14,374 bases of DNA. It comes from a virus (taxonomy: Duplodnaviria; Heunggongvirae; Uroviricota; Caudoviricetes). A program made the position numbers and the translations under genes. Of this stretch, positions 1 through 14,374 are shown one piece after another (positions within the stretch are counted from its first letter, which is position 1; every line of letters begins with the position of its first letter). Location of the stretch: the IMG/VR virus record IMGVR_UViG_2778261203_000003. One strand, given 5' to 3'. Below the pieces are notes generated by a model. That model saw nothing but the letters and a program-made list of their open reading frames with translations, was not told the DNA's origin and did not search any database.

Positions 1-1
1 A

Positions 2-1297
2 TTAATTTTTCATTGCTTCGTTATGGGGCATGGTTGGGGCAAACTCGCTTAACTGTGTATTTAACAAAGCTACCTGTGCATTATTGTTTTCAGACATCCA
101 TTTTCCGTATACCTGAAATACCATTTGCGCATCTGCATGGCCCATCTGGTTTGCTATAAATGCCGGGTTAGCACCAGCTGTCAGCGACCAGCAGGCATAA
201 GTATGTCTCGACTGATATGATTTTCGATGGCGGAGTCCGGCACGTTTTATCGCTGCGTCCCACATCTGCCTTATTGAGTCAACGGTAAAATGGTCACCAT
301 AATTTTTTACTCTCGCTGACACTTCAGGTTGAAAAACAAAGGTGCATTTATGTTTTTCTGTTCTGCCATACTCTCTGAGGTGAACATCAATGATATGCTC
401 TTTGCTCAGTCTCGTTAATGTCATCTGACTCCGGAGAGCGTCGATTGCTGGCTTAATAAGATGAATGACCCGATTGGTTCCCGCCTGTGTTTTTGGTACC
501 GTGAAACGGTCTTTTGCTAAATTTCTCCTGATCATCATTGTTCCATTTTTCAGATCTATGTCCTCCCATCCAAGTGCACACAGCTCACCAGGGCGAACGC
601 CAGTATAAACAGAAACACACCATAAATTTTTGGCTTGCTGATTTCTGCACGCATCGATAAGACGGATGAATTCCTCCCGCGAAAGAGGATCCGGAATGGT
701 TCTTGATTCCTTTAATGGCGAGATCCCCTTAAACGGGTTATCTGCCAGGTAACCGTTATCAACACCAAACTGGAACACGGCGTTAAGATTTGTCATGTAA
801 TTATTTACAGTTACAGCCGATCTCCCTGGTTGTGTAACAATATAGTTACTTTTGGGGATCTGGTATCCAGTCAGTAGCTCTTTACGAACCTCCAGTAATT
901 TTTCTTTATTAATCGATGAGGCAAGATTTTTTTCACCGATTATGCTCAGGATATTTTTGATGACGGCACGGTATGTGTTGAGTGATGTTTTTGCGACTTC
1001 AGTTTCTTTCAGTGCCAGAAATTTTTCAGCCAGTTCTTTTATGGTTAAATCTTGTCGAGTCTCACCAAATTTTTCCAGATTGCGTGAGGAGGGAAACTGT
1101 TTTGCATAGTCGAAAACACCAGTTTTTATTGCGTAACAAACAGAGGCGCGTAGCTCACCTGCAACGCGCCTGTTTTTTGCTGTGTCAGGAACCCCCAGGT
1201 TTTCCCTGACTCTTACGCCTTTATAAACAAACCAGATACGTAATTTCCCTCCATGGTTTTCCACGCCTGTCGGATATTTCATTTCAACTTCTCTCAT
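2..1297 (-). CDS. Phage tyrosine integrase (site-specific recombinase), apparently full length at 431 aa. The start may instead be the second Met at 1282, which gives MKYPTG...
   Basis: ORF track 431 aa. Tyrosine recombinase motifs visible in the translation: TGVRPGEL (box I Arg), SRHTYA (H-x-x-R), QVYGKW (candidate catalytic Tyr). Stop TAA at 2-4 on the minus strand. Sits beside flxA, where K-12 Qin has only an integrase fragment (recollection). Confidence 0.85.
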   Translation of the reverse strand: MREVEMKYPTGVENHGGKLRIWFVYKGVRVRENLGVPDTAKNRRVAGELRASVCYAIKTGVFDYAKQFPSSRNLEKFGETRQDLTIKELAEKFLALKETEVAKTSLNTYRAVIKNILSIIGEKNLASSINKEKLLEVRKELLTGYQIPKSNYIVTQPGRSAVTVNNYMTNLNAVFQFGVDNGYLADNPFKGISPLKESRTIPDPLSREEFIRLIDACRNQQAKNLWCVSVYTGVRPGELCALGWEDIDLKNGTMMIRRNLAKDRFTVPKTQAGTNRVIHLIKPAIDALRSQMTLTRLSKEHIIDVHLREYGRTEKHKCTFVFQPEVSARVKNYGDHFTVDSIRQMWDAAIKRAGLRHRKSYQSRHTYACWSLTAGANPAFIANQMGHADAQMVFQVYGKWMSENNNAQVALLNTQLSEFAPTMPHNEAMKN

Positions 1298-1452
1298 TAG
1301 TTAGTGTGGCTTTTAGTCAAGTAAGATGACGTCTTGGTCTTGCTGATGCCTGGCGCTCAATCCAGCGATCAATTTCTTCCAGGTTGTAAAAGCATGGACT
1401 GTTAAATAGCCTATGCTAATGTCCGCTAAGAGCAAGAAGCGGAAGTTGGCAG

Positions 1453-1475
1453 TTTTGTGGACTGTCCCCACAAAA
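1453..1475. repeat. Perfect 8-bp inverted repeat with 7-bp spacer in the integrase upstream region
   Basis: TTTTGTGG (1453-1460), spacer ACTGTCC, CCACAAAA (1468-1475), about 160 to 180 bp upstream of the int start on the coding side. Could be a protein-binding site or a small hairpin. Confidence 0.3.
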
Positions 1476-1640
1476 GTGACTACAGAAATAGTTGCAATTC
1501 ATAATTGATCATGGGTTGTCAGTTAAACTCGTGGCGATTTAAATAGACTAATTGGGAGTGCGTCCATTACTTATATCTTGTAATGTTAACTATCAGAAAT
1601 GATACAAAGATAATATGTCTTTAAAGAAAAGGCTGATGGC

Positions 1641-1664
1641 GAAAAGTGGCCCGATGAGGGCCAC
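1641..1664 (-). terminator. Candidate intrinsic terminator downstream of flxA
   Basis: Inverted repeat GTGGCCC(1646-1652)/GGGCCAC(1658-1664) with 5-nt loop, followed on the minus strand by a short U run (plus-strand gaaaa 1641-1645), about 15 nt past the flxA stop. Confidence 0.35.
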
Positions 1665-1678
1665 AATACGGCTGTCAC

Positions 1679-2011
1679 TTAGACGTAAATATCAATGGTG
1701 CCAGCGGTATTTGTATCGTCTTTTTTCTCTTCTTTTTTATCAGGCTGAACTGTCGCGTCTTCATTCTTTTTCTCTGCCTGCTGCCTTAACAACTGCTCCA
1801 GTTGAGCCCAGAGGCTTTCAATTTGCTTCTGTACCAATGCAGCCATTTCTTTTTTCTGCTGTGTCGTCATCCCCTCTTCCGATGAGATTTTCCCAAGCTT
1901 TTCAGTCAGCACCTGAATTTGTCTTGTGATTTTGGCTATTTCTGATGTTCCTTCCGGGGCGGAGTTGTTTGAAATAACGGTTGAGGTATTTCCCTGAATT
2001 GTGACAGACAT
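1679..2011 (-). CDS. flxA: FlxA, a FliA-regulated protein of unknown function, 110 aa
   Basis: Translation MSVTIQGNTSTVISNNSAPEGTSEIAKITRQIQVLTEKLG... matches my recollection of E. coli FlxA. RBS AAGGAG about 6 nt upstream of the ATG. A sigma28-type promoter lies upstream (next feature). Confidence 0.85.
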   Translation of the reverse strand: MSVTIQGNTSTVISNNSAPEGTSEIAKITRQIQVLTEKLGKISSEEGMTTQQKKEMAALVQKQIESLWAQLEQLLRQQAEKKNEDATVQPDKKEEKKDDTNTAGTIDIYV

Positions 2012-2034
2012 AGATTTCTCCTTTTAAAAAAGCA

Positions 2035-2061
2035 CTATCGGCATGCACAAAAAAATCTTTA
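2035..2061 (-). promoter_or_regulatory. Sigma28 (FliA) promoter of flxA
   Basis: Minus strand reads TAAAGATT-N11-GCCGATAG (-35 at 2054-2061, -10 at 2035-2042) against the consensus TAAAGTTT-N11-GCCGATAA, 7/8 matches in each element with the correct 11-nt spacer, about 25 nt upstream of the flxA ATG. Confidence 0.6.
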
Positions 2062-2142
2062 ATCGTATTTCTTGTGTCATTAATTGTTTGATGTTCAGAT
2101 TGTTTTCCTCGCGGGCTGGCGCGCCTCAGAAAGTAAAGCTTG

Positions 2143-2171
2143 TTGACAGGGGTAAACGTTCGGCAATAATT
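2143..2171 (+). promoter_or_regulatory. Candidate sigma70 promoter, divergent from flxA and reading toward the ydfV/relB region
   Basis: Perfect -35 TTGACA (2143-2148), 16-nt spacer, AATAAT (2165-2170). A perfect 10-bp palindrome CCGCATGCGG (2176-2185) follows immediately. No convincing plus-strand gene lies directly downstream, so its function is unknown. Confidence 0.3.
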
Positions 2172-2213
2172 TTCTGCCGCATGCGGGTGTTGCATAAAAC
2201 GTGTTACGTTCCT

Positions 2214-2519
2214 TTATCGACAGGTCAGGTCACCGCTCACCCGCCGACGAGAAAGCAACACTGACATGCTAAAGCAAAAAATAGATGAATAAGTTGAGTT
2301 GTGCATATGTAGCCTGACCGTCACAAAGTATATGGTGTCTGTACCAGTAAGATGATGGCCGGACTCTTTAAAAACGAGCTGACCTGCACAATACAGGATG
2401 GACTTAGCAATGGCTGCTCCTGGCACAAAGCGGACAGTGATCACCGTTCTTACGACTACTTTCTGACTTCCTTCGTGACTTGCCCTAAGCATGTTGTAGT
2501 GCGATACTTGTAATGACAT
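2214..2519 (-). CDS. ydfV: YdfV-like hypothetical protein, 101 aa; coding status doubtful
   Basis: ORF track 101 aa. Length and position (between relB and flxA) match K-12 ydfV as I recall. Its ATG (2517-2519) lies inside the relO operator and no clear RBS was seen. Confidence 0.4.
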   Translation of the reverse strand: MSLQVSHYNMLRASHEGSQKVVVRTVITVRFVPGAAIAKSILYCAGQLVFKESGHHLTGTDTIYFVTVRLHMHNSTYSSIFCFSMSVLLSRRRVSGDLTCR

Positions 2520-2532
2520 TTGTAATTACAAG
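2480..2532 (+). promoter_or_regulatory. relBE promoter with relO operator
   Basis: -35 TTGCCC (2480-2485), 17-nt spacer, -10 GATACT (2503-2508). Operator CTTGTAATGACATTTGTAATTACAAG (2507-2532) holds two TTGTAAT direct repeats and a perfect 12-bp palindrome TTGTAATTACAA (2520-2531), as in the known relO. RBS AGAGGTG precedes the relB ATG. Confidence 0.6.
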
Positions 2533-2543
2533 AGGTGTAAGAC

Positions 2544-2783
2544 ATGGGTAGCATTAACCTGCGTATTGACGATGAACTTAAAGCGCGTTCTTACGCCGCG
2601 CTTGAAAAAATGGGTGTAACTCCTTCTGAAGCGCTTCGTCTCATGCTCGAGTATATCGCTGACAATGAACGCTTGCCGTTCAAACAGACACTCCTGAGTG
2701 ATGAAGATGCTGAACTTGTGGAGATAGTGAAAGAACGGCTTCGTAATCCTAAGCCAGTACGTGTGACGCTGGATGAACTCTGA
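2544..2783 (+). CDS. relB: RelB antitoxin, 79 aa
   Basis: Translation MGSINLRIDDELKARSYAALEKMGVTPSEALRLMLEYIADNERLPFKQTLLSDEDAELVEIVKERLRNPKPVRVTLDEL is near-identical to E. coli RelB as recalled. Its stop overlaps the relE start (TGATG). Confidence 0.95.
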   Translation: MGSINLRIDDELKARSYAALEKMGVTPSEALRLMLEYIADNERLPFKQTLLSDEDAELVEIVKERLRNPKPVRVTLDEL

Positions 2784-3070
2784 TGGCGTATTTTCTGGAT
2801 TTTGACGAGCGGGCACTAAAGGAATGGCGAAAGCTGGGCTCGACGGTACGTGAACAGTTGAAAAAGAAGCTGGTTGAAGTACTTGAGTCACCCCGGATTG
2901 AAGCAAACAAGCTCCGTGGTATGCCTGATTGTTACAAGATTAAGCTCCGGTCTTCAGGCTATCGCCTTGTATACCAGGTTATAGACGAGAAAGTTGTCGT
3001 TTTCGTGATTTCTGTTGGGAAAAGAGAACGCTCGGAAGTATATAGCGAGGCGGTCAAACGCATTCTCTGA
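2783..3070 (+). CDS. relE: RelE mRNA-interferase toxin, 95 aa
   Basis: Translation MAYFLDFDERALKEWRKLGSTVREQLKKKLVEVLESPRIEANKLRGMPDCYKIKLRSSGYRLVYQVIDEKVVVFVISVGKRERSEVYSEAVKRIL matches E. coli RelE. Translationally coupled to relB. Confidence 0.95.
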   Translation: MAYFLDFDERALKEWRKLGSTVREQLKKKLVEVLESPRIEANKLRGMPDCYKIKLRSSGYRLVYQVIDEKVVVFVISVGKRERSEVYSEAVKRIL

Positions 3071-3141
3071 ACCAAAGCATGACATCTCTGTTTCGCACCG
3101 AAGGTGACACTTCTGCTTTGCGTTGACAGGAGAAGCAGGCT

Positions 3142-3297
3142 ATGAAGCAGCAAAAGGCGATGTTAATCGCCCTGATCGTCATCTGTTTAACCGTCATAGT
3201 GACGGCACTGGTAACGAGGAAAGACCTCTGCGAGGTACGAATCCGAACCGGCCAGACGGAGGTCGCTGTCTTCACAGCTTACGAACCTGAGGAGTAA
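3142..3297 (+). CDS. hokD: HokD (RelF) membrane toxin, 51 aa; absent from the supplied ORF track because it is below the length cutoff
   Basis: Manual translation from ATG 3142: MKQQKAMLIALIVICLTVIVTALVTRKDLCEVRIRTGQTEVAVFTAYEPEE, stop TAA 3295-3297. RBS AGGAG at 3129-3133. Third gene of the relBEF operon. Confidence 0.9.
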   Translation: MKQQKAMLIALIVICLTVIVTALVTRKDLCEVRIRTGQTEVAVFTAYEPEE

Positions 3298-3365
3298 GAG
3301 ACCCGGCGGGGGAGAAATCCCTCGCCACCTCTGATGTGGCAGGCATCCTCAACGCACCCGCACTT

Positions 3366-3397
3366 AACCCGCTTCGGCGGGTTTTTGTTTTTATTTT
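3366..3397 (+). terminator. Rho-independent terminator of the relB-relE-hokD operon
   Basis: Stem AACCCGC (3366-3372), loop TTCG, stem GCGGGTT (3377-3383), then a T-rich run TTTTTGTTTTTATTTT. Confidence 0.6.
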
Positions 3398-3513
3398 CAA
3401 CGCGTTTGAAGTTCTGGACGGTGCCGGAATAGAATCAAAAATACTTAAGTAGCGCGCAGGGATAAGAGGGATGGTCCCTTAAAGGGGAGAGCTAATTATC
3501 CGGAAGGATTCTG

Positions 3514-3765
3514 ATGATGAACATCGAAGAACTGCGTAAAATTTTTTGTGAAGATGGCCTCTATGCTGTGTGCGTTGAAAATGGAAATCTTGTTAGTCAT
3601 TACCGCATTATGTGTTTGCGAAAGAATGGGGCTGCGTTAATTAATTTTGTGGATGCTCGGGTCACGGACGGATTTATCTTGCGCGAAGGTGAGTTTGTCA
3701 CTTCATTACAGGCATTGAAAGAGATCGGAATAAAAGCTGGCTTTTCTGCTTTTTCAGGAGAATAA
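3514..3765 (+). CDS. rem: Rem, small prophage protein of unknown function, 83 aa
   Basis: ORF track 83 aa, MMNIEELRKIFCEDGLYAVC... RBS GGAAGGA upstream. Position between hokD and ydfU as in Qin. Confidence 0.8.
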   Translation: MMNIEELRKIFCEDGLYAVCVENGNLVSHYRIMCLRKNGAALINFVDARVTDGFILREGEFVTSLQALKEIGIKAGFSAFSGE

Positions 3766-3831
3766 ACTCATCTACAATCTTGCGCGGGGCTGAACTCCCG
3801 CTGAGTAACACCGTGCCACCGGAGAAAACCG

Positions 3832-4110
3832 ATGGCACGCAACGCAAAATATTACAATTCTGATAATTCGCCCGTTCTTGCCTGCACGCACGGGCGGTAT
3901 TCTCACGCATTCAAGTCTGAATGGTTCCAGCACCCTCCATGCACTGCAGAACAGGCCGAATGGCTGATTCATTCTTACCGCAGGCGCGGGTTCGAGGTTA
4001 AGAAAGCTCTCAGTCTCGACTATCGGCACTGGATAATCTCTGTCAGGCTGCCTTATTCCGAACGCCCACCACGTGCGTCCCGCACTTTCCTGCAACGGAT
4101 CTGGAGGTAA
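3832..4110 (+). CDS. Hypothetical basic protein, 92 aa, translationally coupled to ydfU
   Basis: ATG 3832 preceded by GGAG (3821-3824) at 7-nt spacing. Stop TAA 4108-4110 sits inside the ydfU RBS, one nt before the ydfU GTG. Fills the rem-ydfU intergenic gap. I do not recognise the product. A GC-rich antisense ORF also covers the region. Confidence 0.4.
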   Translation: MARNAKYYNSDNSPVLACTHGRYSHAFKSEWFQHPPCTAEQAEWLIHSYRRRGFEVKKALSLDYRHWIISVRLPYSERPPRASRTFLQRIWR

Positions 4111-4111
4111 C

Positions 4112-5161
4112 GTGCGGGTATTACTTAGACCTGTTCTGGTGCCTGAGCTTGGGCTGGTGGTCCTTAAGCCGGGCCGTGAATCCATACAGATATTTCATAA
4201 TCCTCGAGTGCTGGTGGAACCGGAACCAAAAAGCATGCGTAATCTGCCATCCGGAGTCGTTCCTGCCGTTCGCCAGCCGCTGGCGGAAGACAAAACATTG
4301 CTGCCGTTTTTTAGTAACGAACGGGTGATTCGTGCTGCTGGCGGCGTTGGCGCATTGTCCGACTGGCTATTACGTCATGTTACATCCTGCCAGTGGCCTA
4401 ATGGCGATTACCATCACACTGAAACAGTCATTCACCGTTATGGTACCGGCGCAATGGTGTTGTGCTGGCACTGCGACAACCAACTGCGTGACCAGACATC
4501 GGAATCACTGGAGCTGCTTGCTCAACAAAATCTGACAGCATGGGTGATTGACGTCATCCGTCACGCAATAAGCGGTACGCAGGAGCGGGAATTATCTTTG
4601 GCTGAATTATCCTGGTGGGCGGTCTGCAATCAGGTGGTGGATGCACTACCTGAGGCTGTATCGCGTCGTTCGCTGGGATTACCAGCGGAAAAAATCTGCT
4701 CGGTGTACCGCGAAAGCGACATCGTACCGGGAGAGCAGACCGCCACCAGCATATTGAAACAACGCACAAAAAATCTTGCACCGTTGCCTTACGCCCACCA
4801 GCAACAAAAATCACCACAGGAAAAGACGGTGGTAAGCATCACCGTTGATCCAGAGTCTCCGGAATCTTTCATGAAGCTGCCTAAACGTCGCCGCTGGGTT
4901 AAGGAGAAATACACACGTTGGGTTAAGACACAGCCGTGTGCTTGCTGCGGTATGCCAGCCGACGATCCGCATCATCTGATTGGTCACGGGCAGGGCGGAA
5001 TGGGAACAAAAGCACATGATCTCTTTGTGTTGCCTTTGTGCAGAAAGCATCACAACGAGCTGCATACGGATACAGTGGCATTTGAAGATAAGTATGGCTC
5101 CCAACTGGAGCTGATATTTCGTTTTATCGATCGCGCGCTGGCAATTGGCGTACTGGCGTAA
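4112..5161 (+). CDS. ydfU: YdfU (DUF968-family) protein with a C-terminal HNH-like Cys/His motif, 349 aa from GTG
   Basis: ORF track frame 4073..5161. Preferred start is GTG 4112, which has GGAGG at 4103-4107; the GTG at 4073 has no RBS. C-terminus carries CACCG...PHHLIGH...CRKHHNELH, resembling an HNH nuclease zinc-binding signature. Length matches the 349 aa I recall for K-12 YdfU. Confidence 0.8.
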   Translation: MRVLLRPVLVPELGLVVLKPGRESIQIFHNPRVLVEPEPKSMRNLPSGVVPAVRQPLAEDKTLLPFFSNERVIRAAGGVGALSDWLLRHVTSCQWPNGDYHHTETVIHRYGTGAMVLCWHCDNQLRDQTSESLELLAQQNLTAWVIDVIRHAISGTQERELSLAELSWWAVCNQVVDALPEAVSRRSLGLPAEKICSVYRESDIVPGEQTATSILKQRTKNLAPLPYAHQQQKSPQEKTVVSITVDPESPESFMKLPKRRRWVKEKYTRWVKTQPCACCGMPADDPHHLIGHGQGGMGTKAHDLFVLPLCRKHHNELHTDTVAFEDKYGSQLELIFRFIDRALAIGVLA

Positions 5162-5174
5162 GTGGAGAACGAGC

Positions 5175-5927
5175 ATGAACCTTGAAGCCTTACCAAAATA
5201 TTACTCCCCAAAATCTCCAAAATTGAGCGATGACGCTCCAGCGACAGGCACCGGTTGTTTAACAATTACGGATGTAATGGCAGCGCAGGGGATGGTGCAG
5301 TCGAAAGCACCACTTGGGTTGGCCTTATTTCTGGCAAAAGTTGGTGTTCAGGACCCTCAGTTTGCGATTGAAGGCCTGCTAAATTACGCGATGGCACTGG
5401 ATAACCCGACATTGAACAAATTGAGTGAAGAAATCCGGTTACAGATTATTCCTTACCTCGTGAGTTTTGCCTTTGCTGATTACTCCAGGTCTGCGGCAAG
5501 TAAGGCTCGCTGTGAGCATTGTTCAGGTACGGGATTTTATAATGTATTGCGCGAAGTGGTGAAACACTACAGACGCGGGGAATCTGTAATCAAGGAAGAA
5601 TGGGTGAAGGAACTATGTCAGCATTGCCATGGTAAGGGCGAAGCCAGCACAGCGTGCAGAGGGTGTAAGGGTAAAGGGATTGTTCTGGATGAAAAAAGAA
5701 CCCGGTTTCATGGCGTACCGGTATATAAGATTTGTGGGCGTTGTAATGGAAACCGGTTTAGTCGTTTACCGACCACGCTGGCACGACGTCATGTTCAGAA
5801 GCTGGTACCAGACCTGACCGATTATCAGTGGTATAAGGGGTATGCGGACGTCATTGGTAAACTGGTAACAAAGTGCTGGCAGGAAGAAGCATACGCGGAA
5901 GCGCAATTGAGGAAGGTGACGAGATAA
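5175..5927 (+). CDS. quuQ: Q-type late-gene antiterminator, 250 aa
   Basis: Start ATG 5175 (MNLEALPKYY...) with RBS GGAGAA. Several Cys pairs (CEHCSG, CQHCHGKG, CRGCKGKG, CGRCNG) typical of Q-family zinc-binding antiterminators. Followed by a promoter plus terminator pair. Confidence 0.85.
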   Translation: MNLEALPKYYSPKSPKLSDDAPATGTGCLTITDVMAAQGMVQSKAPLGLALFLAKVGVQDPQFAIEGLLNYAMALDNPTLNKLSEEIRLQIIPYLVSFAFADYSRSAASKARCEHCSGTGFYNVLREVVKHYRRGESVIKEEWVKELCQHCHGKGEASTACRGCKGKGIVLDEKRTRFHGVPVYKICGRCNGNRFSRLPTTLARRHVQKLVPDLTDYQWYKGYADVIGKLVTKCWQEEAYAEAQLRKVTR

Positions 5928-5958
5928 ATGATTTTTGCTGAAGATGGCGACATGATGT

Positions 5959-5987
5959 TTGCATTTTTCAAAAAATATGGATAAAAT
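5959..5987 (+). promoter_or_regulatory. Candidate late promoter (pR'-like) downstream of quuQ
   Basis: TTGCAT (5959-5964), 17-nt spacer, TAAAAT (5982-5987), about 30 nt after the quuQ stop, with a strong terminator roughly 45 nt downstream. This is the arrangement lambdoid phages use for Q antitermination. Exact element assignment is unverified. Confidence 0.4.
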
Positions 5988-6033
5988 TTTTTCAACGATG
6001 GGCTTTGTATACCCGACGTTAAGAAAAAGTAGA

Positions 6034-6060
6034 AAACCCGCTGATGAGCGGGTTTTGTGC
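6034..6060 (+). terminator. Rho-independent terminator (tR'-like) after the candidate late promoter
   Basis: Stem CCCGCT (6037-6042), loop GATG, stem AGCGGG (6047-6052), then TTTTGTGCTTT. An A run upstream could make it bidirectional. Confidence 0.55.
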
Positions 6061-6348
6061 TTTAAATGGGGCAATGGTAATGTTGAATCTCATCCCGGGA
6101 CTCATGTCTGTTAACTTATTATTTAGCTGGTGACTTGGTTATTTGCCTGATGTTTAAAATGTTTTCTTCCAGTACAATGTCCCTAAACACAATGAGTCTG
6201 CTTATTATATTATTAGCAGAGCTATTACGGCCAAAGTACAGCATAAGCTTTTAAAGCCAATCAACCAGTCATCAAGACAGACGGGGTTATTCATAAAAAC
6301 TCTCCATGTGTGATCCGATGGGGCCTGAAATTAAAGCTTTAATATAGC

Positions 6349-6561
6349 TCATGAAAGGTAAACATTGGCAGCTGAAGGGCCACGCAGACCATTTATCCGG
6401 CAAAATTCCACGCGTAATCCGGTGGTAATTTCTTCTGCATCGCGGAGATTGAGCGCTGAAACATGAAGCTGGACATCGATACGACCATCGGATGGGGTGA
6501 TAAGACCCTTGCCGCTTTTGCCGTCAAAGGTTTTGACAATTCCTGTCATTTTACGGGACAA
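6349..6561 (-). CDS. cspF: Cold-shock protein family paralog CspF, 70 aa
   Basis: Translation [70 protein letters not shown] has the CspA-family fold signature and CspF-like divergence from the RNA-binding motifs. Confidence 0.9.
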
Positions 6562-6832
6562 AAAAATTCCTTAATACTGATAACTTGGCGCACTATACAC
6601 ACGTTCCTGAAGAAAGCTATAGTTTTTTGATGGGGTTGAAGATGGCTGGATGTCTAAAATAAACATTGCTTCATATGTTCAACTATGCGTTAATGATTGC
6701 GTCGGTTTGAAGAACAGACGATATACGAAGTAGTTTACTAAAGCAGTTCTCATTTCAGGTGTTATTCACTTATTCCTTCTTTGAGTCTCTCCAATTAAGT
6801 ACGAAGTCGTTTCTGTTATGCAAACCATTTAT

Positions 6833-6845
6833 GCCGAAAGGCTCA
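6833..6845 (+). promoter_or_regulatory. Csp 5'-UTR 'upstream box' element ahead of the cspB RBS
   Basis: GCCGAAAGGCTCA at 6833-6845, close to the GCCGAAAGGCACA element described in the cspA-family 5' UTRs, 16 nt upstream of the cspB ATG. Confidence 0.4.
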
Positions 6846-6861
6846 AGTTAAGGAATGTAGA

Positions 6862-7077
6862 ATGTCAAATAAAATGACTGGTTTAGTAAAATGGTTTAAC
6901 GCTGATAAAGGTTTCGGCTTTATTTCTCCTGTTGATGGTAGTAAAGATGTGTTTGTGCATTTTTCTGCGATTCAGAATGATAATTATCGAACCTTATTTG
7001 AAGGTCAAAAGGTTACCTTCTCTATAGAGAGTGGTGCTAAAGGTCCTGCAGCAGCAAATGTCATCATTACTGATTAA
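6862..7077 (+). CDS. cspB: Cold-shock protein CspB, 71 aa
   Basis: Translation [71 protein letters not shown] carries the RNP1 (KGFGFI) and RNP2 (VFVHF) motifs. Confidence 0.95.
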
Positions 7078-7359
7078 AATTCATCGCTCGTCTGTATACG
7101 ATAACGAAGAAGGCTGATGCCTGAGTAGAGATACGGACAGAGTAGTGAATATTGGATCTCTTTAATAAAAAGTAAGGAGGTCCAATACATGAAACAATGG
7201 CTAGCATATTTGGCAAAATCTTAATCAGGAAAAGTATGCTAACCATTGTGGTGAAGTGCAGGTTTGCTGCATGAATAGTTTTACAGCAGAAGCTAACTGC
7301 TGGCATGGCAAAACAAAGTGCGTAAGTGGATGACTCCCACAAAAAGCACCACAATCTCA

Positions 7360-7382
7360 AACCCGCTCAGGCGGGTTTTTTA
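7360..7382 (+). terminator. Rho-independent terminator
   Basis: Stem AACCCGC (7360-7366), loop TCAG, stem GCGGGTT (7371-7377), then TTTTTTATT. Lies about 280 nt downstream of cspB. Confidence 0.55.
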
Positions 7383-7440
7383 TTATCTGCTTTAAATATA
7401 TTATTAAAATATAAAAAATACTTGTTACTAATAAAATCAA

Positions 7441-7611
7441 TCAGGCTACAGCTTTAAGATTTGTCTGGAATACTTTGTTGCAATGAGGGCAGATCAAAAG
7501 GGCACCTTTTTGTACTCTTGAAAAACTGTGTTCTGACTCTTGGGTGCAGTTTGGGCAGGAACATTTAACGAGATAATTACGGCGTGATTTTGAGTTTTTA
7601 CGTTCTGACAT
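7441..7611 (-). CDS. Small zinc-ribbon protein, 56 aa (the ORF track extends it to 73 aa from an upstream ATG at 7662); possibly YnfU-like
   Basis: Two C-x2-C pairs (CSCPNC ... CPHC) about 20 residues apart. The internal ATG at 7611 has an AGGA RBS at about -9; the upstream ATG at 7662 has none. The assignment to the K-12 small protein YnfU is from uncertain memory. Confidence 0.5.
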   Translation of the reverse strand: MSERKNSKSRRNYLVKCSCPNCTQESEHSFSRVQKGALLICPHCNKVFQTNLKAVA

Positions 7612-7830
7612 AGGCTTTTCCTGTATAAATGGCCGTATACAGTACACTAAATATGAAAACATTTCTCGTATTATTATTTTATATATGACTTTCTTTCAAA
7701 ATAATTACCCACATTTTTAATGTGTATGTTTTTTTAGCGCCGTTGAGAACAACGTGTGCTGTCAAAACTACCCCGTAGACTCCGATCTTTTCAAACATAT
7801 TGCACCATCCGTGTACATCGGGGTGAGGAT

Positions 7831-8046
7831 ATGAAATCAATGGATAAGTTAACAACAGGTGTTGCCTATGGCACATCGGCGGGTAATGCTGGTTTCTGGG
7901 CATTGCAGTTACTCGATAAAGTAACTCCGTCACAGTGGGCTGCAATCGGTGTGCTGGGTAGCCTGGTTTTTGGCCTGCTGACGTATCTGACAAATCTTTA
8001 TTTCAAGATTAAAGAAGACAGGCGTAAGGCTGCGAGAGGAGAGTAA
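7831..8046 (+). CDS. essQ: Phage-21-type pinholin (S21-like), 71 aa, with dual-start motif
   Basis: [71 protein letters not shown] is near-identical to phage 21 S21 as recalled. Met1-Lys-Ser-Met4 dual start (antiholin/holin), two transmembrane domains, RBS GTGAGGA. Confidence 0.85.
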
Positions 8047-8050
8047 TCCA

Positions 8051-8358
8051 ATGACTCAAGACTATGAACTGGTTGTGAAAGGAGTCCGTAATTTTGAGAA
8101 TAAAGTTACGGTAACTGTAGCCTTACAGGACAAAGAACGCTTTGACGGTGAAATTTTTGACCTGGATGTCGCCATGGACCGTGTTGAAGGAGCTGCGCTG
8201 GAGTTTTATGAGGCAGCAGCCAGAAGGAGCGTCCGGCAAGTCTTCCTGGAAGTAGCAGAAAAATTGTCAGAAAAAGTTGAGTCTTATCTGCAGCATCAGT
8301 ACTCCTTTAAGATTGAAAATCCTGCCAATAAGCACGAGCGTCCTCATCATAAATATCT

Positions 8359-8362
<4 letters not shown>
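8051..8362 (+). CDS. ydfR: YdfR (DUF1327-family) protein, 103 aa, between holin and endolysin
   Basis: ORF track 103 aa. Its stop overlaps the endolysin start (ATGA). Same position as ydfR in K-12 Qin (recollection). Confidence 0.8.
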
Positions 8363-9386
<1,024 letters not shown>

Positions 9387-9748
9387 GGTAATATTAAATC
9401 GGAACATTTACATCGCGGAATGTAAAATTTAAATAAAAAGGACTCTTCCATGAGCCAAAATTCCTGAAATCTTAAGGGTAAGATAAAAGGTCTTAATCAG
9501 AATGACACGTTTTATTAATAAATAAAGCTATTCTTTCATTGCTGTGTTTTTCTTTACAAAAGTAATCCTTGCTATGGGTGGTTAATCATGCGTTAATGGT
9601 GTTCTGGTTTGTTACAAATTTATCTGAAGCAGTCATTGTTATAATTTTATTATTTGTACCTCTTGAGATTTCCTTGTTGGTTTTTCTCTCTGATATTTTT
9701 TTTCGGACCATTCTGCCCAAGGGCTAATTTCTTCAAAAGGTAATAATT

Positions 9749-9961
9749 ATGTCTAACAAAATGACTGGTTTAGTGAAATGGTTTAACCCTGAAAAAGGTT
9801 TTGGTTTCATCACGCCGAAAGATGGCAGCAAAGATGTGTTTGTCCATTTCTCAGCAATTCAGAGCAACGATTTCAAAACATTAACTGAGAATCAGGAAGT
9901 TGAATTTGGTATTGAGAACGGACCTAAAGGTCCTGCCGCTGTTCATGTAGTGGCGCTTTGA
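9749..9961 (+). CDS. cspI: Cold-shock protein CspI, 70 aa
   Basis: Translation [70 protein letters not shown] with RNP1/RNP2 motifs. Long AT-rich 5' leader typical of csp genes. Confidence 0.9.
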
Positions 9962-10049
9962 GGTAGACAATATTACAAACCATATTCACTTTAGATGCCC
10001 GTGTTGTCATGGTTCCCAGTATAGAACATCATCTTTTGATGTTTCTGAC

Positions 10050-10160
10050 ATGAATCCTTTCGGGGCAAAATGTATCTTTTGTAAATCAATGATGATTACA
10101 TTTGATAATATTTCACAATACTTAAATGCCAGCCGTCTGTCGTTGGATTTAAAAAAGTGA
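10050..10160 (+). CDS. Small ORF, 36 aa from the first ATG; the frame is open from 9951 and upstream encodes a C-P-C-C zinc-ribbon half; possibly ynfN-like
   Basis: In-frame translation ...FRCPCCHGSQYRTSSFDVSDMNPFGAKCIFCKSMMITFDNISQYLNASRLSLDLKK*. There is no ATG, GTG or TTG in frame between 9951 and 10050, so the true start is unresolved. A strong terminator follows directly. Confidence 0.35.
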   Translation: MNPFGAKCIFCKSMMITFDNISQYLNASRLSLDLKK

Positions 10161-10165
10161 AAATG

Positions 10166-10188
10166 AAGGCTCCTTCGGGAGCTTTTTT
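10166..10188 (+). terminator. Rho-independent terminator after the cspI/ynfN-like unit
   Basis: Stem AAGGCTCC (10166-10173), loop TTCG, stem GGGAGCTT (10178-10185, one G-U pair), U run 10183-10188. Confidence 0.6.
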
Positions 10189-10232
10189 GCTTGGTGTCTA
10201 TTCGATGGATACTCACATACTACGGTAACATC

Positions 10233-10463
10233 ATGAAAAAAATCATAGTTTTTTTTAACTCTGAACCAGCAGTGGTAGTGCCAGCGATGACTGGAGTTAA
10301 CACCATCATGCGTGAATATCCAAATGGCGAAAAAACACACCTTACTGTAATGGCCGCAGGGTTTCCATCTCTGACCGGAGATCATAAAGTCATTTATGTA
10401 GCCGCGGATCGACATGTTACTTCAGAAGAAATTCTGGAAGCAGCAATAAGGCTCTTGAGTTGA
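10233..10463 (+). CDS. Hypothetical protein, 76 aa from ATG 10233 (the ORF track begins at a TTG at 10191)
   Basis: Protein-like composition (MKKIIVFFNSEPAVVVPAMTGVNTIMREYPNGEKTHL...). Lies between the terminator at 10166-10188 and gnsB. RBS is weak and no clear promoter was found, so confidence is limited. Confidence 0.35.
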   Translation: MKKIIVFFNSEPAVVVPAMTGVNTIMREYPNGEKTHLTVMAAGFPSLTGDHKVIYVAADRHVTSEEILEAAIRLLS

Positions 10464-10631
10464 TTTGATGCTATTGCATTGATAATTCAGGAAAATTCTC
10501 TTTGTCTGTTTGTGTAAAATTTAGACTATCGTATGTTGATTATTGCGATGTTTCATCTTATCTTTTACACGTTTGCACCATATAATCGACTTACTGTGTA
10601 ACTGGAAAGTCATAACAGACTAAAAGAGGAA

Positions 10632-10808
10632 ATGATGAATATTGAAAACTTAAAAACAAAAGCAGAAGCAGATATTTCTGAATATATAACAAAAAAAATT
10701 ATTGAACTTAAGAAAAAGACCGGGAAAGAAGTTACCAGTATTCAGTTTACCGCACGGGAAAAAATGACGGGTCTTGAAAGCTATGATGTCAAGATTAATT
10801 TAATCTGA
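10632..10808 (+). CDS. gnsB: GnsB (GnsA/GnsB family) protein, 57-58 aa
   Basis: Manual translation MMNIENLKTKAEADISEYITKKIIELKKKTGKEVTSIQFTAREKMTGLESYDVKINLI* with tandem ATGs at 10632 and 10635. RBS AAGAGGA at 10623-10629. Not in the ORF track (below cutoff). Confidence 0.8.
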   Translation: MMNIENLKTKAEADISEYITKKIIELKKKTGKEVTSIQFTAREKMTGLESYDVKINLI

Positions 10809-10835
10809 TGTATTCAATAATAAAATTTATCCATA

Positions 10836-10866
10836 AACCTCGTTTTTACGGGGTTTTGTTATATTT
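10836..10866 (+). terminator. Candidate rho-independent terminator after gnsB
   Basis: Stem AACCTCG (10836-10842), loop TTTTTA, stem CGGGGTT (10849-10855, one G-U pair), then TTTGTTATATTT. Confidence 0.5.
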
Positions 10867-10922
10867 GAATGGTTCCGAATATCTAAATCACAATTGTTGA
10901 TGGTTTTTATTAAACCAATGCA

Positions 10923-10951
10923 GTCCGGCTCAGGAGTGAGAGAAGCCGGAC
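10923..10951 (-). terminator. Hairpin immediately downstream of ydfO; possible terminator
   Basis: Perfect 8-bp inverted repeat GTCCGGCT (10923-10930) / AGCCGGAC (10944-10951) with a 13-nt loop, 9 nt past the ydfO stop. The trailing U run on the minus strand is imperfect. Confidence 0.3.
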
Positions 10952-10959
10952 GTTATGGT

Positions 10960-11370
10960 TTAGCGTGGTAAGATCTGTGTAGTTTTCTGGATGCTTTCAG
11001 TAAATAGTAATGAATTATCAAAGGTATAGTAATATCTTTTTTGTTCGTGGATATTTGTAACCCACCGAAAAACTCCTGCTTTAGCAAGGTTTCTTCTGTA
11101 TTCCTGAAATGTGATCTCTCTGGATTTCAGCTTATTAGAGGTCGTTTCTATAAGATGCCTATCCTTTGAAAATTTGACAGACACAATGTTTTTTAGGCCC
11201 TTTAATAACACTGTATTATCATTTTTTAATACAATATGAACATTCTCTGTGGCTAAATAGTAAATGTAATGTGAGACATTGTGACGTTTTAGCTCAGAAT
11301 AAAACCATTGATAGTTTAAATCGTTTCGAACTTTATCAAATATTTGTTTAAAAATGACTACCTGATCCAT
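10960..11370 (-). CDS. ydfO: YdfO (DUF1398-family) protein, 136 aa (the ORF track extends to an upstream ATG at 11385)
   Basis: [104 protein letters not shown]... matches YdfO as recalled. The ATG at 11370 has a GGAAGG RBS; the ATG at 11385 has none. Confidence 0.8.
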
Positions 11371-11427
11371 AGATAAACCTTCCATGTGATATGAGGGGGC
11401 GTAGTCTGCACGATTATCTAAATTGCT

Positions 11428-11661
11428 TCAATCTGGTCTGACCTGTTTTCTGAGCAATTCAGTAATGTCACTCTTTTCTTTGTTTGCTTCAGAAGAAACT
11501 CTTTTTTCTGAGCACAGTCTCCGGCGGCAGGCTTCAATGACCCAGGCTGAGAAATTCCCGGACCCTTTTTGCTCAAGAGCGATGTTAATTTGTTCAATCA
11601 TTTGGTTAGGAAAGCGGATGTTGCGGGTTGTTGTTCTGCGGGTTCTGTTCTTCGTTGACAT
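11428..11661 (-). CDS. ynfO: YnfO (YlcI/YnfO, DUF3950-family) small protein, 77 aa, with a ribbon-helix-helix-like core
   Basis: The segment NIRFPNQMIEQINIALEQKGSGNFSAWVIEACRRRL fits a beta-strand / helix / G-x-S-x-N turn / helix pattern typical of RHH DNA-binding domains. Lies directly upstream of ydfO on the same strand. Confidence 0.75.
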   Translation of the reverse strand: MSTKNRTRRTTTRNIRFPNQMIEQINIALEQKGSGNFSAWVIEACRRRLCSEKRVSSEANKEKSDITELLRKQVRPD

Positions 11662-11776
11662 GAGGTTGCCCCGTATTCAGTGTCGCTGATTTGTATTGTC
11701 TGAAGTTGTTTTTACGTTAAGTTGATGCATGCGTGATGCACTGGATGCACGTAAATCCCGTCTCTCAGGAGGGCGA

Positions 11777-12172
11777 ATGACCAAAGAGACTCAATCAACA
11801 ACTGTTTCAGCCACTGCTTCGCAGGCTGACGTTACTGACGTGGTGCCAGCGACGGAGGGCGAAAACGCCAGCGCGGCGCAGCCGGACGTGAACGCGCAGA
11901 TCACCGCAGCGGTTGCGGCAGAAAACAGCCGCATTATGGGGATCCTCAACTGTGAGGAGGCTCACGGACGCGAAGAACAGGCCCGCGTGCTGGCAGAAAC
12001 CCCCGGTATGACCGTGGAAACGGCCCGCCGCATTCTGGCCGCAGCACCACAGAGTGCACAGGCGCGCAGTGACACTGCGCTGGATCGTCTGATGCAGGGG
12101 GCACCGGCACCGCTGGCTGCAGGTAACCCGGCATCTGATGCCGTTAACGATTTGCTGAACACACCAGTGTAA
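11777..12172 (+). CDS. Nu3: Lambda-like capsid scaffolding protein Nu3, 131 aa (the ORF track begins at 11729 with 16 extra in-frame codons)
   Basis: ATG 11777 preceded by GGAGG (11768-11772). Ala/Glu/Gln-rich, acidic composition typical of scaffolds. Sits directly upstream of lambda D in the lambda order C/Nu3-D-E. Upstream in-frame sequence is open only from 11726, so no gene C body is present. Confidence 0.65.
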   Translation: MTKETQSTTVSATASQADVTDVVPATEGENASAAQPDVNAQITAAVAAENSRIMGILNCEEAHGREEQARVLAETPGMTVETARRILAAAPQSAQARSDTALDRLMQGAPAPLAAGNPASDAVNDLLNTPV

Positions 12173-12181
12173 GGGATGTTT

Positions 12182-12514
12182 ATGACGAGCAAAGAAACCT
12201 TTACCCATTACCAGCCGCTGGGCAACAGTGACCCGGCTCATACCGCAACCGCGCCCGGCGGATTGAGTGCGAAAGCGCCTGCAATGACCCCGCTGATGCT
12301 GGACACCTCCACCCGTAAGCTGGTTGCGTGGGATGGCACCACCGACGGTGCTGCCGTTGGCATTCTTGCAGTTGCTGCTGACCAGACCAGCACCACACTG
12401 ACGTTCTACAAGTCCGGCACGTTCCGTTATGAGGATGTGCTCTGGCCGGAGGCTGCCAGCGACGAGACGAAAAAACGGACCGCGTTTGCCGGAACGGCAA
12501 TCAGCATCGTTTAA
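12182..12514 (+). CDS. D: Lambda head decoration protein D (gpD), 110 aa
   Basis: [110 protein letters not shown] is near-identical to phage lambda gpD as recalled. RBS AAGGGA. Confidence 0.9.
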
Positions 12515-12531
12515 CTTTACCCTTCATCACT

Positions 12532-12556
12532 AAAGGCCGCCTGTGCGGCTTTTTTT
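12532..12556 (+). terminator. Stable hairpin plus U run between D and E; terminator-like or a translational control structure
   Basis: AAAGGCCGC (12532-12540), loop CTGT, GCGGCTTT (12545-12552), followed by TTTTTT, 14 nt upstream of the E start. Confidence 0.35.
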
Positions 12557-12569
12557 ACGGGATTTTTTT

Positions 12570-13424
12570 ATGTCGATGTACACAACCGCCCAGCTGCTGG
12601 CGGCAAATGAGCAGAAATTTAAGTTTGATCCGCTGTTTCTGCGTCTCTTTTTCCGTGAGAGCTATCCCTTCACCACGGAGAAAGTCTATCTCTCACAAAT
12701 TCCGGGACTGGTAAACATGGCGCTGTACGTTTCGCCGATTGTTTCCGGTGAGGTTATCCGTTCCCGTGGCGGCTCCACCTCTGAATTTACGCCGGGATAT
12801 GTCAAGCCGAAGCATGAAGTGAATCCGCAGATGACCCTGCGTCGCCTGCCGGATGAAGATCCGCAGAATCTGGCGGACCCGGCTTACCGCCGCCGTCGCA
12901 TCATCATGCAGAACATGCGTGACGAAGAGCTGGCCATTGCTCAGGTCGAAGAGATGCAGGCAGTTTCTGCCGTGCTTAAGGGCAAATACACCATGACCGG
13001 TGAAGCCTTCGATCCGGTTGAGGTGGATATGGGCCGCAGTGAGGAGAATAACATCACGCAGTCCGGCGGCACGGAGTGGAGCAAGCGTGACAAGTCCACG
13101 TATGACCCGACCGACGATATCGAAGCCTACGCGCTGAACGCCAGCGGTGTGGTGAATATCATCGTGTTCGATCCGAAAGGCTGGGCGCTGTTCCGTTCCT
13201 TCAAAGCCGTCAGGGAGAAGCTGGATACCCGTCGTGGCTCTCATTCCGAGCTGGAGACAGCGGTGAAAGACCTGGGTAAAGCGGTGTCCTATAAGGGGAT
13301 GTATGGCGATGTGGCCATCGTCGTGTATTCCGGACAGTACGTGGAAAACGGCGTCAAAAAGAACTTCCTGCCGGACAACACGATGGTGCTGGGTAACACT
13401 CATGCACGCGGTCTGCGCACCTAA
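12570..13424 (+). pseudogene. E: Lambda major capsid protein E (gpE), truncated at its 3' end: 284 codons retained of about 341
   Basis: MSMYTTAQLLAANEQKFKFDPLFLRLFFRESYPFTTEKVYLSQIPGLVNMALYVSPIVSGEV... matches lambda gpE through ...[11 protein letters not shown] and is then cut by TAA at 13422-13424 where lambda continues YGCIQDADAQ. Unrelated (tail fiber) sequence follows. Confidence 0.85.
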
Positions 13425-13426
13425 CC

Positions 13427-14374
13427 GCGCTGACAGACAATACGCAGGGGGCAACAGGTCTTGAGTTATACGAGGTGTATAACAACGGATATCCAACAGC
13501 GTATGGAAATATCATTCACCTGAAAGGGATGACAGCCGTTGGCGAAGGTGAGTTACTCATCGGCTGGAGTGGTACAAGCGGTGCTCATGCTCCGGCATTT
13601 ATTCGTTCACGACGGGATACGACCGACGCAAACTGGTCGCCGTGGGCGCAGCTTTACACCTCGGCTCATCCTCCTGCAGAGTTTTATCCAGTCGGTGCAC
13701 CAATCCCGTGGCCATCAGATACCGTTCCGTCTGGCTATGCCCTGATGCAGGGGCAGACTTTTGACAAATCTGCATACCCGAAACTTGCAGCGGCTTATCC
13801 GTCAGGCGTGATCCCTGATATGCGTGGCTGGACGATTAAGGGCAAACCTGCCAGTGGTCGGGCCGTATTGTCTCAGGAACAGGACGGCATTAAATCGCAT
13901 ACCCACAGCGCCAGCGCATCCAGTACGGATTTGGGGACGAAAACCACATCGTCGTTTGATTACGGCACTAAATCCACGAATAACACTGGTGCGCATACCC
14001 ATAGTTTAAGTGGCAGCACGAATGCAGCTGGTAATCACAGCCATAGAGATGGCCGTCGATTTAACCCCAGTGTTTTTAAAGATACTTATCAATATGGTTA
14101 TACAAGCTCAGGTCAAAATACCTGGGGTGTACAAGGCTCAGTAGGTATGTCTACGGGGTGGTTAGCTAATACCAGTACAGATGGTAATCATAGCCACTCA
14201 CTGTCCGGCACAGCAGCATCTGCAGGTGCACACGCGCATACTGTCGGTATTGGTGCTCATACGCACTCCGTTGCGATTGGTTCACATGGACACACCATCA
14301 CCGTTAACGCTGCTGGTAACGCGGAAAACACCGTCAAAAACATCGCATTTAACTATATTGTGAGGCTTGCATAA
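13427..14374 (+). pseudogene. stf: 3' fragment of a lambda-type side tail fiber gene (Stf C-terminal region); the 5' boundary is approximate
   Basis: In-frame translation ...[53 protein letters not shown]... ending ...[11 protein letters not shown] matches the C-terminal part of lambda Stf as recalled. Repeated G-x-H-x-H motifs near the C-terminus. The frame is open only from 13397 and there is no N-terminal part; the window ends at its stop codon. Confidence 0.8.

Follow-up and report, generated by a model that had tools for sequence, protein, structure and literature searches.

The DNA analysed in the current work, a stretch of 14,374 nucleotides (referred to as the window), represents a Qin-type E. 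coli prophage in reverse-complemented orientation with respect to MG1655, such that window positions 2174-2180 correspond to the minus strand of NC_000913.3 at about 1646236-1646242. The genes relB, relE, hokD, rem, ydfU and Q are all read on the plus strand of the window. The features relevant to this analysis are the following:

1421-1444, no strand: left boundary palindrome of 24 bp, B type (GTCCGCT-AAGAGCAAGA-AGCGGAA), at which homology starts in L002, L006, K-12 and PhiR42_1
1679-2011, minus strand: flxA (FlxA-like, PF14282; Pfam E = 2.3e-14), cassette cargo, annotated in K-12 and relatives
2036-2061, minus strand: sigma-28 (FliA) promoter of flxA, TAAAGATT-N11-GCCGATA, by pattern match
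2143-2170, plus strand: sigma-70-like promoter, TTGACA-16 nt-AATAAT, 11/12 to consensus, predicted start at about 2176-2178
2177-2186, no strand: 10-bp palindrome CCGCATGCGG at the predicted start, of a kind present at chance frequency
2181-2267, plus strand: 28-codon ORF (MRVLHKTCYVPLSTGQVTAHPPTRKQH), starting 3-5 nt after the predicted transcription start, speculative
2214-2519, minus strand: 'ydfV' ORF of 101 aa, a chimeric frame across the cassette/relBE junction and probably not a gene
2352-2513, plus strand: 53-aa ORF crossing the junction and overlapping the -35/-10 hexamers of relBE
2412-2435, no strand: right boundary palindrome of 24 bp, A type (GGCTGCT-CCTGGCACAA-AGCGGAC), a hybrid in Qin
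2436-3128, plus strand: relBE block, with the relBE promoter/operator, relB (2544-2783) and relE (2783-3070)
2480-2531, plus strand: relBE promoter (TTGCCC-17-GATACT) and relO repeats (TTGTAAT at 2508 and 2520)
3366-3383, plus strand: hairpin resembling a terminator, with a T run, located after hokD; going downstream from the 2143 promoter on this strand, it is the first candidate for an intrinsic terminator

The elements at 2480-2531, which we take from the relBE literature to be relBp and relO, comprise hexamers starting at 2480 (TTGCCC) and 2503 (GATACT), and, just downstream of these, the relO palindrome TTGTAATTACAA (2520-2531), which begins with the second TTGTAAT. Expression of flxA is said to depend on FliA, a finding attributed to Ide and Kutsukake in 1997. 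A gSELEX peak for the RpoF (sigma-28) holoenzyme is located within the ydfV/flxA spacer (PMC5493296).

The promoter-like site and its downstream region

An earlier note on this DNA had described a strong sigma-70-like promoter directed towards relBE, and its elements were indeed found on the plus strand, with TTGACA at 2143-2148 and AATAAT at 2165-2170 being separated by a 16-nt spacer. This is the top-scoring site (11/12) of the promoter scan of the window: the -35 hexamer matches the sigma-70 consensus at six of six positions and the -10 hexamer matches TATAAT at five of six, retaining A at position 2 and T at position 6, while the spacer is inside the range of 16-18 nt yet sub-optimal as compared to 17 nt, and the TG extension of an extended -10 element is absent. 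Its described divergence from the flxA promoter also holds, since the latter runs from 2061 to 2036 on the minus strand. When the window was shuffled 300 times in a dinucleotide-preserving manner, 29% of the shuffled windows contained a site matching at 11/12 positions or better (mean of 0.32 per window), and the 2143 site is therefore not beyond chance expectation; the overall number of promoter-like sites in the window (20 observed versus 23.6 expected) is likewise at or below expectation. The 10-bp palindrome noticed after the promoter is present at 2177-2186; as 12 perfect ten-bp palindromes were found in the window versus 15 expected, CCGCATGCGG carries no weight.

The suggestion that an sRNA is produced from this promoter appears unlikely, given that no terminator-like site is present on the plus strand between 2177 and 3366, that the plus-strand RNA fold of 2176-2440 has an MFE z-score of +0.95, and that an Rfam search of the downstream RNA returned zero matches at E <= 10. 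Folding of both strands of 2176-2440 revealed nothing unusual, and the maximum C/G ratio, 1.6 at 2417-2494, does not represent a strong C-over-G bias of the kind used by Rho. The two other suggested products, an antisense transcript or a second relBE transcript, are possible on the basis of the sequence.

Boundary palindromes, the flxA and relBE blocks and their junction

The interval 1421-2435 constitutes a block of ~1,015 bp (the flxA block or cassette) of which further copies, with identical ends, are present in other prophages, and which was encountered in three unrelated contexts, being that of Qin and PhiR42_1, that of L002, where it adjoins a tail-fibre region, and that of L006 and L008, where it adjoins another integrase and yfdR. 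When the window, K-12 and PhiR42_1 are compared to L002 and L006/L008, homology breaks at 1417-1421 and 2435-2438, and thus ends at the two palindromes. The block was found only at 98.9% identity or higher; there are at most 11 SNPs per copy, because of which codon-position and hexamer tests are powerless. Diverged copies of the block were sought in E. coli genomes (by distant blastn), in phages and in 120 IMG/VR loci, and none was found, while a FlxA search of GTDB genomes retrieved E. coli only and again no diverged copy. Among the four cassette copies that were compared, the promoter hexamers do not vary, but nor do nearly all other positions, and conservation of the hexamers is uninformative considering the near-identity of these copies. 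The 2143 promoter belongs to this mobile flxA cassette, and therefore owes its location upstream of relBE to the way in which cassettes were juxtaposed. This cassette context is new here, having been missed in the earlier note.

The palindrome at the left boundary displays the arms (about GTCCGCT/AGCGGAC) and loop (..GAGCRA..) of the B type, folds at -5.5 kcal/mol (z = -3.5), and shares its motif class both with B sites from IMG/VR cassettes and with the 'right inverted repeat' of P2-EC58, at the inner end of the latter. The palindrome at the right boundary displays the A-type loop (YYTGGCACRR) in the same relative orientation. In Qin, the latter site is a hybrid, the left arm of which is as in L006 and L002 (whose own right arm is AGCAGAC), and the right arm of which, together with all sequence beyond, is as on relBE plasmids (GTCCGCT-CCTGGCACAA-AGCGGAC). 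This hybrid no longer folds (-1.5 kcal/mol, as compared to -5.0 for the L006 site and -6.3 for the relBE-plasmid site), and it places the crossover inside 12 nt, GCTCCTGGCACA, common to both parents, although homologous exchange would look alike.

The observed order, B+...A+, agrees with that of 41 cassette-type pairs elsewhere and with the P2-EC58 record. The boundary palindromes form a large and ordered family with loops in two classes: of the 67 pairs formed by neighbouring sites in IMG/VR loci, 41 are of the cassette type (541-3403 bp apart) and 14 are junctions (0-27 nt apart). When the palindrome arms were inspected for compensatory changes, their variants proved to be mostly one-sided transitions, in a sample selected for perfect arms. 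No recombinase family stood out as common beside the palindromes, the shared neighbours being P2 tail/late and lambdoid nin genes. Literature searches by motif sequence and by concept gave no direct match, and the boundary repeats go unmentioned in the recent phage-hotspot papers searched. A sigma-54 promoter was ruled out, TGGCAC being present without TTGC, and lambdoid nut boxA/boxB, REP/BIME, ERIC, dif/Xer and hix/gix invertase sites were rejected on sequence.

The relBE block travels independently of flxA on 779 plasmids, with the same extent on most of these; on plasmid L003, for example, it corresponds to window positions 2416-3128. At other lambdoid loci, homology to the window begins only at 3128.

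The annotated ydfV frame crosses the recombination junction at 2412-2435 and is not inherited as one unit: plasmids from many genera carry its first ~33 codons together with relBE, and other prophages carry its last ~68 codons together with flxA. Six or more alternative N-termini exist for this frame, as do several alternative C-termini. On the minus strand it reads the palindrome as V-R-F-V-P-G-A-A, which is R-S-V-P-G in other contexts. Pfam and NCBIfam searches matched no family. Searches of 5.8 billion proteins and of 1.84 billion representatives gave 31 and 21 matches, respectively; these were near-identical or chimeric fragments or repeat-protein noise throughout, with no true homologue among them. 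The portion of ydfV located on the cassette has no start codon before residue 72. The earlier note had doubted this annotation with reference to an ATG inside relO, which is indeed located there (CAT at 2517-2519, between the TTGTAAT repeats at 2508 and 2520), and the doubt is now strongly supported by the crossing of the junction, by the lack of a family and by protein searches that yielded only near-identical or chimeric fragments. Judged by these sequence comparisons, ydfV is probably a junction artefact.

Proposed origin and activity of the promoter

A cassette-borne promoter is a plausible interpretation of the 2143 site, and the reading we favour, to which we assign an even chance, is that of a sequence-competent sigma-70 promoter on the mobile flxA cassette, joined to relBE by palindrome exchange; under this reading, the site drives no sRNA gene and no protein gene. 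According to this model, a horizontally mobile cassette of ~1,015 bp (1421-2435) would carry the promoter between two different 24-bp palindromes, B type at the left and A type at the right, such boundary elements being those which flank the variable P2 Z/fun inserts as well as numerous other cassettes of phages. The joining of this cassette to the relBE block in Qin-type prophages would have resulted from an exchange within the palindrome on the right. Owing to this event, the promoter would have come to lie 367-368 nt ahead of the start codon of relB, in the same direction as relBE-hokD and as the phage early-right operon, and the chimeric ydfV frame would have been created on the opposite strand. 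An active promoter would start transcription near 2176-2178 and generate an untranslated and unstructured transcript, antisense to the entire ydfV ORF and entering the relBE promoter/operator region, where it would either be stopped by Rho or by relO-bound RelB-RelE, or continue through relBE-hokD to 3366-3383. Should relBE or leftward 'ydfV' transcription be affected, this would be a side effect of transcription passing through the junction.

Appreciably less probable, yet the most serious competitor, is that the site is an inactive or silenced look-alike, arisen by chance in AT-rich acquired DNA and giving rise to, at most, trace pervasive transcription of no consequence. The frequency of equally good matches in shuffled windows and the number of promoter-like sites, which is below expectation, are consistent with this explanation, as are a GC content of 44% for 2012-2435 and the fact that nothing recognisable is located downstream. 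However, a perfect -35 combined with a 5/6 -10 (with A2 and T6) at a spacing of 16 nt is an arrangement that E. coli RNA polymerase normally binds and uses. The RpoD-holoenzyme gSELEX list assigns its local peak to the relB/ydfV spacer only and not to the ydfV/flxA spacer, and none of the novel transcripts given in a tiling-array supplement has an end within this stretch, which would both fit an inactive site, but these negative datasets are of low resolution or incomplete.

A selected regulatory role is considered unlikely. Such a role could be that of an insulator, in which an antisense transcript keeps leftward transcription (the 'ydfV' transcript or, in contexts of the L006 type, pL transcripts) from reading through into flxA, which is under FliA control, or that of a second relBE-hokD promoter which escapes RelBE autoregulation; in either version the promoter would be the real partner in the reported relBE-ydfV 'excludon'. 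The geometry fits, as the promoter is convergent with leftward junction transcription and co-directional with relBE, and the promoter accompanies flxA in every context examined. Moreover, ydfV and relBE RNA change inversely under four antibiotics, although relBE-ydfV falls outside the core excludon set of the same study (PMC12288877). Against a selected role, adjacency to relBE is limited to the Qin-type arrangement, relBE works without this promoter on hundreds of plasmids, and an equivalent outward promoter was looked for in other cassettes and not found, the 2143 promoter being unique to the flxA cassette.

It is very improbable that the promoter serves to express a small protein from either of the two short plus-strand ORFs. 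The 28-codon ORF (2181-2267) is the only plus-strand ORF that ends within the cassette, being in frame within an ORF at 2043-2264; it opens 3-5 nt past the predicted start, and its single SNP among cassette copies is synonymous. However, a true leaderless mRNA requires an AUG at its 5' end, and A2181 lies 11 nt past the -10 hexamer, which is too far. The 53-aa ORF, present at 2352-2513 and overlapping the relBE promoter as previously described, is not self-contained, since it crosses the junction and its frame runs on into different sequence in L002 and L006, so that its C-terminus differs by context. Neither a Pfam nor an NCBIfam match was obtained for the 53-aa ORF, and the curated MG1655 record, which includes recently found small proteins nearby, annotates none here.

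We attach equally little credence to ydfV as a genuine protein-coding gene with the plus-strand promoter merely antisense, inside or beside it: annotation in K-12 and by PGAP in >1,100 genomes, reported minus-strand RNA (PMC12288877, PMC6505713) and a 74-codon open frame within the cassette would agree with a gene, but the phenotype of a Tn10 insertion was reversed by relB and not by ydfV (PMC12288877), and the chimeric frame, its varying termini, the missing start codon of its cassette part and its lack of family and homologues all argue against it.

Comparison with known systems and implications

The inserts of the P2 Z/fun region are, like the flxA block, short units (1-3 kb) with cargo that has its own promoter. 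The title of a 2004 publication by Nilsson, Karlsson and Haggard-Ljungquist reportedly proposes site-specific recombination at the P2 Z/fun repeats. The boundary elements of these inserts (GenBank AJ512679-AJ512683) match those of the flxA block: the records of P2-EC45/46/58 annotate a 'left/right inverted repeat' at the ends of the Z-region insert, and in P2-EC58, for which the inner repeat ends were examined, the 'left inverted repeat' ends with an A-type site (GTCCGCT-CTGTGCCATG-AGCGGAC) and the 'right inverted repeat' starts with a B-type site (GTCTGTT-TTTCGCTCAA-AGCAGAC). In contrast to the P2 inserts, the flxA block is located in the lambdoid nin region or beside integrases rather than between G and FI, and possesses an extra outward-facing sigma-70-like promoter.

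Phage morons are transcription units which stand on their own among the phage genes into which they were inserted, and classic examples are described as having a promoter upstream and a terminator downstream. Similar to a moron, the accessory gene flxA comes with a (sigma-28) promoter of its own, points in the direction opposite to the phage operon that flanks it, is lower in GC (43% versus 45% for the window), and is present in different phages; unlike in morons, the unit is limited by two specific palindromes and contains an extra divergent promoter without a gene. The palindromic cassettes also resemble integron cassettes in being short cargo units in tandem arrays, with an imperfect palindrome per boundary and hybrid sites at junctions, but they differ in that no integrase or attI was identified, in that there are two sites (A and B) per unit with a 15-18 nt linker in arrays instead of a single attC, in that the palindrome sequence is unrelated to the attC R/L boxes, and in that the cargo has its own promoters. 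Some of the cargo of palindromic cassettes matches anti-phage defence families.

A further parallel is offered by the PeSL mobile regulatory cassettes of T4-type phages (PMC2839356), which are promoter-linked conserved stem-loops flanking shuffled accessory genes in hyperplastic regions; these occur in lytic phages and have an early promoter as part of the repeat, whereas the palindromes studied here are promoterless. Finally, the relBE-ydfV 'excludon' (PMC12288877, 2025) concerns the same locus, with overlapping opposite-strand transcription having been proposed around the relBE promoter, excludons in that work being neighbouring genes with overlapping transcripts. In its model, ydfV is taken to be a gene with a function in the toxin-antitoxin system, and a plus-strand promoter further upstream is not taken into account, whereas the present data indicate ydfV to be a junction artefact.

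Although annotated in K-12 and more than 1,100 E. coli genomes, the ydfV ORF would be a by-product of the joining of two mobile blocks, and 'ydfV' phenotypes would therefore be effects on the relBE promoter or on junction transcription. If the promoter is active, relBE-hokD of Qin lysogens would have an upstream input which is missing from plasmid copies of relBE, and this would matter for work on relBE regulation performed in K-12.

A more far-reaching proposition, which we regard as improbable, is that the cassette provides a portable outward-firing promoter to whatever adjoins its A-type end, and that the palindromes belong to an integron-like two-palindrome exchange system with a putative recombinase. 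If true, there would be RelBE-independent transcription into relBE-hokD in Qin as well as an antisense RNA across the junction, and the actual counterpart of relBE in the published relBE-'ydfV' excludon would be this RNA rather than a YdfV protein; the exchange system would form a connection between the P2 Z/fun hotspot, lambdoid nin regions, genomic islands and plasmids, through which certain defence genes, encoding DRT reverse transcriptase, TIR and RelA/SpoT-type proteins, would be mobilised. The palindromes tie the flxA/relBE locus to the variable hotspots of P2-like phages that are now mined for defence systems, and the boundary repeats offer a concrete and testable exchange mechanism along with a simple way to delimit cargo.

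Two mobile blocks and their hybrid boundary

The window belongs to an E. coli lambdoid prophage of the Qin type and is the reverse complement of MG1655, window position x corresponding to 1648416 - x in NC_000913.3. The stretch 2012-2543 is 100% identical in K-12 derivatives, is present at a coverage of at least 80% in 1,158 of 5,426 complete E. coli genomes, and is also found in PhiR42_1, a 48.7-kb phage record, between replication genes and Q.

Features of the prophage around the block joint (source in brackets)
2-1297, minus strand: integrase (ORF/annotation)
1421-1444: left block end, B-type palindrome GTCCGCT-AAGAGCAAGA-AGCGGAA
1679-2011, minus strand: flxA (ORF/annotation)
2061->2036, minus strand: flxA sigma-28 promoter TAAAGATT-N11-GCCGATA (pattern match)
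2143-2170, plus strand: sigma-70-like promoter, TTGACA (2143-2148), 16-nt spacer, AATAAT (2165-2170) (promoter scan)
2177-2186: 10-bp palindrome CCGCATGCGG (sequence)
2214-2519, minus strand: ydfV ORF (ORF/annotation)
2412-2435: right block end, hybrid A-type palindrome GGCTGCT-CCTGGCACAA-AGCGGAC
2544-2783, plus strand: relB (ORF/annotation)
2783-3070, plus strand: relE (ORF/annotation)
3142-3297, plus strand: hokD (ORF/annotation)
3366-3383, plus strand: terminator-like hairpin after hokD
Downstream of hokD, plus strand: rem, ydfU and Q, in that order (annotation)

The block 1421-2435, which carries flxA, recurs with identical ends and at 98.9-99.3% identity (pairwise comparisons) in three settings, namely the Qin type (K-12, PhiR42_1), a locus where it adjoins tail-fibre genes (L002), and another prophage where it lies between integrase and yfdR (L006/L008). 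Independently of this block, a plasmid (L003) carries 2416-3128, encompassing the relBE promoter, relB and relE, and the relB-upstream stretch 2416-2543 is present in most of 779 plasmids from Klebsiella, Enterobacter, Escherichia, Citrobacter, Salmonella and others. Other lambdoid loci possess different genes where relBE sits, and their homology to the window begins only at 3128, a point 14 nt upstream of the hokD ATG. Since the flxA and relBE blocks recur apart from each other, the region is the point where two independently mobile blocks meet.

The left arm of the palindrome at this joint is of the type seen at the right-hand site of L006 (GGCTGCT-CCTGGCACAG-AGCAGAC) and its right arm is of the type seen on the relBE plasmid (GTCCGCT-CCTGGCACAA-AGCGGAC), which places a crossover inside the shared GCTCCTGGCACA. 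Both parental sites form hairpins (-5.0 kcal/mol for L006 and -6.3 kcal/mol for the relBE plasmid); the hybrid Qin site has no hairpin fold (-1.5 kcal/mol).

The hokD-side end of the relBE block (2436-3128), at the same 14 nt from the hokD ATG, lacks a palindrome. In other lambdoid loci (L025, 2615-3274) the hok-like ORF is longer, at 70 aa, and is preceded by approximately 470 bp of conserved sequence following a B-type site. It seems, therefore, that the upstream portion of a hok locus was displaced by the relBE block. Elsewhere in the window, 6196-6221 (GTCTGCT-TATTATATTATT-AGCAGAG) has cassette-like arms around a 12-nt AT loop; it is perhaps a degenerate boundary site, perhaps a chance match, 0.8 such matches being expected per shuffle.

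At approximately 1400-1404 (segments 1-1404 and 1400-11729) the integrase gene meets the flxA block's left flank directly. In PhiR42_1 the same two pieces are approximately 10.6 kb apart (integrase segment 1064-2467 versus 13038 onward), and therefore the whole early region (xis, exo, cI, cro, O and others) has been lost here; in K-12 another remnant (ydfX/ydfW) lies left of the same breakpoint. The sRNA candidates C0386 (Tjaden) and IS077 (Chen) map to approximately 1400-1600 on the plus strand (K-12 equivalent 1289-1600), where a tiling array recorded a strongly expressed 311-nt transcript (1644840-1645151 in the older MG1655 coordinates, v2; MG1655 minus strand) that converges on the flxA 3' end and has the B-type palindrome within its span. 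The Rfam cspA thermoregulator gives two full-length plus-strand matches, at 6701-7093 and 9603-9988 (158.8 and 112.8 bits), in the prophage cold-shock (csp) gene region.

Cassettes bounded by A-type and B-type palindromes

A scan of IMG/VR with the pattern GTCCGCT-N10-AGCGGAC recovered more than 120 loci, whose loops are non-random and define an A class (YYTGGCACRR) and a B class (..GAGCGA..), both with a recurring conserved flank on one side only. When the arms were relaxed, 41 of the 67 adjacent site pairs were B...A pairs, 541-3403 bp apart and in a single relative orientation, and 14 were A-(0-27 nt)-B junctions of neighbouring units, from which it follows that tandem arrays exist (for example L043 979-3960, L039 440-2241, L092 6031-7834 and L124 1361-4433). 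The cassettes of such arrays (loci L009-L128) measure 0.6-3.5 kb and have one B-type and one A-type palindrome of 24 bp as their ends, with approximately 18 nt of linker (about CAGGTAACTGAGCTGAAG) between adjacent units.

The distinct units (n = 42) hold one to three genes apiece in mixed orientation. Pfam and PADLOC matches among this cargo include a UG17 defence-type reverse transcriptase, TIR, RelA/SpoT-domain and HNH nuclease-like proteins, a ParA-like ATPase and, weakly and under the Pfam cutoff, a HEPN/RES N-terminal-domain protein; a NUDIX plus HAD pair and a VOC/glyoxalase-like protein were named solely by sequence reading. P2 tail/late genes and lambdoid nin genes are the most frequent neighbours of the sites. 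Of the 5,426 complete E. coli genomes, 1,758 carry an unannotated A-linker-B junction, non-phage islands being among its locations. Outside prophages (L129, UTI89 chromosome, 5001-5057; L130, 5001-5066), the junction turns up in islands adjoining IS100 and iron-uptake genes, and also beside GNAT/DUF2971 genes, with a YeeP-like GTPase and Ag43 nearby.

In the 'proviral Z-region' of P2-EC45/46/58 (GenBank AJ512679-AJ512683; Nilsson, Karlsson & Haggard-Ljungquist 2004) a 'left' and a 'right inverted repeat' are annotated around the insert, and the inner ends of the P2-EC58 repeats are exactly one A-type and one B-type site; the cassette type is therefore known. The recent hotspot papers searched do not mention the boundary repeats, and nowhere in the literature searched was the flxA/Qin case described, or what it means for ydfV.

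The promoter-like site at 2143-2170

The earlier note had read a strong plus-strand promoter at 2143-2170, divergent from that of flxA and followed by a palindrome, as a possible source of an antisense or sRNA transcript. The sequence is as described: TTGACA-16-AATAAT is the top promoter-like site of the window (11/12 match), the minus-strand sigma-28 site lies approximately 80 bp away, and the palindrome occupies 2177-2186, although 10-bp palindromes occur in the window at chance frequency (12 versus 15 expected). By statistics the site is ordinary, as a match of at least 11/12 arises in 29% of dinucleotide-preserving window shuffles; the promoter sequence is real, yet its mere presence is weak evidence for function. 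AACGTT is found within the spacer (2155-2160) and AACGT-GTT-ACGTT at 2198-2210, approximately 25 nt past the predicted start. The recurrence of such short palindromes may reflect a regulator site or chance.

A perfect -35 element with AATAAT at 16 nt is expected to be bound and to fire unless silenced. The sequence was correctly read, and the site is a plausible, unannotated promoter of a known kind. With middling confidence, we infer its activity, start point and transcript fate as follows: the cassette-borne promoter would be active without serving an sRNA or protein gene, its transcript running antisense to 'ydfV' toward, and perhaps through, relBE-hokD. No terminator-like site occurs on the plus strand from the promoter up to the hairpin at 3366-3383.

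That the promoter lacks meaningful activity is possible, if doubtful given those hexamers. Indirect evidence on its use is sparse. The RpoD-holoenzyme gSELEX list assigns its local entry to the relB/ydfV spacer, with none for the ydfV/flxA spacer, and the tiling-array supplement contains no novel transcript ending between v2 1643700 and 1644599. The RpoF gSELEX list (PMC5493296) places a strong peak in the ydfV/flxA spacer at v2 1644248 (approximately window 2192), which fits the flxA sigma-28 promoter at gSELEX resolution; the peak centre is closer to the sigma-70-like site than to the sigma-28 site (2036-2061), an offset probably within that resolution. A selected role as insulator or second promoter is improbable, and no equivalent outward promoter was found in other cassettes. 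The four cassette copies compared differ at too few positions to gauge selection on the hexamers.

The predicted fold of the 265 nt starting at 2176 is no more stable than those of shuffled sequences (z = +0.95), and the region downstream of the promoter has zero Rfam matches even at E <= 10. A 28-codon frame from 2181 is the sole plus-strand ORF ending before the block boundary; the 53-aa ORF of the earlier note does exist at 2352-2513, and it spans the boundary with a continuation that differs by genomic context. The curated MG1655 record holds several recently found small proteins nearby and none at this stretch. On these grounds an sRNA or small-protein gene is unlikely, the proposed sRNA transcript included, and a promoter driving a small protein is highly improbable.

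ydfV at the block junction

The ATG of ydfV, placed inside relO by the earlier note when it doubted the annotation, lies between two TTGTAAT repeats, by the relBE -35/-10 (TTGCCC 2480, GATACT 2503). Starting in the relBE block (ATG 2519), the ydfV ORF passes through the hybrid palindrome and ends within the flxA block (stop 2214). Among 26 aligned database variants, residues 1 to approximately 33 persist in Citrobacter, Cronobacter, Salmonella and Enterobacter, where the C-termini are unrelated, and residues from approximately 34 onward persist in E. coli, joined to six or more unrelated N-termini; ydfV is not inherited as a unit. It is an orphan, with no match in Pfam or NCBIfam and no true homologue among the 31 matches of a word-indexed search of 5.8 billion proteins or the 21 of an exhaustive HMMER search of 1.84 billion representatives, all being near-identical or chimeric fragments and a few giant repeat proteins.

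Gene callers run ORFs through the A-type palindrome because it is open in the ydfV frame of the minus strand, where it reads V-R-F-V-P-G-A-A (R-S-V-P-G in other contexts). Many differing chimeric 'hypothetical proteins' are called across cassette junctions in this frame (V-R-F/S-V-P-G-A-A), and spurious ORFs may arise generally at such sites. A genuine ydfV gene is scarcely credible. PMC12288877 took ydfV as a functional partner of relBE, but by its own account the relBE-ydfV pair falls outside the core excludome, and the Tn10 phenotype was reversed by relB, not by ydfV. The earlier note's doubt over the ydfV annotation is well founded. The flxA cassette, its palindromic ends and a seemingly artefactual ydfV are a more useful outcome than the promoter itself.

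Follow-up and report, generated by a model that had tools for sequence, protein, structure and literature searches.

Our analysis of a 14,374-nucleotide stretch of virus DNA (hereafter the window) indicates that the short open reading frame lying in the rem-ydfU gap is, judged by how its sequence varies among relatives, a genuine protein-coding gene of lambdoid prophages under purifying selection. The gene is already known, as a hypothetical protein called by PGAP and as a member of the family phrog_1212, and its omission is limited to the curated MG1655 record. Taking all lines together, the explanation that we favour, and hold to be right with somewhat better than even probability, is that we are dealing with a genuine coupled phage gene whose product is an accessory protein of the nin region, that YdfU is a His-Me protein, and that the block they belong to is silent in K-12. 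In Qin-type prophages the small gene opens this rightward block, which continues with ydfU and, in many relatives, RusA, and ends with Q; the window's block has no RusA. On its other side lies rem, which many relatives do not have at this place, and which should not be counted among poorly characterised genes, as an earlier note on this DNA had done, since it encodes the antirepressor of DicA (PMC10448788). The features discussed below are collected in Table 1.

Table 1. Features in and around the rem-ydfU interval, in window coordinates.
Feature	Coordinates	Strand	Remarks
rem, upstream neighbour	3514..3765	+	annotation
-10-like hexamer TACAAT	3773..3778	+	with TTTTCA 3751-3756; possible promoter of the small-ORF block, inferred
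Leader hairpin GCGGGG-CUGAAC-UCCCGC	3784..3801	+	from folding; invariant loop motif
Start-codon hairpin	3812..3839	+	pairs the small-ORF AUG and half of its Shine-Dalgarno
Shine-Dalgarno GGAG of small ORF	3821..3824	+	7 nt 5' of the ATG; from sequence
Small ORF, 92 aa	3832..4110	+	phrog_1212 family, WP_012304870.1-like; ATG 3832, TAA 4108-4110
N-terminal extension, codons 1-26	3832..3909	+	dN/dS 0.61; predicted disordered
Conserved core, codons 27-92	3910..4107	+	dN/dS 0.10; phrog_1212 match, residues 27-92
Predicted stem CCCGCAC (4079-4085) / GUGCGGG (4112-4118)	4079..4118	+	occludes the ydfU start codon
GGAGG Shine-Dalgarno of ydfU	4103..4107	+	within codons W91-R92 (TGG AGG) of the small ORF
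ydfU, 349 aa	4112..5161	+	GTG start; DUF968-family His-Me finger protein
YdfU N-domain cluster C93, H101, C118, C121, D122, N123	4388..4480	+	(nearly) invariant columns
YdfU His-Me (HNH) module	4913..5101	+	C276-x2-C279, D284-P-H287-H288, C310-x2-[H/C]313-H314, H318
quuQ/ydfT, Q-like antiterminator	5175..5927	+	downstream end of the block; annotation

The 92-codon frame and its ribosome-binding site, first proposed from the letters alone, are both confirmed by the sequence, and the Shine-Dalgarno reads GGAG at 82 of 96 loci, the others having AGAG. These 96 loci comprise 36 distinct alleles, and when all six frames are compared only that of the small ORF stays open in every one of them. For this frame pN/pS comes to 0.25, and for four of the others to 1.35-1.52. 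The -1 frame, which shares its third positions with the coding frame, also has a low ratio (0.35), yet it contains stops in 36/36 alleles. Variation is spread over the three codon positions as 28/32/59, the 2-codon indels seen in the N-terminal extension keep the frame, and an antisense ORF of 137 aa that overlaps the gene is broken in 27/36 alleles. Thus we regard the small ORF as coding because it is the sole frame open in all alleles, because synonymous changes are in excess and because its indels preserve the frame; the frameshifts or stops that the earlier note thought worth looking for in relatives did not appear, and selection on the core is strong. The mosaic homology blocks that contain the gene begin 17 nt before its ATG and finish at the ydfU stop.

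Of 5426 complete E. coli genomes, 4529 (83%) have the ORF, at 8528 places, and PGAP annotates it in each of 40 evenly sampled genomes; the same pipeline calls it a hypothetical protein (WP_012304870.1) in K-12 derivatives and in thousands of other genomes. The suggestion that it had gone unannotated in K-12 thus holds for the curated record NC_000913.3, from which it is missing, and fails for the PGAP annotation of K-12 derivatives, while the protein search that had been proposed returns a family, so the ORF is not an unknown one. In MG1655 the ATG corresponds to position 1644584, on the minus strand. The window differs from MG1655 by a few SNPs and so is not MG1655 itself; in its small ORF a SNP at 4091 (T for A) turns the conserved Q87 into L. 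A literature search for ribosome profiling of the ORF, by MG1655 coordinates and accession, gave irrelevant matches only, and the search for proteomic evidence of its translation found none.

The encoded protein is basic, as had been claimed (pI 10.2; 16 K+R vs 7 D+E), and its residues 27-92 match positions 1-66 of the 66 in the phrog_1212 profile (E 2.4e-34, 118 bits). The family comprises 528 clusters when grouped at 90% identity, and a search of 1.84 billion proteins gave 104 representatives at the 50% level. Homologues in Gifsy-2, mEp237, phiES15, PY54 and other phages are 37-47% identical, those of the four named phages being 66-69 aa long, and more distant ones are spread over phages from many genera of Enterobacterales. 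The family core can be written WF-H--CT--QA--L---YR-RG ... LP ... PRPSR--QQR-W, and thirteen of its residues (H34, C37, T38, Y49, R50, R52, G53, L60, D63, L73, P74, R81 and W91) are invariant despite only 40-49% identity between the proteins compared. The predicted structure of the core is beta-alpha-beta-beta followed by a C-terminal helix, with pLDDT of 88-91 over residues 31-70, while residues 1-24 stay below 50; the N-terminal extension is specific to the E. coli clade linked to DUF968 and is not present in the homologues of 66-69 aa. The Cys/His residues singled out earlier (ACTHGRYSH) do exist, but they are unconserved, with C18 replaced by Ser in most relatives, and the string falls within the poorly conserved tail that is predicted to be disordered; the invariant Cys/His pair of the protein is instead H34 and C37. 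The small protein would then be a basic, single-domain one with a floppy N-terminal tail.

Searches with this protein lead no further than its own family: its model gave no significant structural match, Pfam, NCBIfam and PADLOC gave zero matches, and its profile found only chance matches among PDB sequences. The few longer family members offer no informative domain fusions, being deletion or frameshift fusions (for instance to a replication protein) or internal duplications. We also rejected the label 'toxin to Rem' that one phage record carries: toxin, antitoxin and defence profiles (PADLOC, Pfam, NCBIfam) are all unmatched, many loci, that of the labelled record included, have no rem before the gene, and we found no literature in support of the label.

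At its 3' end the small ORF is joined to ydfU just as the earlier note described, with the TAA finishing 1 nt before the GTG and the ydfU ribosome-binding site lying in the last sense codons. The junction, ...TGGAGGTAACGTG, is identical in 93 of the 96 loci, the other three differing by one upstream base, which bears out the conservation across relatives that had been put forward as a check, and the same 1-nt gap is seen in O157, O104 and FEA3. An adjacent stop and start, with the downstream ribosome-binding site inside the upstream ORF, is the layout of translational coupling. However, while the description of this arrangement as a classic coupled one is right as to its layout and its strict conservation, such tight coupling is usual throughout lambdoid nin regions and so is by itself no sign of a functional pair. 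The predicted stem over the ydfU start is 98% paired in 14 alleles, with changes that are one-sided and wobble-compatible only, and its conservation is inseparable from coding constraint. How might coupling work here? Ribosomes finishing the small gene would supply most of the translation of ydfU, and the same ribosomes would melt the predicted stem, in which codons 83-85 of the small gene pair with the ydfU GUG.

YdfU does end in the CACCG...HH...CRKHHNELH pattern pointed out earlier, and its C-terminal 80 residues, as far as residue patterns can tell, carry a complete YbcO-related His-Me finger (HNH) signature. The likeness to HNH nucleases therefore stands, with the full residue set present and the metal-ligand residues aligned, though it was already in print: YdfU was assigned together with YbcO (PDB 3g27) to the His-Me/HNH superfamily in 2017 (PMC5714182). 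Against Pfam, YdfU matches DUF968 with E 1.4e-76 and 256.8 bits (cut-off 27.8), and falls just under the cut-off of HNHc_6 (26.3 against 26.6 bits), which relatives exceed (30 bits); its His-Me module also matches RecA_dep_nuc. The link to YbcO is seen both in BLASTP (E 9e-5) and in hhalign against the YbcO family (E 2.9e-5), where the residues of the module align to YbcO C54, C57 and H58. Over homologues down to 28% identity H287 and C276 are invariant and H288, H314, H318, C279 and C310 nearly so, and most have H or C at position 313. PHROGs and the RefSeq phage annotation likewise label the family HNH endonuclease. The AlphaFold model of YdfU is poor (mean pLDDT 46), with strand-strand-helix secondary structure at the C-terminus, and the top four Foldseek matches of this poor model are all HNH proteins, with E of only 0.7-4.7; sequence and profile searches against the PDB found nothing, and the literature searched reports neither a structure nor a nuclease assay.

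The rest of YdfU aligns from residue 1 with homologues in Klebsiella, Yersinia, Edwardsiella and Vibrio phages and with P1 PdcB. It has no Pfam match, and its conserved residue cluster could be a second zinc module. Three other proposals for this part of the protein were set aside: an internal duplication of the HNH motif is not significant (E 0.78), an N-terminal part resembling Orf/NinB, which has been suggested for Gram-positive DUF968 proteins, has a probability of 0.5% in hhalign against lambda Orf/YbcN, and a DUF1367-like one gives a BLASTP E of 2.4.

The small gene is preceded by a structured leader. The TACAAT hexamer does not on its own exceed chance in a consensus scan, and in most alleles, some with unrelated upstream contexts among them, it recurs 5-6 nt 5' of the first leader hairpin. 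In that first hairpin the CTGAAC motif lies 39-42 nt before the ATG in 98/98 loci, always in the predicted loop, with stems that covary. The second hairpin, over the start codon, has a folding energy of -16.4 kcal/mol (z -4.8); over 5 distinct alleles 96% of its cells are paired and 3 pairs have changed on both sides, and in class-2 alleles a competing hairpin exists. The RNA has more C than G across 3738-3971 and again across 3998-4127. In K-12 a strong Rho-dependent terminator lies between rem and ydfU, and rho and nusG mutants raise ydfU but not rem (PMC9160355). With a buried start codon, C-rich RNA and a Rho-dependent terminator, the block is thus probably silent in K-12-like hosts, and the conserved leader hairpins may account for its silence in cryptic prophages. 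Near rem and the small ORF we found no LexA box, and Rfam gave a sub-threshold isrK-like match only, on the hokD terminator.

What, then, does the small protein do? Our searches found no homology or experiment that assigns it a function. From gene order, it would most likely be a non-catalytic accessory factor of the recombination and DNA-processing module of the nin region, a reading that we adopt because in its relatives the gene always has that of an Orf/NinB-type mediator on one side and that of a structure-specific nuclease on the other. Such a factor would bind nucleic acid, or a common partner from host or phage, and would not be a subunit tailored to one nuclease. Gene order in nin regions is conserved for reasons besides direct interaction, which weakens the link to recombination.

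Could the protein instead be the dedicated partner of the nuclease encoded next to it, as an inhibitor or immunity factor, an activator or a specificity subunit, so that the two form a two-component system? Among 167 loci the following gene is DUF968 in 95, NinG in 34, YbcO in 31 and RusA in 2, so that a His-Me nuclease gene of one of three Pfam families lies directly downstream in 160, and stop/start coupling would favour balanced synthesis. Moreover, the 92-aa form and DUF968 co-diverge and are unseparated in every locus examined; DUF968 follows in 39 of 40 evenly spaced E. coli rows, the fortieth being a partial match (33%) for which a DUF1391 gene is listed as well. However, small proteins at least 80% identical (those of loci L110/L112 and L117/L120 nearly identical) precede either NinG or YbcO, which makes the junction a frequent recombination point rather than a site of partner-specific co-evolution. 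YdfU homologues (at least 80% coverage) are found in 173 phage records and the 92-aa form of the small gene in only 20, and all seven divergent homologue contexts inspected (in SfV, Salmonella, Klebsiella, Yersinia, Edwardsiella and Vibrio phages, and as P1 PdcB) are without it; lambda NinG and DLP12 YbcO are preceded by the unrelated NinF or NinE, and in the exceptional loci RusA or unknown genes lie downstream of the small gene. With so many YdfU, NinG and YbcO genes lacking the small gene, and near-identical copies of it standing before different nucleases, a dedicated partnership is not supported, and we regard it as unlikely.

Equally improbable, in our view, is that the protein works with the Orf/NinB-type mediator encoded upstream, the Qin-type copy being a derived one that has lost this neighbour. 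The phiES15-type clade (16 loci) tracks YbcN, which is upstream in all 16, and the clade of Gifsy and mEp237 type tracks DUF1367 (phrog_319, a NinB/Orf mediator) in 48 of about 52, while the single RdgC is that of PY54; gaps to the upstream gene are only -4 to +5 nt. Against this, the 92-aa clade, by far the commonest in E. coli, has its own leader and rem, hokD or parDE upstream, an Orf-like domain is undetectable in YdfU, the Qin-type copy is not preceded by an Orf-like gene, and co-inheritance with a neighbour may be mere linkage. A broader proposal, to which we give slightly less credence still, would make phrog_1212 a shared accessory factor in the recombination modules of lambdoid phages, one that forms a bridge from an Orf-type mediator, or from host SSB/RecA, to the structure-specific nuclease encoded next, whatever its family, and would add a Qin-type leader RNA that gates the small gene, YdfU and Q; in this RNA the hairpin with the invariant CUGAAC loop, and then the hairpin that sequesters the start codon, would act together with Rho.

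It is very improbable that the ORF is a translated leader only, there to couple ydfU and shield the RNA from Rho, with a functionless peptide. The ydfU ribosome-binding site and start are indeed embedded in the small ORF and paired with it, the Rho-dependent terminator lies inside the same interval, and a hairpin gates the start of the small ORF; but the amino-acid sequence is under strong purifying selection (core dN/dS 0.10), thirteen residues are held invariant in proteins so diverged, the core is confidently predicted to fold, and the family also occurs 5' of unrelated genes with different junctions, all of which speaks for a working protein. That the frame arose by chance or is a pseudogene remnant, as its absence from the curated MG1655 record and the transcriptional silencing of the region in K-12 might suggest, is refuted by a frame open in every allele with its codon-position bias, by PGAP annotation in all genomes sampled and by distant homologues across Enterobacterales phages.

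These findings are largely ordinary and do not overturn current understanding. The practical value of adding the small gene to the MG1655 annotation, and to resources derived from it, is modest and closes a small gap, though its addition would alter how the rem-ydfU interval, hitherto treated as an untranslated zone of Rho termination, should be read in K-12 studies. More generally, temperate phages of Enterobacterales keep phrog_1212 in a set position, with recombination mediators on one side and His-Me nucleases on the other, and the family is a reasonable candidate for dissecting the poorly understood recombination functions of nin regions.

The accessory-factor reading can be set beside known systems. 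The phrog_1212 relatives of the small gene include WP_010917803.1 (O157), Gifsy-2 STM1021.1n, mEp237 gp51, phiES15 gp17 and PY54 ORF47, while N15 Orf QD1 was matched through a BFVD fold search alone; relatives and small gene have in common their nin-region slot before a nuclease gene and Q. The Qin-type member differs from the others in its extra, weakly constrained N-terminal extension of 26 residues, in having its own structured leader and not abutting an Orf-like gene, and in always being followed by DUF968, whereas the others precede NinG or YbcO; the window's copy differs further by Q87L. In lambda, NinE and NinF, and in DLP12, NinE, occupy the same lambdoid slot directly before NinG or YbcO, are of similar size (56-60 aa) and, like the small gene, have the nuclease gene tightly coupled to them. 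The small protein is nevertheless not NinE or NinF, since hhalign gives a probability of 0.1% and there is no Pfam NinE/NinF match at E <= 1, and NinF is Cys-rich, whereas phrog_1212 has one invariant Cys and one invariant His.

On the side of the nuclease, YbcO (DUF1364, PDB 3g27) and DUF968 make up His-Me finger group 7, where YdfU is named (Jablonska et al. 2017, PMC5714182), and NinG/Rap and P1 Ref (RecA_dep_nuc) are related to this group. The YdfU C-terminus aligns with YbcO over G-x-G-x-K-x-x-D ... C-x-x-[CH]-H, and the two have in common the CxxC and Cxx[CH] zinc ligands and the His-His strand; YdfU, however, has 349 aa against 96 in YbcO, its N-terminal part being longer by about 260 residues, among them the conserved Cys/His cluster. 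P1 PdcA, considered as a counterpart of the small gene, is unrelated in sequence to phrog_1212. P1 PdcB, in turn, is homologous to YdfU over the full length (26% identity, with 91% of the length aligned) and has the same two-part architecture; its gene follows phd-doc-pdcA, outside any nin region.

The small ORF between rem and ydfU is a real gene. As an earlier note had proposed, it runs for 92 codons from an ATG that follows a GGAG ribosome-binding site by 7 nt, and the ydfU GTG lies one base past its TAA (see the table for coordinates). The ydfU Shine-Dalgarno sequence coincides with the final two sense codons of the small ORF, and the GTG is the right ydfU start, since homologues from Klebsiella, Yersinia, Edwardsiella and Vibrio phages and P1 PdcB align from residue 1. 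We collected 96 loci with an 88-92-codon form of the gene from IMG/VR and annotated genomes, representing 36 distinct nucleotide alleles, and of the six frames only this one is open in all 36. Its pN/pS of 0.25 compares with 1.35-1.52 in four other frames. The -1 frame shares its third positions with the coding frame and has a pN/pS of 0.35, yet it contains stops in 36/36 alleles. Variable columns are distributed 28/32/59 over the three codon positions, and the Nei-Gojobori dN/dS of 0.19 overall (0.10 for codons 27-92 versus 0.61 for codons 1-26) reveals purifying selection. An antisense 137-codon ORF that fully overlaps the gene has stops in 27 of the 36 alleles and is thus not conserved.

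Of 5426 complete E. coli genomes, 4529 contain the DNA of the small ORF, with 8528 occurrences in all. PGAP places a "hypothetical protein" at the site in all of 40 evenly spaced records, with a DUF968 gene (the Pfam family of YdfU) next in 39; in the remaining record the match is partial (33%) and a DUF1391 gene is also listed. In O157, O104:H4 and a mouse isolate, checked individually, an intact CDS of 90-92 aa stops 1 nt short of the DUF968 start. Mosaicism at gene boundaries is typical of lambdoid phages, and we see it here: Megablast blocks shared by Qin and other prophages typically start at window position 3815, 17 nt before the ATG, and end at the ydfU stop. The gene had been thought unlisted, which holds for the curated MG1655 record (nothing between rem b1561 and ydfU b1560) but not elsewhere: PGAP annotates it in XL1-Blue and like K-12 derivatives as WP_012304870.1, and phage genomes carry it too. 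Both RefSeq and PHROGs already list the small gene, as a hypothetical protein, and the HNH character of YdfU has been described in print. One phage record (ON470619.1, locus L170, 1667-1945) labels the gene "toxin to Rem", though that phage has no adjacent rem; we found neither profile nor literature support for the label.

How might the small gene and ydfU be expressed? Chhakchhuak and Sen (PMC9160355) rank the terminator 5' of ydfU with the strongest Rho-dependent ones in vivo, and in rho and nusG mutants ydfU is raised while rem is not (supplementary table, PMC9160355). The small ORF is located exactly in this rem-ydfU termination interval, where C exceeds G over two stretches. Its start codon falls in a predicted hairpin of -16.4 kcal/mol (z -4.8) that is kept in 5 distinct alleles, with 3 pairs altered on both sides (C-G to U-A, U-A to C-G and, in the inner stem, G-C to A-U); a CUGCUG/CAGCAG hairpin could compete with it in class-2 alleles. 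Further 5', CTGAAC occurs 39-42 nt before the ATG, always in a predicted loop, in 98/98 Qin-type loci checked. The stems around it differ and covary (GCAGGG/CCCUGU, GCCAG/CUGGC, GUCAG/CUGAC), and the hairpin is kept even where the DNA further 5' is unrelated. In most alleles a -10-like hexamer lies just 5' of it. This leader hairpin, which has no match in Rfam, may act as an RNA element that regulates in cis or stabilises the 5' end. Finally, a predicted pairing joins the ydfU GUG to codons 83-85 of the small ORF. Together, the Rho-terminator data, the C-rich stretches, the hairpins and the GUG pairing fit a scheme in which the small gene and ydfU would form a block with its own structured leader, poorly translated and Rho-terminated in the cryptic prophage, and in which ydfU translation would follow that of the small gene.

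Features of the rem-ydfU region (window positions)
Feature	Position	Strand	Remark
Rfam isrK match	3306-3387		sub-threshold
Terminator 3' of hokD	3366-3383		
rem	3514-3765		
C > G stretches	3738-3971; 3998-4127		
Antisense ORF	3772-4185	-	137 codons; not conserved
-10-like TACAAT	3773-3778		just 5' of leader hairpin
Leader hairpin	3784-3801	+	GCGGGG-CUGAAC-UCCCGC; predicted fold
Start-codon hairpin	3812-3839	+	pairs AUG and half of the small-ORF SD; predicted fold
GGAG of small ORF	3821-3824		
Small ORF	3832-4110	+	ATG 3832; TAA 4108-4110
ydfU Shine-Dalgarno GGAGG	4103-4107		
ydfU	4112-5161		GTG 4112
YdfU N-terminal cluster	4388-4480		residues 93-123; putative zinc module

The isrK match, scoring 25 bits where the gathering threshold is 50, covers the hokD 3' end and its terminator; it is probably spurious, because the alignment is mostly generic hairpin and terminator. 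In Salmonella, isrK lies 5' of an antirepressor gene.

The earlier note had counted rem in a block of poorly characterised genes, which no longer applies, as rem, the 5' neighbour in K-12, encodes the antirepressor of DicA (PMC10448788). It is absent from many related loci, and comparison with loci L022, L147, L178 and L179 shows that it behaves as a cassette that has been inserted. The leader hairpin of L022 directly adjoins the rem promoter-like region, and other prophages, which have no rem, place the small ORF after the hokD terminator or after a parDE module. The window is Qin-type prophage DNA 99.96% identical to MG1655 over 1403-10417, not MG1655 itself: three SNPs (4091, 4737, 5795) and one indel (10256) separate the two over the colinear 9 kb, and T for A at 4091 turns Q87, a conserved residue of the small protein, into L. 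The ~4.5-kb MG1655 segment ydfW-ydfE (dicC, dicA, ydfABC, dicF, dicB) is missing between 1161 and 1403, and therefore the Rem antirepressor is without a local DicA target in this strain.

YdfU belongs to DUF968 (E 1.4e-76), with near-threshold Pfam matches to HNHc_6 and RecA_dep_nuc on residues 268-328, and PHROGs assigns it to phrog_96, "HNH endonuclease". The HNH motif of DUF968 proteins was noted by Curtis et al. 2014, and Jablonska et al. 2017 (PMC5714182) name YdfU in His-Me finger group 7 with YbcO (PDB 3g27), a relationship we confirmed by BLASTP (E 9e-5) and profile-profile comparison (E 2.9e-5). Homologues down to 28% identity keep C276, C279, H287, H288, C310, H314 and H318, and position 313 is H or C in most. 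The metal ligands are thus retained, and the HNH-like motif picked out by eye is real. The AlphaFold model has pLDDT 46, and its best Foldseek matches, all HNH proteins, are non-significant. The N-terminal 260 residues, compared with Orf, are not Orf-like. They contain a cluster (C93, H101, C118, C121, D122, N123, R126), conserved down to P1 PdcB (28% identity), that looks like another zinc-binding module; its similarity to the C-terminal HNH motif is without statistical support (E 0.78). Many E. coli prophages have Qin homology only up to query 1363 (window 4862), or only from query 1348 on. Sequence comparison indicates a recurrent recombination breakpoint at ~4862, inside ydfU just 5' of the HNH module, which would separate the N-terminal two-thirds of YdfU from that module in domain-level mosaicism. 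Much longer entries 99-100% identical to YdfU exist (P0240, 438 aa; P0241, P0242 and P0244, 607 aa, additionally with a Q-antiterminator Pfam domain); these have the look of fusions to neighbouring genes by frameshift or read-through and are probably sequencing or assembly artefacts.

The small protein is basic, as claimed (pI 10.2), and residues 27-92 match phrog_1212 (function unknown; E 2.4e-34), with no match in Pfam, NCBIfam or PADLOC. A profile search of 1.84 billion representatives returned only 104 clusters, mostly of 65-70 aa, and tblastn located the gene in 55 phage records (Escherichia, Salmonella, Klebsiella, Cronobacter, Yersinia, Edwardsiella, Hafnia, Erwinia). Across proteins only 40-49% identical, 13 residues are invariant: H34, C37, T38, Y49, R50, R52, G53, L60, D63, L73, P74, R81 and W91. 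The Cys/His string ACTHGRYSH, initially singled out, lies within a clade-specific N-terminal extension and is not conserved. AlphaFold2 (32 sequences) predicts residues 1-24 to be disordered, followed by a strand-helix-strand-strand core and C-terminal helix (pLDDT 88-91 over residues 31-70). Thus neither fold nor sequence assigns a function.

For gene order, we surveyed 167 loci, comprising the Qin-type set and 66-69-aa relatives. The downstream neighbour is DUF968 (95 loci), NinG (34), YbcO/DUF1364 (31), RusA (2) or unknown (3), and upstream lies Rem (80), DUF1367 (48; phrog_319, "NinB/Orf mediator"), YbcN (16) or RdgC (1). The phrog_1212 slot is therefore fixed: recombination mediator, small gene, structure-specific nuclease, just 5' of the antiterminator gene Q. 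Our best guess is that the small protein assists the nin recombination/DNA-processing module as a non-catalytic accessory factor, with low confidence because gene order is the sole basis. Gaps in relatives are -4 to +5 nt on both flanks, and tight coupling is general in these nin-type regions. Could the small protein and the downstream nuclease instead be a dedicated pair? Three results argue against this. NinG comes next in some phages and YbcO in others although the small proteins share at least 80% identity, some being almost identical. YdfU homologues (at least 80% coverage) occur in 173 phage records, whereas the 92-aa form of the small gene occurs in only 20, and 7/7 divergent YdfU-homologue contexts inspected (SfV and Salmonella, Klebsiella, Yersinia, Edwardsiella, Vibrio and P1 phages) are without it. 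Moreover, lambda NinG and DLP12 YbcO are preceded not by the small gene but by NinF or NinE, which are unrelated to phrog_1212.

Follow-up and report, generated by a model that had tools for sequence, protein, structure and literature searches.

A conserved structured RNA downstream of the cold-shock gene cspB in the Qin prophage

What lies between the cold-shock gene cspB and the holin gene of this prophage, and does the interval hold new small genes? A reading made without database searches (here the sequence-only reading) had singled out two candidates: a minus-strand ORF with a zinc-ribbon signature, and an 11-codon plus-strand mini-ORF behind an orphan Shine-Dalgarno (SD) sequence, proposed to be a leader peptide, the remnant of a deleted gene or a genuine micro-protein. 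We followed up both candidates in the window, i.e., the whole stretch of 14,374 nt that was analysed, whose sequence is that of the Qin prophage of E. coli K-12 MG1655 (100% identity). The features are collected in Table 1. The Q gene lies upstream of the interval and the holin gene essQ at 7831-8046, so the placement of both candidates between Q and S was right, and the gene context supports the proposed moron-type insertion between Q and the holin. The cspB product matches the Pfam CSD domain (E = 9.8e-32), and the Rfam thermoregulator RF01766 matches 6701-7093 with 158.8 bits (gathering score 78). The strong terminator that had been read at 7360-7382 is present at 7359-7384: its stem-loop (7359-7378) has an 8-bp stem with five G-C pairs and a 4-nt loop, and the T run after it reaches about 7384. 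Three terminator-like sites were found in the region against 0.8 expected from shuffles. Two converging elements, ynfU on the minus strand and the 3' untranslated region (UTR) of cspB on the plus strand, meet at this one terminator region.

Table 1. Coordinates of the features between the cspB leader and the region upstream of ynfU (positions in the window).
Feature	Position	Strand	Basis or remark
cspB 5' UTR, cspA-type thermoregulator	6701-6861	+	start of the transcription unit carrying the RNA
cspB CDS, 71 aa, cold-shock domain	6862-7077	+	annotated, b1557
cspB 3' UTR, structured RNA of ~305 nt	7078-7384	+	cspB stop codon to terminator
H1, long imperfect hairpin	7082-7150	+	MFE fold
H2, 15-bp hairpin, Qin-type only	7150-7187	+	3' arm 7173-7187 holds the SD TAAGGAGGT
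Mini-ORF MKQWLAYLAKS, 11 codons + TAA	7189-7224	+	ORF scan; unannotated
H3, conserved hairpin	7194-7249	+	core pairs 7199-7210 with 7233-7244; RNAalifold and pair counts
Core multi-branch domain P1-P4	7245-7355	+	alignments, covariance model R1
P1	7245-7253 with 7347-7355	+	core domain helix
P2	7256-7261 with 7267-7272	+	core domain helix
P3	7284-7289 with 7297-7302	+	core domain helix; loop AAGCUAA
P4	7326-7329 with 7337-7340	+	core domain helix
Conserved single-stranded AAAGUGCGUAAG	7315-7326	+	core domain junction
Intrinsic terminator	7359-7384	+	end of the cspB unit and the RNA; stem-loop scan, MFE folds
ynfU (b4776), 56-aa zinc-ribbon small protein	7441-7611	-	RefSeq annotation; convergent with cspB
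Promoter-like site upstream of ynfU	7670-7699	-	TTGAAA, 18-nt spacer, AATAAT

The zinc-ribbon ORF is real and is the known E. coli small protein YnfU, annotated by RefSeq in K-12 and in strains that are 100% identical across the region. Its 56-aa product (MSERKNSKSRRNYLVKCSCPNCTQESEHSFSRVQKGALLICPHCNKVFQTNLKAVA) contains both cysteine knuckles, CPNC and CPHC, and an AGGA ends 6 nt upstream of the ATG; a longer frame in the ORF list extends to 73 aa (7441-7662). YnfU scores 107.3 bits against Pfam PF23499 (cut-off 27), with residues 1-49 aligned to the 49-position model, and is a full-length member of the family with two CPxC knuckles and no difference from it. The zinc-ribbon cysteines are kept among 26 homologues, C22 and C44 being invariant and C17, C19 and C41 present in at least 90%, and the SEHSF motif is conserved as well. 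Production of YnfU was already validated experimentally by western blot of the SPA-tagged protein and by Onc112 profiling, and YnfU was the most abundant newly tagged small protein (Weaver et al., bioRxiv 10.1101/511675); it was detected again with reporter transposons in PIRT-seq (PMC12350097). The AlphaFold model is moderate (pLDDT 67), and comparison with the PDB by Foldseek and by sequence gave zinc-ribbon matches, none of them significant, the best being small archaeal ribosomal proteins (E ~0.3). The candidate ynfU promoter is a consensus match at 10 of 12 positions. A scan of viral sequences with YnfU as the sole query returned near-identical E. coli prophages only. Homologues occur in Enterobacteriaceae only and adjoin genes for cold-shock-domain proteins, outside prophages too; this adjacency outside prophages is a new observation.

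The SD and the mini-ORF are likewise both present, with the SD (TAAGGAGGT) at 7173-7181 and not at 7172-7180 as had been read. It matches the anti-SD perfectly over 9 nt and is spaced 8 nt from the ATG. The arrangement of AAGGAGG with an ATG 4-9 nt away has a single instance in the window, where 0.13 would be expected; since at least one instance was seen in 24 of 200 shuffles, the SD and ATG alone are just mildly unusual. The full 9-mer is rarer by chance than this arrangement. Of 5426 complete E. coli genomes, 1634 proved by BLAST to contain a 98-nt stretch around the mini-ORF; query coverage was at least 80% in 1631 of the 1635 matching E. coli records, and no annotated feature lies beneath the stretch among the matches listed.

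None of the three proposals for the mini-ORF is supported by these data. A leader peptide would need a gene to lead, and none follows on the plus strand before the terminator: from 7224 to 7359-7384 no ORF reaches 60 aa, and ynfU, the gene that comes next in the annotation, is encoded on the opposite strand. As for the stub of a deleted gene, the stretch never heads a longer gene in the E. coli genomes or phages among the matches listed. The comparison with intact phages that had been suggested gave the same context in the matches listed, and in six phage records with a full-length match to the SD and mini-ORF stretch the context is unchanged. For a genuine micro-protein one would expect the start and the ribosome-binding site to be kept and changes to be biased towards synonymous ones. 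The SD with its ATG is confined to the Qin-type sequences (type A among the sequence types of the RNA described below) and is absent from types B-F. Within type A the six mini-ORF changes comprise five non-synonymous, one nonsense and no synonymous change, giving variants such as MKQWPAYLAKS, others ending in AIT, VIT or AKP, and the truncated MKQ*; 13 of 15 type-A variants retain the SD and ATG as well as the stop position. The SD is also buried, lying within a 15-bp hairpin of -18.3 kcal/mol (at 37°C), and its predicted probability of being unpaired is 0.002, whether at 15 or at 37°C.

The apparently orphan SD is the 3' arm of this lineage-specific hairpin, H2, and the mini-ORF MKQWLAYLAKS is probably not a gene, being a by-product. 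The strong SD does not merit annotation as a gene start, and neither of the two features flagged at the outset qualifies as a new gene. The main feature of the interval, which the sequence-only reading missed while it recorded the SD, the mini-ORF and the terminator within it, is a conserved structured RNA that begins at the cspB stop codon and extends to the terminator.

This RNA is composed, in order, of the hairpins H1, H2 and H3, a four-helix junction (P1-P4) and the terminator, and the stretch 7078-7390 folds with a z-score of -6.5. H3 and the junction form a core of about 160 nt, after which comes the terminator. In H1 an internal loop (GAUAACGAAGA ... CUGAGUAGA) is conserved, and a small hairpin forms the apex; according to single-sequence folds this architecture is common to types A, B, D and E, and the stem sequences differ. 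RNAalifold on the MAFFT alignment predicted nothing for H1 because the 3' arms are out of register, and single-sequence folds were used instead. H2 is predicted to have a stability of -16 to -28 kcal/mol from 42 to 10°C. Type-A substitutions in its stem mostly preserve pairing, and in types B and D its place is taken by an unrelated hairpin. H3, whose 5' arm is overlapped by codons 3-8 of the mini-ORF, shows compensatory changes and a conserved C.A mismatch. It can be extended by pairing of ACAAU (7194-7198) with AUUGU (7245-7249).

BLAST searches detected 7243-7385 of the window at 75-82% identity in unrelated contexts, always after a csp gene. Pattern scans recovered at least six sequence types from viral contigs and about 11 genera of Enterobacteriaceae. 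Phages, phage-plasmids and chromosomes all carry the core downstream of cspB-like genes, and 160 of the 162 RNA loci have a same-strand csp gene no more than 450 nt upstream. The pairs are kept through compensatory changes beyond what controls show. In pair counts, 94-98% of cells were paired as against 27-59% in slid controls. One alignment (A2) had 94.3% of cells pairing, as against 28-55% in its slid controls, and 13 of 38 pairs changed on both sides, MAFFT alignments gave both-side changes in 10-13 pairs, and a model-fitted alignment that includes a distant Lelliottia homologue (A5) gave 20 of 38; the sequence types represent about 6-8 lineages, and the compensatory events number in the tens, not in the hundreds. 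The observed covariation values were reached in none of 500 shuffles, and the covariance model R1 scores 147.5 bits on 7194-7359 of the window. G.U cells outnumber A.C cells by 75 to 24, which places the RNA on the plus (csp) strand. The invariance of the P3 loop GAAGCUAAC and of the junction segment AAAGUGCGUAAG is inflated because the search patterns partly required both blocks, and the Lelliottia homologue has diverged at these blocks.

At the gathering threshold, Rfam 15 yielded nothing in 7078-7440 apart from RF01766, whose match ends at 7093; with E up to 10 there were only terminator-driven matches of 14-23 bits in that region. ARAGORN detected neither a tRNA nor a tmRNA in 7078-7440, and a literature search found no report of a cspB 3' UTR RNA or sRNA. 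By sequence comparison, the core of the cspB 3' UTR is a conserved and apparently undescribed RNA family.

We favour, with a probability of roughly 55%, the reading that 7078-7384 is a conserved structured 3' UTR of the cold-inducible cspB mRNA that acts on the fate of csp mRNA, the SD being an arm of H2 and the mini-ORF a by-product. Control of csp mRNA fate is, in our view, the most likely function of the RNA. It would be co-transcribed with cspB, made by read-through from the cspB promoter, and would act on its own transcript by influencing stability or processing. The compact 3' domain could set the rate at which csp mRNA is degraded by RNase E and 3'-to-5' exonucleases, both while cold shock lasts and afterwards; alternatively, the RNA may be released as a stable 3' fragment. 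A switch between two near-isoenergetic folds, with P1 closed or H3 extended, may also be involved. The predicted energy gap between these folds is 0.8 kcal/mol on average and both helix sets fit the substitutions observed, with support for the alternative fold coming mostly from one-sided wobble changes and the Lelliottia homologue being without it. The H3 and P1-P4 core travels with cspB-like genes among enterobacterial phages, phage-plasmids and chromosomes.

The most serious competitor, which we consider clearly less probable and yet plausible, is that the RNA acts in trans, as a base-pairing sRNA derived from the 3' UTR or as a protein sponge, produced together with cspB or excised from its mRNA, the P3 loop and the junction segment being the putative seed or binding site. 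Throughout types A-F conservation is stronger in the unpaired loop and junction than in the stems, and the strong conservation of these nucleotides fits a trans-acting seed or a protein site at least as well as it would fit a passive stability element. A natural variant (L170) lacking H2 and H3 retains the P1-P4 core. Like Hfq-dependent 3'-derived sRNAs, the RNA of types A, B, D and F has an intrinsic terminator with a U tail at its end, and in the window (7359-7384) this terminator is shared with the parent gene; types C and E are less clear, having no obvious canonical terminator directly after P1. IpeX is a prophage sRNA of the Q-to-holin interval. The Pas sRNAs are further prophage RNAs that come from it (bioRxiv 10.64898/2026.05.13.724894). 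Against action in trans, the four-way junction of 110 nt exceeds typical seed-type sRNAs in size and in degree of structure, and a consensus scan of the plus strand from cspB to the terminator found no internal promoter-like site. RNAduplex predicted no interaction of the core with the cspB, cspI, cspF, ynfU or essQ mRNAs above shuffled controls.

It is unlikely that the mini-ORF is truly translated in the Qin-type lineage, be it as an RNA switch or to make a functional micro-protein. As a switch, H2 would be opened by melting, Csp proteins or a helicase, ribosomes would read the 11 codons, and their presence on the 5' arm of H3 would move the RNA between its two folds. The perfect SD at its 8-nt spacing is compatible with this, as is the geometry: the mini-ORF ends within the H3 loop, so a translating ribosome would block H3, and ACAAU within the mini-ORF rivals the 3' arm of P1 for AUUGU. 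Retention of the SD, ATG and stop position carries little weight because the type-A variants are at least 90% identical. Translation is difficult to reconcile with an SD that stays paired at 15 and 37°C alike, with changes that are all non-synonymous or nonsense, with other sequence types keeping the RNA and lacking the SD and ATG, and with a plus strand that offers no gene downstream. Moreover, the mini-ORF is unannotated in about 1630 genomes among the matches listed and goes unmentioned in the PIRT-seq text supplements. Least probable is that the stretch is a decaying coding remnant, a region of spurious ORFs or a site acting at the DNA level. Candidates exist for the coding version, namely a 97-aa minus-strand ORF (7067-7360) and hypothetical proteins annotated in phage records (minus strand in PhiR42_1 and HannyBb; plus strand, with 41 aa, in PHB10), and the minus strand has long stop-free stretches in many types. 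The types differ by indels of 1 and 2 nt that put every frame out of register, however, and stops break the K-12 frames in the other types; when both strands of all types were translated no frame was conserved, and the 97-aa and phage ORFs were interrupted. Substitutions cluster at paired positions and are compensatory, and the excess of G.U over A.C points to selection on the plus-strand transcript. A part in a Q-dependent late terminator (tR') was rejected because the RNA also occurs in non-lambdoid contexts, following csp genes in the SSU5-like phage Cyrano, plasmids and chromosomes.

The RNA resembles several known systems in part. It shares with the cspA-type thermosensor (RF01766) that both are structured UTRs of the same cold-shock transcript for which alternative folds are possible. 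The thermometers of cspG, cspI and cspB were described for 5' UTRs only (Nat Biotechnol 2025, PMC13271884). RF01766 and the csp thermometers control translation initiation from the 5' UTR, whereas the present RNA lies 3' of the stop codon, past the end of the RF01766 match, and has no sequence or structure in common with them. CpxQ, SdhX and DapZ are sRNAs derived from 3' UTRs, and IpeX derives from the 3' end of nmpC, a moron of the DLP12 prophage. Like such 3'-UTR-derived sRNAs, the RNA occupies the 3' end of an mRNA, uses the terminator of the gene, is strictly linked to its parent gene and has conserved unpaired segments, but it is much longer and more branched and is without sequence similarity to them. 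As a non-coding cargo RNA that lambdoid prophages carry between their late antiterminator and lysis cassette, it also recalls PasA, PasC, PasD, STnc100, AgvB and AsxR. These occur in pathogenic lineages only and are linked with genes for esterase and holin and with stx, whereas the RNA described here is found in K-12, is linked to csp and occurs outside lambdoid phages as well; the Rfam models of STnc100, AgvB and AsxR do not match it.

H2 is reminiscent of the FourU thermometer in that a strong SD is paired with an anti-SD-like arm, G.U pairs included. The Rfam FourU model matches 7153-7184 weakly, with 16.6 bits against a gathering score of 60. Unlike FourU, H2 is very stable at 15 and 37°C, is predicted to stay folded from 10 to 42°C, and lies in a 3' UTR ahead of an 11-codon ORF. 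An SD-like sequence can serve without being translated, as in STAB-SD of Bacillus cry3A, a stabiliser.

Going one step beyond the favoured reading of a 3' UTR that controls csp mRNA fate, the RNA could be a mobile two-state device that travels with csp and often with YnfU, senses cold or the binding of Csp or YnfU through its switch between P1 closed and H3 extended, and times the destruction of csp mRNA or the release of a 3' fragment, with the SD and mini-ORF of Qin adding a translation input. This extension is speculative, and we think it improbable as a whole.

Taken together, the useful result is that E. coli K-12 has an unannotated structured RNA, 160-300 nt long and supported by covariation. 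This RNA is joined to a classic cold-shock gene and, together with csp genes, has spread to phages, phage-plasmids and chromosomes alike. For the orphan protein YnfU, its repeated association with csp genes provides a first functional lead. Cold-shock mRNAs are a model of control by RNA structure, which has so far been placed upstream of the coding sequence, in the 5' UTR. With a conserved 3' domain these mRNAs would have a second control point, one that is testable in K-12.

The window is Qin, a cryptic E. coli K-12 prophage. Positions 6800-8100 are 100% identical to MG1655 (window position w corresponds to NC_000913.3 1648416 - w, on the opposite strand), and this region is present nearly full length in 1619 of 5426 complete E. 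coli genomes. The interval downstream of cspB is best read as holding a structured and conserved RNA, the 3′ UTR of this gene, which converges with ynfU. The features are collected in the table, and include the strong terminator that the sequence-only reading had placed at 7360-7382.

Features of the cspB region, in window order
Feature	Position	Strand	Remark	Basis
quuQ/ydfT			antiterminator Q; first in order	RefSeq annotation
ynfS, cspF		-	between quuQ/ydfT and cspB	RefSeq annotation
cspB	6862-7077	+		RefSeq annotation
H1	7082-7150	+	hairpin	predicted fold
H2	7150-7187	+	hairpin	predicted fold
H3	7199-7210 with 7233-7244	+	hairpin	predicted fold
P1	7245-7253 with 7347-7355	+	closes junction	predicted fold
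P2	7256-7272		inside P1-closed junction	predicted fold
P3	7284-7302		inside P1-closed junction	predicted fold
P4	7326-7340		inside P1-closed junction	predicted fold
Terminator	7359-7378		after P1-closed junction; 8-bp G+C-rich stem-loop, then T run	predicted fold
ynfU	7441-7611	-		RefSeq annotation
essQ	7831-8046		holin	RefSeq annotation
ydfR, rrrQ, rzpQ			after essQ, in that order	RefSeq annotation

Folding of 7078-7390 from K-12 gives a z-score of -6.5. In a MAFFT alignment of 23 sequences 94.3% of the cells pair, as compared to 28-55% with the partners slid, and changes on both sides are seen in 13 of 38 pairs, a count that no shuffle attains; a smaller alignment agreed with this. A model-fitted alignment of 27 sequences including Lelliottia, which is biased towards the model by construction, showed both-side changes in 20 of the 38 pairs, matched by 0 of 500 shuffles on any of five measures. 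G.U cells outnumber A.C cells (75 vs 24), indicating that it is the csp strand that folds. No reading frame is conserved on either strand across the 1- and 2-nt indels between the sequence types of the region (A-F, type A being that of Qin). The hypothetical proteins annotated across the RNA in the phages PhiR42_1 (L003 2490-2765, minus), HannyBb (L004 2490-2729, minus) and PHB10 (L006 2450-2575, plus) are probably spurious gene calls; their frames are not conserved between types.

A natural variant (L170) is without H2 and H3 and keeps P1-P4, thus we regard this junction as the core unit. The architecture of H1 is common to types A, B, D and E; the stem sequences differ and the internal loop (7115-7140) is conserved, with GAYAACGAWGA 5′ and CUGAGUAGA 3′ of a small apical hairpin, also in the records L005, L104, L093 and L157. 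In type E this loop carries GAUGA and CUGA, a possible likeness to the C and D boxes of a kink-turn. In type A only, P2 is followed by GAAUAGUUUU and with it (7256-7279) scores as a weak terminator-like site within the RNA.

With the larger alignment RNAalifold preferred an alternative fold. Here H3 is extended by pairing of ACAAY, at the 5′ edge, to RUUGU, which makes up the first half of the 5′ arm of P1, and GUGC in the conserved junction is paired to GCAY, which overlaps the 3′ arm of P1. The data agree with this fold as well (cells paired, 96.6%; both-side changes in 10 pairs), the substitutions at positions common to both folds are transitions suiting either, and the mean energy gap across the family is 0.8 kcal/mol. 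The alternative-specific helices are supported mainly by wobble changes on one side, and in the Lelliottia homologue they are absent whereas P1 is retained. That the RNA may be bistable is therefore a lead rather than a result.

BLAST with 7078-7440 matched phage Cyrano (OV696614) and ∼90 E. coli plasmids over 7243-7385 (82% identity), and phage PHB10 over 7232-7352 (75% identity). Both phage matches lie just downstream of a cspB-like gene. The Cyrano gene (L005 2631-2846) is intact, has a long 5′ leader of its own and is unannotated in the record; in the plasmids, which are related, the match adjoins dnaE and is reported under the dnaE feature. Pattern scans of viral contigs yielded ∼180 instances of at least six sequence types, and further instances were found in Escherichia, Shigella, Enterobacter, Kosakonia, Kluyvera, Phytobacter, Superficieibacter, Pseudescherichia, Leclercia and Atlantibacter. 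A covariance model added the distant Lelliottia homologue (43 bits, E ∼1e-9), located between a csp gene and ynfU. A same-strand csp gene is found at most 450 nt upstream of the element at 160 of 162 loci, and a convergent ynfU downstream at 135 of 163, being missing in types B, D and E. Thus, it is to csp that the element belongs, rather than to ynfU or the lysis cassette. A weak second match to the model (31.6 bits; L156 1441-1607, minus, an E. coli contig) is located where a 226-aa ORF begins; its alignment is confined to H3 and P1, the interior being different and G+C-rich, and it may be due to chance or to an unrelated RNA whose closing helices are similar. No Rfam family matches the structured RNA and no description of a cspB 3′ UTR RNA was found in the literature searched; it appears to be undescribed, though of a familiar kind.

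Several other E. coli strains carry IS1, IS5 or IS200 within the cspB-to-essQ region, and two records (L024 and L080) have other sequence in place of that upstream of the RNA, which makes this interval a recurrent insertion target.

The sequence-only reading had seen here an orphan Shine-Dalgarno (SD) sequence and a plus-strand 11-codon ORF that could be a leader peptide, a remnant of a deleted gene or a micro-protein. The ORF (ATG at 7189, end at 7224) is there, as is the SD, TAAGGAGGT, one base away from where it had been put, at 7173-7181. AAGGAGG with an ATG 4-9 nt on is expected 0.13 times per window and occurs at least once in 24 of 200 shuffles, so the combination is unusual yet not compelling alone. 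The SD forms the 3′ arm of the 15-bp hairpin H2 (predicted -18.3 kcal/mol at 37°C), with a probability of being unpaired of 0.002 when the full 3′ UTR is folded, and the H2 stem substitutions in type A mostly preserve pairing through wobble. SD and ATG are missing from all other types, with an unrelated hairpin at the H2 position in types B and D. Codons 3-8 fall on the 5′ arm of H3, which is conserved as RNA in all types. Within type A the peptide reads MKQWLAYLAKS, MKQWPAYLAKS, MKQWPAYLAIT, MKQWPAYLVIT, MKQWPAYLAKP or MKQ*; of the changes five are non-synonymous, one is nonsense and none is synonymous. The surrounding 98 nt occur in 1634 E. coli genomes (at least 80% query coverage in 1631 of 1635 matching records). 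Among the matches listed, no annotated feature underlies them in E. coli and no longer gene is headed by the SD and ATG in E. coli or in phages, the latter having the same context, which argues against a remnant. A leader peptide has no target, since no gene follows on the same strand before the terminator. The buried SD, its confinement to type A, the overlap with H3, the lack of synonymous changes and the lack of annotation among these matches speak against a micro-protein, and translation of the mini-ORF seems unlikely.

The zinc-ribbon half of the same interpretation held, the ORF being real and already known as ynfU (b4776, “putative zinc-binding protein YnfU”). The 56-aa minus-strand frame is present with both knuckles, CPNC and CPHC, and with an AGGA ahead of its ATG, and YnfU scores 107 bits against Pfam PF23499 (cut-off 27). 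It was found via ribosome profiling of stalled initiation complexes by Weaver et al. (10.1101/511675), who remarked on its two zinc knuckles and for whom tagged YnfU was the most abundant of the new small proteins; it was picked up once more in a reporter-transposon screen (PMC12350097). Its homologues form ∼49 clusters, Enterobacteriaceae in every case, with the cysteines and a SEHSFSRVQKG core conserved. A fold search with the AlphaFold model, which is of moderate confidence (pLDDT 67), gave no significant match, only generic small zinc ribbons.

Cold-shock-domain genes adjoin YnfU homologues in chromosomes of Klebsiella (in tandem), Salmonella (divergent), Lelliottia and Kosakonia (both convergent), and once, in Lelliottia, a cold-shock-induced YnaE-family gene is also adjacent. 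This suggests that YnfU is part of the same cold-shock context as the structured RNA. Such chromosomal contexts are apparently non-prophage (L268/L269 2007-3179; L264, L265, L270), and in Franconibacter YnfU stands on its own. Qin has a second cold-shock gene, cspI, which also matches the cspA thermoregulator model (112.8 bits); downstream are ynfQ, whose product likewise has paired cysteines (CPCCHGS ... CIFC), and ynfR, without the structured RNA (9603-9988 and 9972-10230 for this group).

No promoter-like site was found between cspB and the terminator. Together with the promoter-gene-terminator shape of a moron, this leaves as the simplest reading that the cold-inducible cspB mRNA has the RNA as its 3′ UTR. 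The main rival, a trans-acting or protein-binding RNA, would account for the high conservation of its unpaired nucleotides; however, this conservation is partly forced by the search patterns, and we consider such a role rather unlikely. As a 3′ UTR, the compact 3′ domain would govern the fate of the cspB transcript: it may protect against, or time, 3′-to-5′ decay and endonucleolytic clearance in cold acclimation or, alternatively, yield a stable 3′ fragment.

Follow-up and report, generated by a model that had tools for sequence, protein, structure and literature searches.

The neighbouring genes ynfO and ydfO, on the minus strand of the 14,374-nucleotide viral DNA analysed here (the window), are probably accessory units of a Qin-type defective lambdoid prophage, independent of each other and not a dedicated two-component system, deletion or recombination having presumably brought them to abut. 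The initial annotation had described them as a conserved two-gene module with the architecture of many toxin-antitoxin and defence systems. The linkage was not borne out by a survey of phage records and complete E. coli genomes. Direct adjacency of ynfO to a gene of the DUF1398 family, to which ydfO belongs, was found only in Qin-type prophages, YnfO is often found without such a gene, and the diverged DUF1398 genes never have a YnfO homologue beside them. The absence of co-occurrence outside close relatives is the very outcome that the initial annotation had named as speaking against such a module.

Neither gene is new. [quoted passage not shown] The ynfO coding sequence (11428..11661, minus strand, 77 aa) was assigned to the YlcI/YnfO family from the list of open reading frames, the K-12 annotation, its purifying selection and family searches, with matches to DUF3950 (Pfam PF13132, 75.6 bits, cut-off 25, E=2.7e-21), to YlcI_YnfO_N (NCBIfam NF041551, 36.6 bits, cut-off 30) and to PHROG 949 (E=6e-34). 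The ydfO coding sequence (10960..11370, minus strand, 136 aa), likewise in the list of open reading frames and in the K-12 annotation, matched DUF1398 (PF07166, 157.5 bits, cut-off 22, E=1.7e-46), and PDB entry 2HH8 is YdfO itself, with 140 of 141 residues identical. The longest frame of ydfO covers 10960..11385 (minus strand, 141 aa). The annotated 136-aa form begins at the ATG at 11370 (RefSeq), which has a Shine-Dalgarno sequence GGAAGG 7 nt before it (11378-11383), and the alternative ATG at 11385 has none. From the ynfO stop codon (11428) to the ATG at 11370 there is a gap of 57 nt. Gene identities, lengths, strand and spacing, as well as the perfect 8-bp-stem hairpin after ydfO (10923-10951), had thus been given correctly by the initial annotation, and we also found no published function for either protein. 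In the window gnsB is convergent to both genes and is followed by a terminator-like hairpin with a T-run (10835..10856, plus strand, detected by consensus scan) that could stop ydfO transcripts too. At the other end, a deletion junction at 11728..11729 fuses the DNA upstream of ynfO with the last (3') third of C, the head protease gene. The deletion has removed cos, nu1, A, W, B and the greater part of C (blastn against lambda), and the homology to K-12 also stops at this junction.

Phage lambda keeps both genes, with ~590 extra bp between them relative to the window. A block at 11512..11729 (minus strand), made of 68 nt upstream of ynfO plus its codons 1-49, is 100% identical to lambda 48242-48371 and onward and corresponds to a conserved cos-proximal segment. 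Identity ends near codon 49, homology is recovered ~75 nt upstream of ydfO and it ends just past the 3' hairpin. Both in lambda and in DLP12 the ynfO homologue (ylcI) and the DUF1398 gene are ~850 nt apart, with an opposite-strand gene (ybcW/lambdap79) between them. The recurrence of the pair in DLP12 at the lysis/packaging junction, which the initial annotation had put forward, was confirmed by the comparison of homologues and loci and holds for lambda as well. The lambda ylcI homologue is found at 48109-48303 and is absent from the RefSeq annotation. Homologues of both genes sit in the best-studied of all phages with no function assigned to them.

In lambda, DLP12, Qin and Stx phages, ynfO lies on the strand opposite to that of the late operon, to the lysis side of cos and the terminase genes, and the cargo downstream of it is interchangeable (ydfO, bor, other genes or nothing). 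According to the explanation that we favour, the ydfO gene would be an AT-rich moron cassette composed of a control element, a Shine-Dalgarno sequence, the 136-aa DUF1398 frame and a conserved 3' stem-loop. Qin-type prophages lack the ~590 bp that lambda and DLP12 have between the two genes (the tail of ylcI together with ybcW/lambdap79), so that the ynfO frame enters the ydfO control region and stops inside a -35-like hexamer, producing the 77-aa variant. The tail of YnfO fits this origin. Its last 27 residues (51-77; 11431..11511, minus strand, defined by alignment with lambda) are variable, and the last six codons belong to DNA that precedes ydfO; the tail owes its existence to the continuation of the frame into the upstream element of that gene. 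The 77-aa form was restricted to loci where the DUF1398 gene is directly adjacent, and a 64-aa form accompanied every other architecture. The tail type actually tracks adjacency and not the presence of DUF1398, since lambda-type loci that have a DUF1398 gene carry the generic 64-aa tail.

The survey gives a similar picture at a larger scale. YnfO homologues were found in 155 phage records and DUF1398 in 43, and in complete E. coli genomes the figures were 8375 and 3876 places, respectively. The 218-nt ynfO block (11512..11729) accounts for the 8375 places, distributed over 3787 of 5426 E. coli genomes, and the family reaches up to 12 copies per genome. Most phage records and at least half of the E. 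coli places have YnfO without DUF1398. Among 78 IMG/VR loci anchored on YnfO, DUF1398 was directly adjacent in 40 and ~850 nt off, behind an opposite-strand gene, in six; the remaining 32 had bor (12), lp79 plus gnsB on the opposite strand (11) or other genes or nothing (9). No DUF1398 gene was found in any of 32 satellite-type YnfO loci. Conversely, no YnfO homologue was detected near the diverged DUF1398 genes of Escherichia (ycgX type), Citrobacter, Klebsiella, Kluyvera, Raoultella, Pseudocitrobacter and Salmonella. Many seeming homologues from unrelated taxa corresponded to lambda DNA in the assemblies and were left out of the survey.

The ydfO gene has the appearance of a self-contained cassette. 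Its upstream element (11403..11443, minus strand) is conserved in Qin, lambda, E. albertii and the chromosomal ycgX-type paralogues, the latter with only 44-49% protein identity, and the sequence beyond it is unrelated among these copies. The element contains the palindrome GGTCAGACC (11435-11443), a reported PdhR box, together with a -35-like TTGAAG (11426-11431) that overlaps the ynfO stop codon and, after a 17-nt spacer, a -10-like CAGACT (11403-11408), all on the minus strand. Its conservation suggests that the element may act as the ydfO promoter; a consensus scan for sigma-70 promoters called none ahead of either gene. In gSELEX experiments in vitro, PdhR bound the palindrome at both ybcV and ynfO/ydfO, and the ybcV mRNA was 10-fold lower in a pdhR mutant (PMC7660256). 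Just 3' of ydfO there is a conserved stem-loop (10911..10962, minus strand) whose outer stem takes in the stop codon and which marks the 3' limit of lambda homology. The inner stem (10923-10930/10944-10951) has 8 nt, 100% complementary, around a 13-nt loop. By itself such a repeat is unremarkable, because by our estimate chance alone would yield ~0.8 such repeats (perfect, 8 bp, within 60 nt) in 911 nt. The complete structure is more stable than shuffled sequences (-21.9 kcal/mol, z=-5.4) and five diverged variants retain the stem in this position, one of its pairs being compensatory. For want of a U-tract the stem-loop does not qualify as a canonical intrinsic terminator, and the consensus scan did not call a terminator there. 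The GC content of ydfO (30-38%, ~32% overall) is far from that of the 5' part of ynfO (47%) and of the head genes (about 60%). As expected for a moron, the gene is present or absent among otherwise collinear phages, its homology boundaries are sharp and its base composition differs from that of the neighbouring backbone.

Regarding the protein, the AF2 model of YdfO is poor (pLDDT 55), and DUF1398 has no conserved polar catalytic residues. Two labels carried by this family, 'head protein' (PHROG 413) and 'putative envelope protein', were judged to be artefacts of annotation and rejected, given that the gene runs antisense to the late operon and that lambdap78 is non-essential in lambda (PMC10695390). 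No obvious signal peptide was seen by eye in the DUF1398 protein. In published experiments an ionic liquid increased ydfO expression by as much as 116-fold, and the same paper cites a gain in oxidative-stress resistance upon YdfO overexpression (PMC4077768). The BW25113 strain without the entire Qin prophage is reported to grow like the wild type, and ydfO is listed as 'essential' in another study (PMC8229198).

The conserved part of YnfO is a domain of ~50 residues that probably adopts a ribbon-helix-helix (RHH) DNA-binding fold with an arginine-rich N-terminal arm, although the support for the fold is weak. Residues 1-12 form an Arg/Thr-rich arm ahead of the probable core (residues 13-50; 11512..11625, minus strand), in which a strand (RNIRFP), helix A, a G-S-G-N turn and helix B can be recognised. 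The AF2 monomer is unstructured over residues 1-18 and has helices at 19-32 and 34-51 (pLDDT ~85); the strand of an RHH fold would form only in a dimer, and only the monomer was modelled. The weak fold matches were enriched in RHH antitoxins and regulators, mostly ParD, MazE and TacA, and three members of the family matched a HicB-like PHROG (E=0.01 to 1e-4). The RHH-like core of the initial annotation is therefore plausible from the predicted helices and these weak matches, but it found no significant match in sequence or fold. Profile searches with two alignments against PDB sequences and Pfam gave no RHH match, and hhalign comparisons of a shallow profile with Arc, Mnt and RelB were not significant; a more diverse profile reached only P=0.006 against Arc, with the alignment in register.

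From position and fold we infer that YnfO may be a small dimeric repressor or autoregulator of the leftward transcription antisense to the late operon. YdfO would be a non-toxic cytoplasmic protein made from its own PdhR- and stress-responsive promoter, and, given the lack of conserved polar catalytic residues, would work by binding a partner and not as an enzyme. Among the features that count against independent units, in Qin-type prophages the two genes are co-oriented, in frame and only 57 nt apart, and so could be co-transcribed.

YnfO could alternatively serve the packaging end of the phage, binding near cos or the first packaging gene, with ydfO as an unrelated passenger; it could then control terminase expression or silence rightward read-through into the head genes in the lysogen. 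We regard this as unlikely, in spite of the constancy of the neighbourhood. The constant neighbour of YnfO is a packaging module, either cos-Nu1 (a Nu1/NohA homologue is divergent upstream in 65 of 74 loci) or, in Stx phages, the HNH-TerS module, where YnfO has no companion between Rz and HNH and only 41 nt separate it from the start of HNH. In K-12, cosN is ~200 bp upstream of ynfO, and the 5' block of ynfO plus the 68 nt upstream is completely identical between Qin and lambda. On the other hand, no operator-like motif shared by the lambda-type and Stx-type upstream regions was found. A diverged YnfO subfamily, located antisense inside operons of satellite-like elements, adjoins primase and regulatory genes and not packaging genes, and in the window ynfO is still intact after the loss of cos and the terminase genes. 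Minimal cos fragments of ~200-400 bp are enough for packaging, which makes a role in cis unlikely as well.

A wider reading, to which we likewise give a low probability, takes YlcI/YnfO as an overlooked backbone RHH repressor of lambdoid phages and satellite-like elements, encoded even in lambda at 200 bp from cos, and the DUF1398 genes as PdhR-wired cassettes, the two being coupled in Qin. Always antisense in a long unidirectional operon, YnfO could gate transcription at the lysis/packaging junction or control antisense accessory transcripts, the DUF1398 cassettes could report the metabolic state of the host, and in Qin the translation of ynfO could run through the ydfO promoter. The YnfO family is highly abundant among E. 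coli prophages, its homologue is unannotated in the lambda reference record, and the conserved DUF1398 upstream element with its reported PdhR site offers a concrete experimental handle.

Somewhat less probable is that ydfO alone matters, as a lysogenic-conversion gene (affecting host stress tolerance or metabolic state) or a phage-exclusion gene, with ynfO irrelevant. The moron-like character of the cassette, its low GC and its presence/absence polymorphism would agree with this, as would the stress response of ydfO, the PdhR dependence of ybcV and the change of ydfO upon DicC induction. Furthermore, bor, a known conversion gene, takes the same slot in other phages. This possibility largely overlaps with the two independent units that we favour, differing only in that it assigns a phenotype, and neither PADLOC, which gave no match, nor the conserved residues provide any clue to an activity.

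A type II toxin-antitoxin-like or abortive-infection pair, with YnfO as an RHH protein able to neutralise YdfO and to repress the operon, is very unlikely. It has in its favour a small gene, probably encoding an RHH protein, placed 57 nt ahead of a co-oriented second one, weak structural neighbours that are mostly RHH antitoxins, the location in an accessory-gene hotspot, and a 77-aa tail restricted to loci with a directly adjacent DUF1398 gene, something that a partner-binding model would predict likewise. However, in such systems the genes should be linked wherever either occurs, and here the linkage is not conserved in either direction: solitary chromosomal DUF1398 paralogues exist, and lambda and DLP12 retain both genes, but apart and with a different YnfO tail, so the C-terminus of the would-be antitoxin is not conserved with its partner (64-aa tail in lambda-type DUF1398 loci). 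The conserved control element of ydfO itself points in the same direction. No PADLOC-DB v2 family matched YnfO or YdfO at E<=1, and no toxin family was found for YdfO in Pfam or NCBIfam. Overexpression of YdfO (PMC4077768) and of YbcV, as a viable ASKA clone (PMC2853380), was reported without lethality, and the NMR work (2HH8) used YdfO produced on its own. A rare read-through fusion of ynfO and ydfO (P0002) also exists and would favour a functional pair; as a 'Rosetta stone' it was rejected, being due to a single stop-codon change present on only six contigs, in a cluster otherwise made up of ordinary 136-aa proteins or fragments. Comparative genomics thus gives no backing to the toxin-antitoxin or defence analogy of the initial annotation, and the pair does not deserve priority as a candidate defence system.

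Over the first 50 codons of ynfO, synonymous differences per site against diverged phage copies were 16/34, 22/34 and 13/33, and non-synonymous ones in the same comparisons 9/116, 8/116 and 4/117, a ratio far below 1 that shows strong purifying selection. It is hardly credible, then, that ynfO is a shadow reading frame or a leftover fragment of recombination, as might be thought from the missing lambda annotation, the clearly accidental 3' tail and an 88-aa frame open on the opposite strand with coinciding third codon positions, given that essentially every copy has an intact ynfO frame whereas stop codons break the antisense one in Stx-type and several lambda-type variants, and that the diverged subfamily preserves the protein pattern, with the YnfO frame better conserved than the antisense one.

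The closest known counterparts of the window pair are ylcI-ybcW-ybcV of DLP12 and the right end of lambda (ylcI homologue, lambdap79, lambdap78 and bor). Both families are found there at the same spot, between the lysis cassette and cos/nu1, in the same orientation and antisense to the late operon, with an identical ynfO 5' block and a DUF1398 protein 79% identical to YdfO. They differ in that ~590 bp including the opposite-strand gene separate the two genes, which abut in the window, and in that YlcI has 64 aa with a different tail and the next gene is bor, whereas the window has the convergent gnsB. YcgX and the other chromosomal DUF1398 proteins of Enterobacteriaceae share the domain of YdfO at 25-49% identity, and the Escherichia and Citrobacter ycgX-type genes also share its upstream element, but they stand alone outside lambdoid prophages and have no nearby YnfO homologue. 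YnfO itself resembles RHH repressors and antitoxins (P22 Arc, Mnt, CopG, ParD and RHH-type MazE) in size, in the succession of strand, helix, G-x-S turn and helix and in the basic N-terminal arm; unlike them it has no conserved partner gene, operator candidate or conserved C-terminal tail, and no match reached statistical significance. Lambdoid morons such as lambda bor and lom, autonomous cassettes of promoter, gene and terminator placed among backbone genes, are similar to ydfO in their low GC, presence/absence pattern and orientation opposite to the surrounding operon. Like them, ydfO has its own upstream element and 3' stem-loop, with the homology boundaries exactly at both, although its promoter and terminator are putative, the stem-loop being devoid of a U-tract, while bor has an assigned role (serum resistance, according to the lambda record).

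The window, 14.4 kb long, is a defective Qin-type prophage of the lambdoid group in E. coli, with an integrase gene, flxA, relBE, hokD, ydfU, a Q-like antiterminator gene, cspF, cspB, lysis genes, cspI, gnsB, ydfO and ynfO; head-gene remnants and a tail-fibre gene come after ynfO. Positions 10600-11729 are 100% identical to K-12 MG1655, where gnsB, ydfO and ynfO are annotated. As the initial annotation had described, ynfO (11428-11661, 77 aa) and ydfO (10960-11370, 136 aa) are both on the minus strand, separated by 57 nt. A GGAAGG Shine-Dalgarno sequence is located 7 nt upstream of the ydfO ATG at 11370, and none precedes a longer 141-aa frame starting at 11385. This longer frame shares its reading frame with ynfO, with no stop between them after ynfO's own (11371-11430), and a TGA-to-TGG change gives a 233-aa YnfO-YdfO fusion (protein P0002) on six contigs. 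YnfO matches the family profiles DUF3950 and YlcI_YnfO_N, and YdfO, the protein of PDB 2HH8, matches DUF1398 as had been stated. Full-text literature searches found no paper assigning a function to ynfO, ylcI, ydfO, ybcV, ycgX, DUF1398 or DUF3950, in agreement with the initial remark that neither protein is functionally characterised.

The window prophage contains a deletion at 11728-11729 that K-12 Qin does not have. Positions 11600-11729 correspond to lambda 48242-48371 and 11728-13423 to lambda 5293-6988, with a 2-nt overlap (CA) at the joint. With lambda 48371 joined to 5293, the prophage lacks cos, nu1, A, W, B and most of C; only 68 bp of native DNA are left upstream of ynfO. Homology to capsid gene E ends at 13423 and a tail-fibre-like frame starts at 13475. 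On the other side, gnsB (10632-10808), convergent with ydfO, matches PF08178, the 'toxin' family GnsA/GnsB, at E=3e-35; elsewhere among prophages this gene adjoins the homologue of lambdap79, not ydfO.

The two genes had been read as a conserved module, and the comparative data do not bear this out. Phage lambda carries both families, its DUF1398 gene being lambdap78, and its DNA matches the window at 100% identity over the 68 nt preceding ynfO and codons 1-49. About 590 bp of lambda (the end of ylcI, lambdap79 on the opposite strand and a spacer) are then missing from the window, and homology restarts ~75 nt ahead of the ydfO ATG, stopping just past the 3' hairpin. YnfO homologues were found in 155 records of the phage collection versus 43 for DUF1398, and across 5426 complete genomes of E. 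coli there were 8375 places with the ynfO 5' block versus 3876 with ydfO-like DNA, both approximate counts given the unequal megablast sensitivity for the two queries. With the N-terminus of YnfO as anchor, 78 IMG/VR loci were compared: DUF1398 directly adjoins YnfO in 40 and is found ~850 nt away, behind lambdap79, in six. It is absent from the other 32, which have bor (12), lambdap79 and gnsB on the other strand (11) or something else or nothing (9). A Nu1/NohA homologue is divergent upstream of YnfO in 65 of 74 loci. Where Stx phages carry an HNH-TerS packaging module, the YnfO gene is by itself, with Rz on one side and the HNH gene on the other.

Anchoring on DUF1398 gave the same answer. 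The family is small (a search of 1.84 billion proteins gave 205 representative clusters at E<=0.001) and, when one genome of each species was scanned and lambda contamination in unrelated assemblies discarded, confined to Enterobacteriaceae. None of the diverged copies (ycgX type beside iraM and bluR; Citrobacter, Klebsiella, Kluyvera, Raoultella, Pseudocitrobacter and Salmonella diarizonae) has a YnfO homologue within 6 kb. The lambda right end was present in dozens of assemblies from unrelated organisms (Kitasatospora, Brevibacillus, Flavobacterium, Pedobacter, Cohnella and others, L011-L044), often on contigs of ~3.5 kb, presumably as spike-in or control DNA. Such lambda DNA explains the 'YlcI/YnfO' proteins credited to Staphylococcus or Bacillus.

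Nothing supports the toxin-antitoxin or defence architecture proposed for the pair. Neither protein matched a toxin or defence family in Pfam, NCBIfam or PADLOC, and where DUF1398 hardly varies the residue is mostly aromatic, small or arginine; acidic residues, histidine, cysteine and serine are conserved at none of these positions. Reported overexpression is tolerated: YdfO was made on its own for NMR structure determination (2HH8), an ASKA ybcV clone is viable (PMC2853380), and PMC4077768 cites YdfO overexpression as raising oxidative-stress resistance. In addition, lambdap78 is non-essential by CRISPRi (PMC10695390). Expression of ydfO responds to stress: an ionic liquid induces it up to 116-fold (PMC4077768), and it changes upon DicC induction. 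ybcVW rises after DNase intoxication. DUF1398 proteins are also labelled 'head protein' (PHROG 413, RefSeq lambda) or 'putative envelope protein', names that appear unfounded for a non-essential gene antisense to the late operon. The predicted model of YdfO was poor (pLDDT 55) and a fold search with it uninformative.

An 88-aa ORF is open antisense to ynfO and the third codon positions of both frames coincide, so the coding status of ynfO needed checking. Against diverged copies, codons 1-50 accumulated 0.39-0.64 synonymous changes per site and only 0.03-0.08 non-synonymous ones. The ynfO frame is unbroken in essentially all copies, and the antisense frame is interrupted by stop codons in the Stx-phage and several lambda-type copies. 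By both measures ynfO is a genuine protein-coding gene. The RHH-like core noted initially is likely but unproven: a basic arm, RNIRFP, a helix, a G-S-G-N turn and a second helix fit the fold, and the AF2 monomer has residues 1-18 unstructured and helices at 19-32 and 34-51 (pLDDT ~85). Three family members matched a HicB-like PHROG (E=0.01, 1.4e-4 and 0.04) and a more diverse profile aligned with Arc by hhalign with strand and helix A in register (P=0.006), yet no RHH family came up when PDB sequences and Pfam were searched with profiles. The 64-aa lambda homologue (48109-48303, minus strand; 3610-3804 of the lambda right-end locus L002), under purifying selection ~200 bp from cos, has no CDS in RefSeq NC_001416; some other lambda records name its product hypothetical protein. 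Between cosN and ynfO, K-12 Qin (locus L001, about 7209-7221) and lambda contain the same perfect palindrome, GATAATGATTATC, absent from the window. It resembles the Fur-box consensus and may be a Fur box, which would suggest iron-dependent control of leftward transcription.

A diverged second YnfO subfamily is located on 32 contigs (~13-20 kb) that resemble phage satellites and carry genes for integrase and primase (L155-L186, ~4001-4200; L003, L004), none with DUF1398. In 32/32 the YnfO-like ORF is antisense within a long open frame (122-566 aa) of a unidirectional operon. The YnfO frame is better kept (amino-acid identity 0.69 and 0.81 versus 0.62 and 0.66 for the opposite frame), and two of the long opposite-strand proteins had no Pfam match.

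The 77-aa form of YnfO occurs only where DUF1398 is directly adjacent, in line with its last six codons coming from the ydfO upstream element (the stop codon, 11428-11430, falls within TTGAAG). Every other architecture, lambda-type loci containing DUF1398 included, has a 64-aa form. A 14-nt direct repeat, CTGTTTTCTGAGCA (11443-11456) and CTTTTTTCTGAGCA (11501-11514), 58 nt apart, flanks the Qin-type-specific part of the tail and may mark the recombination that made this variant.

The 75 nt upstream of ydfO are kept in lambda, in an E. albertii copy and in chromosomal ycgX-type genes (44-49% protein identity), and the DNA beyond is unrelated among copies. The conserved element reads GGTCAGACC-AGA-TTGAAG, 17 nt, CA(N)ACT (palindrome 11435-11443, TTGAAG 11426-11431, CAGACT 11403-11408). 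Such conservation is unusually strong for non-coding DNA (L047, L037, L038, L041 about 5925-5965). Its promoter activity is something we only infer, since a simple promoter scan did not call the element. From genomic SELEX the palindrome is reported as a PdhR box, at ynfO/ydfO and ybcV/ybcW, and a pdhR mutant has 10-fold less ybcV mRNA (PMC7660256). Downstream, the perfect 8-bp stem reported after ydfO was found at 10923-10930/10944-10951; as RNA, with an outer stem, it reaches -21.9 kcal/mol (z=-5.4), five diverged variants retain it, with a compensatory change in one pair, and no U-tract follows. GC steps up from 30-38% for ydfO to 47% across the 5' part of ynfO and ~60% across the head genes.

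The two genes are best seen as separable units, with roles that we infer. YnfO is a probable small RHH regulator; its gene, transcribed antisense to late transcription, is part of the conserved segment near cos in lambdoid genomes. The ydfO unit is one among several interchangeable accessory cassettes, and its tight spacing to ynfO in Qin a secondary junction. With its conserved upstream element, its GC step and a conserved stem-loop where homology ends at the 3' side, ydfO is, as judged from sequence, a moron in anatomy, like the autonomous cassettes such as bor inserted in lambdoid phage genomes.

Follow-up and report, generated by a model that had tools for sequence, protein, structure and literature searches.

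The 14,374-nt stretch of viral DNA analysed here (IMG/VR record IMGVR_UViG_2778261203_000003, called the window below) ends with lambda-like head genes running into the 3' part of a side tail fibre gene. This raises the question of how many deletions produced the arrangement and whether their endpoints are random. The region 11662-14374 is the gutted head and tail-fibre part of a cryptic E. coli prophage of the Qin type. This lambdoid prophage lies at the rspB/ydfJ locus, and the region represents its late (morphogenesis) operon in a decayed state, derived from a complete lambda-like head-tail module. Positions 1-1404 show 100% identity to the integrase end, adjacent to rspB, of the complete Qin prophage of strain HCP30S3_I2 (L003). 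The Qin gene set flxA-relBE-hokD-rem-ydfU-ydfT-cspF/B-essQ-rrrQ-rzpQ-cspI-gnsB-ydfO-ynfO is present, and positions 1400-11729 (10,330 bp) are 99.95% identical to K-12 MG1655 Qin. The intact Qin genes end, on the side of the scar, with ynfO (11428-11661, minus strand), an ORF of the YlcI/YnfO family (77 aa) annotated at this place in K-12 Qin.

The same architecture, with exactly the same truncated 284-aa capsid protein, recurs in 55 blocks on at least 24 other contigs, drawn from NCBI drafts, Logan assemblies and one metagenome. These contigs all share the neighbouring genes, in the order rspB-int ... pinQ-ydfK-ynfT-ydfJ, and the remnant is followed by tfaQ-pinQ-ydfK-ynfT-ydfJ. The architecture is absent from 5,426 complete E. 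coli genomes. A scan of species-representative genomes yielded two E. coli records only, and nothing further was learned from it.

L003, at the same rspB/ydfJ locus, has the gene order ynfO-cos-nohA-A-W-B-C-D-E-FI...J and was used as the reference complete Qin. The window matches it collinearly up to position 30092, again from 35516, and then to 37210. The breaks at 30092|35516 and 37210 define two deletion junctions; in lambda coordinates they are 48371|5293 and 6988. A preceding sequence-only reading had postulated at least two deletion or recombination junctions, and the alignment to L003 yields two. Its ranges of about 11700-11776 and 13422-13474 contract to points, 11728-11729 and 13422-13423. 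It had proposed a search for microhomology, and this amounts to 2 nt in both cases, CA at the first junction and TA at the second. It had also pointed to the lack of terminase and portal genes upstream: cos, the terminase, portal and tail genes are all missing between ynfO and the remnant.

At junction 1 (11728-11729) lambda position 48371 is joined to 5293, as seen in alignments to L003, lambda and the retrieved loci. The left flank, at 11499-11729 on the plus strand, is homologous to the lambda right end (lambda 48141-48371; blastn, 97.4%). This homology ends about 130 bp short of cosN, and thus cos is deleted. Approximately 5.4 kb was lost, beginning 130 bp before cosN and ending at nu3 codon 55: cos, nohA, A, W, B and the 5' two-thirds of C. 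The parental sequence beyond the left half of the junction (AGATCAATTAATACG...) is found in K-12, L003 and more than 130 other loci. The two halves of the junction occur in approximately 146 and 131 loci, always with the native partner except in the window's own lineage. Recurrent use of this junction was considered and rejected: strain LR-46 retains more of C, and the apparent sharing resulted from a truncated query. The first deletion is a one-off event of ordinary illegitimate recombination, private to the lineage of the window.

The segment between the junctions (11728/9-13423) is 99.2% identical to lambda 5293-6988. The DNA of its three genes is 98.6-99.9% identical to, and collinear with, complete Qin-type and lambda-like prophages (e.g. 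HCP30S3_I2 and ATCC 8739). Since lambda nu3 begins at 5132 and the homology begins at 5293, only Nu3 residues 55-201 survive, and Nu3 is not intact as had been read from the letters. The C/Nu3 remnant (11729-12172, plus strand) starts at an internal native Met and encodes 147 aa, 146 of them identical to lambda. Nu3 has lost its N-terminal 54 residues and C its entire protease domain, and so the window does not contain a full-length Nu3 (201 aa) nested in the C protease (439 aa). The remnant has no Pfam matches, and the S49 protease domain is absent. The head decoration gene D (12182-12514, plus strand) is intact, as had been supposed, with the full length of 110 aa, 108/110 residues identical to lambda D and a match to Pfam HDPD (3.8e-22). 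The major capsid gene E' (12570-13424, plus strand) retains residues 1-284 of 341, is identical to lambda E in 281 of these 284 residues and covers profile positions 1-273 of 329 in Pfam Phage_cap_E. As described earlier, it follows lambda up to ...GLRT, with residue 284, and is then stopped by the TAA at 13422-13424; this stop codon was created across junction 2.

Junction 2 (13422-13423) joins E codon 284 to stf with the 2-nt overlap TA, according to alignments to L003, intact stf genes and the parents. The deletion of approximately 15.8 kb removed the 3' end of E, the genes FI...J, lom and the 5' 2.1 kb of stf. What remains of the latter (stf', 13424-14374, plus strand) is the last 316 codons and the stop of the side tail fibre gene, the receptor-binding cassette, with Pfam Collar (1.3e-12) and Phage_fiber; tfaQ, a Caudo_TAP assembly gene, comes next in the sister contigs. 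The remnant is read in another frame than E' and lacks its own start codon at the junction. It is 97-98% identical to K-12 stfQ (97.3%) and ATCC 8739 stf, with a mosaic block of about 160 bp (14014-14177) unlike either of them. The earlier statement that a C-terminal fibre part lies within about 50 bp of the E stop holds for the gene but not for the gap: stf homology and frame begin at 13422-13424 and share 2 nt with the end of E, and the 50 bp only reflect the position of the first GTG available to an ORF finder.

Compared with the complete Qin-type prophages and lambda, more than 20 kb is missing from the window, comprising cos and the genes for packaging, head, tail and fibre shaft. Two of the surviving genes, Nu3' and E', are pseudogene fragments; D is complete but orphaned, and stf' lacks a start codon at the junction. 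This remnant, together with tfaQ-pinQ, is the portion of the late region that persists. Judging by the missing cos, terminase, portal, protease, E C-terminus and tail genes, it is presumably dead for virion production, in agreement with the sequence-only reading.

K-12 Qin (NC_000913.3 1632277-1652745) occupies the same rspB ... ydfJ locus, and its stf' begins at the same base. However, K-12 retains cos and nohA and has nohA codon ~176 joined to stf', whereas the window joins E codon 284 to it, keeps Nu3'-D-E' and lacks cos, nohA and the dicA-dicB-ydfE segment. The window had been described as differing from K-12 Qin, where nohA indeed adjoins stfQ'. The nohA-stfQ' fusion is not present in the window, but since the stf breakpoints are base-identical, the difference is limited to the left partner.

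This coincidence is a part of a general pattern. The window, K-12, NT1F34, E308 and the intact ATCC 8739 stf all diverge at the identical base. The site is ...GGGT|A(A/G)CCGCGCTGACAG..., so that the right side of the break begins with A(A/G)CCGCGCTGACAGACAATACG. At least 19 different upstream late-gene partners, including that in K-12 nohA'|stfQ', are fused at this same base, where the independence of deletion events is judged by distinct left endpoints and not by phylogeny. The scans of IMG/VR and metagenomes produced nohA (two sites), A (two), B, E (two), Z, a V-like gene and the lom end as partners; the others include another TerL, portal, protease-scaffold, tape measure, L and I. All partners are upstream and in the same orientation. 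In 18/19 cases the partner ends in T, and among the eight partners with a known parent, T is at position -1 in 7/8 and A is at position +1 in 7/8. The junctions occur in different prophage backgrounds and at two variants of the site, AACC and AGCC, the latter with four partner types. Most fusions are out of frame or without a start codon. In complete genomes, the site is intact in 685 cases, and about 370 have K-12-type or A'-type junctions.

As a control, 35 anchor positions from -600 to +550 nt were scanned. There are 14-18 types of non-native flanks at the site and 0-1 elsewhere, the loci being a sample, not a census, as they were retrieved by patterns anchored at or near the site and the same loci served for the control. 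Other homology boundaries, at +230 and +257, have one flank type each. Thus the stf site is a base-precise hot spot, and the right endpoint of the second deletion is non-random. It coincides with the boundary between the stf shaft and the exchangeable receptor-binding cassette (stf-C and tfa). The two scars therefore differ in kind, the left one being private and ordinary and the right one lying at a recurrent breakpoint. The probable account of the locus, in our view, is that of two separate deletions, the second of which has its right end at the stf hot spot and may have arisen by breakage and joining there.

Taken alone, the scar is of an ordinary cryptic-prophage kind, a structural variant of Qin that is new but only of local interest. 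What is new is the recurrent base-precise breakpoint, the K-12 nohA'|stfQ' junction included. Prophage decay is usually pictured as random deletion and selection. Here, in public data, at least 19 late-operon deletions, independent in the above sense, and the textbook K-12 nohA-stfQ junction trace to a single stf phosphodiester bond. No reports of a deletion hot spot in stf or Qin were found in the literature.

The constancy of one end suggests a site-specific break-and-join at the stf T^A by a putative enzyme. DNA would be broken or nicked at T^A, and the downstream 5' end, enzyme-linked or otherwise protected, would be preserved to the nucleotide. This end would then be joined to an upstream 3' end having T or TA in common with it, with the loss of the intervening DNA. 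Tentatively, ...GGGT^A(A/G)CCGCG... may be an unrecognised site of breakage or strand transfer in lambdoid stf genes, at which an enzyme of the host or of a phage would act. Its ordinary outcome would perhaps be the exchange of receptor-binding cassettes, with one-sided late-operon deletion as a frequent by-product, which would make the site a main route to crypticity for E. coli lambdoid prophages, K-12 Qin among them. If a defined enzyme makes the breaks, this would be a repeatable mechanism of prophage domestication that would explain the frequent survival of stf-C/tfa/pin modules as orphans, and possibly the way in which receptor-binding cassettes of tail fibres are swapped.

Deletions with one fixed endpoint are known for Int-promoted lambda b deletions at attP, for IS-adjacent deletions and for the origin nick of M13 and pC194. 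Such deletions by site-specific enzymes resemble those at stf in having one base-fixed end and one variable end, in being one-sided and in the same orientation, and in having little or no homology. Unlike these systems, the stf site has no recognisable att core, IS end, origin or recombinase site. The end repeat of Qin (GAAATCCATAA), a candidate att core, is unlike it. An end of an IS or transposon was rejected, as the site has no second copy, inverted or direct, and is followed on the right by stf', tfaQ and pinQ or by unrelated genes. A second or inverted copy of the site is absent from L002-L004 and from all of the approximately 490 retrieved loci. The tiny stem-loop CGG-GTAA-CCG, with the break at its apex, has folding z-scores of -0.6 to -1.3, which are not significant, and it is weakened in the AGCC variant, which is nevertheless used. 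The palindrome GGTNACC (BstEII-type) is not needed either, because the AGCC variant has four partner types. A recombinase always linked to the cassette was rejected, as in some contexts no pin gene follows tfa. Neither an enzyme nor a recognition motif was identified for the stf site among those compared.

One possibility is a strong site of a host topoisomerase, gyrase or type IA. Deletions would then arise by illegitimate recombination through the enzyme, and the 5' end that it holds covalently would set the right endpoint. Attachment of the 5' end would keep ...AACC exact, and these enzymes are present in every strain. The gyrase register AGGTCG|GGTA|ACCGCG, with the bottom-strand cut TA|ACC, is at the 98th percentile against the central Topo-seq consensus (PMC6379681). 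However, this value, obtained for the best register with the consensus only and the central 36 bp (86th percentile for 124 bp), is unremarkable, as there are hundreds of equal sites per 10 kb-scale region. Moreover, exchange of gyrase subunits predicts that half of the products keep the GGTA of stf, which is clear in 0/19 cases. Among the gyrase-site entries covered by the search (PMC6379681), neither stfQ nor nohA occurs, K-12 itself having no intact site. E. coli TopoI cleaves at TA dinucleotides (PMC9352719), and TA is present at the stf site, but the enzyme strictly requires C at -4, whereas here C is at -5 on both strands. A topoisomerase origin of the breakpoint is unlikely.

Alternatively, both junctions could be random microhomology deletions, with the shared stf endpoint resulting from selection or sampling, for example for keeping the whole cassette. 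The 2-nt overlaps at both junctions are usual for illegitimate recombination, stf-C with tfa is a conserved and widely shared module, and Stf fragments can benefit the host, as in the case of StfE2 (PMC12529663). Selection for an intact cassette could account for the loss of endpoints on the right-hand side. However, it could not fix the endpoint to the base, nor explain the dearth of endpoints in the 2.1 kb to the left: this part of stf would be neutral, yet foreign flanks number 0-1 per position there and 14-18 at the site. The prevalence of fusions out of frame or lacking a start also speaks against selection, and we consider this explanation quite improbable.

A doubtful explanation of similar standing is that imported DNA provides the fixed end as its physical terminus, for example a strand nicked at this site by a relaxase, Rep or terminase-like enzyme and then transferred or packaged. 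Homologous recombination would occur at its far side and an illegitimate joint would form at its leading end, a case of homology-facilitated illegitimate recombination. The left 10.3 kb are 99.95% identical to K-12 and stf' is 97.3% identical with a foreign block, and hence the two sides have different histories. Deletions with a fixed end and variable partners were reportedly described by Michel and Ehrlich in 1986 for the origin nick sites of M13 and pC194, and the pattern at stf is of this kind. By eye, the reverse complement of the site, GGTTACC-CGACCT, is loosely similar to cosN, GGTTACG...CGACCT. However, this similarity would set the nick 3-4 nt off the observed break, and there are no objective matches to nick-site or cos motifs. 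Besides, lambdoid prophages recombine often, and mosaicism of stf is expected anyway from homologous exchange (PMC3945230).

Very improbable is a role of PinQ, the neighbouring Din-family invertase, by which the breakpoint would be its crossover site and the deletions would occur between this site and upstream quasi-sites, as for Cin and quasi-cix. The stf site resembles Din crossover sites (gix, cix, pix, hix) in lying within a fibre gene where its constant and variable parts meet, about 316 codons and one tfa upstream of pin, as gix and cix do in Mu and P1, and a serine recombinase, which crosses over at 2 bp, would suit the 2-nt overlap. Immediately to the left of the site, GTCTTCAAAAGG presumably resembles the left half-site of hix/pix, judging by eye, but this would place the core 4-6 nt to the left of where the break is observed. 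The 26-bp Din consensus TTNTCNNAAACC-NN-GGTTTNNGANAA, which occurs as an inverted pair, has no match within five mismatches at or near the site, whereas the e14 pix control was recovered by the same scan; thus a Pin/Din site was rejected as a simple explanation. The inverted partner is absent, and several junction loci have no pin gene after tfa. The known substrate of PinQ is the pair of pix sites in e14 (PMC12529663), and these have the form TTCTCCCAAACC-AA/TT-GGTTT... with the core AA/TT rather than TA.

Finally, it is extremely improbable that one ancient junction was inherited by all strains and its left partner later swapped by homologous recombination: K-12-type junctions are widespread and lambdoid prophages recombine frequently (PMC3945230), but such exchange could not replace nohA' by E', Z', B' or the tape-measure fragment while keeping the junction base, because the partner genes lie within the segment that any earlier deletion removed, and the junctions are in different prophage backgrounds and at both site variants.

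In addition, two individual loci deserve mention. The partner in L018 has 8 nt (TAACCGCG) in common with the site, and thus ordinary microhomology can explain this one case. The parent of the reciprocal junction in L162 was not found among the retrieved tfa types; L162 and the in-frame joints at the same stf base hint at cassette exchange.

Positions 1400-11729 of the window are 99.95% identical to the Qin cryptic prophage of E. coli K-12 MG1655 (10,330 bp, flxA through ynfO), and positions 1-1404 exactly match the integrase end, adjoining rspB, of a Qin-type prophage. These matches share 5 nt, 1400-1404, at a third junction, where the integrase and the 3' part of xis (1-1404) abut sequence lying 4.5 kb away in K-12, near ydfW; the 5' part of xis, exo/ydfE, dicB, dicF, ydfABC, dicA and dicC are missing. 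A far fuller prophage occupies the same locus in strain HCP30S3_I2 (L003), with ynfO followed by cos, nohA, A, W, B, C/nu3, D, E, FI, FII, Z, U, V, G, T, H, M, L, K, I, J. ATCC 8739 (L004) shows how a prophage of this kind ends on the right: J, lom, stf (1007 aa), tfaQ, pinQ, ydfK, ynfT, ydfJ'.

The head-gene remnant (11728/9-13423) is 99.2% identical to lambda 5293-6988. Nu3 had been read as intact. However, lambda nu3 starts at 5132 and the homology at 5293, so that just residues 55-201 are left, 147 aa read from a native internal Met at 11729; C has lost its protease domain. The gene D (12182-12514) is full length, as claimed (108/110 residues identical to lambda D). The E' frame (12570-13424) corresponds to residues 1-284 of the 341 of lambda E (281/284 identical) and ends in ARGLRT at the TAA noticed at 13422-13424. 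The hairpin and T run between D and E (aaaggccgcctgtgcggcttttttt, 12515-12569) are kept; lambda also has them.

The two or more deletion junctions proposed by the sequence-only reading are borne out as two deletions, and the suggested microhomology check gave a 2-nt overlap at each. At junction 1 the left parent is AAGTTGATGCA/GATCAATTAATACG (K-12, L003, lambda 48371), the right parent is ACCGTCA/TGCGTGATGCACTGG (lambda 5293), and the window reads AAGTTGATG-CA-TGCGTGATG, with CA at 11728-11729. The loss relative to L003 is about 5,423 bp, comprising cosQ/N/B, nohA, A, W, B and the first 292 codons of C. At junction 2 the parents are GGTCTGCGCACC-TA-TGGCTGC (E) and AAAAGGTCGGG-TA-ACCGCGCTGACAG (intact stf), and the window reads GGTCTGCGCACC-TA-ACCGCGCTGACAG, with TA at 13422-13423; about 15.8 kb is lost if L003 plus L004 are taken as a proxy ancestor. 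The fibre sequence had been placed within about 50 bp of the stop codon, but there is no gap: stf homology and frame start at 13422-13424, two frames off E', and the GTG at 13475 is merely the start chosen by the ORF finder. The stf' fragment has 316 codons, with Collar and fibre-repeat domains, and no start codon at the junction.

No genome among 5,426 complete RefSeq E. coli entries has either junction as contiguous sequence. Gene calls of exactly this 284-aa E' occur on at least 24 contigs (55 index blocks), drawn from NCBI drafts, Logan assemblies and one metagenome; the gene order in all of them is ynfO, Nu3', D, E', stf', tfaQ, pinQ, ydfK, ynfT, ydfJ. This architecture is real but uncommon. 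A sister contig (L275, 8646-9603) has an additional deletion of ydfU through ynfO, so that a 147-aa ORF and Nu3' come almost straight after rem.

The element lacks cos, both terminase subunits, the portal, the protease, complete scaffold and capsid proteins and all tail genes. Because these are missing, it should be unable to form virions or be packaged, in agreement with the earlier claim; D, though intact, would have no capsid to decorate. Apart from an error (Nu3) and an imprecision (the 50-bp gap), the scar was described correctly and is an ordinary one for a cryptic prophage. The module that survives, stf-C, tfaQ and pinQ, is the one that K-12 Qin retains as well.

The right-hand junction, on the other hand, marks a sharp deletion hot spot in lambdoid tail-fibre genes, apparently undescribed (a literature search found no description of it) and meriting follow-up. 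The first base of the stf fragment is the same in the window and in K-12 stfQ', where the junction is GAGTGAATAT/AACCGCGCTGACAG and the left partner is nohA, the Nu1 homolog that the sequence-only reading placed beside the fibre fragment. The same base is joined to a different large terminase in NT1F34 and to a tape-measure fragment in E308. Scans of IMG/VR and metagenome contigs with the 31 nt right of the break, and a further scan with the AGCC variant of the site, added partners in nohA (a second position), A (two positions), portal B, another portal, a ClpP-type protease-scaffold, E (around codon 70), Z, the ends of a V-like gene and of lom, L and I, at least 19 distinct left partners in total. 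As all are late genes lying upstream of stf in native orientation, each junction is a simple deletion. T precedes the break in 18 of 19 partners. Where the parental sequence is known (n=8), the T is parental in 7/8, with A as the following base of the parent also in 7/8, hence an overlap of 1-2 nt (T or TA); one exceptional junction has an 8-nt overlap (TAACCGCG).

For 35 anchor positions between -600 and +550 about the site, every fetched locus was scored for left-flank types other than the native one. The number of distinct types is 14-18 (34-39 loci) at the site and 0 or 1 at every other anchor. The ATCC 8739 fibre homology also ends at +230, +257 and -593, with one flank type each, as expected of mosaic joints inherited by descent. 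Junction 1 doubles as a negative control: among about 146 loci with its left half and about 131 with its right half, the window and its sister contigs show the sole non-native partner. It is an ordinary illegitimate deletion, private to this lineage. The second deletion ends, on its right, at a recurrent, base-precise site. A fixed left half with a variable right partner was found once in about 135 loci (L162, about 9140-9431), where the stf shaft (SKGRV) continues in frame, from the breakpoint base, into the 3' part of tfa (QQEPNGWKTVTTQFYIQEF); a fusion of nohA to J-like sequence lies in this locus too. The intact site is present in 685 complete genomes and K-12-type or nearby A'-type junctions in about 370.

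Any one named candidate enzyme is improbable as the cause of the break. The best register for gyrase, scored on the central Topo-seq consensus, reaches only the 98th percentile. GGTTAC and CGACCT occur both on the reverse strand of the intact site (L004, 3986-4030), GCGGTTACC-CGACCTTTTG, and in lambda cosN, CAGGTTACG-GGGCGG-CGACCTCG, and known left endpoints are all right of cos. This is possibly a coincidence, and the implied nick would be 3-4 nt off the observed break. E. coli TopoI cuts at TA and requires C at -4 (PMC9352719), whereas here C stands at -5. A recombinase always linked to the site is rejected, as in some loci that bear a junction tfa is not followed by a recombinase gene. PinQ reportedly acts on the pix sites of e14 (PMC12529663); genuine pix sites, with an AA/TT core, were found in e14, and the stf site has no match to a Din/Pin crossover site within 5 mismatches and no second or inverted copy. 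The GGTAACC palindrome is not required, nor is the small CGG-GTAA-CCG hairpin, since the AGCC variant is used as well, and the Qin att core is unrelated.

The likeliest mechanism is a site-specific nick or break at T^A of stf whose downstream 5' end is kept protected, like an enzyme-linked end, and then joins an upstream 3' end with T or TA in common. Such break-and-join would follow the logic of other fixed-endpoint deletions, which serve here as analogies: Int-promoted b deletions of lambda, IS-adjacent deletions and deletions at rolling-circle origin nicks.

The two-scar layout of the window recurs in loci with a second, unrelated upstream deletion besides the hot-spot junction, nohA'-lom' in L123 (1-690) and lysis region-E 3' end in L018 (1-1730). 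In about 50 fetched loci the homology to the Qin right arm ends no more than some 20 bp from the tfaQ stop (L004, about 5471-5486), so that stf-C and tfa (about 1.48 kb) behave as a discrete cassette whose right edge is also sharp. Within stf', a block of about 160 bp (14014-14177) matches neither K-12 stfQ nor ATCC 8739 stf at the DNA level, its two flanks being 93-98% identical to them; it is a mosaic patch, lying in the His-rich repeats.
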